From assembly GCA_951406725.2 (NCBI GenBank), contig OX597833.1, positions 49,104,001 through 49,168,000 of the forward strand: DNA of 64,000 nt, in the 5' to 3' direction. The notes beneath the pieces were generated by a model. It had not been told where the DNA came from, did no database searches, and worked only from the letters and a program-made list of their open reading frames with translations. The DNA comes from Octopus vulgaris. Taxonomy: Eukaryota. Below, one piece after another: positions 1 through 64,000 of the stretch (position 1 is the first letter of the stretch; each line of letters opens with the position of its first letter). Made by a program: the position numbers and the translations under genes.

Positions 1-502
1 GATAGAGACAAGTAAATCTGGTATGTGTTCTCTATGGTACAAAGACTAGACAGAATTAATATGAAGGAGAACTTGTCACTCTTCTCACCTTGGAATTTAT
101 GTAGTTGAAAACAAGTTTTTATATTAGTACCAGTAATGCCGCAGAATTTCATTGCATTAAGCATTCTTTGTTGGTCTAACCTCTGCTTCTTCCCCATAGT
201 TGAGTTCTAAAATATTTTCATACAGAAATTTGTACATGCTTGCTTACATAAATGCCTACTCACATACATGCATTGATGTGTCTAAAACATATACGAAATA
301 TATTTAATTTTGCTGTAATGTTGGGGGTTATAGAATAGGCAGAGTCGTATGAGTGATGTTACTGCTTAACTTGATTGATGTTACTGCTTGTGGGAAAAAT
401 TTAGCCTGTGTGTAAATTCATGAGAAAGCCTCTAATGTAGTCACACTAGCCATCAAAGTATCTATGAAACATATTCATTCAGCCTGCTAAAAAGAAATCT
501 CC

Positions 503-715
503 CTCTTTTACTTGTTTCAGTCATTTGACTGTGGCCATGCTGGAGCACCGCCTTTAGTCGAGCAAATCGACCCCAGGACTTATTCTTTGTAAGCCTAGTA
601 CTTATTCTATAGGTTTCTTTTACTGAACCGCTAAGTTGCGGGGACGTAAACACACCAGCATCGGTTGTGAAGCGATGTTGGAGGGACAAACACAGACACA
701 CAAACATATATACAC

Positions 716-764
<49 letters not shown>

Positions 765-938
765 CATATATACGATGGCTTCTTTCAGTTTCTGTCTACC
801 AAATCCACTCACAAGGATTTGGTTGGCCCGAGGCTATAGTAGAATACACATGGCCAAGGTTTCACGCAGTAGGACTGAACCTGGAACCATGTGTGTGGTT
901 CGTAAGCAAGTTACTTACCACACAGCCACTCCTACACC
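503..938 (-). mobile_element. SINE family A (tRNA-like head, CCTTGGGCAAGT CORE-like motif in most copies, internal TA/TG microsatellite, CAGTC-AAAT-GACTG stem-loop, GTAAAAGA tail)
   Basis: About 400-bp element with more than 20 near-identical or partial copies in the window on both strands. Confidence 0.85.
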
Positions 939-958
939 TCAAATCACTTTTACCTTCT

Positions 959-1418
959 TAAACCTTTAGCATTTAAACTGGCCATATCTGGCCAAAATAT
1001 TGTACCTGTTGAATAATATAGATATTGCCTCAATTACTGAATTACAGAAAACATTTCCTATACAGTGATGATCATAAACAATAAATATTGTGGACATGAA
1101 TCATATTAATATATCGAATTATGCCGTCAGGCGTTACACCAGGAAGGATTCTTGTTGACATTGGAGATCCGATGATGCTTTGATAGGGATAAGTAAATCT
1201 AGTATGTGTTCTCTATGGTACAAAAACTAAACAGAATTAATTAATTTATGTTAAAACCAGCCAGGTCTGACCTCTCACTCTTACTCTGCAATGTCATTCT
1301 AAAAATAAACAATTACATCATCAGTTTTCAAAGCTGTGAGGTAATGCAGATGGAATCAAAACAATGTGAATAAATAAGCATTACATTTGACAGAGAAATC
1401 TGAAAACTAGAAGGTTAA
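959..1418. mobile_element. piggyBac-type MITE (TTAA..CCTTTAGCATT termini), interrupted by an insert at about 1011-1243
   Basis: TTAA-flanked decayed TIRs. Related copies at about 16420-16620, 26303-26520, 47673-48362 and 63105-63174. Confidence 0.55.
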
Positions 1419-1548
1419 AAAAGGAAGGACACTATATTTGTATAAAAGGTGGATTGATACGGTTGAGGTGTCAATGTTTCTAAGTTCATTGAATCAGGGC
1501 TGACATACGTCAGTGTGAACTGTGTGGTGCGTCATTTCTGGAGAAGAA

Positions 1549-1810
1549 TCATCATCATCGTTTAATGTCCGTTTTCCATGCTAGCATGGGTTGGACGGTT
1601 CGACCGGGGTCTGGGAAGCCAGGAGGCTGCGCCAGGCTCCAGTCTGATCTGGCAGTGTTTCTACAGCTGGATGCCCTTCCTAACGCCAACCACTCCGTGA
1701 GTGTAGTGGGTGCGTTTTACGTGCCACTGGCACAGGTGTGCCAGGGGAGTCTGGCAGTGGCCACGATTGGTTGGTGCTTTTTACGTGCCACCGGCACAGA
1801 AGCCAGTCAA
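1549..1810 (-). mobile_element. Family B retroposon 3' part ((TGA)n tail, GGAAGGGCATCCAGC motif, internal GTGGCACGTAAAAAGCACC repeats)
   Basis: More than 15 copies, mostly 5'-truncated, e.g. 9228-9620, 18978-19243, 30330-30645, 30990-31446, 38665-38872, 45820-46010, 50481-50650, 63891-64000. Confidence 0.8.
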
Positions 1811-2308
1811 GTGGGGGAAATGTTTAGAGTGGGTTTTAGTGGGTGAGACACAATAAAGATGATGAGAGGAAGAGAGAGATGATATTGTGTAAGCCTTATA
1901 ATAGTTCTCAGCTGATTTATTGTCAGGAGCCTGGACTATATTATTAAAATTTTCTGACGGATCCAAACATTGCTTAGCTTTTATTTAATTTATTGTTTGT
2001 TTTCGCATGAGAGTAGTGGCAAATTGACAGAGTTGGAACATCAGAGTGCCTTCTGGTATTTGTTCCAGTTCTCTGCACACTGAGTTCAAATTCTACCAAG
2101 GCCAGCATTGCCTTTCATCTCTTTACAGTTGATAAAGCGCCAGCCATATACTGGATCCCAATTCCTCCTGTCTGTCTGTCTGGGTCAGCTATGTGCAGGG
2201 ACCAGGAAAAGAGCAGTCACATCACAACTTCTCCAATCTTTTCACCACTACTCCATGGAAATGACAAAACAGAATAACAGTAGTGAATGTTGTGGATCTT
2301 ACCAATGG

Positions 2309-3008
2309 GCTAGTACCACATAAAAAGCACCCGTGCTAGTACCACATAAAAAGCACCCGTGCTAGTACCACATAAAAAGTACCCATGCCAGTACCACATA
2401 AAAAGCACCTGTGCTAGTACCACATAAAAAGCACCTGTGCTAGTACCACATAAAAAGCACCCGTGCTAGTACCACATAAAAAGTACCCGTGCTAGTACCA
2501 CATAAAAAGCACCCGTGCTAGTACCACATAAAAAGTACCCATGCCAGTACCACATAAAAAGCACCTATGCTAGTACCACATAAAAAGCACCCATGCTAGT
2601 ACCACATAAAAAGCACCCGTGCTAGTACCACATAAAAAGCACTTGTGCTAGTACCACATAAAAAGCACCCGTGCTAGTACCACATAAAAAGCACCCGTGC
2701 TAGTACCACATAAAAAGCACCCGTGCTAGTACCACATAAAAAGCACCCGTGCTAGTACCACATAAAAAGCACCCGTGCTAGTACCACATAAAAAGCACAT
2801 GTGCTGGTCCCACATAAAAAGTACCTGTGTTGGTCTCGTGTAAAAAGCACCCAAGCCGGTGCCATGTAAAAACTGCCCATGCTGGTGCCATATAAAAATT
2901 ACCCATGTTGGTGCCATGTAAAATGCACCTGTGCTGATAACATGTTAAAAACAATCATGCCAGTACCTCATAAAAAGCACCCATGCTAGTACCACATAAA
3001 AAGCACCC
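2309..3008 (+). repeat. 26-bp minisatellite (GCTAGTACCACATAAAAAGCACCCGT), about 27 units
   Basis: Head-to-tail units with no unique spacers. Homogeneous to about 2800, then degenerate, running into a family B 3' end (to about 3176). Confidence 0.95.
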
Positions 3009-3299
3009 AGTATATTCTGTAAAGTGGTTGGCATTAGTAAGAACATCTAGCTATTGAAATCATGCTGAAACAGACAGTTGGAGTCTGGTGCAGGTCTCTG
3101 GTTTGCCAGTTCCTGTTAAACTGTCCAGCCCATGCTAGCACGGAAAATGGACATTAATGATGATGATGGTGATGATCCCCTCTAGCTTTTAAAATGAAGA
3201 ATTTCATGGCTGCTTATTTGGGGTTTTTAAGAGAAATATTTAATGCTTAGAAATATTAAATTTCTAAATATCTCAGAGATATATAAGCAGTGGTGGTAC

Positions 3300-3757
3300 A
3301 ATAGAGCAGTTGTAAACTGTCAACTTAACGTGACAATCCCATGAAGGGAATCACATCATCGCTATTTAGTCCTAGGAAGGATCAACGCTTCCTGTCAGCC
3401 TTGACACATTTCCTGTGTCCTTATGTTCACAAGGGGGAGACAAGCACTTCCACCCAGCTAAGCCTGCATCCAGAGTCTAGTTTGTGAGTCTTGCTCATCA
3501 TCAGTCTGGAGTAGCATGGCTTGATAGCTGCAGATGCCTGTCTAGACCTTGTAAACATATATATGTTAATTCCAGTGAAATTAATCCACTGATCACAAAA
3601 AACTTAGTCTCTGGATGCAGGCTTAGCTGGATGGGGGTGCTTGTCTCTCCCTTGTAAACATAAGGACACAAGAAATGTGTGAAGGCCGACAGGAAGCGTT
3701 GATGCTTCCTAGGGCTAAATAGCAGTGGTGTGATTCCCTTTATACAACTGCTCTATT
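3300..3757. mobile_element. Fold-back element with about 150-180-bp inverted arms and a decayed hammerhead-like motif (Penelope-like terminus)
   Basis: 3300-3483 is the reverse complement of 3600-3757 apart from one indel. Minus strand 3510-3469 reads TCCAGA-CTGATGA-TGAG-caaga-CTCA-cAAAC-TA-GaC-TCTGGA. Confidence 0.65.
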
Positions 3758-4526
3758 TAATGCTTGTTCTTCTTTTGAACAAAATTTAAAATCCTGGAAA
3801 AAAAAGTTACTTGTTGATGCACATAAAAAACATTCTTTGTGATATATGCTCAAAGTTTTCAGTTCTGCTTCATGATTTAATCTTTCGGAATAAATTCCTG
3901 TAAGTCAGTATATGCATCAGGCATCGATTGAATATCCTATTCACTCGCTGTGGCCTTCTGAACTTTCTACTAACACTGCTTGCATAGAAAATTGCATTGA
4001 AATCAATCTGCGAGTTTGTAATACATATTAATTAGAAAGGAAAAAAAAAAATAAATAGATAAATAAATGACAAACAAACAAACAAAAATATGAAGGCAAA
4101 ACAAAACAAAAACAAACTGCTGCAGATGGATTGAAACAGAACCAATATAATAAGCAGTCTAGTGAGATTGTATCAGTATTTCAATGAGGAAATTTTCACT
4201 TTTTATTCTGTACAATTGCAACAAGCAGCATGCTTTATTTGTGATTACATTTATAAGACAAAATTCAACCAATTAAAATACTGTTAGAATTTTTTTTTTT
4301 TTTTTTTAGTATTTTACATGCATTTTCCTCAGCTAGTGTAGGTGGAAGGAATTTTTTTTTTTTTTTTTGTTAAATCAAAAAAACTATCTGTGCTTTGTGT
4401 CACAACCGCCCCCTCATCCTTCTCTCATTACACAGATGCTTGCTTAAGTCTATGATACAGTGTGGAACCTATTTCATGACAGTCAGACAACTCTGCTTCT
4501 CAGCTTCAGTCCACATTTATATTTAA

Positions 4527-4930
4527 CTAGCAGCATAGCCCAGCGTTGCCTGGGTATGTAAGAGCCCCTAGTAGGCAACGACTAATCCCAATCTAGTTCT
4601 TTCCCTCTAGGGAACGAAGGCACATGTGTAGGCTGCAATGTCTTCTCTTCACTCGAATACTTCTATGTATACGATGTTCCTAGCTGTCTCCCGACAGAAA
4701 ATGTGTTGCATATAAAAAGCTTAGATTCTCGACCCCATGTCGAATTTATCGATTTTTTTTTCAAAACTGGGGGAACTTTCCAAAATTTTCACTGCATTAG
4801 TTTTGAATTATGACATTGGGCTATGTGTGTGTCAAGTTTCATCAGAATCAGTTGAAAGCCGTGGTCAGGGTGAGGGTACAACCTGACAGCCACACAGACA
4901 CACAGACAGAAAAACTGCCATATAGAGAGA
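4527..4930 (+). mobile_element. Helentron/DINE-like non-autonomous element
   Basis: 5' ACTAGC..CCCAGCGTTGCCTGGG hairpin, 3' ACAG/ACAC repeats and a TATAGAGAGA end. Similar architecture at 18384-18778 and 57974-58340, and a similar 5' end at 54269. Confidence 0.55.
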
Positions 4931-5701
4931 TTATAATTATCCAGCTGTGCTAGAATCCTGTCAATATAGCTTCTTTCTACATAACCTCTTTTCATTTCTA
5001 TGACAAAGTTGTTAGATTTATGAACTGTGACATTGTAAAGTTAATTGTTAGTCTTAATGATGACATGTGACCTAGTATTAGGGTCACATGTCAACAATTA
5101 CAAGGTTTTGGGTTTGGCTCCTGGACCAAGCAGCATTCTCTTTCTCTTTTCTCTTTTACTCGTTTCAGTCATTTGACTGTGGCCATGCTGGAGCACCGCC
5201 CTTTTAGTACTTATTCTGTCTCCTTTGCCGAACTGTCAAGCAATGTTGGGGGACAAACACAGACACACAAATACAGACATACACACATACATATATATAT
5301 ATATATATACATATATACGATGGGCTTCTTTCAGTTTCCGTCTACCAAATCCACTCACAAGGCTTTGGTGGGCCCAGCGCTATAGTAGAAGACACTTGCC
5401 CAAGGTGCCACACTGTGGGACTGAACCCGGAACCATGTGGTTTGTAAGCAAGCTACTTACCACACAGCCACTCCTATGCCTAGCTACTTACCACACAGCC
5501 ACTCCTATGGCATGTTGTGTTTCTGAGCAAGCCTCTTCATTTCCCATTGCTCCAATCTACTCAAATGAAACAAGCAAACAAGCACCAGCTGAGTGTTGAC
5601 TGCAGTCCTCTCTCCTTCCAGCTGCCACATTCTTGTTCTGTTGGGCCAAAGATAGGAACCTGAGAGGGTGTCTATGTCTGCTTATGACTACACAGGCACT
5701 T

Positions 5702-6088
5702 GGAGGCGCAATGGCCCAGTGGTTAGGGCAGCGGACTCGCGATCATAGGATCGCGGTTTCGATTCCCAGACTGGGCGTTGTGAGTGTTTATTGAGCGAAA
5801 ACACCTAAAAGCTCCACGAGGCTCCGGCAGGGGATGGTGGTGATCCCTGCTGTACTCTTTCACCACAACTTTCTCTCACTCTTACTTCCTGTTTCTGTTG
5901 TACCTGTATTTCAAAGGGCCGGCCTTGTCACTCTCTGTGTCACGCTGAATATCCCTGAGAACTATGTTAAGGGTACACGTGTCTGTGGAGTGCTCAGCCA
6001 CTTACACGTTAATTTCAAGAGCAGGCTGTTCCGTTGATTCGGATCAACCGGAACCCTCGTCGTCATAACCGACGGAGTGCTTCCATCC
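5702..6088 (+). mobile_element. tRNA-derived SINE family C, full length, with 12-bp TSD
   Basis: A box TGGCCCAGTGG and B-box-like TTTCGATTC. TSD ACACAGGCACTT at 5690-5701 and 6089-6100. Near-identical copy at 55590-55976. Confidence 0.9.
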
Positions 6089-6374
6089 ACACAGGCACTT
6101 AAAACAAATTAGCAGAAGCCTGGTACATAGTATCAAGTCGTATTCTTATTTCAAGTGACAACTATTGGGTTTAGCTCTACTAATCTTATGGACACTTGAT
6201 TTTTAGCTGTAGATGATATAGGCACAGGCATGGTTGTGTGGTTAAGAAGCTTGCTTCCCAGCCATGTAGGCTTAGGTTCAATCATACTGTTTGGCTCCTT
6301 GGGCAAGTGTCTTCTACTATAGCCGCAGGTTGGTCAAAATCTTGTGAATGGATTTGGTAGATGGTAACTGAAAG

Positions 6375-6487
6375 GAGCCTGTTGGCTATATATATATAGC
6401 CATATATATATGAGCCTGTTGGCTATATATATATAGCCATATATATATGAGCTTGTTAGCTATATATATATAGCCATATATATATAT
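6375..6487. repeat. Three about 37-bp tandem units, each containing the palindrome GGC(TA)nGCC
   Basis: GAGCCTGTTGGCTATATATATATAGCCATATATATAT x3 at the truncated end of a family A copy. Confidence 0.8.
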
Positions 6488-6649
6488 GAATAATCAGCTG
6501 AAATTGTGAGGATAATCTGGTGCTTGACTGAGGAAAGAAAACTTCGAATGACCCGTCCTTGTTTTCTTTGTATCGTCTATCAGGATGTTTTGTTGTCCCT
6601 TTTTGTATCACCTAGCTGTCCAGATGTTTTGTATTAATGTCCCATTTTG

Positions 6650-6709
<60 letters not shown>

Positions 6710-6762
6710 ATTGAGCGGCATACGTACACTTTGGTCTCTTATACATACATACACACACACAT

Positions 6763-6821
<59 letters not shown>

Positions 6822-7474
6822 TCAACAGGCTCCTTTGAGGCTCATAACAGTGGTTTGGGCTGTAAATAATCTACTTGTAGAATTTCAAATGATGGAAATA
6901 TAGAAGCAATTATGCATATAAACAAATTAAATATAACAGCTTTGGTTCGATATACAATATATATATATATATATATATGTATATACATGCAAAATGAGAG
7001 AAAGCAAAAAAGACTGAAGACTTTCAGATGATAAGTATTTAAGTATGAATATATAGATATTTATATTAATTGATAAAACTTACACAGAGTACAAATGACA
7101 GAAAATTAAAGTGGAAGAAGTAACAAAACAGAATGATTACTGCATCAAATTGTGTCCCTTTACATCAGAGAGTAACTTGGCCATTCAAGAAACGGTTTGA
7201 TTAAATAAGCACAAGCACTGATATGATTAACTACTAATCCTTGAAGGCCATTTCCCCAATGACAAAAACGAGTTTAAGAATAAAATGTAATTCATGTTAT
7301 AAATAATTTATAGTATTGGAATATTCCTTTGTGACTTTATGGTGTTTTCTGGTGCATCTTAATTATTAGATTTTAATTAACATTCACACAACTTAGGTTC
7401 ATCAATAGCTTTTATTGATACTTAACATAAAACATTTATGAATTGTACATATTTACGGTAGTTATTTCTTGTTG

Positions 7475-8068
7475 TAAGGTGGCGAGCTGGCAGAAACGTT
7501 AGCATGCTGGGCGAAATGCTTTGTGGTATTTCGTCTGCCCCTACGTTCTGAGTTCAAATTCCACCAAGGTCGGCTTTGCCTTTCATCCTTTCGGGGTCGA
7601 TAAATTAAGTACCAGTTATGCACTGGGGTCAATTGAATCGACTTAATCCATTTGTCTGTCCTTGTTTGTCCTCTCTGTGGGTAGTAAAGAAATCAGTATT
7701 TCGTTTGTCCCTACGTTCTGAGTTCAAATTCCACCAAGGTCGACTTTGCCTTTCATCCTTTCGGGGTCGATAAATTAAGTACCAGTTGCACACTGGGGTC
7801 GATGTAATCGACTTAATCTGTTTGTCCGTCCTTGTTTGTCCTTTCTGTGTTTAGCCCCTTGTGGGTAGTAAAGAAATCGGTATTTCGTCTGCCCTTACGT
7901 TTTGAGTTCAAATTCTGCCAAGGTCGACTTTGCCTTTCATCCTTTCGGGGGTCGATAAATTAAGTACCAGTTACGCACTGGGGTCGATGTAATCGACTTA
8001 ATCCATTTGTTTGTCCTTGTTTGTCCTCTCTGTGTTTAGCCCCTTGTGGGTAGTAAAGAAATAGGTAC
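7475..8068 (+). mobile_element. SINE family E with tandemly triplicated about 180-bp body, flanked by a TSD
   Basis: Head GGCGAGCTGGCAGAAACGTTAG; units start at about 7526, 7696 and 7879. TSD TTATTTCTTGTTG at 7462-7474 and 8069-8081. Confidence 0.85.
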
Positions 8069-11000
8069 TTATTTCTTGTTGCAAACTTCAATCTGGGACA
8101 GGATACTTTGCTAAGTTGGACATTGGTAGAATAGCTAGTACTAAGCACCGATCAATTTGTCTGAAGCAAGTGAGAGAGAGATACTTGTAGAGATAGCAGA
8201 ACTTTTAAATATGCTTTGACCATTGATTTTTCTTTTGGAAGTAACATTCACAATAGAATTTTCTTTCTCGTTTTTACATCTCATCAGTTTTAATTAATTC
8301 ATTAAAATTTCCTGTTTGGTTGCATCTCCGTTGCTAAAACTGAGTTGAGATTTCAACCTTGATTTATGTATATCTGCCCTGTTATGTCACTTAGAAATTT
8401 TTTGGTAAGGAATCTATAACAGTAGCTTTTTTGTGTACCTACTGCTATATCACTTCTTGGATTTTTCTGTTTTGTTTTTTGTATATAATTAATTATAAGA
8501 ACTTTTTATGTATCTTTTTATATCACTATTAGAATTTTTTTATGGAATCAATTAGAATAGTTTTAATTTTTTTTTTAATTAAGTGTAATTAGAAACAGCA
8601 ATTTGTACTGTTTCTATAGCATTCCTGTAGACAGAAAATACTTATTGTTTTTAAAACCACTTTATCGATGTTGTTTTTCTTTATTGACTATTTCTGAGTA
8701 GTTTGGTGCAGTGATGTCAAAATTGTGAGAAATACCAAATTTCATTGGTTATAATTTAATGTATCTATCTTTCTAAATACCCAACACCCATCCATCTATC
8801 CATCCACCTATCCAACAATATACCCATCTAACCCACCTACATGCCCATGATAAAGAGATGAGTATAGAAAATTTTGATGCATGTTGATGAGGTGTTTGTT
8901 TGCTGATAGCGTACAAGACTGAGTTATTTGCTGCTGGGATCAGTGTCTATCTGAATGAGAAATTAAATATAAAGTGTGAAAATCGTATATGTCGCATAAA
9001 GAAAATATGGTATGTTATAGTTGCAGGTTTGGATGTATGGTTAAGAAGTTTGTTTCCCAATCACATGGTTTTGAGTTCAGTCCTTCTGCATGGCCTGGCT
9101 CTGGGTTGACCAAAGTTTTGTGAGTAGATTTGGTAGTCAGAAACTGAAAGAAGCTTGTGTGTGTGTGTGTGTGTGTGTGTATCTGAGTATGTGTATATTT
9201 GTGTCTCCTTGTTTTGACATTGTCTATCATCATCATCGTTTAATGTCCGCTTTCCATGCTGGCATGGGTTGGACGATTTGACTGAGGGCTGGCGAACCAG
9301 ATGGCTGCACCAAGCTCCAATCTTAATCTGGCAGAGTTTCTGCAGCTGGATGCCCTTCCTAACGCCAACCACTCCGAGAGTGTAGTGGGTGCTTTTACCT
9401 GCCACCGGCATGGGTGCCAGTCAGGCGGTACTGGCAACGGCCTCAATCGAATGTTTTTACACGTGCCAGTAAGGCGATGCTGGTAATGATCACACTCGAA
9501 TGGGGCCTTTTATGTGCCACCGGCACGGAAGCCAGTTTGCCGTTCTGGTAATGATCACGCTCGGATGGTGCTCTTAGCACCCTACTAGCACGGGGCACAA
9601 GTGCCAGTATGGCGATGCTGGTAGTAATTGAGTGTCACTGTCATACAAGCAGTGTCAGTCATTTCGTGTATCCTGTGGAAACATATCTGACTATGGGAAA
9701 ACATTATCCTGCTTGGAAACAGGTGAGGGTTGACCACAGGAAGGGCACTCAGCTATAAAACTCCGTCTGATCCATGCAAGCATGGAAAAGTGGACTTTAA
9801 AATAATGATGATGACGACTATCTAAAATTAACCTTATGGGGCATCATGATGTTTCAGCAACCGTTTATGTCTTCATCATCATCGTCACTGCTTAACGTCC
9901 ATCTTCCATGCTAGCATGGGTTGGACAGTTTCACAAGAGCCAGCCAGGCAGAAGCCTGCATCAGACTTCTGTGACTGTTTTCGTAGGATTCTTACAGCTG
10001 GATGCCCTTCCTAACACCAACTACTCAGCAGAGTGGGCTTAGTGCTTTCTACGTGGCACGAGCACTGGCAAGGTCAGTTTTGGCTAGGTTTTGACTGGCT
10101 GGATGCCCTTCTGAACACCAACCACTTTACAGTGTGGACTGGGTGCTTTTAAGTGACATCTGCACTGACAGGGGTCACCAGAATGCAAAATCTTACTCTG
10201 CTACCATACATAGTAGTATTGGTTGTTATATAAAACAACATGGAATGGACAAAAAGAAGAACATTTATATAACATCAGAAAATAGCTTCTTTCTTTGTGA
10301 GATAACGAAAATCACCTTCAGAATTATAATGTTAGAATGCTTTAAAATATCCAGAAGCCTTCTCTGTCGTAAAAAGGTGTGCATTTCAATTCATCTAAAC
10401 AAATCAGTGAGTGTATATCATCATCATCACCCTCACCATCATCTTCATCTTTTAACCATGTACAATCCATGTGTATCTTCTTATGACAGAGCATACTACT
10501 TAAGTCAGTAGGTGCTTCAACATTTGTTTCTATGAATGGAATAATCAGAAAGAATGATTTTCAAATATACCCTATAGAGAAAATATTGAATATTCATCTT
10601 AAGGTTACTCTTGCTGGATGTCATGGTGTTTCTGTAACTGTTAGTCTCTTCAGCGGCAATTTTGTGCAAAGGCAGAATTTTATTCTGCCACTCTACATAT
10701 ATATATATGTGAAATTAAACAGGGATTGTATCATCCCAAACTACTTTTGTTCAGTCAGCTGAACCTACAAGTCAGTAGGTTGGAGAATAGCAGCCTGAGT
10801 CTAAGTAACGCTGATCATCAGCAGAGGATGGGTATCTGCATTGAAATTCTCAACAAAAATTTAAGAATGTATTGAAAATACAATTTTAAAAAAAAATTTT
10901 TAATTCAAGATTATGTAAGGTTGACAGATGTGGAATTTTTCTGTCAGGCAGAGGTTACAAATCTTTGATCCTAACTATAAGTGGTAGTGGTTGTTGGGGG

Positions 11001-12318
11001 GACATAAGCTTTTAACTGAGAACATTTTGAAAAGAAAGTAAAAGAGTAATTATGGTAGAGTATCTAATCTGACACTTTTGCTTCTGCCTGAATTCTTCCA
11101 GAAAAAAAAATGTAACATGCACATACAAATGCGTGTGTGAGCATGTCTGTAAGCAGTGAAAGAGAACAAATTATACTTGGTAATAATATCATCACACATA
11201 TACATATATGGTTCGGATGTGCTGCTACATACAGAAAGTTTATGTCAATCATTTTAGCCATAGACTTTCTGTTCTTTCCTCTCCGTTATGGATATAATCA
11301 TTGATAGTCACTCACAAAATAGCTCAGTTACTCTAGCATTTATCTCTGACTAGAAATACATTTTATTTCCAACCAGGCTTGTCATTTTGTATTAACTGGT
11401 ATGTCATTTTATTCTGCATTGCCTCTCTTACATTATATTTAGCATTTTACTTTCACTTTCACTATGCTGCATCTTCGATATTGATTCGATTAGCATGGTA
11501 TTTTTCTGATGTATAGTTGATTTATAACATACATTGGTAGATTTCAACTCATTGAATATTTAATCCTCAACAATGATAAATCCAGATTAAATTATTTCAT
11601 ATTAATAATACTGACATTGTCCTTGAAACAAATCTATTGTTTTGCTTGAAATAATTACCAATAGAGAAAAATAATACATCTATATGTTTTAGAAATTGTC
11701 CATGGGAATCTATTCTTGATATTGTCTTTGTCTCTCTTTCTTCTATGTGTGTGTCTGTATGTGTTTGTATATGAATATGGATTAGATAATAGAAACGTGA
11801 GAGTCTACTGTACAGTGTTTTTACATGCATTTTTAATTCTATAGTATTTCATCTAAGAGGTAAGGCTCACCCCAAATTCAATCCAGCTACTTTATCCCAA
11901 ATCTTCACTGAAAGTACTCTTCCTTCGAAACTCCCATAACTAGCATTACAGCAGCCATCTGCATGTATTACATTTGATGACAAGAAACACAAACACACAA
12001 ACACACACACACACACACACACCATCATCATCATCATCATCATTATTGTTCGACAATGGAATTTACCATGCTATGCCAGACTTCACGGTCCATCATAGCA
12101 TTACGGAGGTCCTGTTGCTGGATGCCTGTATTCCTGGAGATTACATCAGGGTAGACACACAAACACACACACAGTTGTGAAGCTAACAGACAAGACAGGT
12201 CAAATGGTCCGGACACATTACTCTGATTTTCTCAGTCTGCTCGCATGTCATACAGGTTCACACTTCACAGCTGTGTTGTTAGGAAGCACATTCATAAAAA
12301 TTACTATAATCAACTATA

Positions 12319-12709
12319 GGCGCAGGAGTGGCTGTGTGGTAAGTAGCTTGCTTACGAACCACATGGTTCCGGGTTCAGTCCCACTGTGTGGCACCTTGGG
12401 CAAGTGTCGTCTACTATAGCCTTCGGCAGACCAAAGGCTTGGGAATGGATTTGGTAGACGGAAACTGAAAGAAGCCCGTCGTATATATGTATATATATAT
12501 GTGTGTGTCTGCGTTTGTCCCCCTAGCATTGCTTGACAACCGATGCTGGTGTGTTTATGTCCCCGTAACTTAGCGGTTCGGCAAAAGAGACCAATAGAGT
12601 AAGTACTGGGCTTACAAAGAATAAGTCCCGGATTCGAGTTGCTCGACTAAAGGCAGTGCTCCAGCATGGCTGCAGTCAACTGACTGAAACAAGTAAAAGA
12701 GTAAAGAGT
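12319..12709 (+). mobile_element. SINE family A, full length
   Basis: GGCGCAGGAGTGGCTGTGTGG head through GTAAAAGAGTAAAGAG tail. Confidence 0.85.
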
Positions 12710-13800
12710 ATAATAGCAGTTGAACCAACAATGTATATTAATGTTTCAGGTAAACGACAATTCCATTTTGTCTTAGCAGAGCAAAATGGATATTCGGAAA
12801 GTCTTGGAAAAGTTGAAAATTCCTAGGAGTGTTAACTGTTCCTGTTAGATATGATTCATCATCAGTAATCACCGTTTACATAAGCAGTGACTGAACTGTC
12901 GTTGAGTCATTGCCTACAGCTCAACTCTTAGCATTAGTAATTCTAATTCTAATGAACTGAAACCAATTTTGGCTGATGTCAAGCAATTGATGGAGGAGGA
13001 TTCCATCCTGTCCCATCCCATCCAAAGCAGGATATCAATTATATTTGTCATTGATACTGTTGTCTGGAAAAAATCTTGTGATCATAAAGTAAGGTTGTTG
13101 ATCAGTGGAGATGCAATCACTTAATCGTGAAGTTCTTGAAAACGGAATTACATACAGTTTGGGTTACCGTGACATGATAATTATGTATGAAGAGTAGCAG
13201 TTACTGCAATAGCATTTCACCTGATCGGTGGAAGATGCTTGTTATTTAGAAGAAAAATGTGCATAAACTACAGTGCATATGTGCACACATGCATTGTGCA
13301 CATGAACACATACATAAGCGAAATACTTCAGATTCAAATTATAAAATGGCTTTTCAGAGAAAAATATTTCGTTTAGTTGAAGTTTTATATTGAAATAAAT
13401 TTACTGTATTGTTTCCTCAATATAATCTGTAATGTGAGATAGAGAAGGGTCATAAATGTTAGGAATACTGAAATAAATGTATTTGGCTTCCATTTTCTAT
13501 GTTGTGAGCTGAAACCCTTTTTGATGTTGACTCTGATTTTCATTCTGCTAGGGCTAATAAAATATGTACCAAACTTGAACTGGAATGGATCCAGTCGATA
13601 TCCTCATCCCCTTCAAGTTTCACATGTCAAAGAAAGAAATCAATATAATGAAAGCATTTAAAGCCACTGACTTTGTTTCTATGTACAAATATTCATAGGC
13701 TATCTTACGCAGAGCCATGCAATAGTCTCCTCTTCCTCAATGCAAAACTCTCACATAATACTGCATAGAAATCAATCCGAAGATTTAGTAAATTTTCCTT

Positions 13801-14380
13801 GTGGCTGTATGGTAAGTAGCGTGTTTACCAACCACATGGTTCCGGGTTCATTCCCACTGCATGGCACCTTGGGCAAGTGTCTTCTACTATAGCTTCGGGC
13901 CGACCAAATCCTTGTGAGTGGATTTGGTAGACGGAAACTGAAAGAAGCCCGTCGTATATATGTATATATATGTATATGTATATGTTTACTACACTCTCGG
14001 AGTGGTTGGCATTAGGAAGGGCATCCAGCTGTAGAAACACTGCCAGATCAGACTGGAGCCTGGTGCAGCCTTCTGGCTTCCCAGATCCCCGGTCGAACCT
14101 TCCAACCCATGCTAGCATTTAGAACGGACATTAAACGATGATGATGATGATGATGTGTACGTGTATATGTTTGTGTGTCTGTGTTTGTCCCCCCAACATC
14201 GCTTGACTACTGATGCTGGTGTGTTTACCTCCCCGTAACTTAGCGGTTCGATAAAAAAGACCGATAAAATAAGTACTAGGCTTACAAAGAATAAGTCCTG
14301 GGGTCTATTTGCTCAACTAAAGGTGGTGCTCCAGCATGGCCACAGTCAAATGACTAAAACGAGTAAAAGAGTAAAGAGAG
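13801..14380 (+). mobile_element. SINE family A with a family B 3' fragment inserted in its microsatellite (about 13989-14155)
   Basis: Family A sequence resumes after the (TGA)n tail of the insert. Confidence 0.8.
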
Positions 14381-14412
14381 TTACATCCAAGTGCATTTTA
14401 CAGATTATTTGA

Positions 14413-14814
14413 TTTACTCTTTACTCTTTTACTCTTTTACTTGTTTCAGTCATTTGACTGCGGCCATGCTGGAGCACCGCCTTAAATCGAGCAACTCGAC
14501 CCCAGGACTTATTCTTTTGTAAGCTCAGTACCTTTTGCCAAACCGCTAAGTAACGGGGACGTAAACACACCAGCATCGGTTGTCAAGCAATGCTAGGGGG
14601 ACAAACACAGACACACAAACACACACACACGCATATATATATATATACATATATATGACGGGCTTCTTTCAGTTTCCGTCTACCAAATCCACTCGCAAGG
14701 CTTTGGTCGGCCCGAGGCTATAGCAGAAGACACTTGCCCAAGGTGCCACGCAGTGGGACTGAACCCGGAACCATGTGGTTGGTAAACAAGCTACTTACCA
14801 CACAGCCACTCCTG
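14413..14814 (-). mobile_element. SINE family A, tail-to-tail with the previous copy
   Basis: Reverse complement of the family A consensus. Confidence 0.85.
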
Positions 14815-16977
14815 TATGTTTTATAAAGATTATAATCTCTTAATGAAACTCTTTATCTTTTTACATTGAGTCTATTACACCATTGCAATCTGTACAGTTT
14901 GTCCTGTGGCAACTGCAAGAGTCTTATTTACAGTACTGGATTTCTATATCCAGACTTGCTCAAAATATTTGCTGCTATTAACAGATGTCTGAAAAACACG
15001 ACATTGTTATCTGTTTCTGCTTAGATGAATAGGTTTCTTTACAAGTGTCACATTGACATCAGCTGGTTCTTTACATTCAATACTTTTTTTTAATTCTCAG
15101 CATGCTTCTTTCCCATGTCTCTTTGGTTTTTTTTTTTTTGTTGTTTCCATTTTTCGTTCTTAGATTTATTCTTCCCTCCACTTTTTTCCATGATAATGTT
15201 ATTGCTGAGTTAAAATGAATACATTTAAAAAAAATTTTTTTTTTATGGGTGGGATCTATCTGTTGCATGTATTCATTAGAAATAATAACTTTCTGTTTGA
15301 ATTTTTTTTTTTTTTTTTTTTGTTAATGTGATCAACCTAAAACATCCACAGTTGTTGTTACATAAAGCGAATCCTTATTACATGCATTTTATGTATGATG
15401 TGTTGCTAGAATATTTCTTTTTTAACATGATTCTTTATTTCTTCCCACAAAATGTTGCGTTTATATTATAATAATAATATGTAACGAGTAGAATGAGTTT
15501 CCAAAACGAAAGACAGTTGAAATCCATTGCATAGTGATCAGTGATCAGCATTATGCCATTTTTCCCTTCTCTGTTCTTTTTTTATCAATCAAAAAAAAAA
15601 AAAAAAAAAAAGAATATCAAAATTAATATTGAAAGCTTATTGCAAAGTGTTATTAATAACCAAAATGTCAAAATTACCTCCCACTAGGGTTCTGTTCATG
15701 GCCACAGAATAAATAATTCGCTTCTGGTTAGTTACTGATCTTATAGAATGCATATATAACTTACATTACGATATTGCTCAAATGTCTGAACCAGTGCTGG
15801 TGCTACGCATGCATGGAGCTCTTAATCCATACCCAAAACCATGTCATCTGATTGATTGGCAAATATTTTACTAACTGCTTCTCTTTGCTTCTTTCACTCT
15901 GCTAGATACTGCTTTCTCTGAACTAACAAGCTGTTTAGTACTTCTACCCAAGGAGTTTGCTTCTGAACCGAATGGTTCCGGGTTCAGTCCCACTATGTGG
16001 AACCTTAGGCAACTGCCGTCTGCCATAGTCTTGGGCCAACCAAAGCCTTATGAGTGAATTTGGTAAGATGGAAGCTGGAAGAATGTGTTTAGTACTTTTG
16101 CCCAAGCTAGTGAAGGTGCATGGCTCAGTGGTTAGAGTGGCAGGCTTATAATCATGAGGTTGTGAGTTTGATTCCTGGACCAGGTTGTGTGTTGTGTTCT
16201 TGAGCAAGACACTTTAATTTTTGTTGCTCCAGTTCATTCAGCTGTAGACGTCACTAGTGGCAAGATGTATCAGCATTTGCATTTCCCTTGGACCACATTG
16301 CCTGGACTTGAACTTCAGAGGGGAACTTCTAGGTGCAATTCCATAGTCATTTGTGACCAAAAGAGGTCTTTCAAACTACCCAATCCACACTTAACCTTTT
16401 AAACTGAAATCTAATTACTTAACCCTTTAGCATTCATATTGCTCCCTTAACCTTTTAGTATCTAAACTGGCCATATCCGGCCAAAATAGTCTACCTGTTT
16501 TAGGGCCAAACTTGCTAGATCCTGCTACTCATACCTATCCTACAATGTCATTCTAAGGATAAGCAGTCACATCATTGAAATCTTGAGGCTCAAAGATAAT
16601 GCATGAGTAATTAATTCCAAGCAAGGTGCAGGAGTGGCTGTGTGGTAAGAAGCTTGCTTCCCAACCACATGATTCCGGGTTCAGTCCCACTGCATGGCAC
16701 CTTGGATGTCTTCTACTATAGTCTTGGGCTGACCAAAGCCTTATGAGTGGATTTGGTAGATGGAAACTGAAAGAAGTCCATCTGTGTGTGTGTGTGTGTG
16801 TCCATTGCTTGACAACCGGTGTTGGTGTGTTTATGTCCCTGTCACTTAGCAGTTCGGCAAAAAGAGACTGATAGAATAAAATATAATTGTCTATGTTCAA
16901 TGTTATTTAACTAATGTAAAATATTGCTTCCTTATGTTTCTATTGAATCTGATCAAAGTTTTCTTTTTCTTTTCTAG

Positions 16978-17048
16978 AGAATGGCAAATGCAGAGAACCT
17001 TTCAAACCAGCTTGTCCATTCATAGTCCAGATGTAGTTTTTGTTTTAG
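16978..17048 (+). CDS. MPPE1: MPPE1/PGAP5-like metallophosphoesterase, internal coding exon (first one found in window)
   Basis: Polypyrimidine tract + tag acceptor, gtaact donor. Translates (R)EWQMQRTFQTSLSIHSPDVVFVLG, matching the MPPE1 REWQM...VVFILG segment. Phase 1 end joins the next exon to give GDLFD. Confidence 0.9.
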
Positions 17049-17517
17049 GTAACTAATGTTTTATTCTTAAAGTTCTGAAATTACATATTTTTCTCTTGTT
17101 ACAAAAGAAAATATATGACATGTTTGGAAGGACCCTGTGCAATTCTCATGGAAGCTTATGTTTAGAATTTGTAGGATGTATCAACATGTTTGGAAGGACC
17201 ATGTGCAATTTTCATGGAATCTTATGTTTAGAATATATAAAATATGTAGGTGCAGGCATGGCTACGTGGTAAGAAGTTAGCTTCTCAACCACATGGTTCC
17301 AGGTTCAGTCTCATTGCATGACACCTTGGGTGAGTGCCTTCAACTGTAGCCTCAATGTGACCAAAGCCTTGTGAGTGAATTTGGTAGACAGAAACTGAAA
17401 GAATGTGTTTACTTCCCAATAACCTATCAGTTTGGCAAAAGAGACTGATAGAATAAGTACCAGGCTTTATACAAAAAATAAGAACTGGGCTCGATTTATT
17501 TTCTCTCTCTCTCTCTT

Positions 17518-17908
17518 TCTCTTTTACTTGTTTCAGTCATTTGACTGCGGCCATGCTGGAGCACCGCCTTTAGTCGAGCAGATCGACCCCGGGACTTATT
17601 CTTTGTAAGCCCAGTACTTATTCTATCAGTCTCTTTTGCCGAACCGCTAAGTGACGGGGGACATAAACACACCAGCATCGGTTGTCAAGCAATGTTAGGG
17701 GGACAAACACAGACACACAAACATATACATACACATACATATATACGACGGGCTTCTTTCAGTTTCCGTCTACCAAATCCACTCACAAGGCATTGGTCGG
17801 CCCGGGGCTATAGCAGAAGACACTTGCCCAAGATGCCACGCAGTGGGACTGAACCCGGAACCATGTGGTTGGTAAGCAAGCTACTTACCACACAGCCACT
17901 CCTGCGCC
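17518..17908 (-). mobile_element. SINE family A, full length
   Basis: Reverse complement of family A; an older + copy lies at about 17270-17495. Confidence 0.85.
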
Positions 17909-18237
17909 TTATTTGATTGTAAAGCAAAAAAAAAAAAATTCTTCAAGGTGGTACCCCAGCATGACCGCAGTCTAAAGGATTAGATTAAATGATTAAAAAG
18001 ACTATCAAGAATTTAGCAAATGGCTTAAAGAACATTGGAAAAAATCACATACAAAAGAAATTCTTCTTCTGTAATCTTCCAATATATGTATTAGATAAAC
18101 ATAATGGATTGAATGGTAGTCTTACCATGGGTATTAAGTCAAAACATCTGAAGGCTGCTCTGCTTCAACAGGTAACTGAATCAATTGTCTGAGTAGGACG
18201 GCTTAAATGCTCTTTGCTCAAAATACACAGATGCTCA

Positions 18238-18273
<36 letters not shown>

Positions 18274-19630
18274 GACACACATACTCACACACCAATAATA
18301 TACTGCTGGTCTATTTTTATTTCCTTTTCCTTATATATTCTAAATTTATTATTATCAACTATTTTATATTGCAATTATATATATACTAGCAGTATCGCCC
18401 AGCATTGCTTGGGTTTGTTTCAACCCTTTAAAATTGGAATTTTTGAAAAGTAAAAATTTTGCATCATGTAGCTTTTTATTCTCTTTAAGTGAACATTTTT
18501 CTGGTTGAAATACACCAAAAAATGGTGACACAGCAGTAAAAAAAATCGTAAAAAATAGGGATTTTCATAGAAAAAAAGCACCTTTTTGATGTAAATACTT
18601 TTTGGTGTTAACATCGTCCGATTTGAATTTTTCTTCTATGGAAGGAAGAGCAAGCCTTCTTCTATCATACTCTCAATTTTGGTCAACTTGCGCTGCAGGG
18701 TCACGGAGGAGATAGTGTTAGTTGAAGGCTACCAAACCTGCCATACACAGACAACTTCAGCTTTATATATAGAGAGATTTAATATTAGTTTCAAATTTTG
18801 GCTCAATGCCAGCAATTTCAGGGAAGAGGTAAATTGATTACATTGACCACAGCGATCAATTGATACTTAGTTTAACGACCCCAAAAGAATCAAAGGCAAA
18901 GTCAACCTCAGTGGAATTTGAACTCAGAACATAATGACAAATAAAATACTGCTAAGTGTTTTTTCTGTTCACTGCCTTCATCATCGTTTAACGTCCGTTT
19001 TCCATGCTAACATGGGTTGGACAGTTCGACCGGGGTCTGGGAAGCCAGGAGGCTGCACCAGGCTCCAGTCTGATCTGGCAGTGTTTCTACAGCTGGATGC
19101 CCTTCCTAACGTCAACCACTCCGTGAGTGTAGTGGGTGTTTTTTACGTGCCAGTCGAGGCTGGCAACGGCTATGATCAGATTGGTGCTTTTTACGTACCA
19201 TCGGCACAGAAGCCAGTCAAGGCGGCACTGGCATCGGCCACGTTTATATACATAAGATTTAATATTTCAGCTATATATAAATTAGCTTTTTCTACTTTGC
19301 GCACAAGGCTTGAAATTTTTTCCATGCTGTATGGGTCAGACAGAATTTGTCAAGGCAGATTTTCTATGGCTGGAAGCTTTTCCCAACACTAACCCTCGCC
19401 TGTTTCCAAGCAAGGTAATATTTCCCCATTGCCAGACATGTTATGCATGAAAGACTGGAAATGAACAAAACTGCTATGGGTGATAATCTCAAGGAATCTT
19501 TTTTAGCGTAAGCCCCAATAATCACTGTATTCTGTAAGGAGAAAGAATTCCAGGAATTATTAGTTTTGAAAGACATAATGATGAGATACTGTGACAAAAA
19601 AAAAACTATTCCCTTTTTCCCTTTTCCCCT

Positions 19631-20001
19631 TTACTTGTTTCAGTCATGTGACTGTGGCCATGCTGGAGCACCGCCTTTAGTTGAGCGAATCGACCCCAGG
19701 ACTTATTCTTTGTAAGCCTAGTACTTATTCTATCGGTCTCTTTTTTGCCGCACTGCTAAGTTATGGGGACGTAAACACACCAGAAATTGTTGTCAAGCGA
19801 TGTTGGTGGGGGGACAAACACAAACACATATATACATAGATACGACGGGCTTCTTTCAGTTTCTGTCTACCAAATCCATTCACAAGGCTTTGGTCGGTCC
19901 GAGTCTATAGTCAAAGACACTCAAGGTGCCAGGCAGTGGTACTGAACCCGGAACCATGTGGTTCATAAGCAAGCTACTTACCACACAGCCACTCCTACGC
20001 C
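19631..20001 (-). mobile_element. SINE family A
   Basis: Reverse complement of family A; head-to-head with an internally deleted + copy at 20294-20620. Confidence 0.85.
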
Positions 20002-21128
20002 TAGTATTAACAGGATATGTGATGCATCCATCATTAGTCATAATGATTGATGTACAACAGAAGAAGCACAATGATTTTATACTATATGTGATAGTTATCT
20101 TGCAGATAATTGTAATATTATATTATACATAATTGTAACATTATATCATATATGTTATCTTGCATATAGTCTAAATATCATATATAACTGTAACATCATA
20201 TCATGTATAGTAGTTATCTTGCATATAATTTTGATATTATACTATGCATAATTGCAGCTTTATATCATATATGATATTTTAATATAAGTACCAGGCGCAA
20301 GAGTGGCTGTGTGGTAAATAGCTTGCTTACCAACGCCTTGTGAGTGGATTTGGTAGACGGAAACTGAAAGAAGCCCATTGTATATATGTATATGTATATA
20401 TATATATATGTTTGTGTGTCTGTGTTTGTCCCCCCAACATCGCTTCACAACCGATGCTGGTGTGTTTACGTCCCCGTAACTTAGCGGTTCGGTAAAAGAG
20501 ACCTATAGAATAAGTACTAGGCTTACAAAGAATAAGTCCTGGGGTCGATTTGCTCGACTAATGGCGGTGCTCCAGCATGGCCGCAGTCAAATGACTGAAA
20601 CAAGTAAAAGAGTAAAAGAGTAGATAAACAAGGAGATTACATTTTTATAGCTACTCCAGAATGGCAGGGGTAATTCATTAAACTAGCTATCCGAACCCAG
20701 TTTCATATTCTAATAAATCTATGTGTCAAACATGATCACGTGACTGACCAGGCTATCAGATGTTGTCACACATCACTGGTCACAATGCGCTTCAAATGAC
20801 ACTGCCCTGCTGGCTAGGTGGGCAGGCCAACATTCCCACCTCATTGGAAGAGGCACTGGAGTAACATGAAATGAAGTGTTTTGCTCAAGAACACAACGCG
20901 CTGCCCAATCAGGGAATCAAACCCACAATCCAGCGATCATGAGTGCAACTGCCTAACAACTGAGCCACGCATCTTCATTAGGCACATGACCAAGTGGTTA
21001 GACTGTTTTGTACAAAAAGAAAAAGAAAAAAAAAATATATCTGTAAAGTAGTATAAGGACTGTTTAGATTAGATATGTGGAATACAGTTGTGATGGAACT
21101 AAAACACTATATTTTCTTTTTTTAATAG

Positions 21129-21270
21129 GAGATTTATTTGACGAAGGCAAATGGAGTTCTGATAAGGAATTCCAGTATCATGTCGATCGTTTTAAAAAGA
21201 TGTTTCATCATTCCAAAGATATATCATTCTATGCTGTTGTTGGCAATCATGATATAGGTTTTCATTATGA
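21129..21270 (+). CDS. MPPE1: MPPE1-like exon with GDLFDEG and GNHD motifs
   Basis: tttaatag acceptor, gtaagt donor. (G)DLFDEGKWSSDKEFQYHVDRFKKMFHHSKDISFYAVVGNHDIGFHY(D) contains calcineurin-like phosphoesterase motifs II and III. Confidence 0.95.
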
Positions 21271-22290
21271 GTAAGTATTACTTTTTGAAATTATTTTCAT
21301 TTTTTTTTTCTTTTTTTTTTTTCTTTCTTGGAAAGGAGGTTTTGAATGTTTCAAACAAGAATATAAAGTTAAAATATCTTCTTTTTCTTTTGGTATCATC
21401 ATATTTAATGCTGACCTGCTTGTGACTGCCTTTCGTGTCTCTATATAATAATAATAATAGCTGATATAAATCTAACTGCCAGATGGTTTTCACTAGTTCT
21501 GCTTTACATGGAATAGAGAGTAGGCAAAAGCAAGTATGAAATAGATAAGTGGATAGACAGACAGACAGACAGACACAGATAAATAGATAGATAGATAAAT
21601 AGAGAGAGAGTTAACATAAGGGGTGTAGGATTAGTGCACATGCTAAGCTTGAAGACAGGCAATGTCTCTCTCTCACACACACAGTGAAAGAGAAATAGTC
21701 AGAGACAGCGGAGGAAAGCGAGTACTATTAAATCTTTGTAAGATAGTTTTCTGTTACAGAATGCAAGAAAGTGTTCTCCTAATAGTCTGTTACAGTTAAT
21801 ATATTTATATGTATAAAAGGGTAAAGACCCCCTTCGGTCATGAATGACCATGGGATTGCACTTAGAAAGTTCCCCTCCGAGGCACAAGTCCAGGTAAGGT
21901 TGTTTACCTCTCCATGCTACCGATGTTATCCAAGGAAAATACAAAGGCCAGTACATAACAACTCATTTCTACAACTGAGTGAACTAGAGCAACGTGAAAT
22001 GAAGTGTCTTGCTCAAGAACACAGCGTAGTCCAGGAATTGAACTCACTACCTCATGATTGTGAGGTCAATGCTCTAACCACTGAACCATGTGCCTTCACA
22101 CACACATGCACACACACGCACACACATACATACTGAGTTTTTTTACTCCTATCTTTAGCAAAGCAGGTGCTTATTAGTACCCTATCATATATAAATATAT
22201 TTCTATATTTCATGTTTTTTTTTTAAATTTTGCTTATACGGCTTTTATGCTTGCAGCCACTAACGTTTTTATTTTTATGAATAATAATGT

Positions 22291-22335
<45 letters not shown>

Positions 22336-22929
22336 TTACGAAAATAAACAAAAGACGAAGGCAGGTGGAGTACAAACAAACAAATATATATATAGGGAGA
22401 ATTCACAAAAAAAAAACAAAAGACAAAGACAGGTGGTGTAGAAAACAAACAGATGTATTAGCATATCGCTTGGGAATTGAAAAAGTCTTTAATGTTTTGA
22501 GCCCACACTCTTCCACAGAAAGGAACACAGAGAGAAACAAGGAGAGAAAATAAAGAATGTGTAGTGGCTAGCGATCTATCATATATATATACATATATAT
22601 ATATATATGTATATATATATGTGTGTGTGTATATATATGTAGAAAGAGAGAGTGAGCAGGGGTCTTCCATAATGTAAAACCAATAAGGGGAGCAATTTTG
22701 TTTTTGATTTTTTAAAAACTTATTACATATCATTTTATTTAAATTATTTTAAGGTAATAGATACTTTCAATCAAAAATTAGCATTTATTTCATCATTTTG
22801 TGTCAGCACCAAGAAATTTGCTAAAAGTCAAATTATAATTATCATATCAATGCCTTATCTCCCGACATTACCTAGGCTGGCAAAATGATACTTCCAGAGT
22901 GACCAGCAATATGACAAGTAACTCTCTTG

Positions 22930-23132
22930 TATGACCGAGTGCTGAAAAGTTCCTGGCTTTGAGGTTATTGTGAAAGGCCTGGTCTGAGGGCCAATGTTCC
23001 AAGTTCTTTTACAGGGTTTAGAAAAACTGAAGGGCCGCTGCAATAAGTGTGTGAATCTGAGAGGGGAATATGTTGAATAAAATCATGATTATCTGATCCC
23101 AAAGCCAAGAACTTTTCAGCACTCTTCATGTA
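22930..23132 (+). mobile_element. Mariner-derived MITE
   Basis: TIRs GTGCTGAAAAGTTCCTGGC / GCCAAGAACTTTTCAGCAC. Interior encodes a transposase C-terminal remnant GLEKLKGRCNKCVNLRGEYVE*. Second copy inverted at 28923-29122. Confidence 0.7.
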
Positions 23133-24464
23133 AATGATAAGTCATAATTATATGCAAGATTGTTGTGTTAGGTTCCAAATACTAAGCTTAATAATTATTT
23201 TAATCTCTTCAAATTCTTGATTGATTTTTTTTTAAAGAAATTAATTGAAATATATAGACAATACTTTATTGTCAAATGCTCAAACCTGACATTGATGAGA
23301 TTGTCAAAGGTTATGATATTAGATTATTACTAATTAGTAAGATATAATTAAGTTGGTCTTCCATAAAAACAACCTTGCCCAGACTTGTACCTTGGAGGGT
23401 AACTTTCTAGGTGCAATCCCATGGTCATTCATGACTGAAGGGGGTCACAAAAATTAAGTTGGTAAACTGGCAGACTCATTTAAAAAAAATATCCTTTGCA
23501 TTTTTTTTCTGGCTCTTTTACATTCTGAGTTCAAATCCTGCCAAGGTTAATTTTGACTTTCGTCCTTCCAGGGTCAATAACATAAAATACCAGTCAAGTA
23601 CTGGGATTGATCTAATTTGACTACCCACCTCCATCTCAAAAATTGCTTGCTTTGTTCTTAAATCAGAAGCCATTATTAAGTTGTCCACTTTTTACGTCTC
23701 AGCTGTAGATAGGATAAGATCATTCAAAGTCTGACCATTATTTGATTAAATGATTGGAAATGTTATTCCTAGTTGTAGTAGTAACCATTGTAGAATTTCT
23801 TGCAAAACCATTCCTACAACCTGTGATTGCTACAGAGATATCAATGCAAACTTTCTAAACACCCTGTCTATAGATTATACTTCAATCTAATTTTGTTGTG
23901 ACAGCTTTATGTGTACAAGGAGACTATTGGCTTCTTTTTCATTAATTTAGCTATTACTTAAGAGTAACCTGTCTCTCTTTACCCCAATTCTTCAAGTTTT
24001 TCTGAACTTTGTTGTTCATACAATATTTTATTTTATTTTATTATTATTTTTTTTTTGCGGAGATAAACAAGAGCAATTTAATTAATAATAAATGAAGTGT
24101 TGTTTAGAGTTGTTATTAGAAGATATGCTGTTATCTGCGGTAACATCTGAAAAAAGTTAGATATTGATATACCATATAGTACATGTTGATTATAGAACAT
24201 AGATTTCCATTTGACCGTACCATCATGTCTCTTGTGTTCCATACTCTATAGAATTTAGAATAGTCAGTTACGCTGTGGTACAAAAGATCTTAAAATAGGA
24301 AATGTTAGATATGGAAACATAAATTGTAGACTAGTTAAAACTGAAGTATTATTAGTTGTAATATATGTGGACATTTGTTAGTTAGGCATCTGTTGGTCTT
24401 GAGAGACCATGGATCTCTACCTGGAAAATTTAGGTTAGATGCCAATGGTGATGCAACAATGGAT

Positions 24465-24702
24465 ATTTCTTATTTCTTTATTGCCCACAAGGGGCTAAAC
24501 ATAGAGGGGACAAACAAGGACAGACAAAGGGATTAAGTCGATTACATCGACCCCAGTGCGTAAATGGTACTTAATTTATCGACCCCAAAGGATGAAAGGC
24601 AAAGTCGACCTTGGCGGAATTAGAACTCAGAACATAACGTCAGACGAAATACTGCTAGGTATTTTGCCCGGCGTGCTAACGTTTCTGCCAGCTCGCCGCC
24701 TT
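24465..24702 (-). mobile_element. SINE family E monomer
   Basis: Head plus a single body unit; reverse complement of the 7475-8068 type. Confidence 0.8.
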
Positions 24703-26995
24703 ATGGACAATGGACATTTGTATTACACACACATACTATGGGCTGCATGACAAGGAAAATTTATTTACACTTATTTTGATTTTAATATTGGAATTTAGAG
24801 CATAAGTTAGATCATACATGTGTACTGCAATATTTGGCTGGGTTTGGGGAAAATTCAGCAGTATTTGAAGAGAAAAGGTCAACTGTCAGTTTGCAATTGC
24901 TATGCTTGTCATGTACCTCTGACTTAGAAAGCATTTGGTAAATACAAGAAATCATCATCATCATTATCATTTAGCATCCACATTCCATACTGGCATGGGT
25001 TGGATCGTTTGGCAGAATCTGATGGGTCCAAGAACTGCATCAGGTTCCAGTGTCTGCTTTGGCATGGTTTCTACAGTTGGATGTCCTTCCTAATGCCAAC
25101 CACTTTACCAAGTTTATCATCATCATCAGATATCTGTTGTCCTTGGATGGTGTGACCAGAGCTAGCAAGCCAGAGGGCTGAACCAAACCTCAGTCTGATT
25201 TGGCATGGTTTCTACAGCTGGATGCCCTTCCTAATGCCAACCAATTTACCAAGTTTATCATCATCATAATCATATGTCTGTTGTCTTTGGATGGTGTGAC
25301 AAAAGCTGGCAAGCCAGGGGCCTGAACCAAACCTCAGTCTGATGTGGCATGGTTTGTACAACTGGATGCCCTTCCTAATGCCAACCACTTTACAGAGTGT
25401 GGTGGTGGCATTTTCATGGCACTACATGGGTACTTTTCTGTGGTGTCACACAGGCATTTATTTTTCTGCCATGGGCACCATGCAGCTTGCAAGACTATGA
25501 AACTTAAGGGTATAGGTGAGCACCTTTAGGGCCACAAATAAGATGTTAAAGTATGGAAAAAGTGAGGGAGAGAATCAAGCAGATTCTTGTGATAGAAGAG
25601 TTACATGGCTTCTCACATTTAGAAGAAGGGGTAACCATGTGCTGTAGGAGATACAGAAAAGGTAAATATATATATCAATGACAAGGTGCTCAGGTGGCTC
25701 TTCAAGATAAGAAGTGAGTTGAACTGAGTCCAATAATGCTGAGTATTGTGAAACCAACAAATTTTGACTTCATATCTTATGAACCGCATGAAGTAAACAA
25801 TTTTGTTATAACTTGTTGTTGCTGAAGAGCGATGCAGAAATTTTGACTGCCATCTGTATCAGTGAAAATGTTAATGTATGTAAGTTTTGTAATTCTCAAA
25901 AGAACATGTCCTTCTTGGTATAATGGAAGGCAGCCTTGTCTGCAATAAAATCAATATTTTGATAGAATAAGCTTGATAATTGGGTACATTGATTCATTGA
26001 AAGCTGTTTTGTTGCATATCGACAAGTTTCCATCCATTTTAGTTCATTGCTGATTTGAAAAGAAAAAAAAAATTAAATTGTCTGAAATATGTGGAACATC
26101 TAAGGTAGCTTTCTGAAGACCTCAAATTTGTTTTATCTTGACTGGACTGTGTTTCAGCTTGATCAAATATTGCTATCCTGTCTGTGATACTAGGGACAAT
26201 AATTCTTACTGCATCTAGAAAGACTGGGCACAAGAGATGCATTAAACTCTGAAACAAAGAATATTTAGTATTCTCTGTTTACTGAAATGAAAACTATATT
26301 CATAACCCTTTAGCATTCAGATAACTGTGTGAAACATAACGCTTATTAATTCACATGGTTTTCAATTAATCATGCATTATCTTGTATATTTGAGATTTTT
26401 GATAATGTGATTGTTTATTTTTAGAATGACATTTTAGGTAGGTATGAAAGCCTGCATCTGGTTGGTTTGAATATCAAACAGACAGAATATTTGGGTCTGA
26501 TATGGCTGGTTTAGGCCATAGTTAAACCATGGACAATTTCAAATTACAATTTTGGTAAATTCCAAATGCTTAATGGGGTAAAAATCAATGAATGCACATT
26601 TATATTTATCTACAAGCTACAAGCTCCTTCAAGATGAAGAGTTGTTTGCATTCTGTGTCATCATTATCAAAAGTTCACTTTTTCATGTTTGCATGGTTTG
26701 GACAGAATTAGTTGAAATAAAATTTTCTACTACTAGATGCCTTCCCTGTTGCCAACCTTCACCTGTTTCCAAGTAAAGTAATATTCTTTATAACTAGATG
26801 TGTTTGACAGGATCTGGTGAGCTACAGGGCTGTGTGAAGCTCCTGTGTCAGCTTTGATATTGTTTCCGCAGCTAGATGCCTTTCCTAATGCCAACCACTT
26901 TACAGTGTGTGCTTGGTGCCACTGGCATTAGTGAGGTTACCAAGTAATTTGCATGACAGGAAAAGAAAAAAAAAATAAATAGACTTCCACAACTA

Positions 26996-27192
26996 GGCGC
27001 AGGAGTGGCTGTGTGGTAAGTAGCTTGCTTACCAACCACATGGTTTCGGGTTCAGTCCCACTGCGTGGCACCTTGGGCAAGTGTCTTCTACTATTGCCTC
27101 TGGCCGACCAAAGCCTTGTGAGTGGATTTGGTAGACGGAAACTGAAAGAAGCCCGTCATATATATGTATATATATATGTTTGTATATATATA

Positions 27193-27225
<33 letters not shown>

Positions 27226-27447
27226 GTATGTATGTGCGTGTATATGTTTGTGTCTGTGTTCGTCCCACCTACATCGCTTGGCAACTAATGTTGGTGTATT
27301 TACGTCCCCGTAACTTAGCGGTTCGGCAAAAGAGACCGATAGAATAAGTACTAGACTTACAAAGAATAAGTCCTGGGATCGATTTGCTCGACTAAAGGCG
27401 GTGCTCCAGCATGGCCACAGTCAAATGACTGAAGCAAGTAAAAGAGT
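26996..27447 (+). mobile_element. SINE family A, full length
   Basis: Complete head-to-tail match to the other copies. Confidence 0.85.
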
Positions 27448-28719
27448 AACTAAGTGTGTGTGCGTGTGTGGTGGGGGGTAGATATTTGAGAGCGGTGGGA
27501 TGGCTTTATGCCAGGTGTTGAGAGGTTGAAGTTTGATAGAGTGACAAGTACAGGTGTTTTGCTATTGAAAAAAATACATGGCTACCCTGCATTTTATGAA
27601 GGTGTGTGGGAGAAGTTGGGAACAAAGATAAGATGGTAATGGTGGGAAACCAGAACAAACCCTCAAGGTACAAGAAAGCGAGCATATGTCAAATGGAAAT
27701 TTTCCATTTGTTTTGTAGAAACTCTTACGAAATATTGAATAATTTAAGTTTACTGATCTCAATTATGTCTGATTTTTGTGTGTTATGTAAAAGTTTTTTT
27801 TTTTTTTTTTTCCACTATCTGGCAAGGTGAGTACTTCAAATGGGCACCATTTTCACAAAACCTCTTGTGGAGAATCCATTGTAAATGATCAAACTTCAAT
27901 TTTATATAATAAGTTAAAGGTTATAATTAATGTAGAATAACAGGTTCTGAACTTGTAGAACAACTTTCGTGATGGATAGTGTTGGGAAACAAGTGAAAGA
28001 AATAAAATTGATTAATCTTTATTTCAGAAAATACACAACACAACTTGGAATTAACTAATAACATTGAAAGATTATCTCATTGGTTTTTAACTATTTTCTG
28101 CCTATTTAATTCCTGTTCTACTCTGCTGGACCTCCATAGCCATCCAATCGATATTTTAAAAAATTCTACTATATTTTTATAATGAAATATTATGTATAGA
28201 AAGAAATTAAAATATTTTGTGTATTGTCATAAATTTTAACAACAAAACCTTTATTGGACTCCCCACCACTGGGTCATGTGAACCCTGGTTGAGAACCACA
28301 GGATTAGCTTTATTTATTTTTTCTTAAGAATTACGCATAAGGTGGACCTTTGTTCAATAGAATTGTTTGTTATCACATTGAAAATACACGTGAGAAATGC
28401 AATCAAGTGAAATGACATCTTCCACATTCTAAGGAAAGTGATTGAAATGCAAAAATAAGAAATGAACCTCCAGGCTCATATTACAACCTAAGATATAATA
28501 CTCTCAAAGCATATTTTGCACCAGTCAGTAAAAATTTTGAATTTTTGTATTTCCAAATGGGTTATCCCAACATTTCTACAACTATTGTTATTGTGGGGTG
28601 AAATTTCAGCATGTAGTAATAACTTTCATCTGAGAACCTATAAAAACACCCATTTTTATTTTCTTGTAGCGGATTGTGGTTATTTTTAACAAATGTATAT
28701 GAAGAGATCATGTTTTATG

Positions 28720-29990
28720 TTTGATTTTTCCATTTTTGCATGGGTTGGATAAGTTTTCTTCAGTATTGCATCTTGCCAATTAACAAAGCCCTTTGTTTTC
28801 TCCTTTGCGAAGTTCAGCCTTCTGAGATAAGCTTTCACTATGTCTCATGTCTTCCTTAATTTTTCCTCTCCCACAGGTCCTTTCCACATGGATGGCTCTT
28901 TATCCAACTGTCATATTTCATGTACAAGGGGGTGCTGAAGAGTTCCTGACTATGGGTTAAAAAAAATACAGCCGGATCAGTTAATTAGGATTTTATTCAA
29001 ATATATTCCCCTCTTAGATTCACACACTTACTGCAGAAATCCTTCAGTTTTACTAAGCCCTGTAAAAGAACTTGGAAGGCTGAGCCTCTGACCAGGCCTT
29101 TTGTGATACCCTTAAAGCCAGTGACTTTTCAGCACTCCCTCATATATCACATGTCCATACCAGCTCACTCTTCCCTTTGACATACACAGTTGTGATTCCT
29201 CTTAGACTTAGTTTTTCTGTTAGTTTATTTGCATGCTATTGTTCATGCACACTAATGCTATGCATACAACAGAGCATGCTTGCCTCGTTTCCCTTCAGCT
29301 ATCATACATCTGCATTCAATGCCCATGTTTCACGTCAGACTTCATAGAGAAACATCATTCAATTTGCCCCTCGTTCAGTGAGAGAATCCTTTGTTGGTAG
29401 TGAGGGAATCAGAACCCTGAACTTCTTCCTCTCTGTTCTTCTTGGAATACCTATCCCCACTTCTAATTAGGTTACCTAGGTAACAGAAGTTATCAACTAC
29501 TTCTAGGTAGCCTTGTAAGCATTTGAAAGCATTTCATTTATGGTTACTTTTGTTACTAACTGTCTCTCCTATGTATCCGCTACACATGAAGCCCTTCTCT
29601 GGCAGCCTGCCTGTGATCTCACTGCATGCCTTGTGCTCATAGTTTACTCGGGTTTCATAGTACAGAATTCCTACTAACACCTTTTTCTGCATATTGAGCA
29701 TGGCCATCTTGCTGTTAGCAGTATAATCCCGTCTTCTTTCCTGCTAACAAAGGCTTTTTGTCTTGACTAGTTTTACTTCAAAGTCTCTCGATTCTTGGCC
29801 TTGCCTCTACATTTTGAATTTCTTCTCTTAATTCTTCAACAGATTCAAGCTATGAGAACTGGGCCATCGGCACAAAGAAGTTCTTGCTCAAGGGCATCCA
29901 GTCTTAAGCTCTTCTTTTATTGCCTGCAGAATTGTAATAAAACAGGAGAAGGCTGAGAAGCAATCACTGGTGGACGCCTACTTTATTCAG
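28720..29990 (-). mobile_element. Degenerate RTE-clade LINE 3' portion (RT remnant), interrupted by a mariner MITE
   Basis: Minus strand about 29980-29860 reads VGVHQ*LLLSLLLF/ITILQAIKEELKTGCP*/ELLCADG, a decayed GVHQGS.LSP.LF...YADD RT segment with stops and frameshifts. Confidence 0.65.
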
Positions 29991-32262
29991 TACTTTGACA
30001 TAATGTTACGTCAAGCCTAATTTGACATGCAAGTTGGGTAGGAGCTTTTTCTGTAGTTATAGTTGTTCGTGTAAAATGTTCTTTAGCCCAGGAGTAGGTT
30101 CTTTTGAGAGGCTCATTTTTCCCCTCTGTCAACGAATGCTGTTCACATTCTCTGTTGTGTCATTCACTTGCGACATACTTTTTTTTTTTTTTCCAGTTTT
30201 CTAGAAGACTTGAGGCTTTCATAGATTTCTTTGAATTGAACTAACTAAGATGTTGATATCAATGCTTATTCATTGCCAGTTTGAAGTAACTCTTTTGTGA
30301 GACTAAGCCCCACTATGCAGCACCTTTATTCATCATCATCATCATCATCGTTTAACGTCCGCTTTCCATGCTAGCATGGGTTGGACGATTTGACTGAGGT
30401 CTGGCAAACCAGATGGCTGCAGCAGACTCCAGTCTGATCTGGCAGAGTTTCTACAGCTGGATGCCCTTCCTAACACCAACCACTCCGAGAGTGTAGTGAG
30501 TGCTTTTACATGCCACCGGCACGAGGGCCTGTCAGGTGGTACTGGCTACGGCCACGCTCAAATGGTGCTTTTTATGTGCCACCAGCACAGGAGCCAATCC
30601 AGCGGCACTGGCAACGACCTTGCTCGAATGTTTTTTCACGTGCCAGAAAGAAATAAGAAATGTTGAGATCCAGAATGAACTGCAGAAGGTTCTCAACTTG
30701 CTCACAAAAAAACGACATCTAGGCTGGATTCCAAAAGTGGCAGGGTTGCTGGGACTGGTGTATTGTTGCACAAGGTGACTACTTCGAAGGAGATGATGTT
30801 AGAACTTAGGTAAATAAGTTATTTTTTATTAAACATAACCAGTCCTGGAACCTTTTGATACCATCTCATGTAATAATCTAGACTGTTATGTGGTTGAGAA
30901 GCAGGAATGTTTAGGTTATAGGGAATTAGTCTGATAGTGAGAAGGAAGATTTGGGTACTGAAGAATTCCTTTTTTTGACATTGAAATTGAAATTGAACCA
31001 AATTCGATGATTGGCACCCGTGCCAGTGGAGCGCTAACAGCTCCATCTGAGTGAGATCACTGCCAGAGCAGCTGTCTGGCAAGCACCATTTGAGCATGAT
31101 CGTTACCAGTGTTGCCTTACTGGCACTTGTGCTGGTGGCACGTGAACAAATCATTCAAGCAAGGTCGTTGCCAGTGCCGCTGGACTGGCTCCTGTGCAGG
31201 TGGCACGTAAAAAACACCATTTCGAGCGAGGTCGTTGCCAATACCGCCAGACTGGCCCTCGTGCAGGTGGCACGTAAAAGCACCCACTACACTCTTGGAG
31301 TGGTTGGCATTAGGAAGAGCATCCAGCTGTAGAAACTCTGCCAGATCAGATTGGAGCCTGGCACAGCCATCTGGTTCACCAGTCCTCAGTCAAATCATCC
31401 AACCCATGCTAGCATGGAAAGTGGACGTTAAATGATGATGATGATGAAACTTTGAACATTGCAGGGGATGTAGGGATTTTTGACATTATTTCTAGGCTCA
31501 CACTACACCATAGTATGGGCTAAGTTTTCTTTTACTATAACCCCAATTTCTCAATACAGCAATGCATATATGATGAATCTTGTCTGGAGTCTAGCTTATG
31601 TCTTGATTGGATAATTTCATTTTGAAGTAAGCATGATTTGCTCTTTGCTTTTTAGCTACAAAGCTTATGACCTGGGTAGCAAATTATGTCTGGACTATTG
31701 ATGTGGCCTCTAAAAGACTTTATTGAAACTGTGTAGTGATCATATGATTTATATCTGGAAGTGTCTAGAATGTAAAAACATAAATCATATTATCTGATGG
31801 TATGCCAACAACTTTTCTGTGTGTGTGTGTGTGTGTGTGTGTTTATATTCTGCAACTTTTATGTCCTGTAACTTTGTTGATAAAATAAATACCAAGCTTG
31901 AAATAAATAACTGTGTTGATTTGTGATAAACTAAAAGCCGTTGAAGGCGGTACCTCAATAAAGCGTCAGTCGGATGATTGAAACAAATAGAAATATGTTT
32001 GTTTGAATTTATTGAAAATTTTTATTGGTGATGGCTTAAACAGCAGACTACCAGCCTATATAATTTCAAATATTTAACTTATTGCTTCTGTCTGGGTGTA
32101 TATAAAATAATATATGGCAATGATCTAACAATGATCTAACAATTAATTGACTTTATCAATCTATTATAAAAATCAACTAAGTCAAAAGATAACACTATTT
32201 TTTTACATGTGCCAGTACACTTTTACTTGTAAATAGGCTAGTATCATCTTTAACTCAATATA

Positions 32263-32828
32263 TTGGGTTGTCCGGAAAGTTCTTGCCGATTTATAGTAGC
32301 TTACCTTTCGACTTATTTTAGAACATGGTTGAGTCCATAAAATAGGATTTGACTACACCTCCATTTAGAGCACAGTTTAAGCTGTCTTTTTGTGGAAGAA
32401 GGTTTATGTTCCTAGAACCTGTGTTAATTCTGTAACCCTTTAAAATGGAAGATAACAAAGTTCATTTTCGGCACTTAATGCTTTGGGAACCAAACAAAAA
32501 TTGCTGCAGCTCGGCTGGGATGTGTTACCCCACCCTCCATATTCACCAGATATTGCTCCTTCGGATTTCCACTTATTCAGGTCTCTGCAGAATAGTCTTA
32601 ATGGTAAAAATTTCAATTCCTTGGATGACGTAAAAAGATACCTTGATGAATTCTTTGCCATGAAACCATCTCAATTCTGGGAATAGGGTATTTTCAAGTT
32701 AAAGGAAAGATGGGGACGCATAGTGCAACAAAATGGTTCATATTTGGTTGATTAGAAATGTAATGGCAAGTATTTATTGACCTATTTCTTTCCTTTAAAA
32801 ATCGGCACGGACTTTCAGGACAACCCAA
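32263..32828 (+). mobile_element. Internally deleted mariner transposon (566 bp)
   Basis: About 30-bp TIRs TTGGGTTGTCCGGAAAGTTC.. / ..GACTTTCAGGACAACCCAA with TA TSD. Transposase N-terminus MEDNKVHFRHLMLWE is fused out of frame to the C-terminus LGWDVLPHPPYSPDIAPSDFHLFRSLQN, which has a premature stop. Confidence 0.93.
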
Positions 32829-33037
32829 TATTTCTTATTTTATATATTCACTTGCCAATAGAATATTTTATCTATAATTTTATTGAAAACAATATTCTCT
32901 GCTTAGTATCAAAGAAGTTTTTATGAACCTGTGTCTGTCAATAAGTTGTATATAAATATTTGTCAAAATTGCTTTTTTTTTTTTGTATTTGGATACCTTA
33001 TATTACTGACAACTCAAAACTTTGTGTTTACTTTCAG

Positions 33038-33224
33038 TGTTACTATTGAAAAGCACGAACGGTTTCAAAAGGCTTTTGATGCTCCGTCAGTGAAAGTTTT
33101 GCGTATTCGTGATTCAGTTTTTGTACTTCTTAACTCAATGGCTATGCAAAATGATGGCTGTACACTCTGCTCCGAGGCATTGCGGAAAATTTATAAAGTC
33201 TCGCAAACATTAAAGTGTTGGCAG
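33038..33224 (+). CDS. MPPE1: MPPE1-like internal exon
   Basis: ctttcag acceptor, gtgagc donor. Phase 2 start fits the preceding exon. VTIEKHERFQKAF...FVLLNSMAMQNDGCTLCSEA...LKCWQ has the conserved NS..DGC..C motif. Confidence 0.93.
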
Positions 33225-33559
33225 GTGAGCTAAAAAGATTGTTTTTTGTGAATATTCTAAAGGCATTTTAATTATAAAATCTTTTTAATTATTTTGGGCT
33301 GGAAATATAATTCCTTTGTTGTTGTAATGAATTTTCAGTTAGTACAATCACTGTAGAACTTCTTATTAAAAGGTCTTTGAAATCCATGAATTTATGAAAT
33401 TGAGAAAATTCTAAAGATTGGCTGTGTGGTTAAGAAGCTTACTTCCCAACTATGTGGTCTTGGGTTCAGTCCTACTGCATAGCACTTGGGCAAGTGTCTT
33501 CTGCTGCAGCCCAAGGTCAATCATTGTCTTGTGAGGTGATTTGGTAGACAGAAACTGAA

Positions 33560-33605
<46 letters not shown>

Positions 33606-33620
33606 GTTTGTGTGTGTGTG

Positions 33621-33687
<67 letters not shown>

Positions 33688-33899
33688 ATATATATATATA
33701 TATATAGATAGATAGATAGATAGATACACACACTCTTTTCTTAACATGAAACCAATGGTAGCCTAATACGCAAATAAAGGAATTCTGTATATCAATGCTG
33801 TGTTGAGCACTCATTCTCATCATTCAACACTTACATATACATACATACATACATACATACATACGTTCATATATATATATATTATACACGCACACACAG

Positions 33900-34030
33900 A
33901 CATATATCTTAGTGAGATTCCCAACATTGACCTTTCCATGGCTCTCTGTGCCATAAACAGATGTTGTTCATCTCTCTTTGTCAAGGCCCAAGTCTCACAT
34001 GCATACAGCATTGCAGGCAAGACTGTTCTG
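33900..34030 (-). mobile_element. RTE-clade LINE ORF fragment
   Basis: PAMLYACETWALTKRDEQHLFMAQRAMERSMLGISL resembles the post-RT LYG.ETW region of RTE elements. Confidence 0.7.
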
Positions 34031-35581
34031 TTGAAGACATTAGTGGTCTGCCGTTACGTTGTTAGTTCAAATTCCGCCGAGGTTGACTTTGCCTTTCATC
34101 CTTTCGGGGTCGATAAATTAAATACCAGTTATGCACTGGGGTCGATGTAATCGACTTAATACCTATGTCTGTCCTTGTTTGTCCCCTCTGTGTTTAGCCT
34201 CTTGTGGGTAATAAAGAAATAGGTATGTGGGGGGGGGTGTAAAATGAAGTGCCTTGCTCAAGGACACAGTGTGTTCTCCATGTACAGGAATTGAACTCAG
34301 AACCTTATGACCTTGAACCAAGCACCCTAACCATCCAGACAACTTGTCTGCACTATTCGTCCTATTAGCAACATATATTTATAGTAAGTTCTTTACTGCT
34401 TCACCACAACAGAATAAGCTTCCCAGCCACTAGCCTAATCCAATTTTTAATCAATTTCTTCAATTAGTTCCCAACGTTAAAAAAAAAAGTAGAATAAACT
34501 TAATTACCGAAATAGTAATGACCGACCTACTTCTAACCTTGACCAACTTCTTATCAACTTCCTCAATTAGTCATGTAAATAGTTCACTTATTTGCATCTG
34601 TACCACAACTTAAATCCACCTAGTGACCTTCATTCCCTAATTATGCTCCTGAATTTCATTTAAATGCTTCTAACTAACCACTCATTGCTATTTTCATCCT
34701 TCTAGTTCCCATCACAAACAGCTTAATTAATCACCTGTATTGGAAATCAACCACTGTACCTAATTTAATCCTTAAATATTGTATTTATTCCTTTCTTCCT
34801 TCCTCTTTCGTATTAGTTATTTATCTCCATAATTTCTAAAACAACAACCCTCGCCTCCCCTCCCTCCACCCCAACAATATCACTGTACTCTTTTTATTTA
34901 TATTTTTTTTTGTTTACTCTTACTTGTTTCAGTCGTTTTGACTGTGGTCATGCTGGAGCACCGCTTTGAAGAGTCTTGGTTGAACAAATCAATCCTGGGA
35001 CTTTTTTTTTTTTTTTAAGCACAGTACTTACTCTGTTAGTCTCTTTTGCCAAACTGCTAAGTTACATGGACATAAACACACCAACACCAGTTATCAAGCG
35101 ATGATGAGCAGAGAGACAAGCGCAGACACAAACACACGGACACCCCCCCACACACACACACACACTCACACACATATATATACATGACAGGTTTCTTACA
35201 GTTTCCTTCTACCAAATCCACTCACAAGGCTTTGGTTGACTGTGAGGCTGCAGAAGAAGACACTTGCCCAAGGTGCCCTGTAGTGGGACTGAACCTAGAG
35301 CCATATGGTTGAGAAGCAAGCTTCTTACCTCACTGCCACACTTGCACCTATACTCAGCAAAAATCTTTTATTTTTCACTTGCTTCAATCATTAGTCTGCA
35401 GCTATTCTGGGATACTTCCTTGAAGAACTTCAGTGGAATGAATCAACCCCAATACTTATTTTCTGTTTTAAGCCTGCTACTTACTCTGTTGGCCTGTTTT
35501 GCTGAACTGCTAAGTTATGGGGATATAAACAAACCAACACTGGTTGTCAAGTAGCAGTGGGTATAAACACAGTTGCAGAGG

Positions 35582-35613
<32 letters not shown>

Positions 35614-36045
35614 TACACACACACACATATATGATTAATAGATAAGAATAAATCATCCAGGCGAGTAGTTACAGTAGTTTAAGTGCAGCAAGAGCACATG
35701 AAAATGAAAAGTGTCGCAGAAGAGGTCACAGATGTGTGACAAAAGATTTCTGGACAATGGACCTGAGTTGAAATACAAAGAAAAAATAAGAACATTAATA
35801 GACAAGTGAAGAACAAATATATAGTGTGTGTGTTTATTGAACGAAGACACCTAAAGCTCCATGAGGCTCCGGCAGGGGTGGGGGGGCTATCCCTGCTGTA
35901 CTCTTTCATCACAACTTTCTCTCACTCTTTCTTCTGTTGGCCTGCTCGCTTAGCCAGCGGGGTGGCATCATTTGAAGGCTAAAACAATGCGAAGCGATTT
36001 GTGACCAGTGATGTGTAGCAACATCTGATAGCCTGGTCGATCACA

Positions 36046-36084
<39 letters not shown>

Positions 36085-36516
36085 CTTTTAATGTCCCCTT
36101 TTCCATGCTCATATTTGTTATGTATGTATACATATATACACATATAACTGTACAGAGTACATACACATGCATCTACATTTTTACATACATACGCTTACAA
36201 TCATTCACATCTATTTCAGTGCATGAAAACATGTGCATGCATGTATATGTGTTTGTGTAATTCATAACATGTATATGCATGTTTTGGGTGAGTGTGTGTG
36301 AGGTGTGTGGATGTGGTTTGTATGTGAATGTGGTTATGCATGTATAAGTGAATCAATGTAAATCTAGTATAAGAATGTGAAGCGTTGCTGTATTATTTAT
36401 GACGAGACTGTCATGATGTAGATATATATGTATATACAGGGTCATCGAAAAAGGTTTCTATGATTTCAAAATGAAATAACTAAGTCTGTATTAAAGCTAT
36501 ACTGTTTATTTATACG

Positions 36517-37020
36517 TGGAGGCACGTGGCTTAGTGGTTAGGGTGTCAGCATCATGATCGTAAGATTGTAGTTTCGGTTCCTGCTCAAAACCACAGATTT
36601 GCTTGTCAGTTGTTTGACCTTAACCAGTTGACCATGTCCCTTAGAGGCTGACGATATGTGCATCTCTGATCACGAGCAGAAGTAGTGGGGAGCACCATAG
36701 CCATGTGTTGAAAGGAATTCTTAGAGGTTTGAATAATTCACTTCTGGAAACATGGGTGTTTCGTTCAACATCCTTAATCAACCCTTATTCAGAGACCTTT
36801 TGAGCAGGATGGGTTACTTGACCAGATGAAAATTCTAACCGGACCCCACTTGCAAGGTCATGCGCTGTTTATCTTGATATGAGATCACCATGTCGTGCGC
36901 ATATGGTTGTGATGCATGTGTCTGGTGTACCCTTATCAGACGGGTAGTCATGATGGGTATACTGGGCTTTGTATATTTTACCCCAGTGTCACTTTGATGG
37001 CATGCACTGCTCTCTCACTC

Positions 37021-37060
<40 letters not shown>
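36517..37060 (+). mobile_element. tRNA-headed SINE with (AAT)n tail
   Basis: A box TGGCTTAGTGG, tail CACTGCTCTCTCACTC(AAT)n. The same 3' end occurs inverted at 42815-42893. Confidence 0.65.
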
Positions 37061-37062
<2 letters not shown>

Positions 37063-37472
37063 GAGTATCCACAAAATTTATCTTTTAATCATATGCAGCA
37101 TGTAATGTTCGACACGTGTTTCCATTGCAGTGACTACTTGTATGCTGCACGTGATTATGAAATAAATTTTGTGGATGTACAAGTTTCCATACTTTTATTA
37201 TTAATATAAATATATGCTCCAGACAATTTTTACCATCCAGCGAAGCATACATGGAATTTACCCATTGGAAGAATTCACAGAGTGACTAGTAACAAATTGT
37301 AGTCACAGACATTAAATACTGATTGTAGTGGATAGCTGTTAACTGGAACTTAACTCAGAACTAATATGCTGTCCGCCCAGATAATATATTCCTCCAAACA
37401 CACTTTTATACACACACCTTTTAAATCACCTTCAAACAGCACTAACGGTTTTTTTTGTGTATTTAGTTTCAG

Positions 37473-37547
37473 GGTTATGAACAAGTTTCAAAAGAGAATT
37501 GCAAGAACATAGAAATTCTACCTTACTCTCGTCCAATTATTCTCCAG
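37473..37547 (+). CDS. MPPE1: MPPE1-like short internal exon (25 codons)
   Basis: actaac branch point at 37441, tttcag acceptor, gtttgt donor. GYEQVSKENCKNIEILPYSRPIILQ supplies PIILQ directly before the conserved HFP of the next exon. Phase 0-0. Not in the ORF track. Confidence 0.85.
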
Positions 37548-37977
37548 GTTTGTTTATTTAGTTTAATATTATATTTCAAAAATATAATTTGGAAACTTTT
37601 TTTGCTTTTTGTTTTTTTTTATTTATATATATTTTTTTTTACATATGAATGTTGTGAATCTGTGATAAAACATCATTATTGGATATGATGTTATTGTTGT
37701 GCATATTTAATTTATTTCGACATCTGTACTTTCTTCTATGATTTTGTTTTTCTGTACCACACTTTGTAGTTTGAAAGATACTCTGTTTATGCTTTTACTT
37801 GTTTCAGTCATTTGACTGTGGCCATGCTGGAGCGCCGCCTTTAGTCAAGCAAATCGACCGCAGAACTTATTCTATCAGTCTCTTTTGCCAAACCGCTAAG
37901 TTACTGACCCACAAAAGGATGAAAATTGATCTCGGCAGAATTTAAACTCAGAATGTGCAGATGAATGAAATGTTGCA

Positions 37978-38367
37978 GGCGCAGGAGTGGTTGTGTGGTT
38001 CTGGGTTCAGTCCCACTGCGTGGCACCTTGGGCAAGCATCTTCTACTATAGCCTCGGGCTGACCAAAGCCTTGTGAGTGGATTTGGTAGACGGAAACTGA
38101 AAGAAGCCCGTCATATATATGTATATGTATATATATATGTGTGTGCATGTGTATATGTTTGTGTGTCTGTATTTGTCTCCCAACATCGCTTGACAACCAA
38201 TGCTGGTGTGTTTACATCCCCGTAACTTAGTGGTTCAGCAAAAAAGACTGATATAATAAGTACTAGGCTTCTTAAGAATAAGTCCTGGGGTCGATTTGCT
38301 CAACTAAAGGCGGTGCTCCAGCATGGCCACAGTCAAATGACTGAAACAAGTAAAAGAGTAAAGAGTA
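37978..38367 (+). mobile_element. SINE family A
   Basis: Match to family A; partial inverted copy at 37793-37905. Confidence 0.8.
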
Positions 38368-39331
38368 AACATTTTTCCTGGTGTGCTAACGATAAGGTTT
38401 AAAATTAATTATTTAATTAAATTACATATAAGTGAATTTTTATTATAATCATTCGAACTCATCCAACATTTTGTATTTGTCTGTCTTTGTAATGTCCCCA
38501 TTCTATGTTCTGATCCTATGTGATCCTAATAAAAATTTCATCGCTCTGGCAACCAGGTACTCGTGATTGAAGCTGAGCTAACCAGCTCAAAACTGAGTCA
38601 GTTTCGTGAGCCTGTTGTCTGCTAGAGGATGGTAGGGGTTCATTCCCCCTGCTAGCAATATATTGGCACCTGTGCAGGTGGCATGTAAAAAGCACCCACT
38701 ACACTCTCGGAGTGGTTGGCGTTAGGAAGGGCATCCAGCTGTAGAAACACTGCCAGATCAGACTGGGCCTGGAGCAGCCTTCTGGCTTCCCAGACCCCAG
38801 TTGAACCGTCCAACCCATGCTAGCATGGAAAACGGACGTTAAACGATGATGATGATGATGATGATGATGATGAAAGTGTGCAGTGCTGCACTGATAACCA
38901 GCTGGCAGAAGACCTGCCTGGTGTTAAACTAGTAGTAACACCAAATGGCCACTTTGAAGTGGCGATTGACTTCACTACTCTGATCTCATCTTGAGATTTT
39001 ACAACTAACACATACTAATGTTTTTACGGAATTAGAACAGGCAGCATTTCTTTTAAACTTGTTTCTGACATTACTGTTCTATTCTTAACATTGATTATAT
39101 CACCTAGGTAACATAATTTGTGTCCTGCTGTAAGCCAGTGCAGTTTGCTTTCATAATACTATTTGTGTTGATGTATTCATATAAATGTGATAATGGAAGT
39201 AAGAAAATACACTTTTCTGTCTGATTTACTGAAGATTTTCCTACCACCTGTAATGTGTCAGATGGTTTGGCTTGAGAAAATAGCTTTTATGTCTACAAGA
39301 GTTATAAATACTGCTACTTAACTATATATAT

Positions 39332-39531
39332 ATATGCTTTATTTAAAAGCAGGAGAAATATAACAAAAGCTGTTACTCAGAGTTTCACGTTCCCGTTCTT
39401 CCACGGGAATGTGAAACTCTGAGTAACAGCTTTTGTTATATTTCTGCTGTTTTTAAATAAAGCATATTACTCTACCTCTGGTATTTGAGTACTCTTTTTT
39501 CCACCTTGTTTCACATTTATGTGCTTACTCT

Positions 39532-39533
<2 letters not shown>
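39332..39533 (+). mobile_element. Fold-back element in (TA)n, about 65-bp inverted arms plus unique extension, truncated hammerhead
   Basis: Arms 39332-39396 and 39403-39467. Same family as 54955-55165 in the opposite orientation. Confidence 0.75.
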
Positions 39534-39580
<47 letters not shown>

Positions 39581-40073
39581 CTTGCTTCCTAGCTACATGG
39601 TTTCGGGTTCAGTCCCACTGCGTGGCACTTTGGGCAGGTGTCTTCCACTACAGCCCCGAGTCGACCGAAGCTTTGTGATTGAATTCGGTAGGCGGAAGTT
39701 ATTGCCGTGTGTGTATATGTGCGTGTAGGTGCTCAGTGCCTCTCCGAAAGAGAGAGAGAGGGATGTATGTGTGTGTGTGTACATGGTGGGCTTCTTTCAG
39801 CTCCCATCTACCAAATCCACTCACAAGTCTATGGATAGCCATCTGTCCCAATAACAGTGAGCAGGAATATAACCTAGGGTTCAAGAATGCTAGAGGTCTC
39901 CACCACCACAGGTTTGACCACAAATCTCTCAAAGAGCAGCTAATACTTAGCCAGAAGTTATAGTCAGAAATCTTCAGCATCAGCCTCACTCCCATTATTT
40001 TATTCAAAGGTAAAATTCTGTTCTAATAATCTTTTACATTAAAATATCTTCTTTTGGGTTGGTTTCTCTTAAA

Positions 40074-40670
40074 GCAGCGAGCTGGCAGAAACGTTAGCAT
40101 GCTGAGTGAAATGCTTAGTGGTATTTCATCTGCTGTTACGTTCTGAGTTCAAATTCCGCCTAGGTTGACTTTGCCTTTCATCCTTTTGGGGTCAATTAAA
40201 TAAGTACCAGTTACGCACTAGGGTCGATATAATCGACTTCATACTTTTGTCTGTCCTTGTTTGTCCCCCTCTGTGTTTTGCCCCTTGTGGGTAATAAAGA
40301 AATAGGTATTTTGTCTGCCGTTACGTTCTGAGTTCAAATTCCGCCGAGGTCGACTTTGCCTTTCATCCTTTCGGGGTCGATAAACTAAGTACCAGTTACA
40401 CACTGGGGTTGATGTAATCGACTTCATACCTTTGTCTGTCCTTGTTTGTCCCCCTCTATGTTTAGCCCCTTGTGGGTAATAAAGAAATAGGTATTTCATC
40501 TACCGTTATGTTCTGAGTTCAAATTCCGCTGAGGTTGACTTTGCCTTTCATCCTTTCGGGGTCGATAAACTAAGTACCAGTTACACACTGGGGTCGATGT
40601 AATCGACTTCATACCTTTGTCTGTCCTTGTTTGTCACCTCTATGTTTAGCCCCTTGTGGGCAATAAAGAA
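40074..40670 (+). mobile_element. SINE family E with triplicated body
   Basis: Units start at about 40120, 40305 and 40489; same layout as 7475-8068. Confidence 0.85.
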
Positions 40671-40877
40671 AAAAGAATCGTTAGCATACCAGGCAAATTC
40701 TGCTGAGGTTGACTTTGCCTTTCATCCTTACAGGGTTGATAAAATAAGTACCAGTTGAACACTGGGGTCGATGTCATCGACTTACCCCTACCTCCGAAAT
40801 TGCTGGCCTCGTGCCAAAATTTCAAACCATTATTAAGTGCTCTTCATTGCTGTCTTAATTCCAAATTCCTTTTGCAG

Positions 40878-41000
40878 CATTTCCCTATGTACCGCCCATC
40901 TGATTTTAATTGCACCACCCCTGATGCTGCTCCTGAACCATTAAAATCAATATCATTCCAAGAAAATTTTGACTGCTTATCACAGAGTTCCACTAAGCAA
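40878..41000 (+). CDS. MPPE1: MPPE1-like exon with motif IV His (HFPMYR)
   Basis: ttttgcag acceptor, gtaaga donor. HFPMYRPSDFNCTTPDAAPEPLKSISFQENFDCLSQSSTKQ. Phase 0-0. Confidence 0.93.
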
Positions 41001-41337
41001 GTAAGAAAAATATTAATTAATAATCTTGCTTTTTTTCCTTTTAATTGATAATGTTGCTTTTTGTCAGTTTTCTTCAATTTTCTTGCATGACTGTGCTGGT
41101 GGCTTACAAAAGGCACCTGTGCCAGTGACATGTAAAAAAAACAAAAAAAAAACGCCAAGTACACTCTGGAGTGGTTGGCATTAGGAAGGGCATCCAGCTA
41201 TAGAAACCAACCCCAAAATAGTCTGGAACCCGGTGCAGCTTTCCAGCTTACTAGTTCCAGACAAACCATCTTACCCATGCTGGTATGGAAAACGGATGCT
41301 GGATGCTGATGATGATGACGACGACGGATGGTGGTGG

Positions 41338-41368
<31 letters not shown>

Positions 41369-41765
41369 ATAATGTCTGTTATAATTGTTGGCAAAATGAA
41401 TAAATTTCTGCATTATATGTCAGGAGAAACCGATTATGTATTGAGCACAAATCAAATGGTTGCATAGACGCAGGCATGGTTGTTGTGGGTAAGAAGCTTG
41501 TTTTGCAACCACGTGGTTCTGAGTTCAATCCCACTGCACAGCATCAGCATTTTTTTTTTGATTATGTGTCAACTTAACCATATGCTCAACGTCAGTAAAG
41601 TTTTTGCATTCCATCATGAATGCCAGATATTTTCAACAAGCCTACCCTGGTATGGTTGTGTGGGTAAGCAGTTTGCTTCCCAACCACATGTTTTCAGGTT
41701 CAGTCTTGCTCCATGGAACCTTGCACGAGTGTGCTCAATTATTATCATCATTATTATTATTATTG

Positions 41766-42050
41766 TGGAGGCGCAATGGCCTAGTGGTTAGGGCAGCGGA
41801 CTCGCGGTCGCAGGATCGCGGTTTCGATTCCCAGACCGGGTGTTGTGAGTGTTTATTGAGCGAAAACACCTAAAAGCTCCACGAGGCTCCAGCAGGGGGG
41901 GGGGGGTCATCCCTGCTGTACTCTTTCACCACAACTTTCTCTCACTCTTTCTTCTGTTGGCTTAGCCAGCGGGGTGGCGTCATTTGAAGGCTAAAACAAT
42001 GCGAACGCATTGTGACCAGCGATGTGTAACAACATCTGATGGTCTGGTCT
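41766..42050 (+). mobile_element. SINE with family C head and an alternative 3' module
   Basis: Matches family C up to ACTTTCTCTCACTCTT, then TTAGCCAGCGGGGTGGCGTCATTTGAAGG... Same switch at about 35825-36050. Confidence 0.75.
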
Positions 42051-42669
42051 TCAAGCTGACCAAATCCTTGTGAGTGGATTTGGTAGATGGGGAAATCTGT
42101 CTGTATATGTGTGTGTGTGTGTATGTGCATACATGCATGTGTCTGAGTATGTATGAGTGAGTGTGTGCATGCATGCATGTGTGTGAGTATGTGTGTGTGC
42201 ATGCATGTGTGTATGTGTGTGCATGCAAGAATTCTTCGCAGGGTTCTTGAAGTATGACCAGTTAACAAGTGTCACCTTAGTCTGCTGGCTGTGGACAGCT
42301 GACCCTTCCCATCATACCCAGCAATACAAGCTGTGAGTTTCCAGAAGAAGAAGAAGAGGATGAAAATGAGGACGAGTAGTCTCAACACTGCATAATAATT
42401 GTAAACAAGTCTCACTGTCATACAAGCAGTGTCGTTCATTTCCAATTCTCTGCAAAAGCATGTCTGGCCTGGCCATGGAGAAATACTACTTTGCTTGGAA
42501 ACAAGTAAGGGTTGGCCACAGGAAGGGTATCCAGCCTTGGAAAAAATCTTGATCAATGAACTCCATTTGCCCCAAGCAGACATAGAAATGATGATAACAA
42601 CTCTAGAATCCAGTTATAGAGGCATTGCATCATATATCTTTCAGCAGTTTATCTATCCCAAAGATAGCT

Positions 42670-43085
<416 letters not shown>

Positions 43086-44159
43086 TTCATCTCTTGAAGT
43101 ATCATTTTGTCAGTGTAAAATAGGTTATATGTGGCTAATGATTTCTTTCAACATCCTTTCCATTCTTCAAAAAAAAAAAAAAAAATCTGTTCCATTTCTC
43201 ACTGGCAATTAACCCTGTTAGTAGTTTCTGTGTCAGCTGTAAACAAGTCTGTGATAGGTCTCTAAGATGCCCACTTCAGTCTCTTTTTGTCTTCTCCTTC
43301 TGTATAAGAACAGTTTTTTTGTTTTTTTTCTCCTTTTCTCTTTTTATCATCCATAATAGCACATACAGTTAGACACTGAATGAATGAGTGAGGCATCTTG
43401 TTCAGTGTGTTGTATTTCTGTTGCAAAAACTGTTAAGCTTTAATGACAGAGTTAGGTTCCTACCTCCTGCTTGAAACACATTCGCAAATAAACATCCTTC
43501 AGATTAAATCTTCAGTTATATCAATTTCTATAAAACGCATCATCATCATCATCATCATCATTGTCGTCATCTATATTTTACTTTACTTTACATGCTGCCG
43601 TGAGTTTACCATGCGAGTGAAACAGTGATAATGTTGATATAATATTTGTAGTTGCCATTTATGATTGGTTACTTGGCACTTTCAAAAACATAAAGGTGGT
43701 GCTCCAGTATGGCCACAGTCAAAATTATATATAAAGTCTCTGTATCTGTAAATTGGCACAAGTTAAATGACTTTGTATTAGTATCTGTTGGTCAGTGAAA
43801 TCATGTGACCTTTGTGTTAAAGATATTTGGCGGGTTTAATTCCTGAATTGCATGGCATGTTATGTTCTTGACCAAATTACTTCATTCCATGGTTACTGAA
43901 ACAAGTAAAAGAATAAAAGGATATAAAGTCCCTGTATCTGAAAAACAGTTGAGAGTTGGTGACAAGAAAGAGCGTCTGACCATAAAATCTCACTTCAAAA
44001 TCAAATCTGTCCAAGTCCTACTAGCAAGGAAAAGCGAATGTTAAATAAATGAATGAAAAAACATAATATATGTTCAGTTATTCTTGTATTTTACATTTAT
44101 TGATATATGTCAAATTTTTATCATATCCTTATATATTGTATAACATTTTCACCACTCAT

Positions 44160-44617
44160 CATCATCATCATTGTTTAACGTCCGTTCTCCATGCTAGCAT
44201 GGGTTGGACAGTTCGACCGGGGTCTTGGAAGCCAGGAGGCTGCACCAGGCTCCAGTCTTATCTGGCAGTGTTTCTGCGGCTGGATGCCCTTCCTAACACC
44301 AACCACTCTGTGAGTGTAGTTGGTGCTTTTTACGTGCCACCGGCACAGGTGCCAGGGGGTGCTGGCAGCTGCCACGATCAGTTGGTGCTTTTTACGTGCC
44401 ACTGGCACAGAAGCCAGTCAAGGTGGCACTGGCATCGGCCACGTTCGGATGATGGTTTTTACGTGCCACCGGCACAGAAGCCAGTCAAGGCAGTGCTAGC
44501 ATCGACCACGTTCGGATGGTGCTTTTTACGTGCCACCGGCACAGGTATCACAACTACAATTTCCATTTGATTTTTATTTTGATGTTGATGTACTTGACTC
44601 AATAGGTTTCCTCAAGC
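44160..44617 (-). mobile_element. Family B retroposon with 17-bp TSD
   Basis: ACATTTTCACCACTCAT at 44143-44159 and 44618-44634; (CAT)n tail at the left end. Confidence 0.88.
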
Positions 44618-45161
44618 ACATTTTCACCACTCATTGTTTTATATAATTACTTCTCCTGTACAAACTAAACTTTTTTGTAACCCAATGTGAACCTTTTTCA
44701 TAGATATAAGAACCTAATTGCTTTTGTCAATTTTTCCTATTTAAAGGAGAAAAAGAGAGGATTTTAACTTTTACTTATCTTCTAGTAAACATAACTCTGT
44801 TTTTTTATAGGCTGATAGTATCAAAAAAAATTATTAAAAATATATTTTAAAAAATAAATAAAATTCAGTTTCTCAACAGTGAGCGTACTTCACTGCCAGA
44901 AAAAGTACTGATTTTAGTAAAAAAAAAAAAGTGTTATTTTGAACAATTTAGATAGCACAATTAAAAGGTTACTGTTAATTGTGCTATCTAAGAATTAATG
45001 GAAATTTTGAATTAAACAATGAGAACTGTGTTTATAGCCTTCCATCATTTCAGGCATGGCTTACAATAGGTAAGGCCTAGATAAGAATTACTTGGCAGAG
45101 AAAAAGTTTGCCTTGCAGATTTATGAGACAAAGGAGGGTAATCCCTTCCTCCGCAGTCCCT

Positions 45162-45530
45162 TGCTGGAGCACCGCCTTTAGTTGAACAAATCAACCCCAG
45201 GACTTATTCTTTGTAAGCCTAGTACTTATTCTATCGGTCTCTTTTGCCGAACCGCTAGGTTATGGGGACGTAAACACTCCAGCATCAGTTGTCAAGCGAT
45301 GTTGGGGGGACAAACACATATACACAAACATATACATACACATATACATACATATATATATACATATATACAACGGGTTTCTTTTCAGTTTCTGTCTACG
45401 AAATCCACTCACAAGGCTTTGGTCGGCTTCAGGCTATAGTAGAAGACACTTGCCCAAGGTGCCACGCAGTGGGACTGAACCCGGAACCATGTGGTTCGTA
45501 AGCAAGCTACTTACCACACAGCCACTCCTA
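45162..45530 (-). mobile_element. SINE family A
   Basis: Reverse complement of family A, 3'-truncated. Confidence 0.8.
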
Positions 45531-46928
45531 CATTCTGTGTGCAAATCCTTGATGCTAACGAGTAGGCTGTGATCACTAATCACATGCATTATATTGCAAT
45601 AAATTATATCAGCCCAGATGAAGTAACAACAAAATTGAACTCAGAACAGTGTGGAATCAAATTTTTAATCTCACAAATTATCTGGTTCAGCTCTCTTCCA
45701 GCAATTTTCACTGTTATAGCAGTGGTGCAAATAACTAAAATTGTAATTATAATTGAAATAATGGCATTGAAAAATTAATCAGTCAGAAAGTTCTGGAGTT
45801 CTTTTTTTTTTTTGTTTTTCATCATCATCATCATCATCATCATCATTTAGCATCCGCTTTTCATGCTAGCATGGGTTGGACAGTTTAACTGGGGTCTGGG
45901 AAGCCAGAAGGCTGCACCAGGCCCAGTCTGATCTGGCAATGTTTCTACGGCTGGATGCCCTTCCTAATGCCAACCACTCCGTGAGTGTAGTGGGTGCTTT
46001 TTACGTGCCACGTTTTTTTTTTTTTTTCTAGGTTAGCATCTTATATCTTCTGTTACTCAAATGAATATGAGTTTTATATTTAAAAACATTAGCACTCTCT
46101 CTCTCTTTCGGAGAGGCACTGAGCAGCTATACGCACACATACACACACGGCAGTAACTTCCACCTACCGAATTCAATCACAAAGCTCCGGTCGGCTCGGG
46201 GCTATAGTGGAAGACACCTACCCAAAGTGCCACGCAGTGGGACCGAACCCGAAACCATGTAGCTAGGAAGCAAGCTCCCTAACCACACAGCCACTAATTT
46301 ATTTAAATAGAATCTCTAATGGCAAATCCAGTCAGAGACAAAGTTTTGTTTTAGTGCAGGAATAATTTAAATGCTGTGTTCGGAAACAATTAAAATAATT
46401 GTTTCTGATGAGGGGCACAAAACAGCTGTTCTGCTCTCCTTTATGTGTCAGGAAGTAATTGAAGGCATATAAAGTTAACAGGGTTATTCAACAGCCTTAC
46501 TTTTTATTTGCTGCTCGTCAGTCAAGGAAAAAATCAATAATCCAATAATATCTTTGATCAACCTCTTTTTAGAAACAAAATACTGAATGAAAATTTCTCT
46601 GTATTTTTTATTTAGGAAATAATGAATCTGATATTTGTTTTCATCATTTGCTGGTGATTACTATTCAAGTTTCTAGTTTACATCTTACCATCCATTCAGT
46701 TTCCTTGGGATATTTTAATAGAAGATGTTGGTGCGAATGTTACGTCAGTTTACTGCCTTCATCGAATGTGCATTCATATGCAAAAATAACTTCAGACCGA
46801 TGAGCCGGTATAGGAGCCTGTGTGTAAATCAGTTAATCTGCTATAAATAGCAGCTAAATCCCCCTCAGGTTACACACTCTGCTGTCTTAAAAGGAGACAT
46901 GTATCCAGGATAATATATACCTGTTTCT

Positions 46929-47013
<85 letters not shown>

Positions 47014-47024
47014 TAAATGTGCCC

Positions 47025-47265
47025 TTTTAAAGCCTATAGCCAGGCTCATGGGCCCGGTTTCCCAGTTTCTATGGCGTATGTGTTCCCCAGCTGGATGGGA
47101 CGCCAGTCCATTGCAGCGTTACTCATTTTTGCCAGCTGAGCAGACTGGAGCAACATGAAATGAAGTGTTTTGCTCAAGAACACAATGCATTACCTGGTCC
47201 AAGAATCGAAACCACAATCCTACGATCATGGTGCTGACACCCTAACCACTAAGCCACATGGCTCC
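47025..47265 (-). mobile_element. tRNA-derived SINE with a central CTTGAGCAAAACACTT...GATGG/AATGGACTGGCGTCCCATCCAG domain
   Basis: tRNA-like head at the right end. The central motif resembles conserved domains of widespread metazoan SINE superfamilies; exact superfamily not determined. Confidence 0.6.
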
Positions 47266-47284
47266 ATATATGTGTGTGTGTGTA

Positions 47285-47317
<33 letters not shown>

Positions 47318-47880
47318 AAATAAAAAATATCAAGTAAACAGTTGTTTGCTCAATTGAACTATTGACTCGTTTAATTGGCATGTAAATGGCTGAATATTCC
47401 ATTGACACTTATACTATCAACATAATCCCTTCTGCAAGTATCAGTGTGACAAAGTGTATGATAAGGCTGGTCCTTTTGAATTACAAGTGCAGTGCATCAT
47501 ATGGGCTTCTGTACAATTTTCGTCTACCCCGTTAAACTCACAGGGCTTGCATTGACCTAAGGCTTTAATAACAGACTCTTGCAAAAAAATATTGAACCCT
47601 GGACCTTAATGAATTCAAAGCAAACTTTTAAAATGCTCAGCCATGCCTGCATTTTGGATACACCATGTTTCAACACTTTTAGCATTTAAGCTGACCATAT
47701 AATATAATGAAATTATTGTATACAGTGCTCAGGTGCACCACAACTTATCAAAAGCTAGTTAGAAAAAAATTACAGGCTCAAGTACAACTGCCTTAATCCA
47801 TGCTGGATTTAATATATGGGTTGCATCCTACAATTATATTTTCTAACTGTTGATAAAATTGCTACCTATGAGTGTTTTAT

Positions 47881-48157
47881 AATAATGAAATTATTGTATG
47901 CAGTGCTCAGGTGCACCACAACTTGTCAGAAAGTGCGTATAAAGCATATGCAGTAATGTACAAATGGCTGGGAAGCGAACAGTGTATGAGTCAGATACAT
48001 GCTTGCATGTGTATGGAGGGGAGAAAATCAGGTGTAGTGTTGGCAAATCCCAGGAAGCATGGAAGTTTTGAAGGATGCAGTGCTCCGACAACTAACAACT
48101 CATGCTGGCAGTTTGTTCCATGCTTCAGCAACTCTTAGTGTGAAAAATTGTGTCCGA
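47881..48157 (-). mobile_element. CR1-like LINE 3' end
   Basis: Minus strand encodes FFTLRVAEAWNKLPA, the typical CR1 ORF2 C-terminal motif. Second copy at 59620-59870. Confidence 0.75.
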
Positions 48158-48387
48158 AACTGGCCCAGATATACAACCTGTTTCACGTTGAAACCAACCT
48201 GATCCCGGCCTCTCACATCTACTCTACAATGTCATTCAAAAAATAACAATCACATCATCAAAATTTTTAAGCTACAACATAAATATAATGCATGATTAAA
48301 TCAAAACAATGTGAATAAATAAGCTCTACATTTGGGAGAATAATCTGAATGCTTAAGGGTTAAGTAAAAGAGGGATGATCACAACTC

Positions 48388-48814
48388 GGATCTTTTCAGT
48401 TTGAACGGCAGTTTTTAACATAGCTTGTAGGTAACTAAAACATTTTAAACTTCGTATACTGGTAGAATGTGTTTATAAAACATCTTTTTCTCTTGGCTTT
48501 ATTGAGAAAATTCTGTAGTTTGTAAGATATTTGTTGTTTTTTTTTCTTCAATTTCTGCAATTTCAACCAATCAATAACCTCCATTGAGGTAAAAAACATT
48601 GTGCCGTATGACTATGTCCCTTGTTTAAGAAACAGATTGGGTTTATTTACATTTGTGAAGAAAAAAAGATACCCTTCCCCCCTAACCCTAACTCTATCTA
48701 ACCCTAACCCTAAAACAGATTGAAATGCAATAGATCGATACTAGGGTCATAATTATAGGTAACAATTTCATATGACACAGCTAGAAAAAACTGCCATTCA
48801 AACCGAAAAGATCC
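48388..48814. mobile_element. MITE with about 29-bp TIRs and 8-bp TSD (Merlin-like)
   Basis: GGATCTTTTCAGTTTGAACGGCAGTTTTT / AAAAAACTGCCATTCAAACCGAAAAGATCC. TSD CACAACTC at 48380-48387 and 48815-48822. Confidence 0.85.
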
Positions 48815-49170
48815 CACAACTCTAGCATTTTTTAATATAGATCTGCTCTGTAGGACAAGAACAATGATATCAGGTTGTTGCTAAGTTATAAAAGCAACAC
48901 CATTCCCTTGGTTATTTCATATTTTACCCTGATATAATCATATTGGATTTCATTCTGTTGAAGTAAGGCTTAGTTTTTTTCACATAAATCGTGCTTACTG
49001 GCCATTTCTTTGTTATCTGCTTTAAGATAAGTTTATTAAAAGAGGTAAGTTTAGAAGATTTACGATAGCTTATACAATCATATGTCATATTAGTAATGAT
49101 AGATGAATGTTAGTTAAATATCAATGAGAAAGCAAGCGTGTTTTCTTAGCAGTCTATATTGTCAGTAACT

Positions 49171-49512
49171 GCTGCTGAGATCCCCTTCGGTCATGACTGA
49201 CTGTAGGATTGCTCCTAGAAAGTTACTCTCCCAGGCACAAGTCTGGGCAAGGTTGTTTATAGAAGGCCAGCACTTACCCATGCATACCGGCCTCCCCTCT
49301 CCACGCCACCAGTGTTATCCGAAGGAAAGGCAAAGGCCGATACAGCTTGGCACCTGTGACGTCACAACTCATTTTTACAGCTGAGTGAACTGGAGCAACA
49401 TGAAATAAAGTGTCTTGCTCAAGAACACAACACGCAGCCCAGTCCAGGATTCGAACTCACAACCTCATGATCGTAAGCTTGATGCTCTAACCACTGAGCC
49501 ATGCGCCTACAC
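49171..49512 (-). mobile_element. tRNA-derived SINE with 11-bp TSD
   Basis: Minus-strand A box TGGCTCAGTGG and B box GTTCGAATC. TSD TGTCAGTAACT at 49160-49170 and 49513-49523. Related copies at about 16110-16370 and 21820-22100. Confidence 0.85.
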
Positions 49513-49683
49513 TGTCAGTAACTATAGTGTCAGCATCTGTAAATTGGCACAAGTTAAATGACTTTGTGTTAGTATCTGTTGGTCAGTGAAATCATGTGAC
49601 CTTTGTGTTTAAGATATTGGGTGAGTTTAATTTGTGTTCAAGATGTTGGGCGGGTTTAATTCCTGCGTTGCATGGCATGTTAT

Positions 49684-49943
49684 ATTTCATTTTTGGATTT
49701 GGTTTGCAAGATTCTTTATATGAGTTCATGTGTTGAAGCATATTCTGTTATGTCTGGGGAGAGTCATTTTCTTTTTGTGCCTTATAATTTAACACACTCA
49801 CCGGTAAAATTTCCACTTATTTCTTATTTTTATTTTCCTAAAATTTTCATTGCGTCTTGTAACCTTTTCAATAGTCTTGACTCTCAAGTGTGTTACATTA
49901 TTAGGCACGAAAAAAAAAATTGACTCTCCCCAGACACAACAGA
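49684..49943. mobile_element. 260-bp insertion with partially inverted end and 12-bp TSD (Penelope-like terminus candidate)
   Basis: TSD ATGGCATGTTAT at 49672-49683 and 49944-49955. 49743-49798 is inverted at 49887-49943. Empty paralogous site at 43852. Confidence 0.75.
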
Positions 49944-51079
49944 ATGGCATGTTATGTTCTTGACCAAATTACTTCATTCCATGTTTTTCTGCTCAGCTGA
50001 GTCCTGGAACAGCCTTCTCTCTCCCTCCAGCTATCACACCCTCCATGTTCCACTGGATCATTAGTAGCCAGGAGGTGGGGTGGGGGGCAGAGGATGTCTA
50101 GGTCTGCTAGCAACTACATAGATACATAAAACAATTAACAAAAGCATATTACCAAATTATATTCATGACTATGACTGGGTAAGTGCTACCAATTCACACT
50201 CAATTATGATTAGGACTTGCTGGCATATACCATGTGTTCACTAATTACCAAGCCATCTGTTGATCAGGCTCTAATTTGTTATTGATGTACATAAGGTAGT
50301 CTTGTATAGACTGCTTTGGAGGGTTGGGACTAGAAATCCACGGTAGATTCATTAATGCAGTTCAAAAGTGTTGAGAAAGCTGGACAAGGCATCATAAATG
50401 ATGCTAATAGTTTGCAGCAAGATATGTCTTTAGTGCTAATTCCATGACTTAATAGATTATGGAGCATTCGTTTCTTTGATAATCATCATCATCATCATCA
50501 TTGTTTAACATCCGTTTTCCATGCTAGCACGGGTTGGAAGGTTCGACTGGGGTCTGGGAAGCCAGGAGGCTGCACCAGGCACCAGTCTGATCTGGCAGTA
50601 TTTCTACAGCTTGATGCCCTTCCTAACGCCAACCACTCCGTGAGTGTAGAAGACACATTATATATATTTATATATAATGTGTATATAAATATAAATATAT
50701 GTGTGTGTGTGTATGTAATATAAATATATATATTCTATCAGTGTCTTTTGCCGAACTGCTAAGTTACGGTGACGTAAACACACCAGCGTCGGTTGTCAAG
50801 TGATGTTGGGGGAACAAACACAGACACACACACACATATATATATATACATATATACGACGAGCTTCTTTCAGTTTCTGTCTACCAAATCCACTCACAAG
50901 GCTTTCGTTGACCCGAGGCTATAGTAGAAGTCACTTGCCCAAGGTGCCATGCTGTGGGAATGAACCTGGAACCATGTGGTTCGTAAACAAGCTACTTACC
51001 ACACAGCGACTCCTACGCCTATATATATATATATCATCATCATCATCATCATTTAGCGTCCGTTTTCCATGCTAGCATG

Positions 51080-51141
<62 letters not shown>

Positions 51142-52719
51142 CACAGACCTGGCTGCATGGTTAAGAAACTTACTTACCAGCCATCCTATGGGTGGATTTG
51201 GTAAACAAAATCTGAAAGACTTTCATTGTGTATATATATATGTGTGTATGTGGTGGGGATGCATTAAATGATGATTGTGATGATGTGCATGTGTGTGTGT
51301 ATTTATAATTATGTATAAACAATGTCCTTTTTTGTAAAAGCTGCGTGGTAAATAAATCAGCTAAAAGTTTCATTTACTGAAAACAAGTTGGATCTCAAAA
51401 TGCTTTCTTATATTATTATAAGTCTTGGAATTCGATTTATTTTCCAAATTTCAAACCATGAGAGATACTTTCCAACATAAACCGGATGGTCAAATGTGGA
51501 AAGTCAAGTGATAACATTCCCCTGAAAATGATGTAATTTTTGAAGTCAAGACGGTCTCACACTTTGTTCTATAATTAGATACTCTCTTACTCATGACCAC
51601 ATATTCAAGTCTTTCACATTTCACTATCTTCATATTTTCAAGGTTGATAAATAGGTTCAAGTAATAACTTTAGCCTATTTGTGTCGTTATCAATTGTTAA
51701 CAATTCCTGTTTTACTGGGCAGTTTGATTTCACTTACGTTTTTTTTGTTTCTTTTCTTTTTGTTTTTTTAAAAATAAATATTTGACTTTTCAAAGTTGTT
51801 GTTGTGTAGCTCCGAGTCAGTGATAGTTGAATAGATCTTTGATTAAATCTATTGAAACTATAAGCGTTCTGTCTTTTATTTATTTTCTCTAGGCAAAAGT
51901 AAACCTAGTATTACATTATCTAATGTCTTTTAAAGACAATAAGGTGTAATTAGTAGGAGATTTTACTGCTATTTCTAACTATTTTGAGCAACATTTAGTG
52001 GCTCATGTGTTTTCAGTATTATTTCAGCATTCTAGAAATATAAAATGGCACTAAATTAGGTGTATTATTATTCCATATTTATACATGGTATTCGGTCAGT
52101 TGTCTAGCCACTTTATCGACTGGTAATGAAATCAATTAACGAAGTTCTTTTAACTTCTTTACCTTCCTTCTTCAAATTGTCTTGTATCTCCTCCGTGTCT
52201 GTCTAACTCTCACCCTGAGGTTGCTGATTACTAATCATGGCGAGTGATGGTACATTTTCACACCAGAGAAGATTTAGCCTTCACAATTTGTTACCTAACC
52301 TGTTTCTAAATATGAATGTTTATCTGGGTAGTCGGCTGGTTGCTGGTTTCCACAGAAGTCAGTAGTGCAACTGGTTAGATAATTCATGTCACTAAAACTT
52401 TCAGATTCTTGATCCTCCAAGAGCCATGTGGTGTATTTAGATAACAGAAACAACTTGAGAGTGATTTTTATATCTCTGATGTTACGGTATTCCTATTTTT
52501 TTTTAGACACACACAACCACACACTAACTTACTCCCACTCTCTCCTCTCTTATGCATATACACACAGACAAATAAACAAACAAAAACACACACAAACACA
52601 CACACTTTTGGGTAAATCAGTCTTATGCTACTCTGAGTTTCAACTTTGGGTGCTCAGGATCATAACTTGCTTGAAAATCTTGTGTACTCACTGTTGAAGC
52701 TCAGAGTAACAACATACTG

Positions 52720-53125
52720 TTTGTGGCCTTGATGTGGCAGGAACGCTTGCGTACTCTTATGATCCCTAGAGCATGTGCTAGTGGGGGACGTGTTCCCCTG
52801 ATAGGTTTAACCTTACTGGTTTGGTCAAAGAGGAGGAGTCAGACTAAAGTATACACATCGGCCCTCCAGATTCGGGGGTTGTGCTATAGGCTAACACCCT
52901 ATACCTTAAAAAAAAAGCACCTGTTACAGAAACCAACAACGGTTCATTTAACACTAATTCAGTTCTTGGGATCCAGAGACTGATGACGCGCTGTAGCCAA
53001 ACCCGTCAGAAAGTTACAGGGCCGAGGGCAACCTTGAAGGGCAGTTCAAAGCTGCTCTCACAGAAGAAGCCCATCCTTCTTGGAACCTGGAATGTGAGAA
53101 CACTTTGGGAGACAGGAAGGTGCGA
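52720..53125 (+). mobile_element. RTE-clade LINE 5' fragment (5' UTR + APE endonuclease start)
   Basis: ORF from 52983 MTRCSQTRQKV...LLGTWNVRTLWETGR. GTWNVRTL is the APE domain start motif; homology breaks off right after it. Confidence 0.75.
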
Positions 53126-53454
53126 ACAAAATACTGACTCAACCAAAATAAAATATATTATTAATCTCTCCTTTTTTCTGAATGCTCCTTTTTCTGACAG
53201 TTAGTAGAAAACACAGACATGAATGTGTGTGTGTGTGTATGAACGGTGTCTTCAGAACTATATTACACATGTCCTTTAGTAAGTTAGTTTGAGAGACAGT
53301 TTTAGCTGTTATTTTGAGCAAGTCAAGTGACTACATAGAGGCTCACTCATTATCTTGTCCAGCATCAGTGCATTTGAACAACTCAGTTCATAAAATTGCA
53401 AGTTACTTCTCTGAGAGGTAGTTTGTAGTCTAACTCGAAAACTAAATTCTGAAA

Positions 53455-53974
53455 CATTATTTACATTGACGGATATTTGTCCTCATCTTGTTTCTTGTTA
53501 ACACAACGTTTCAGCTGATATACCCTCCAGCCTACATTAGGTGTCTTGGGGAAATTTCGAACTTGGGTTCTCATTCCTAAGGTATTTTTCGAGGTTATTA
53601 TTATTATTATCATTACTATTATTATTCAGGTTGCTGCCTGGAATTGAACTCAGAATCTTGGGCTTAGTAGCCGGGGCTCTTAATCACTACACCATATGGC
53701 ACAGTGGTTAAGAGCCCAGGCTACTAACCCCAAGATTCCGAGTTTGATTCCAGGCAGTAACCTGAATAATAATAATTATTATTATTATTATAATAACAAC
53801 AACATTGAAAAATACCTTAGGAATGAAAACCCAGGTTCAGAATTTCCTCAAGACACCTGATGAAGGCTGGAGGTTATATCAGCTGAAATGTGTTAACAAC
53901 AAACAAGATGAGGACAAATATCTGTCAACTGTAAATAATGTAAATGTACATAATTCCTCATCTCTTAAATATAG
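53455..53974. mobile_element. Palindromic retroposon-like insertion: two head-to-head copies of tRNA head + (AAT)n + hammerhead-like motif, 34-nt tail, 15-bp TSD
   Basis: 53455-53695 is the reverse complement of 53696-53940. TSD AACTAAATTCTGAAA at 53440-53454 and 53975-53989. A box 53697-53707, B-box-like 53742-53750, CTGATGA 53857-53863, GAAA 53885-53888. Confidence 0.8.
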
Positions 53975-54075
53975 AACTAAATTCTGAAAGTGTTTGTGTA
54001 TAAAGCTCTCTATTTTTAAATGATTTTATTGAACTGCTTTTATATATATTTATTCAATCTCACCATTGTTTTCAG

Positions 54076-54216
54076 ATTTTCAAATTGCTGAACCCTCGTT
54101 TGATAATGTCAGGACATACCCATCATGGCTGTTACAGAGTCCACAGTGATGGCACCCCAGAATGGACAGTGGCATCATTTAGCTGGAGGAATAAGAAAGC
54201 GCCTACATTTCTTCTG
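54076..54216 (+). CDS. MPPE1: MPPE1-like exon with GHTH motif
   Basis: ttttcag acceptor, gtttat donor. IFKLLNPRLIMSGHTHHGCYRVHSDGTPEWTVASFSWRNKKAPTFLL contains motif V and SFSWRN. Confidence 0.95.
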
Positions 54217-54913
54217 GTTTATATGATTTTTTTAAAAATTTTGCTTTTTGACAGTATTTTTATTGTGTACTAGCAGTAATACCTGTCGTTCATCGGATAA
54301 TTACTTTTACTCTTTCTCAGGAGTCACATTCAAAGTATTATTATATATATAATAGATTTCTCAATGGGGATTTCAGGGGAGAGTTTCAGGGAGTCGCTGG
54401 CAATGTATCGTGATGATCAAAAATCCGGCCTGCTAAAATTTGGTTAAAGTGATTCAAACTGCAGACTCAACGCAAAATGGTCACATTCAATTCAAAGCGT
54501 TAAAAATGTTATGAAAACAATTGGTATGTGTTCACAAAGTCCAAATGATTAATACGAAAAAACCCTGCCGGCTACATCCCGAAAATTCATTTCTTTGCGG
54601 AATTTCTACAATGTTTACGGCGATTCGTTTTTATATATTGTTTTTTTTTTATTTTTCATGCAATTTACGCATGCTTGCATGCTTGGTGAACGCAGTTCAC
54701 GTTAAACAGCTGACTGAGTAAAGTTCACTATTCAATGCATGGGATAAGGCCTAAACAAACACATTATCGATTTTTGCACTTGTGAGATGAATTTCGGAAC
54801 AGAAATAGCGCAGTTCAATTTTCATTCGCCTAAACTTTAAGTGACCCATTTTTGGTGGTTCTATGATTTGTTGGCTAGGAGGAGATGTGCCAGGAAGTTA
54901 CACACACAAGTTG

Positions 54914-54954
<41 letters not shown>

Positions 54955-54957
<3 letters not shown>

Positions 54958-55165
54958 CGGAGTAAACACATAAATGTGAAACAAGGTGGAAAAAAGAGTA
55001 CTCAAATACCAGTGGTAGAGTAATATGCTTTATTTTAAGCAGCAGAAAATTCAACAAAATCTGTTACTCTGAGTTTCTCGTTGCCAAAACTGTCTGATGA
55101 ACGGCAACGAGAAACTCAGAGTAACAGATTTTGTTGAATTTTCTGCTGCTTAAAATAAAGTATAT
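54955..55165. mobile_element. Fold-back element in (TA)n with 63-bp inverted arms
   Basis: Arms 55023-55085 and 55103-55165; unique extension 54955-55022 shared with the 39.4-kb copy. Confidence 0.78.
55085..55133 (+). ncRNA. Minimal type I hammerhead ribozyme motif
   Basis: CAAAACTGT-CTGATGA-ACG-GCAA-CGA-GAAA-CTC-A-GAG-TA^ACAGATTTTG. Full core, stem I (CTGT/ACAG plus CAAAA/TTTTG), GNRA-capped stem II with one A.A mismatch, near-palindromic stem III, GUA cleavage triplet. Confidence 0.65.
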
Positions 55166-55589
55166 ATATATATATATATAGATATATGAGATTACTATAG
55201 TGAAGCACTTTTCCTTTTATTGACATTTCTATTCTATGCATTATTGAATATTCAAGGTTAAAATATTTTCTTCCTAGAAAGTTTATTAAGTCAGCCTTTG
55301 TGCCAATGCCACATAAAAGGACAGTGCTACATAAAGCCATTCATGCAGTGCCACATTAAAAGTAGCCAACACACTCCGTAAAGTGGTTGGCACTGGGAAA
55401 GACATCCAGCCATAGAAACCATTTCAAGTCAGACCGGAACAGGGTGCAGCTCTCTGGCTTGCAATCTCTGGTCAAACCATCCGACCCATGCCAGCATGGA
55501 AAATGGATGTTAAATGGTGATGACGATGATGATGACTTGAATGGAAATGAAAATATCAATGTAGATCATTGAAAGGTTATCATAATACC

Positions 55590-55976
55590 GTGGAGGCACA
55601 ATGGCCCAGTGGTTAGGGCAGCGGACTCGCGATCATAGGATCACGGTTTCGATTCCCAGACCGGGCGTTGTGAGTGTTTATTGAGCGAAAACACCTAAAA
55701 AGCTCCACGAGGCTCCGGTGGGGGATGGTGGTGATCCCTGCTGTACTCTTTCACCACAACTTTCTCTCACTCTTACTTACCGTTTCTGTTGTACCTGTAT
55801 TTCAAAGGGCCGGCCTTGTCACTCTCTGTGTCACGCTGAATATCCCCGAGAACTACGTCAAGGGTACACGTGCCTGTGGAGTGCTCAGCCACTTACACGT
55901 TAATTTCACGAGCAGGCTGTTCCGTTGATTCGGATCAACCGGAACCCTCGTCGTCGTAACCGACGGAGTGCTTCCA
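55590..55976 (+). mobile_element. SINE family C, full length, with 11-bp TSD
   Basis: TSD ATCATAATACC at 55579-55589 and 55977-55987; near-identical to 5702-6088. Confidence 0.9.
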
Positions 55977-56184
55977 ATCATAATACCAATACCAATAGAT
56001 ATCCAAGTTAAATGTAGAACTCCGGAAATTCCTCTCGAGGTTTTTAGATTCTAATTAAACATTATTCTACAAACTTAGGTTTTAATGAATTTATAAACTC
56101 TTGCAAGTGTAATTAATTCATGATAATATTACAATGCAAATCTCCTTTTTTTTCTCATCAACAGACACATAGTTTACACCATGC

Positions 56185-56194
56185 TGATTCAACA

Positions 56195-56228
<34 letters not shown>

Positions 56229-56525
56229 CTCTCTCTCTCTCGCTCACACACACACACACACTCTCTCTCTCTCTCTCCCTCTCTCGCTCACACACACTCT
56301 CTTTCTCTCTCTCACACACACACATACTCTCTCTCTCTCTCTCTCTCACACATACACACTCTCTCTTTCTTGCTCACACACACTCTCTTTCTCTCTCTCT
56401 CACACACACACTCACACATACACACACACACACACACTCACATATATACACACACACTCACACATACACTCACACACACTCTCTTTCTCTCTCTCAGACA
56501 CACACTCTCACTCACTCACTTCTCT
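56185..56525. repeat. Compound (CA)n/(CT)n microsatellite
   Basis: Alternating CA and CT runs; generates spurious THTH/SLSL ORFs. Confidence 0.95.
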
Positions 56526-57033
56526 CCTATAGTTGACATGCTATCCAAGCCAGGTTTACTAATAAAGGGAGTTAATTAGAATTTATTTTCAATAATTTCT
56601 ATTGTCTGCTCTAATTATATTACAGAATGTTAGATATAGCAAAATTCACTCTTCTCACTTTGACAGAACCACTGTTTTTTGGGGTTTTTTTTTTTTTTGT
56701 CAGTAGTCATTGTACCATCTCCCTCTGTCTGTCTGTCTCATAAAATTCCTCATACAGGATACAGTGAACTTAAAGATGTATCCCCACAATATTTATTTTA
56801 AAATTCCTCTTAATTTTAATTATAATCATTCATCAACTCAACCGCTCTTACTATCACATGTCTTAAATCAATCAATGTCTTATTAATTATCACATTGATT
56901 TAAGAAAACAAAAACCTGTAAAGAGGACATAATCAGTAAGAGGACAATAAAATCGAACACTATGCTTTTTCCCCACACTTTTCAACAATGCACAGTATTG
57001 ATTTACTGCCACAAAAGTTTTTGTTTACAGTTA

Positions 57034-57444
57034 GGCGCAGGAGTGGCTGTGTGGTAAGTAGCTTGCTAACCAACCACATGGTTCCGGGTTCAGTCCCACT
57101 GCATGGCACCTTGGGCAAGTGTCTTCTGCTATAGCCCTGGGCCGACCAATGCCTTGTGAGTGGATTTGGAAGACGGAAACTGAAAGAAGCCTGTCGTATA
57201 TATGTATATATATGTGTGTGTGTATGTGTTTGTGTGTCTGTGTTTGTCACCCTAGCATTGCCTGACAACCGATGCTGGTGTGTTTACGTCCCCGTCACTT
57301 AGCGGCTCGGCAAAAGAGACCGATAGAATAAGTACTGGGCTTACAAAGAATAAGTCCCAGGGTCGATTTGCTCGACTAAAGGTGGTGCTCCAGCATGGCC
57401 ACAGTCAAATGACTGAAACAAGTAAAAGAGTGAAGAGTAAAGAG
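57034..57444 (+). mobile_element. SINE family A
   Basis: Full length; tail-to-tail with 57575-57975. Confidence 0.85.
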
Positions 57445-57574
57445 TTAAATCTATCTGTTGATATTGAGCCTTTTTCTTTCATCAATAACCACACATTTTC
57501 TATAAAATCTACTTGCAAAATTCATTGATGAAATACTACGAGTGAGTATGTATGATGTCTCTGTCTCAGGGTAT

Positions 57575-57975
57575 TACTCTCTTTTACTCTTTTACTTGTT
57601 TCAGTCTTTTGACTGCGGCCATGCTGGAGCACCGCCTTTAATCAAGCAACTCGACCCCCGGGACTTATTCTTTTGTAAGCCCAGTACTTATTCTATCGGT
57701 CTCTTTTGCCGAACTGCTAAGTAACGGGGACATAAACATACCAGCATCGGTTGTCAAGCAATGCTAGTGGGACAAACACAGACACACAAACACACACACA
57801 CACACACACACACATACATATATATATACATATATATGACAGGCTTCTTTCAGTTTCTGTCTACCAAATCCACTCACAAGGCATTGTTCGGCCCGGGGCT
57901 ATAGCAGAAGACACTTGCCCAAGATGCCACGCAGTGGGACTGAACCTGGAACCATGTGGTTGGTTAGCAAGCTAC
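57575..57975 (-). mobile_element. SINE family A, head cut by a Helentron-like element
   Basis: Reverse complement of family A; ends at ACTAGC (57974). Confidence 0.8.
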
Positions 57976-58600
57976 TAGCACTATGACCCGGCAATGCTGG
58001 GTCATAGTGCTAGCGCATGCACATATAGCTGCATGCGTGCACACATACACGCAAGTACTGTCCGAATCTCCGACCAATCACATACAGCTAACTGGCATTC
58101 AATTGGCGTATCAAGTTTCGGGCATTTTGATTAGGTTTTGGATAGAAAATTCACAAAAAAAAGTCACTTCTATTGATTTTTTAATGGCTTTGCGGGGTGA
58201 CTGGGGAAATGTAAAGATGTGCACGACCACCCTTGGATGGTTTTAAATGACCATAGAAAGTGCGAGCCCTCTAACTGAAAAATTGTGGATTTGTATAAAG
58301 GACACACACACAGACATTTTGCCATTTATATATAGAGAGATTATTGGAAGCCCAAACTGAAAGCACTGGGATTTTTTTTTATAGGTTCAGGTATGGCTGT
58401 GTGGTTAAGAGACTTGCTTGGTTTCACATGGTTTCAGATTCAGTCACACTGCAACAACACCTTGGGCTAGTGTCTAGTCTAGTGTCCTCTACTATAACTG
58501 TGGGCTGGCCACCTTGTAAGTAATTTTGGTAGAAAGAAGCCTGCTGTGTGTGTGTGTGTATAGCCCCTGTTTCCTCAGGCTGGTAAGAATCCAGGCTCTG

Positions 58601-58821
58601 TTTTACCGGTGAGTGTGTTATATTATAAGGCACAAAAAGAAAATGACTCTCCCCAGACACAACAGAGGTAAATAACAGACAGAGTCAAAACTATTGAAAA
58701 AGTTGCAAGGCTCAATGAAAATTTTAGGAAAATAAAAATAAGAAAAAAAGTGGAAATTTTACCGGTGAGTGTGTTATATTATAAGGCACAAAAAGAAAAT
58801 GACTCTCTCCAGACACAACAA
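58601..58821. mobile_element. Element of the same family as 49684-49943, arranged with a direct terminal repeat
   Basis: TTTTACCGGTGAGTGTGTTA...CAGACACAACA at 58601-58664 and about 58757-58820. Confidence 0.7.
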
Positions 58822-58929
58822 AATAAAGTAGGATAAAATAAAATTTGTATCTATATGTATGCCATTGTCTCTCTTTTACATACTGTCAGTTTCATTTTTT
58901 TCACCCACTTTTTTTTTGTTTTTTTGCAG

Positions 58930-59100
58930 GCTTTAATCACCAGTGATAATTTCGCAGTTCACCAGTGTGCAATTCCAAAAGAAACAACGGTTATATATAT
59001 GTATATCTTGGGTAGTTTCTTAGCCCTGTTTTCTTTATTCTTGCCACGGACTAGTATATGGCGGCCACTTAGCTGGACATCCGTAAACAAGGACAGCTAA
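58930..59100 (+). CDS. MPPE1: MPPE1-like terminal coding exon with TM helix and stop
   Basis: Long T tract + gcag acceptor. ALITSDNFAVHQCAIPKETTVIYMYILGSFLALFSLFLPRTSIWRPLSWTSVNKDS*. A C..P.E motif is followed by a hydrophobic helix, as in the MPPE1 family. Confidence 0.9.
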   Translation, partial: ALITSDNFAVHQCAIPKETTVIYMYILGSFLALFSLFLPRTSIWRPLSWTSVNKDS

Positions 59101-59228
59101 GTTCCATATTAGCAATAATAACAATAATAATAATAATAATTATAATAATAACAATAATAATAATAATAAGTAATTTATAATGACATGTATTTAATGGAGG
59201 TGAATTATTTGCAAGATAAAAATGTGAA

Positions 59229-59377
59229 AATAAAATCTAAGAAAAAATAAAATTGATATTGCTGTAAATTTTTGATATGATATTCCACAAATCTCTTTAG
59301 TTTAGGCTTAAACATACATTTAAAAAAAATCCAGATGGAAAGCAATTTTTGTTATTTTGTAAAAAAAAATAAATAAA
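59229..59377 (+). terminator. Candidate polyadenylation signals in the MPPE1 3' UTR
   Basis: AATAAA at 59229, 59246 and about 59368-59377, downstream of the stop. The AT-rich context makes chance hits likely. Confidence 0.35.
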
Positions 59378-59619
59378 AAATTGTAGTCTTGCTGTTAAAT
59401 TAGCATTGCATTAAAAAGTGTACTTTGATTAAAGAGATTATTTTTCACTCATTATGCTTGATTTCAATGATTTTTATTTGTTCATTAACTAATTTTACAT
59501 GAAATGTTTTAATTTATAAACAATAACTCTGAGCACCTTTTCAAACTCCCCCCAACTAACACCCGTGGACATATTTACAAAGTCAGAAAACAGCACAGCT
59601 CCCATGACTTTAGGAAACA

Positions 59620-59870
59620 TTTTTTCACGCTGAGAGTTGCTGAAGCATGGAACAAACTGCTGGCATCAGTTGTTAGTTGTCGGAGCACTGCATCCTTCAA
59701 AACTTCCATGCTTCCTGAGATTCGCCAACACTACACCTGATTTTATCCCCTCCATACACACACAAGCATGTATCTGACTCATGCATTGTTCGCTTTCCAG
59801 ACATTTGTACATTACTGACAAGTTGTGGTGCACCTGAGCACTGTATACAATAATTTCATTATTATTATTT
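59620..59870 (+). mobile_element. CR1-like LINE 3' end
   Basis: FFTLRVAEAWNKL motif followed by 3' UTR and (ATT)n tail. Confidence 0.75.
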
Positions 59871-60187
59871 CTTACGACGACGATGCAACAGGTTTCTGTG
59901 GCTGGATACCAAGGGTGAAAAAAGTGAGGGTTAGTGACAGGAAGGGTATCCAACCATAGAAACCTATTGTATATATGTGTGTGTATGAATATGTGCATTT
60001 GTTTCTGTCTTCTTGTCTTGACACTGTGTGTAACAGTTGTAAATGATTGGTGTCATATCATACAAACAGTATCATTCATTTTCAGTATTCTGCAAAAACA
60101 TGTCATACTATGGGGAAATATTACTTTGCTTGGGAAAAAAGTGAGGGTTAGTTGCAGGAAGAGTATCCAGCCATAGAAAATGAGAAT

Positions 60188-60541
60188 ATCATCATCATCA
60201 TCATCGTTTAACATCCGTTTTCCATGCTAGCATGGGTTGGACGGTTCAACTGGGGTCTGGGAAGCCAGAAGGCTGCACCAGGCCCAGTCTAATCTGGCAG
60301 TATTTCTACAGCTGGATGCCCTTCCTAACGCCAACCACTCCGTGAGTGTAGTGGGTGCTTTATACATGCCACCTGGCACAGGTGCCAGGCGTGGCTGGCA
60401 AACGGCCACGATCGGATGGTGCTTTTTATGTGCCACCGGCACGGAGACCAGACGAAGCTGGCAACGGCCACGGTCGGTTGGTGCTTTTTACGTGCCACCG
60501 GCACGGAAGCCAGTCAGGGCGGCGCTGGCTACGGCCACGGC
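60188..60541 (-). mobile_element. Family B retroposon flanked by an about 72-bp direct duplication
   Basis: 60115-60187 is repeated at 60542-60613. Confidence 0.8.
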
Positions 60542-60784
60542 GAAATATTACTTTGCTTCGAAAAAAGTGAGGGTTAGCGACAGGAAGAGTATCCAGCCAT
60601 AGAAAATGAGAATTTGTTGCAACAAATTCTGCCTGGCCTATGCAAGCATGAAAAAGAAGACATTAAAATGGTGATGATAATGATGAGGATTGCATAGTAA
60701 TTTACCTCCTTTGAAAATGACTATTATTAGTGTTTACAAAGAGTATTCAAAAAGTATCTGATTTTATTTTTTCCCCATCAAAAC

Positions 60785-61181
60785 TAATGCCATGTGGGGC
60801 CAGCCTCTTTTACTTGTTTCAGTCATTTGACTGTGGCCATACTGGAGCACTGCCTTTAGTCGAGCAAATCGAACCCAGGACTTATTCTTTGTAAGCCTAG
60901 TACTTATTCTATTGGTCCCTTTTGCCAAACCACTAAGTAACAGAGACATAAACACACCAGCATTGGTTGTCAAGCAATGTTAAGGGGACAAACATATACA
61001 CACACATATACATATATACGACAGGCTTCTTTCAGTTTCTGTCTACCAAATCCACTCACAAGGCTTTAGTCGGCCTGAGGCTATAGTAGAAGACACTTGC
61101 CCAAGATGCCACGCAGTGGGACTGAACCCGGAACCATGTGGCTGGTAAGCAAGCTACTTACCACACAGCCACTCTTGCGCC
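60785..61181 (-). mobile_element. SINE family A
   Basis: Reverse complement of family A; another copy at 62735-63104. Confidence 0.85.
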
Positions 61182-61369
61182 TGGTAACCGATGTGGCCTA
61201 CTGGTATGAAAATGTCTGTACATGTGCAGGAAGGGTGGTGTCACCTCCCTCCCAAAGGATATTGCCCTCAGGGCATTAGTTTTGGCAGGGTAAAAACAAA
61301 GTTGGATACTTTTTGAACATACGTTGTACATCCACATAAAGTGTAGCACAAGCCCAGAATATGATTTAA

Positions 61370-61590
61370 CCCTTTCCTTACCAACCCGGCCGAAACTGGC
61401 TCTGGCACTGTTGTACAAATGCCTTGTTTTCATAAGGTTTTAATTAAAATCTTCCACCAAACTTTAGTCACAATTTATGTTCCTAACACTAGCTTAATGA
61501 TAACTAAGTTATTTTACTAAATTCTTTGTCATATTTAAAATAATTGAAAGAAACACAGAGCATCCCAAAATAAATACAGTAATGAAAGGG
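61370..61590. mobile_element. piggyBac-type MITE (221 bp)
   Basis: TTAA TSD at 61366-61369 and 61591-61594; TIR CCCTTTCCTTAC / GTAATGAAAGGG. Confidence 0.85.
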
Positions 61591-62587
61591 TTAAGTATCT
61601 ATTCTCTTCTCTTGTGGTGTAAAGTGAATTTGCAGTTTTGGTTTAAATTATCATAAATGGATCTCAGAATTTTTCAGTTGTTCGATCAACTGCACTACGA
61701 GGCTTACTGAATTAGTGCAAAAGTGGCTGAGTACTCCACAGACGTGTACTCTTAATGTAACTCTCAAGACGAATAGCATGTCAAAGTTTGAGAATGCTAG
61801 ACTTTTGAATTTGCAATCCTGCAATCCATCCAATGGGCTTCTTTTAGTTTCCCTCTGCTTTGTTTTACTCTCAAAACAAGGGTTAACCCATGAGGTTATA
61901 GAAAATGACGCTAGCCCAACATCTCACACAATGGATTGAACCCAGCATCATGCGGTTGCAAAGCAAGCATCTTAACCACTCAGCCATACTCCATCTACAA
62001 CAGTTTTGGTCTTGTAGTAAATTAGTAAGCATAAAAACCAAGCCAGCTTGATGTAACCTACATTCTGTTGTAATGTTGTGCAGTTTCTGTGAACTTGCTC
62101 TGAATTTAGTTATCGATAATTCTGCAGGCATTGTTGGAGAAATATATTTAATTTCTTCAATATTTCCAGTGGAATAGGCAGCATAGTGGCATTGCATATA
62201 TTGAATTGATGGTTGTGATTGCTGACCATATTTGGCATTGGTCTCCATAACCATTTTATCTATCTTGTGGTTAATCTGCTGCTAAAGTGAGATGAAGTAG
62301 CTAATATCATTAATAAGTTGTTGGTTGAGATTAATAGGTTTGGTCAGTACTGATCTTCAAGGATTTTGTTTTTGTAGCTCTGATACTGGCTGGTAATCAC
62401 TGTCGGTTGTCTTTTTTTTTCTTTGTGCCAAGACATGGCTATGTAGATAAGAAGTTTTACTTCCTGACCACATAGTTTCAAGTTCAGTCCCACTACATGG
62501 CACTTTGAATGAGTGTCTTCTACTATAGCCCTGTGCTGGTTAATGACTTGTGAGTGGATTTGGTAGACAGAAACTGAAAGAAGCTTG

Positions 62588-62623
<36 letters not shown>

Positions 62624-64000
62624 AAATAACAAATGTAACCACACATGGATTATTGGTGATTTTTCTTTATTTTTCCTTCTTTCTCTTTGGACTTTAATCT
62701 TTCCGATGAAGAACTATACTTGAACTCTCTCCTTTCTGTGGCCATGCTGGAGCACCGCCTTTAGTCAAGCAAATCAACCTCAGGACTTATTCTTTTTAAG
62801 CCTAGTACTTATTCTATCGTTCTCTTTTGCCGAACCGCTAAGTTACAGGGACGTAAACACACCAGCATTGGTTGTCAAGTGATGTGGGGACAAACACAGA
62901 CACACACACACATGCACATATATATATATATACATATATACGACGGGCTTCTTTCGGTTTTCATCTACCAAATCCACTCACAAGGCTTTGGTCAGCCCAA
63001 GGCTATAGTAGAAGACACTTGCCCAAGGTGCCACACAGTGGGGGCTGAACCTGGAACCATGTGGTTGGTAAGCAAGCTACTTACCACACAGCCACTCCTG
63101 CACCTGATTAATTCAAAACAATATGAATAAATTAGCATTACTTTTGACAGAATGATATGAATGCTAAAAGGTTAAAAAATAAGATATGTACCATAGGTAG
63201 ACTCAGGGTAGTCTTAAGCAGAGTGCTATGAAGAGGGTCAATTTGGAAGTTTGGAAATTTAGAGGAATGTCAGATGTACATTTTGATTTGAAATGGAGAC
63301 GAGAATATTGACTCCCTGCTACACTTTGGTAATATCTAAGGGTTTAAATTTATGGCATATTAGCTAATTTAACCTGTACGAACACATCAATTTAGAAATA
63401 CAGCTGTTTTCAACATTTTTGATGAAAATCAATTACCCCAGCCAATATAATGGCAATTAAGTGCTATGGGATGTAGATTTCATTGTTTTAATTAGCTGGA
63501 GCATTATAAAATTAATTAATGTTTTGCTGGCAATTTTTTTCATACGATGAACTCCCTGTGACTAAAGTTGCTTTATGTCTTGTTAAAAAACATGTTACAT
63601 CTGTTTAATATTGATCTCTTTCTGCCTCACTGTATTTGTGTGTGTGTGTGTGTGTGTTTATACCATGTCAGGGTCATAGGTTTATGGTAACAGGCATTGC
63701 TGTGCAGTCAAGAAGGGTTCAGTCCCACTGCATGGATGCTATAGGTTGGTGTCCTCCACCAAAGCCATTGCTTGATTTATATCTTGTGAATGAAATTGAT
63801 GGACAGAAATTGAAAATCCCCATTGTATGTGTGTGTGCTTGCATGCATGCATCACTCTCTCTCTCTCTTTGTCTGTCTGTGTCTCTCTGTATCATCATCA
63901 TCATCATCATCGTTTAACGTCTGCTTTCCATGCTAGCATGGGTTGGACGATTTGACTGAGGACTGGCAAACCAGATGGCTGCACAAGGCTCCAATCTGAT

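Follow-up and report, generated by a model that had tools for sequence, protein, structure and literature searches.

A head-to-head palindrome in the Octopus vulgaris genome is a decayed insertion of the terminal repeat, with a tRNA-like head, of an abundant Penelope-type element

The palindrome at positions 53440-53989 of the window, a 64,000-nucleotide stretch of the Octopus vulgaris contig OX597833.1, is an insertion, now decayed, in which two copies of an abundant Penelope-type element's terminal repeat lie back to back. The repeated unit is the pseudo-LTR of a decayed protein-coding element and not a separate non-coding SINE. In the explanation favoured here, which is held with somewhat better than even confidence, the Penelope pseudo-LTR carries a tRNA-derived, putative Pol III promoter, and the joining of two cDNAs head-to-head gave the locus in the window.

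The two arms (53454-53695 on the minus strand and 53696-53941) abut without a loop at CCATATGG (53692-53699), where they meet through a self-complementary CATATG, and they are 85% complementary over 246 nt. This bears out an earlier note on this DNA, made from its letters alone, which had described two arms of about 240 bp joined head-to-head. Positions 1-3 of the tRNA and the hairpin upstream of the head are missing from both arms at this junction. Compared with the family consensus, the arms show 89-91% identity. The left arm, at 89%, is an inverted tailless copy composed of the tRNA-like head, (AAT)n and a hammerhead, and its end belongs to the proximal of the two 3' end classes of the family. 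In the right arm, on the plus strand, the putative tRNA-derived head spans 53693-53765, with the A box at 53697-53707 and the B box at 53742-53750. The boxes, the reciprocal CpG decays that separate the B boxes of the two arms and the (AAT)n stretch had all been placed correctly. The hammerhead-like motifs that had been proposed are also found. The minimal type I hammerhead of the right arm (53852-53894, plus strand) has an intact core and lacks 3 nt across the predicted cut; that of the left arm (53500-53545, minus strand), judged from the sequence and a 30-copy consensus, has a mutated core with stem III and the cleavage triplet intact, GAAACGTT being retained. The body of the right arm, at 53823-53978 on the plus strand, corresponds to residues 1-54 (about 54 codons) of a Penelope ORF, as shown when the family model was compared with the window by tblastn, and the first in-frame ATG lies at 53823.

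Only the right arm carries the Penelope tail (53942-53978, plus strand), which is recognised from the bimodal 3' ends of the family and from the pairing of tailed with tailless arms elsewhere. An extension confined to this arm had been noticed before, but its length is 33 nt up to the target site duplication (TSD), or 37 nt up to the family 3' end at 53978, and not 34 nt. Likewise, the 15-bp direct repeat that flanks the locus (plus strand, 53440-53454 and 53975-53989) is present, but the first 4 nt of its right copy overlap the end of the element. The same 4 nt are the family's own 3' end, and the true TSD is therefore 11-15 bp.

Other repeats occupy the same window. Two small inverted-repeat elements that have 16-nt words in common (52615-52722 and 55023-55165) are MITE-like. 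The segment 52800-53130 may resemble the 5' region of an RTE-type LINE, possibly with an HDV-like ribozyme. A tRNA-headed repeat at 16117-16330 is 75% like the head of the palindrome over 59 nt; it has another body and is an ordinary SINE of another family.

How widespread is the unit? A first look at the genome gave 4,887 family candidates. Exact matches to a pair of 20-23-nt motifs at the ribozyme junction number 9,362 for the intact form and 1,702 for the deleted form, and the reversed-pattern control gave none; thus, the features in the window are not due to chance. An 18-mer from the head has 6,097 exact matches in the genome, again with no match to the reversed control. The consensus of the 30 best copies contains an intact minimal type I hammerhead, in which an extra base after position 9, a G10.1-C11.1 pair and a palindromic stem III are found. 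Consensus and folding agree on the core (CUGANGA / GAAA / NUH, stems I and II, palindromic stem III), as the two decayed arms together had been taken to imply; 73 of 161 arms keep this core. Rfam and ARAGORN called neither a tRNA nor a hammerhead, and both identifications are based on inspection of the consensus and on alignment.

The head scores z 6.4-8.4 against shuffled sequences when compared with host tRNAs. The best match is tRNA-Arg (z 8.4), and the others reach 6.4-8.2. Both the A box and the B box of the consensus are perfect, judged by the standard consensus words, and the cloverleaf pairing is lost. Since the tRNA-like head is present in the consensus, it is not a chance capture at a single locus. 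The head is best read as tRNA-derived, with A and B boxes, and several host tRNAs score nearly alike as its possible parent.

What does the unit belong to? Among the first 30 loci, the 690 nt upstream of the head are common to two, and these shared flanks, which were used to locate the parent, turned out to be the end of an RT/GIY-YIG ORF. When the end of the ORF served as the query, all 30 loci found run 32 nt past the stop codon into the tRNA-like head, (AAT)n and onward. With the start of the ORF as the query, pseudo-LTR sequence precedes 29 of 30 loci, in some of them from head position -2 or +4. The reading frame is open back through the tail and hammerhead to an ATG at +136. The order of the element is ORF stop, 32 nt, tRNA-like head, (AAT)n, hammerhead, tail and ORF start, and the pseudo-LTRs on both sides of the ORF hold its first codons (30/30 and 29/30 loci). 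These queries confirm that the 3' part of the unit matches the pseudo-LTR of an autonomous-type Penelope element. The idea that the Penelope partner is merely borrowed is not borne out: the unit is the partner's own pseudo-LTR, with the start of the RT/GIY-YIG ORF as its 3' half.

The family model is 2,979 nt long with an open ORF of 838 codons. The near-complete copy L261, which is preceded by an inverted arm without a tail, matches an uninterrupted 2,730 nt of the model; none of the loci fetched is a fully intact copy. A real copy matches the RT model Pfam RVT_1 (E 1e-9). The Pfam GIY-YIG model gave no match to the two endonuclease (EN) pieces, and a PDB search with the element protein, which bears on the same assignment, returned 0 matches; the neighbours of the EN piece in the Atlas (0.96-0.97) fall in clusters where 12-20% of members have GIY-YIG. 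The homolog P0008 shares 57% identity with the model over 830 aa, the hammerhead-encoded N-terminus included and with the frame conserved. Identity to a multicopy protein of Anolis, which we take to be PAc, is 37% over 812 aa, and to the other local family 29%. The 47-aa stretch that links RT to EN has no Zn-finger pattern of the Neptune/Nematis type, and a place in the Penelope/Poseidon clade is tentative. On these protein comparisons, the element is an EN+ Penelope-like element, with one ORF encoding RT and then a GIY-YIG endonuclease.

A genome-wide search with Pfam GIY-YIG recovered other Penelope families only, and of the 50 GIY-YIG loci examined, none has the tail apart from inserted copies. 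A search for a Poseidon family to serve as a control within the genome found none, all 30 top matches being the tRNA-headed family itself, and no relatives were found in viral contigs. A different young Penelope-like family (L061, L067 and L070; e.g., G000:C2:17352100-17360100) has many intact frames of 781 codons and is inserted in (TA)n; the hammerhead in its pseudo-LTR has a core of the U3/A8 type. Loci L363-L368 hold yet another RT family, whose frames are long and open and whose sense strand is T/C-rich; it has no relation to the tRNA-headed element at the DNA level.

Most of this anatomy is familiar. The EN+ Penelope/Poseidon elements, such as Anolis PAc (PMC11167929), Adineta Pen2a (PMC3846280) and D. 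virilis Penelope (PMC2377424), likewise have a single ORF of about 840 aa with RT and, at its C terminus, GIY-YIG, and a pseudo-LTR that holds a hammerhead and the first ORF codons. They also share with the octopus family a 30-40-nt tail at one end, an inverted 5' copy, a variable TSD and a palindrome at the inverted junction. In Anolis PAc, as in the octopus element, the ORF start, hammerhead and tail overlap (PMC11167929). The minimal hammerheads of metazoan Penelope-like elements (PLEs) lack loop 3 and have an extra nucleotide between 9 and 10.1, G10.1-C11.1 and a palindromic 15.2-16.2 (Cervera and de la Pena 2014, PMC4209133), and that of the octopus is alike. An insertion layout like the one seen here has been described in PMC8557442 and PMC3846280. 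Thus, the inverted tailless arm, the tail of about 35 nt, the variable TSD and the minimal hammerhead are ordinary Penelope traits, and the locus looks like an ordinary insertion of an unusual Penelope. What differs is the promoter region: the Penelope pseudo-LTRs in the available descriptions have TATA/Inr-like or DPE-type motifs, whereas that of the octopus has a tRNA-derived A/B-box head.

In 200 arms from outside the first search, the 3' ends form two groups about 35-40 nt apart, one at body positions 141-160 and the other at 182-185. Head-to-head pairs, 84 in all and in part drawn from shared loci, comprise 65 that join a tailed to a tailless arm, 5 with both arms tailless, 1 with both tailed and 13 that are unclear. 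A flanking direct repeat of 8-16 nt is present at 33 of 53 two-ended insertions and at 2 of 53 control positions. The proposed signature of Penelope machinery, a tail on one arm with variable TSDs, therefore holds for the family, and the behaviour of a fixed-TSD TIR MITE, which had been named as refuting it, is absent: the arms are asymmetric and the TSDs vary in length and sequence. The claim that the unit is processed by its ribozyme does not fit its ends: pseudo-LTR copies end 50-70 and about 90 nt beyond the predicted cut and start at the tRNA-like head, not at the cut.

The 5' end of the pseudo-LTR family is discrete. Of 30 head-anchored matches, 25 end at -7 to +2 relative to tRNA +1, with a per-base end rate about 90-fold that on the ORF side, while ORF-anchored matches extend a median of 395 nt (in both sets the first matches listed on C1, a few duplicated loci among them). 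Exact 18-mer counts are 6,097 at head +32, 4,561 at head +2, 1,101 at -32 and 884 at about -140, so that the copy count falls 4.1-fold across the start of the head and 1.25-fold over the next 110 nt or so upstream. Pseudo-LTR-only copies with this sharp 5' end dominate the family. It is likely, judging from the sequence, that the tRNA-like head lets the terminal repeat spread as short SINE-like copies.

How might two such copies have come to lie head-to-head? The Anolis Poseidon protein nicks both strands, and its RT starts at two internal sites that bracket the tail (PMC11167929). In the octopus family, a cDNA begun at the distal site would give the tailed arm and one begun at the proximal site the tailless arm, so that each insertion would take two passes of reverse transcription, with both cDNAs templated mostly by RNAs of one source. 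The cDNAs would reach the 5' end of the RNA, where the hairpin upstream of the head could snap back or the palindromic CATATG could anneal, and their head-to-head joining would then yield the locus in the window. Arms are joined through the fixed small hairpin upstream of the head at 204 loci and through CATATG, as in the window, at 23. At L209, each arm retains its own half of the hairpin, which the joining of two separate cDNAs would predict. Of 9 loci that carry a subfamily base in the ribozyme core, 5 have it in both arms (expected 1.1, P 0.0003), and rare variants, a tenth of all variants, are common to both arms at about four times the shuffled rate, one locus contributing 7 of 26. The two arms thus often derive from one source. 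Copying of a whole arm by fold-back is disfavoured, since the 3-nt deletion discussed below is discordant between the arms in 19 of 22 informative pairs, unless the deletion arose after insertion.

Which polymerase reads the element? The perfect boxes with lost pairing, the start of 25 of 30 head-bearing copies within 9 nt of tRNA +1 and the lack of a TTTT terminator make use of the head by Pol III likely, and the whole element might be read by this polymerase. TTTT is absent from the 2,979-nt model (P 0.003 by shuffling, P 0.023 by synonymous permutation), whereas an order-2 Markov null gives no significance (P 0.21). Three copies of a different young Penelope family have 7-9 TTTT per 2.3 kb, a comparison that sets a consensus against single copies; decayed copies of the tRNA-headed family have 0.41 per kb. 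Among 19 related ORF segments from metagenome contigs (T 0.19-0.24), the mean is 2.1 TTTT per kb and 2 have none. In the host, 22 of 30 tRNA-like genes have T4+ within 13 nt. A TATA-like word lies about 35 nt upstream of the head, so a Pol II start there would fit too. Moreover, a 5' palindrome in the pseudo-LTR and self-priming have already been described for ordinary Penelope elements (PMC3846280), and the 5' pile-up therefore needs no Pol III. A simple A/B-box pattern matched 0 of 17 relatives with at least 200 nt downstream, the pattern being crude and the hammerhead pattern in the same script having missed visible ones. In three standard RNA-seq runs, both directions are equally represented and about 70% of reads continue into unrelated sequence, as for embedded transcription; they revealed no discrete RNA starts or ends. 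Both the step where the head begins and the fold-back junction recur in the reads, as loose ends.

The strongest alternative, and still an unlikely one, makes the head a passenger: a tRNA retrocopy or old SINE, with an (AAT)n tail, would have been caught in the 3' UTR, Pol II would transcribe from the upstream TATA-like word, and the short copies would be ordinary Penelope copies truncated at the 5' end, either at the start site or at the hairpin. The head plus (AAT)n does resemble a minimal SINE, pseudo-LTR 5' palindromes are known (PMC3846280), and short and ORF-linked copies are similar in age with no diagnostic difference. Relatives also have ORF stretches free of TTTT, among them L377, which has a TATA-like word in its repeat. 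Against this, copy starts coincide exactly with the start of the head, both consensus boxes are perfect though the pairing is lost, the whole 3 kb lacks TTTT, and the 30 head-anchored matches include no donor SINE that joins this head to a different shared body. A bolder form of the favoured explanation is rather unlikely. It posits an autonomous coding retrotransposon transcribed end to end by Pol III from a captured tRNA promoter, hence the TTTT-free sense strand of 3 kb. Such an element would shed SINE-like copies of its terminal repeat, which is how a SINE like Sm-alpha would arise from Penelope, and some 1,700 identical deletions would record cleavage in vivo.

The recurrent deletion removes the 3 nt immediately before the predicted ribozyme cut. 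Genome-wide, it is present in 1,702 copies against 9,362 intact ones (15%), and a neighbouring 2-nt deletion with longer microhomology reaches 1.3%. In the arm sample, it is found in 30 of 193 arms, whereas other sites with 2-nt microhomology have 0-3 deletions. Does it simply mark a subfamily? That reading was rejected: no linked SNP was found in 112 tests, and the deletion is equally frequent on the two subfamily backgrounds (8/43 and 38/186). ORF-linked arms are weakly enriched (18/65 versus 8/64, P 0.047). Deleted copies do not cluster regionally on C1 relative to intact ones (P 0.27, not significant). Within G000:C1:106-116 Mb, the common subfamily is dense (38/100 deleted and 13/47 intact matches) and the other is sparse (4/63), a contrast which suggests that the subfamilies differ in insertion time or source.

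The deletion is possibly the footprint of hammerhead cleavage in vivo. Minimal PLE hammerheads are predicted to need a dimer (PMC4209133), and the octopus hammerhead may sometimes cut the RNA in that form; RT crossing the cut through the 2-nt microhomology could then account for the 3-nt loss in the right arm. That RT bridges a cut RNA in this way has not quite an even chance of being right, and later slippage in DNA or several frame-preserving source variants may instead have given rise to the deletion. A pile-up of 5' truncations just past the cut is not counted as support. The 14 of 81 starts seen there include three deletion arms clipped by BLAST and one tandem duplicate; the cleaned count of 10/80 gives P 0.002 for that interval and 0.15 for any, and a palindromic word there confounds it.

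The independent non-coding SINE lineage of the earlier note, with a 3' part from Penelope and moved in trans, is very unlikely. Short copies do outnumber ORF-linked ones by about 4:1, with a discrete 5' end, and some of the solo copies, which retain RT start sites and promoter boxes, could have been secondary sources. In addition, Sm-alpha of Schistosoma is a tRNA-derived, hammerhead-bearing SINE. However, the entire unit, head included, lies inside the coding element. Once near-duplicates were removed, which left 334 of 390 arms (282 of them from outside the first search), no variant told 72 short arms from 99 ORF-linked ones; the best of 133 tests gave P 0.012 at a CpG site, a result that argues against a separate SINE. 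Even less tenable, and largely refuted, is an origin as a retrozyme, with circular RNA monomers cut by the ribozyme, or as a MITE-like DNA transposon: the locus resembles a long inverted repeat and L027 has a tandem array of hammerhead units, but ends map away from the cut site, TSDs are 8-16 nt and variable in sequence, arms are asymmetric, and most copies are not tandem. The L027 array (L027:522-1783) consists of five extra units of about 190 bp, each a hammerhead plus tail, upstream of a full unit and within one 10-bp TSD; it is a retrozyme-like product of the same Penelope element.

Has such a unit been seen before? Schistosoma's Sm-alpha and Sj-alpha elements (PMC6765202, PMC2770079) share a tRNA-derived Pol III promoter followed by a hammerhead, and a high copy number. 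By contrast, the available descriptions present them as tandem, non-coding SINEs whose hammerheads are canonical and for which no Penelope parent is named, whereas the octopus unit is a coding element's terminal repeat. Animal non-LTR retrozymes, like non-autonomous PLEs (PMC7229834; bioRxiv 10.64898/2026.07.22.740005; MRC1, PMC8557442), resemble the octopus unit in being short, in bearing a hammerhead or being related to pLTRs, and in their presumed movement by PLE enzymes. They are mostly tandem and the available accounts describe no tRNA head, whereas the octopus unit has not diverged from the autonomous pLTR. Thus, the pairing of a tRNA promoter with a hammerhead was already known from Sm-alpha, and A/B boxes in a Penelope repeat were not found in print in the accessible parts of these sources. 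The literature search found neither a tRNA-headed Penelope pseudo-LTR nor a cephalopod hammerhead SINE; Repbase and Dfam may already list the family as SINE or Penelope. The term 'hammerhead' is absent from the supplement of PMC13282606, whose repeat library is on Zenodo. No recurrent 3-nt deletion like that in 15% of octopus copies was found for minimal PLE hammerheads in the available text of PMC4209133.

In this family a single sequence serves as terminal repeat, predicted promoter, ribozyme, ORF start and SINE-like unit, which blurs the divide between SINEs and autonomous elements. Repeat libraries are likely to file the family under both SINE and Penelope. Its thousands of compact insertions can be used to study how Penelope makes inverted arms and tails, and the recurrent deletion is a candidate genomic footprint of Penelope hammerhead cleavage, where the Anolis study saw no cleavage in RNA-seq reads (PMC11167929). 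The family is also a direct test case for the production of retroelement mRNA from Pol III.
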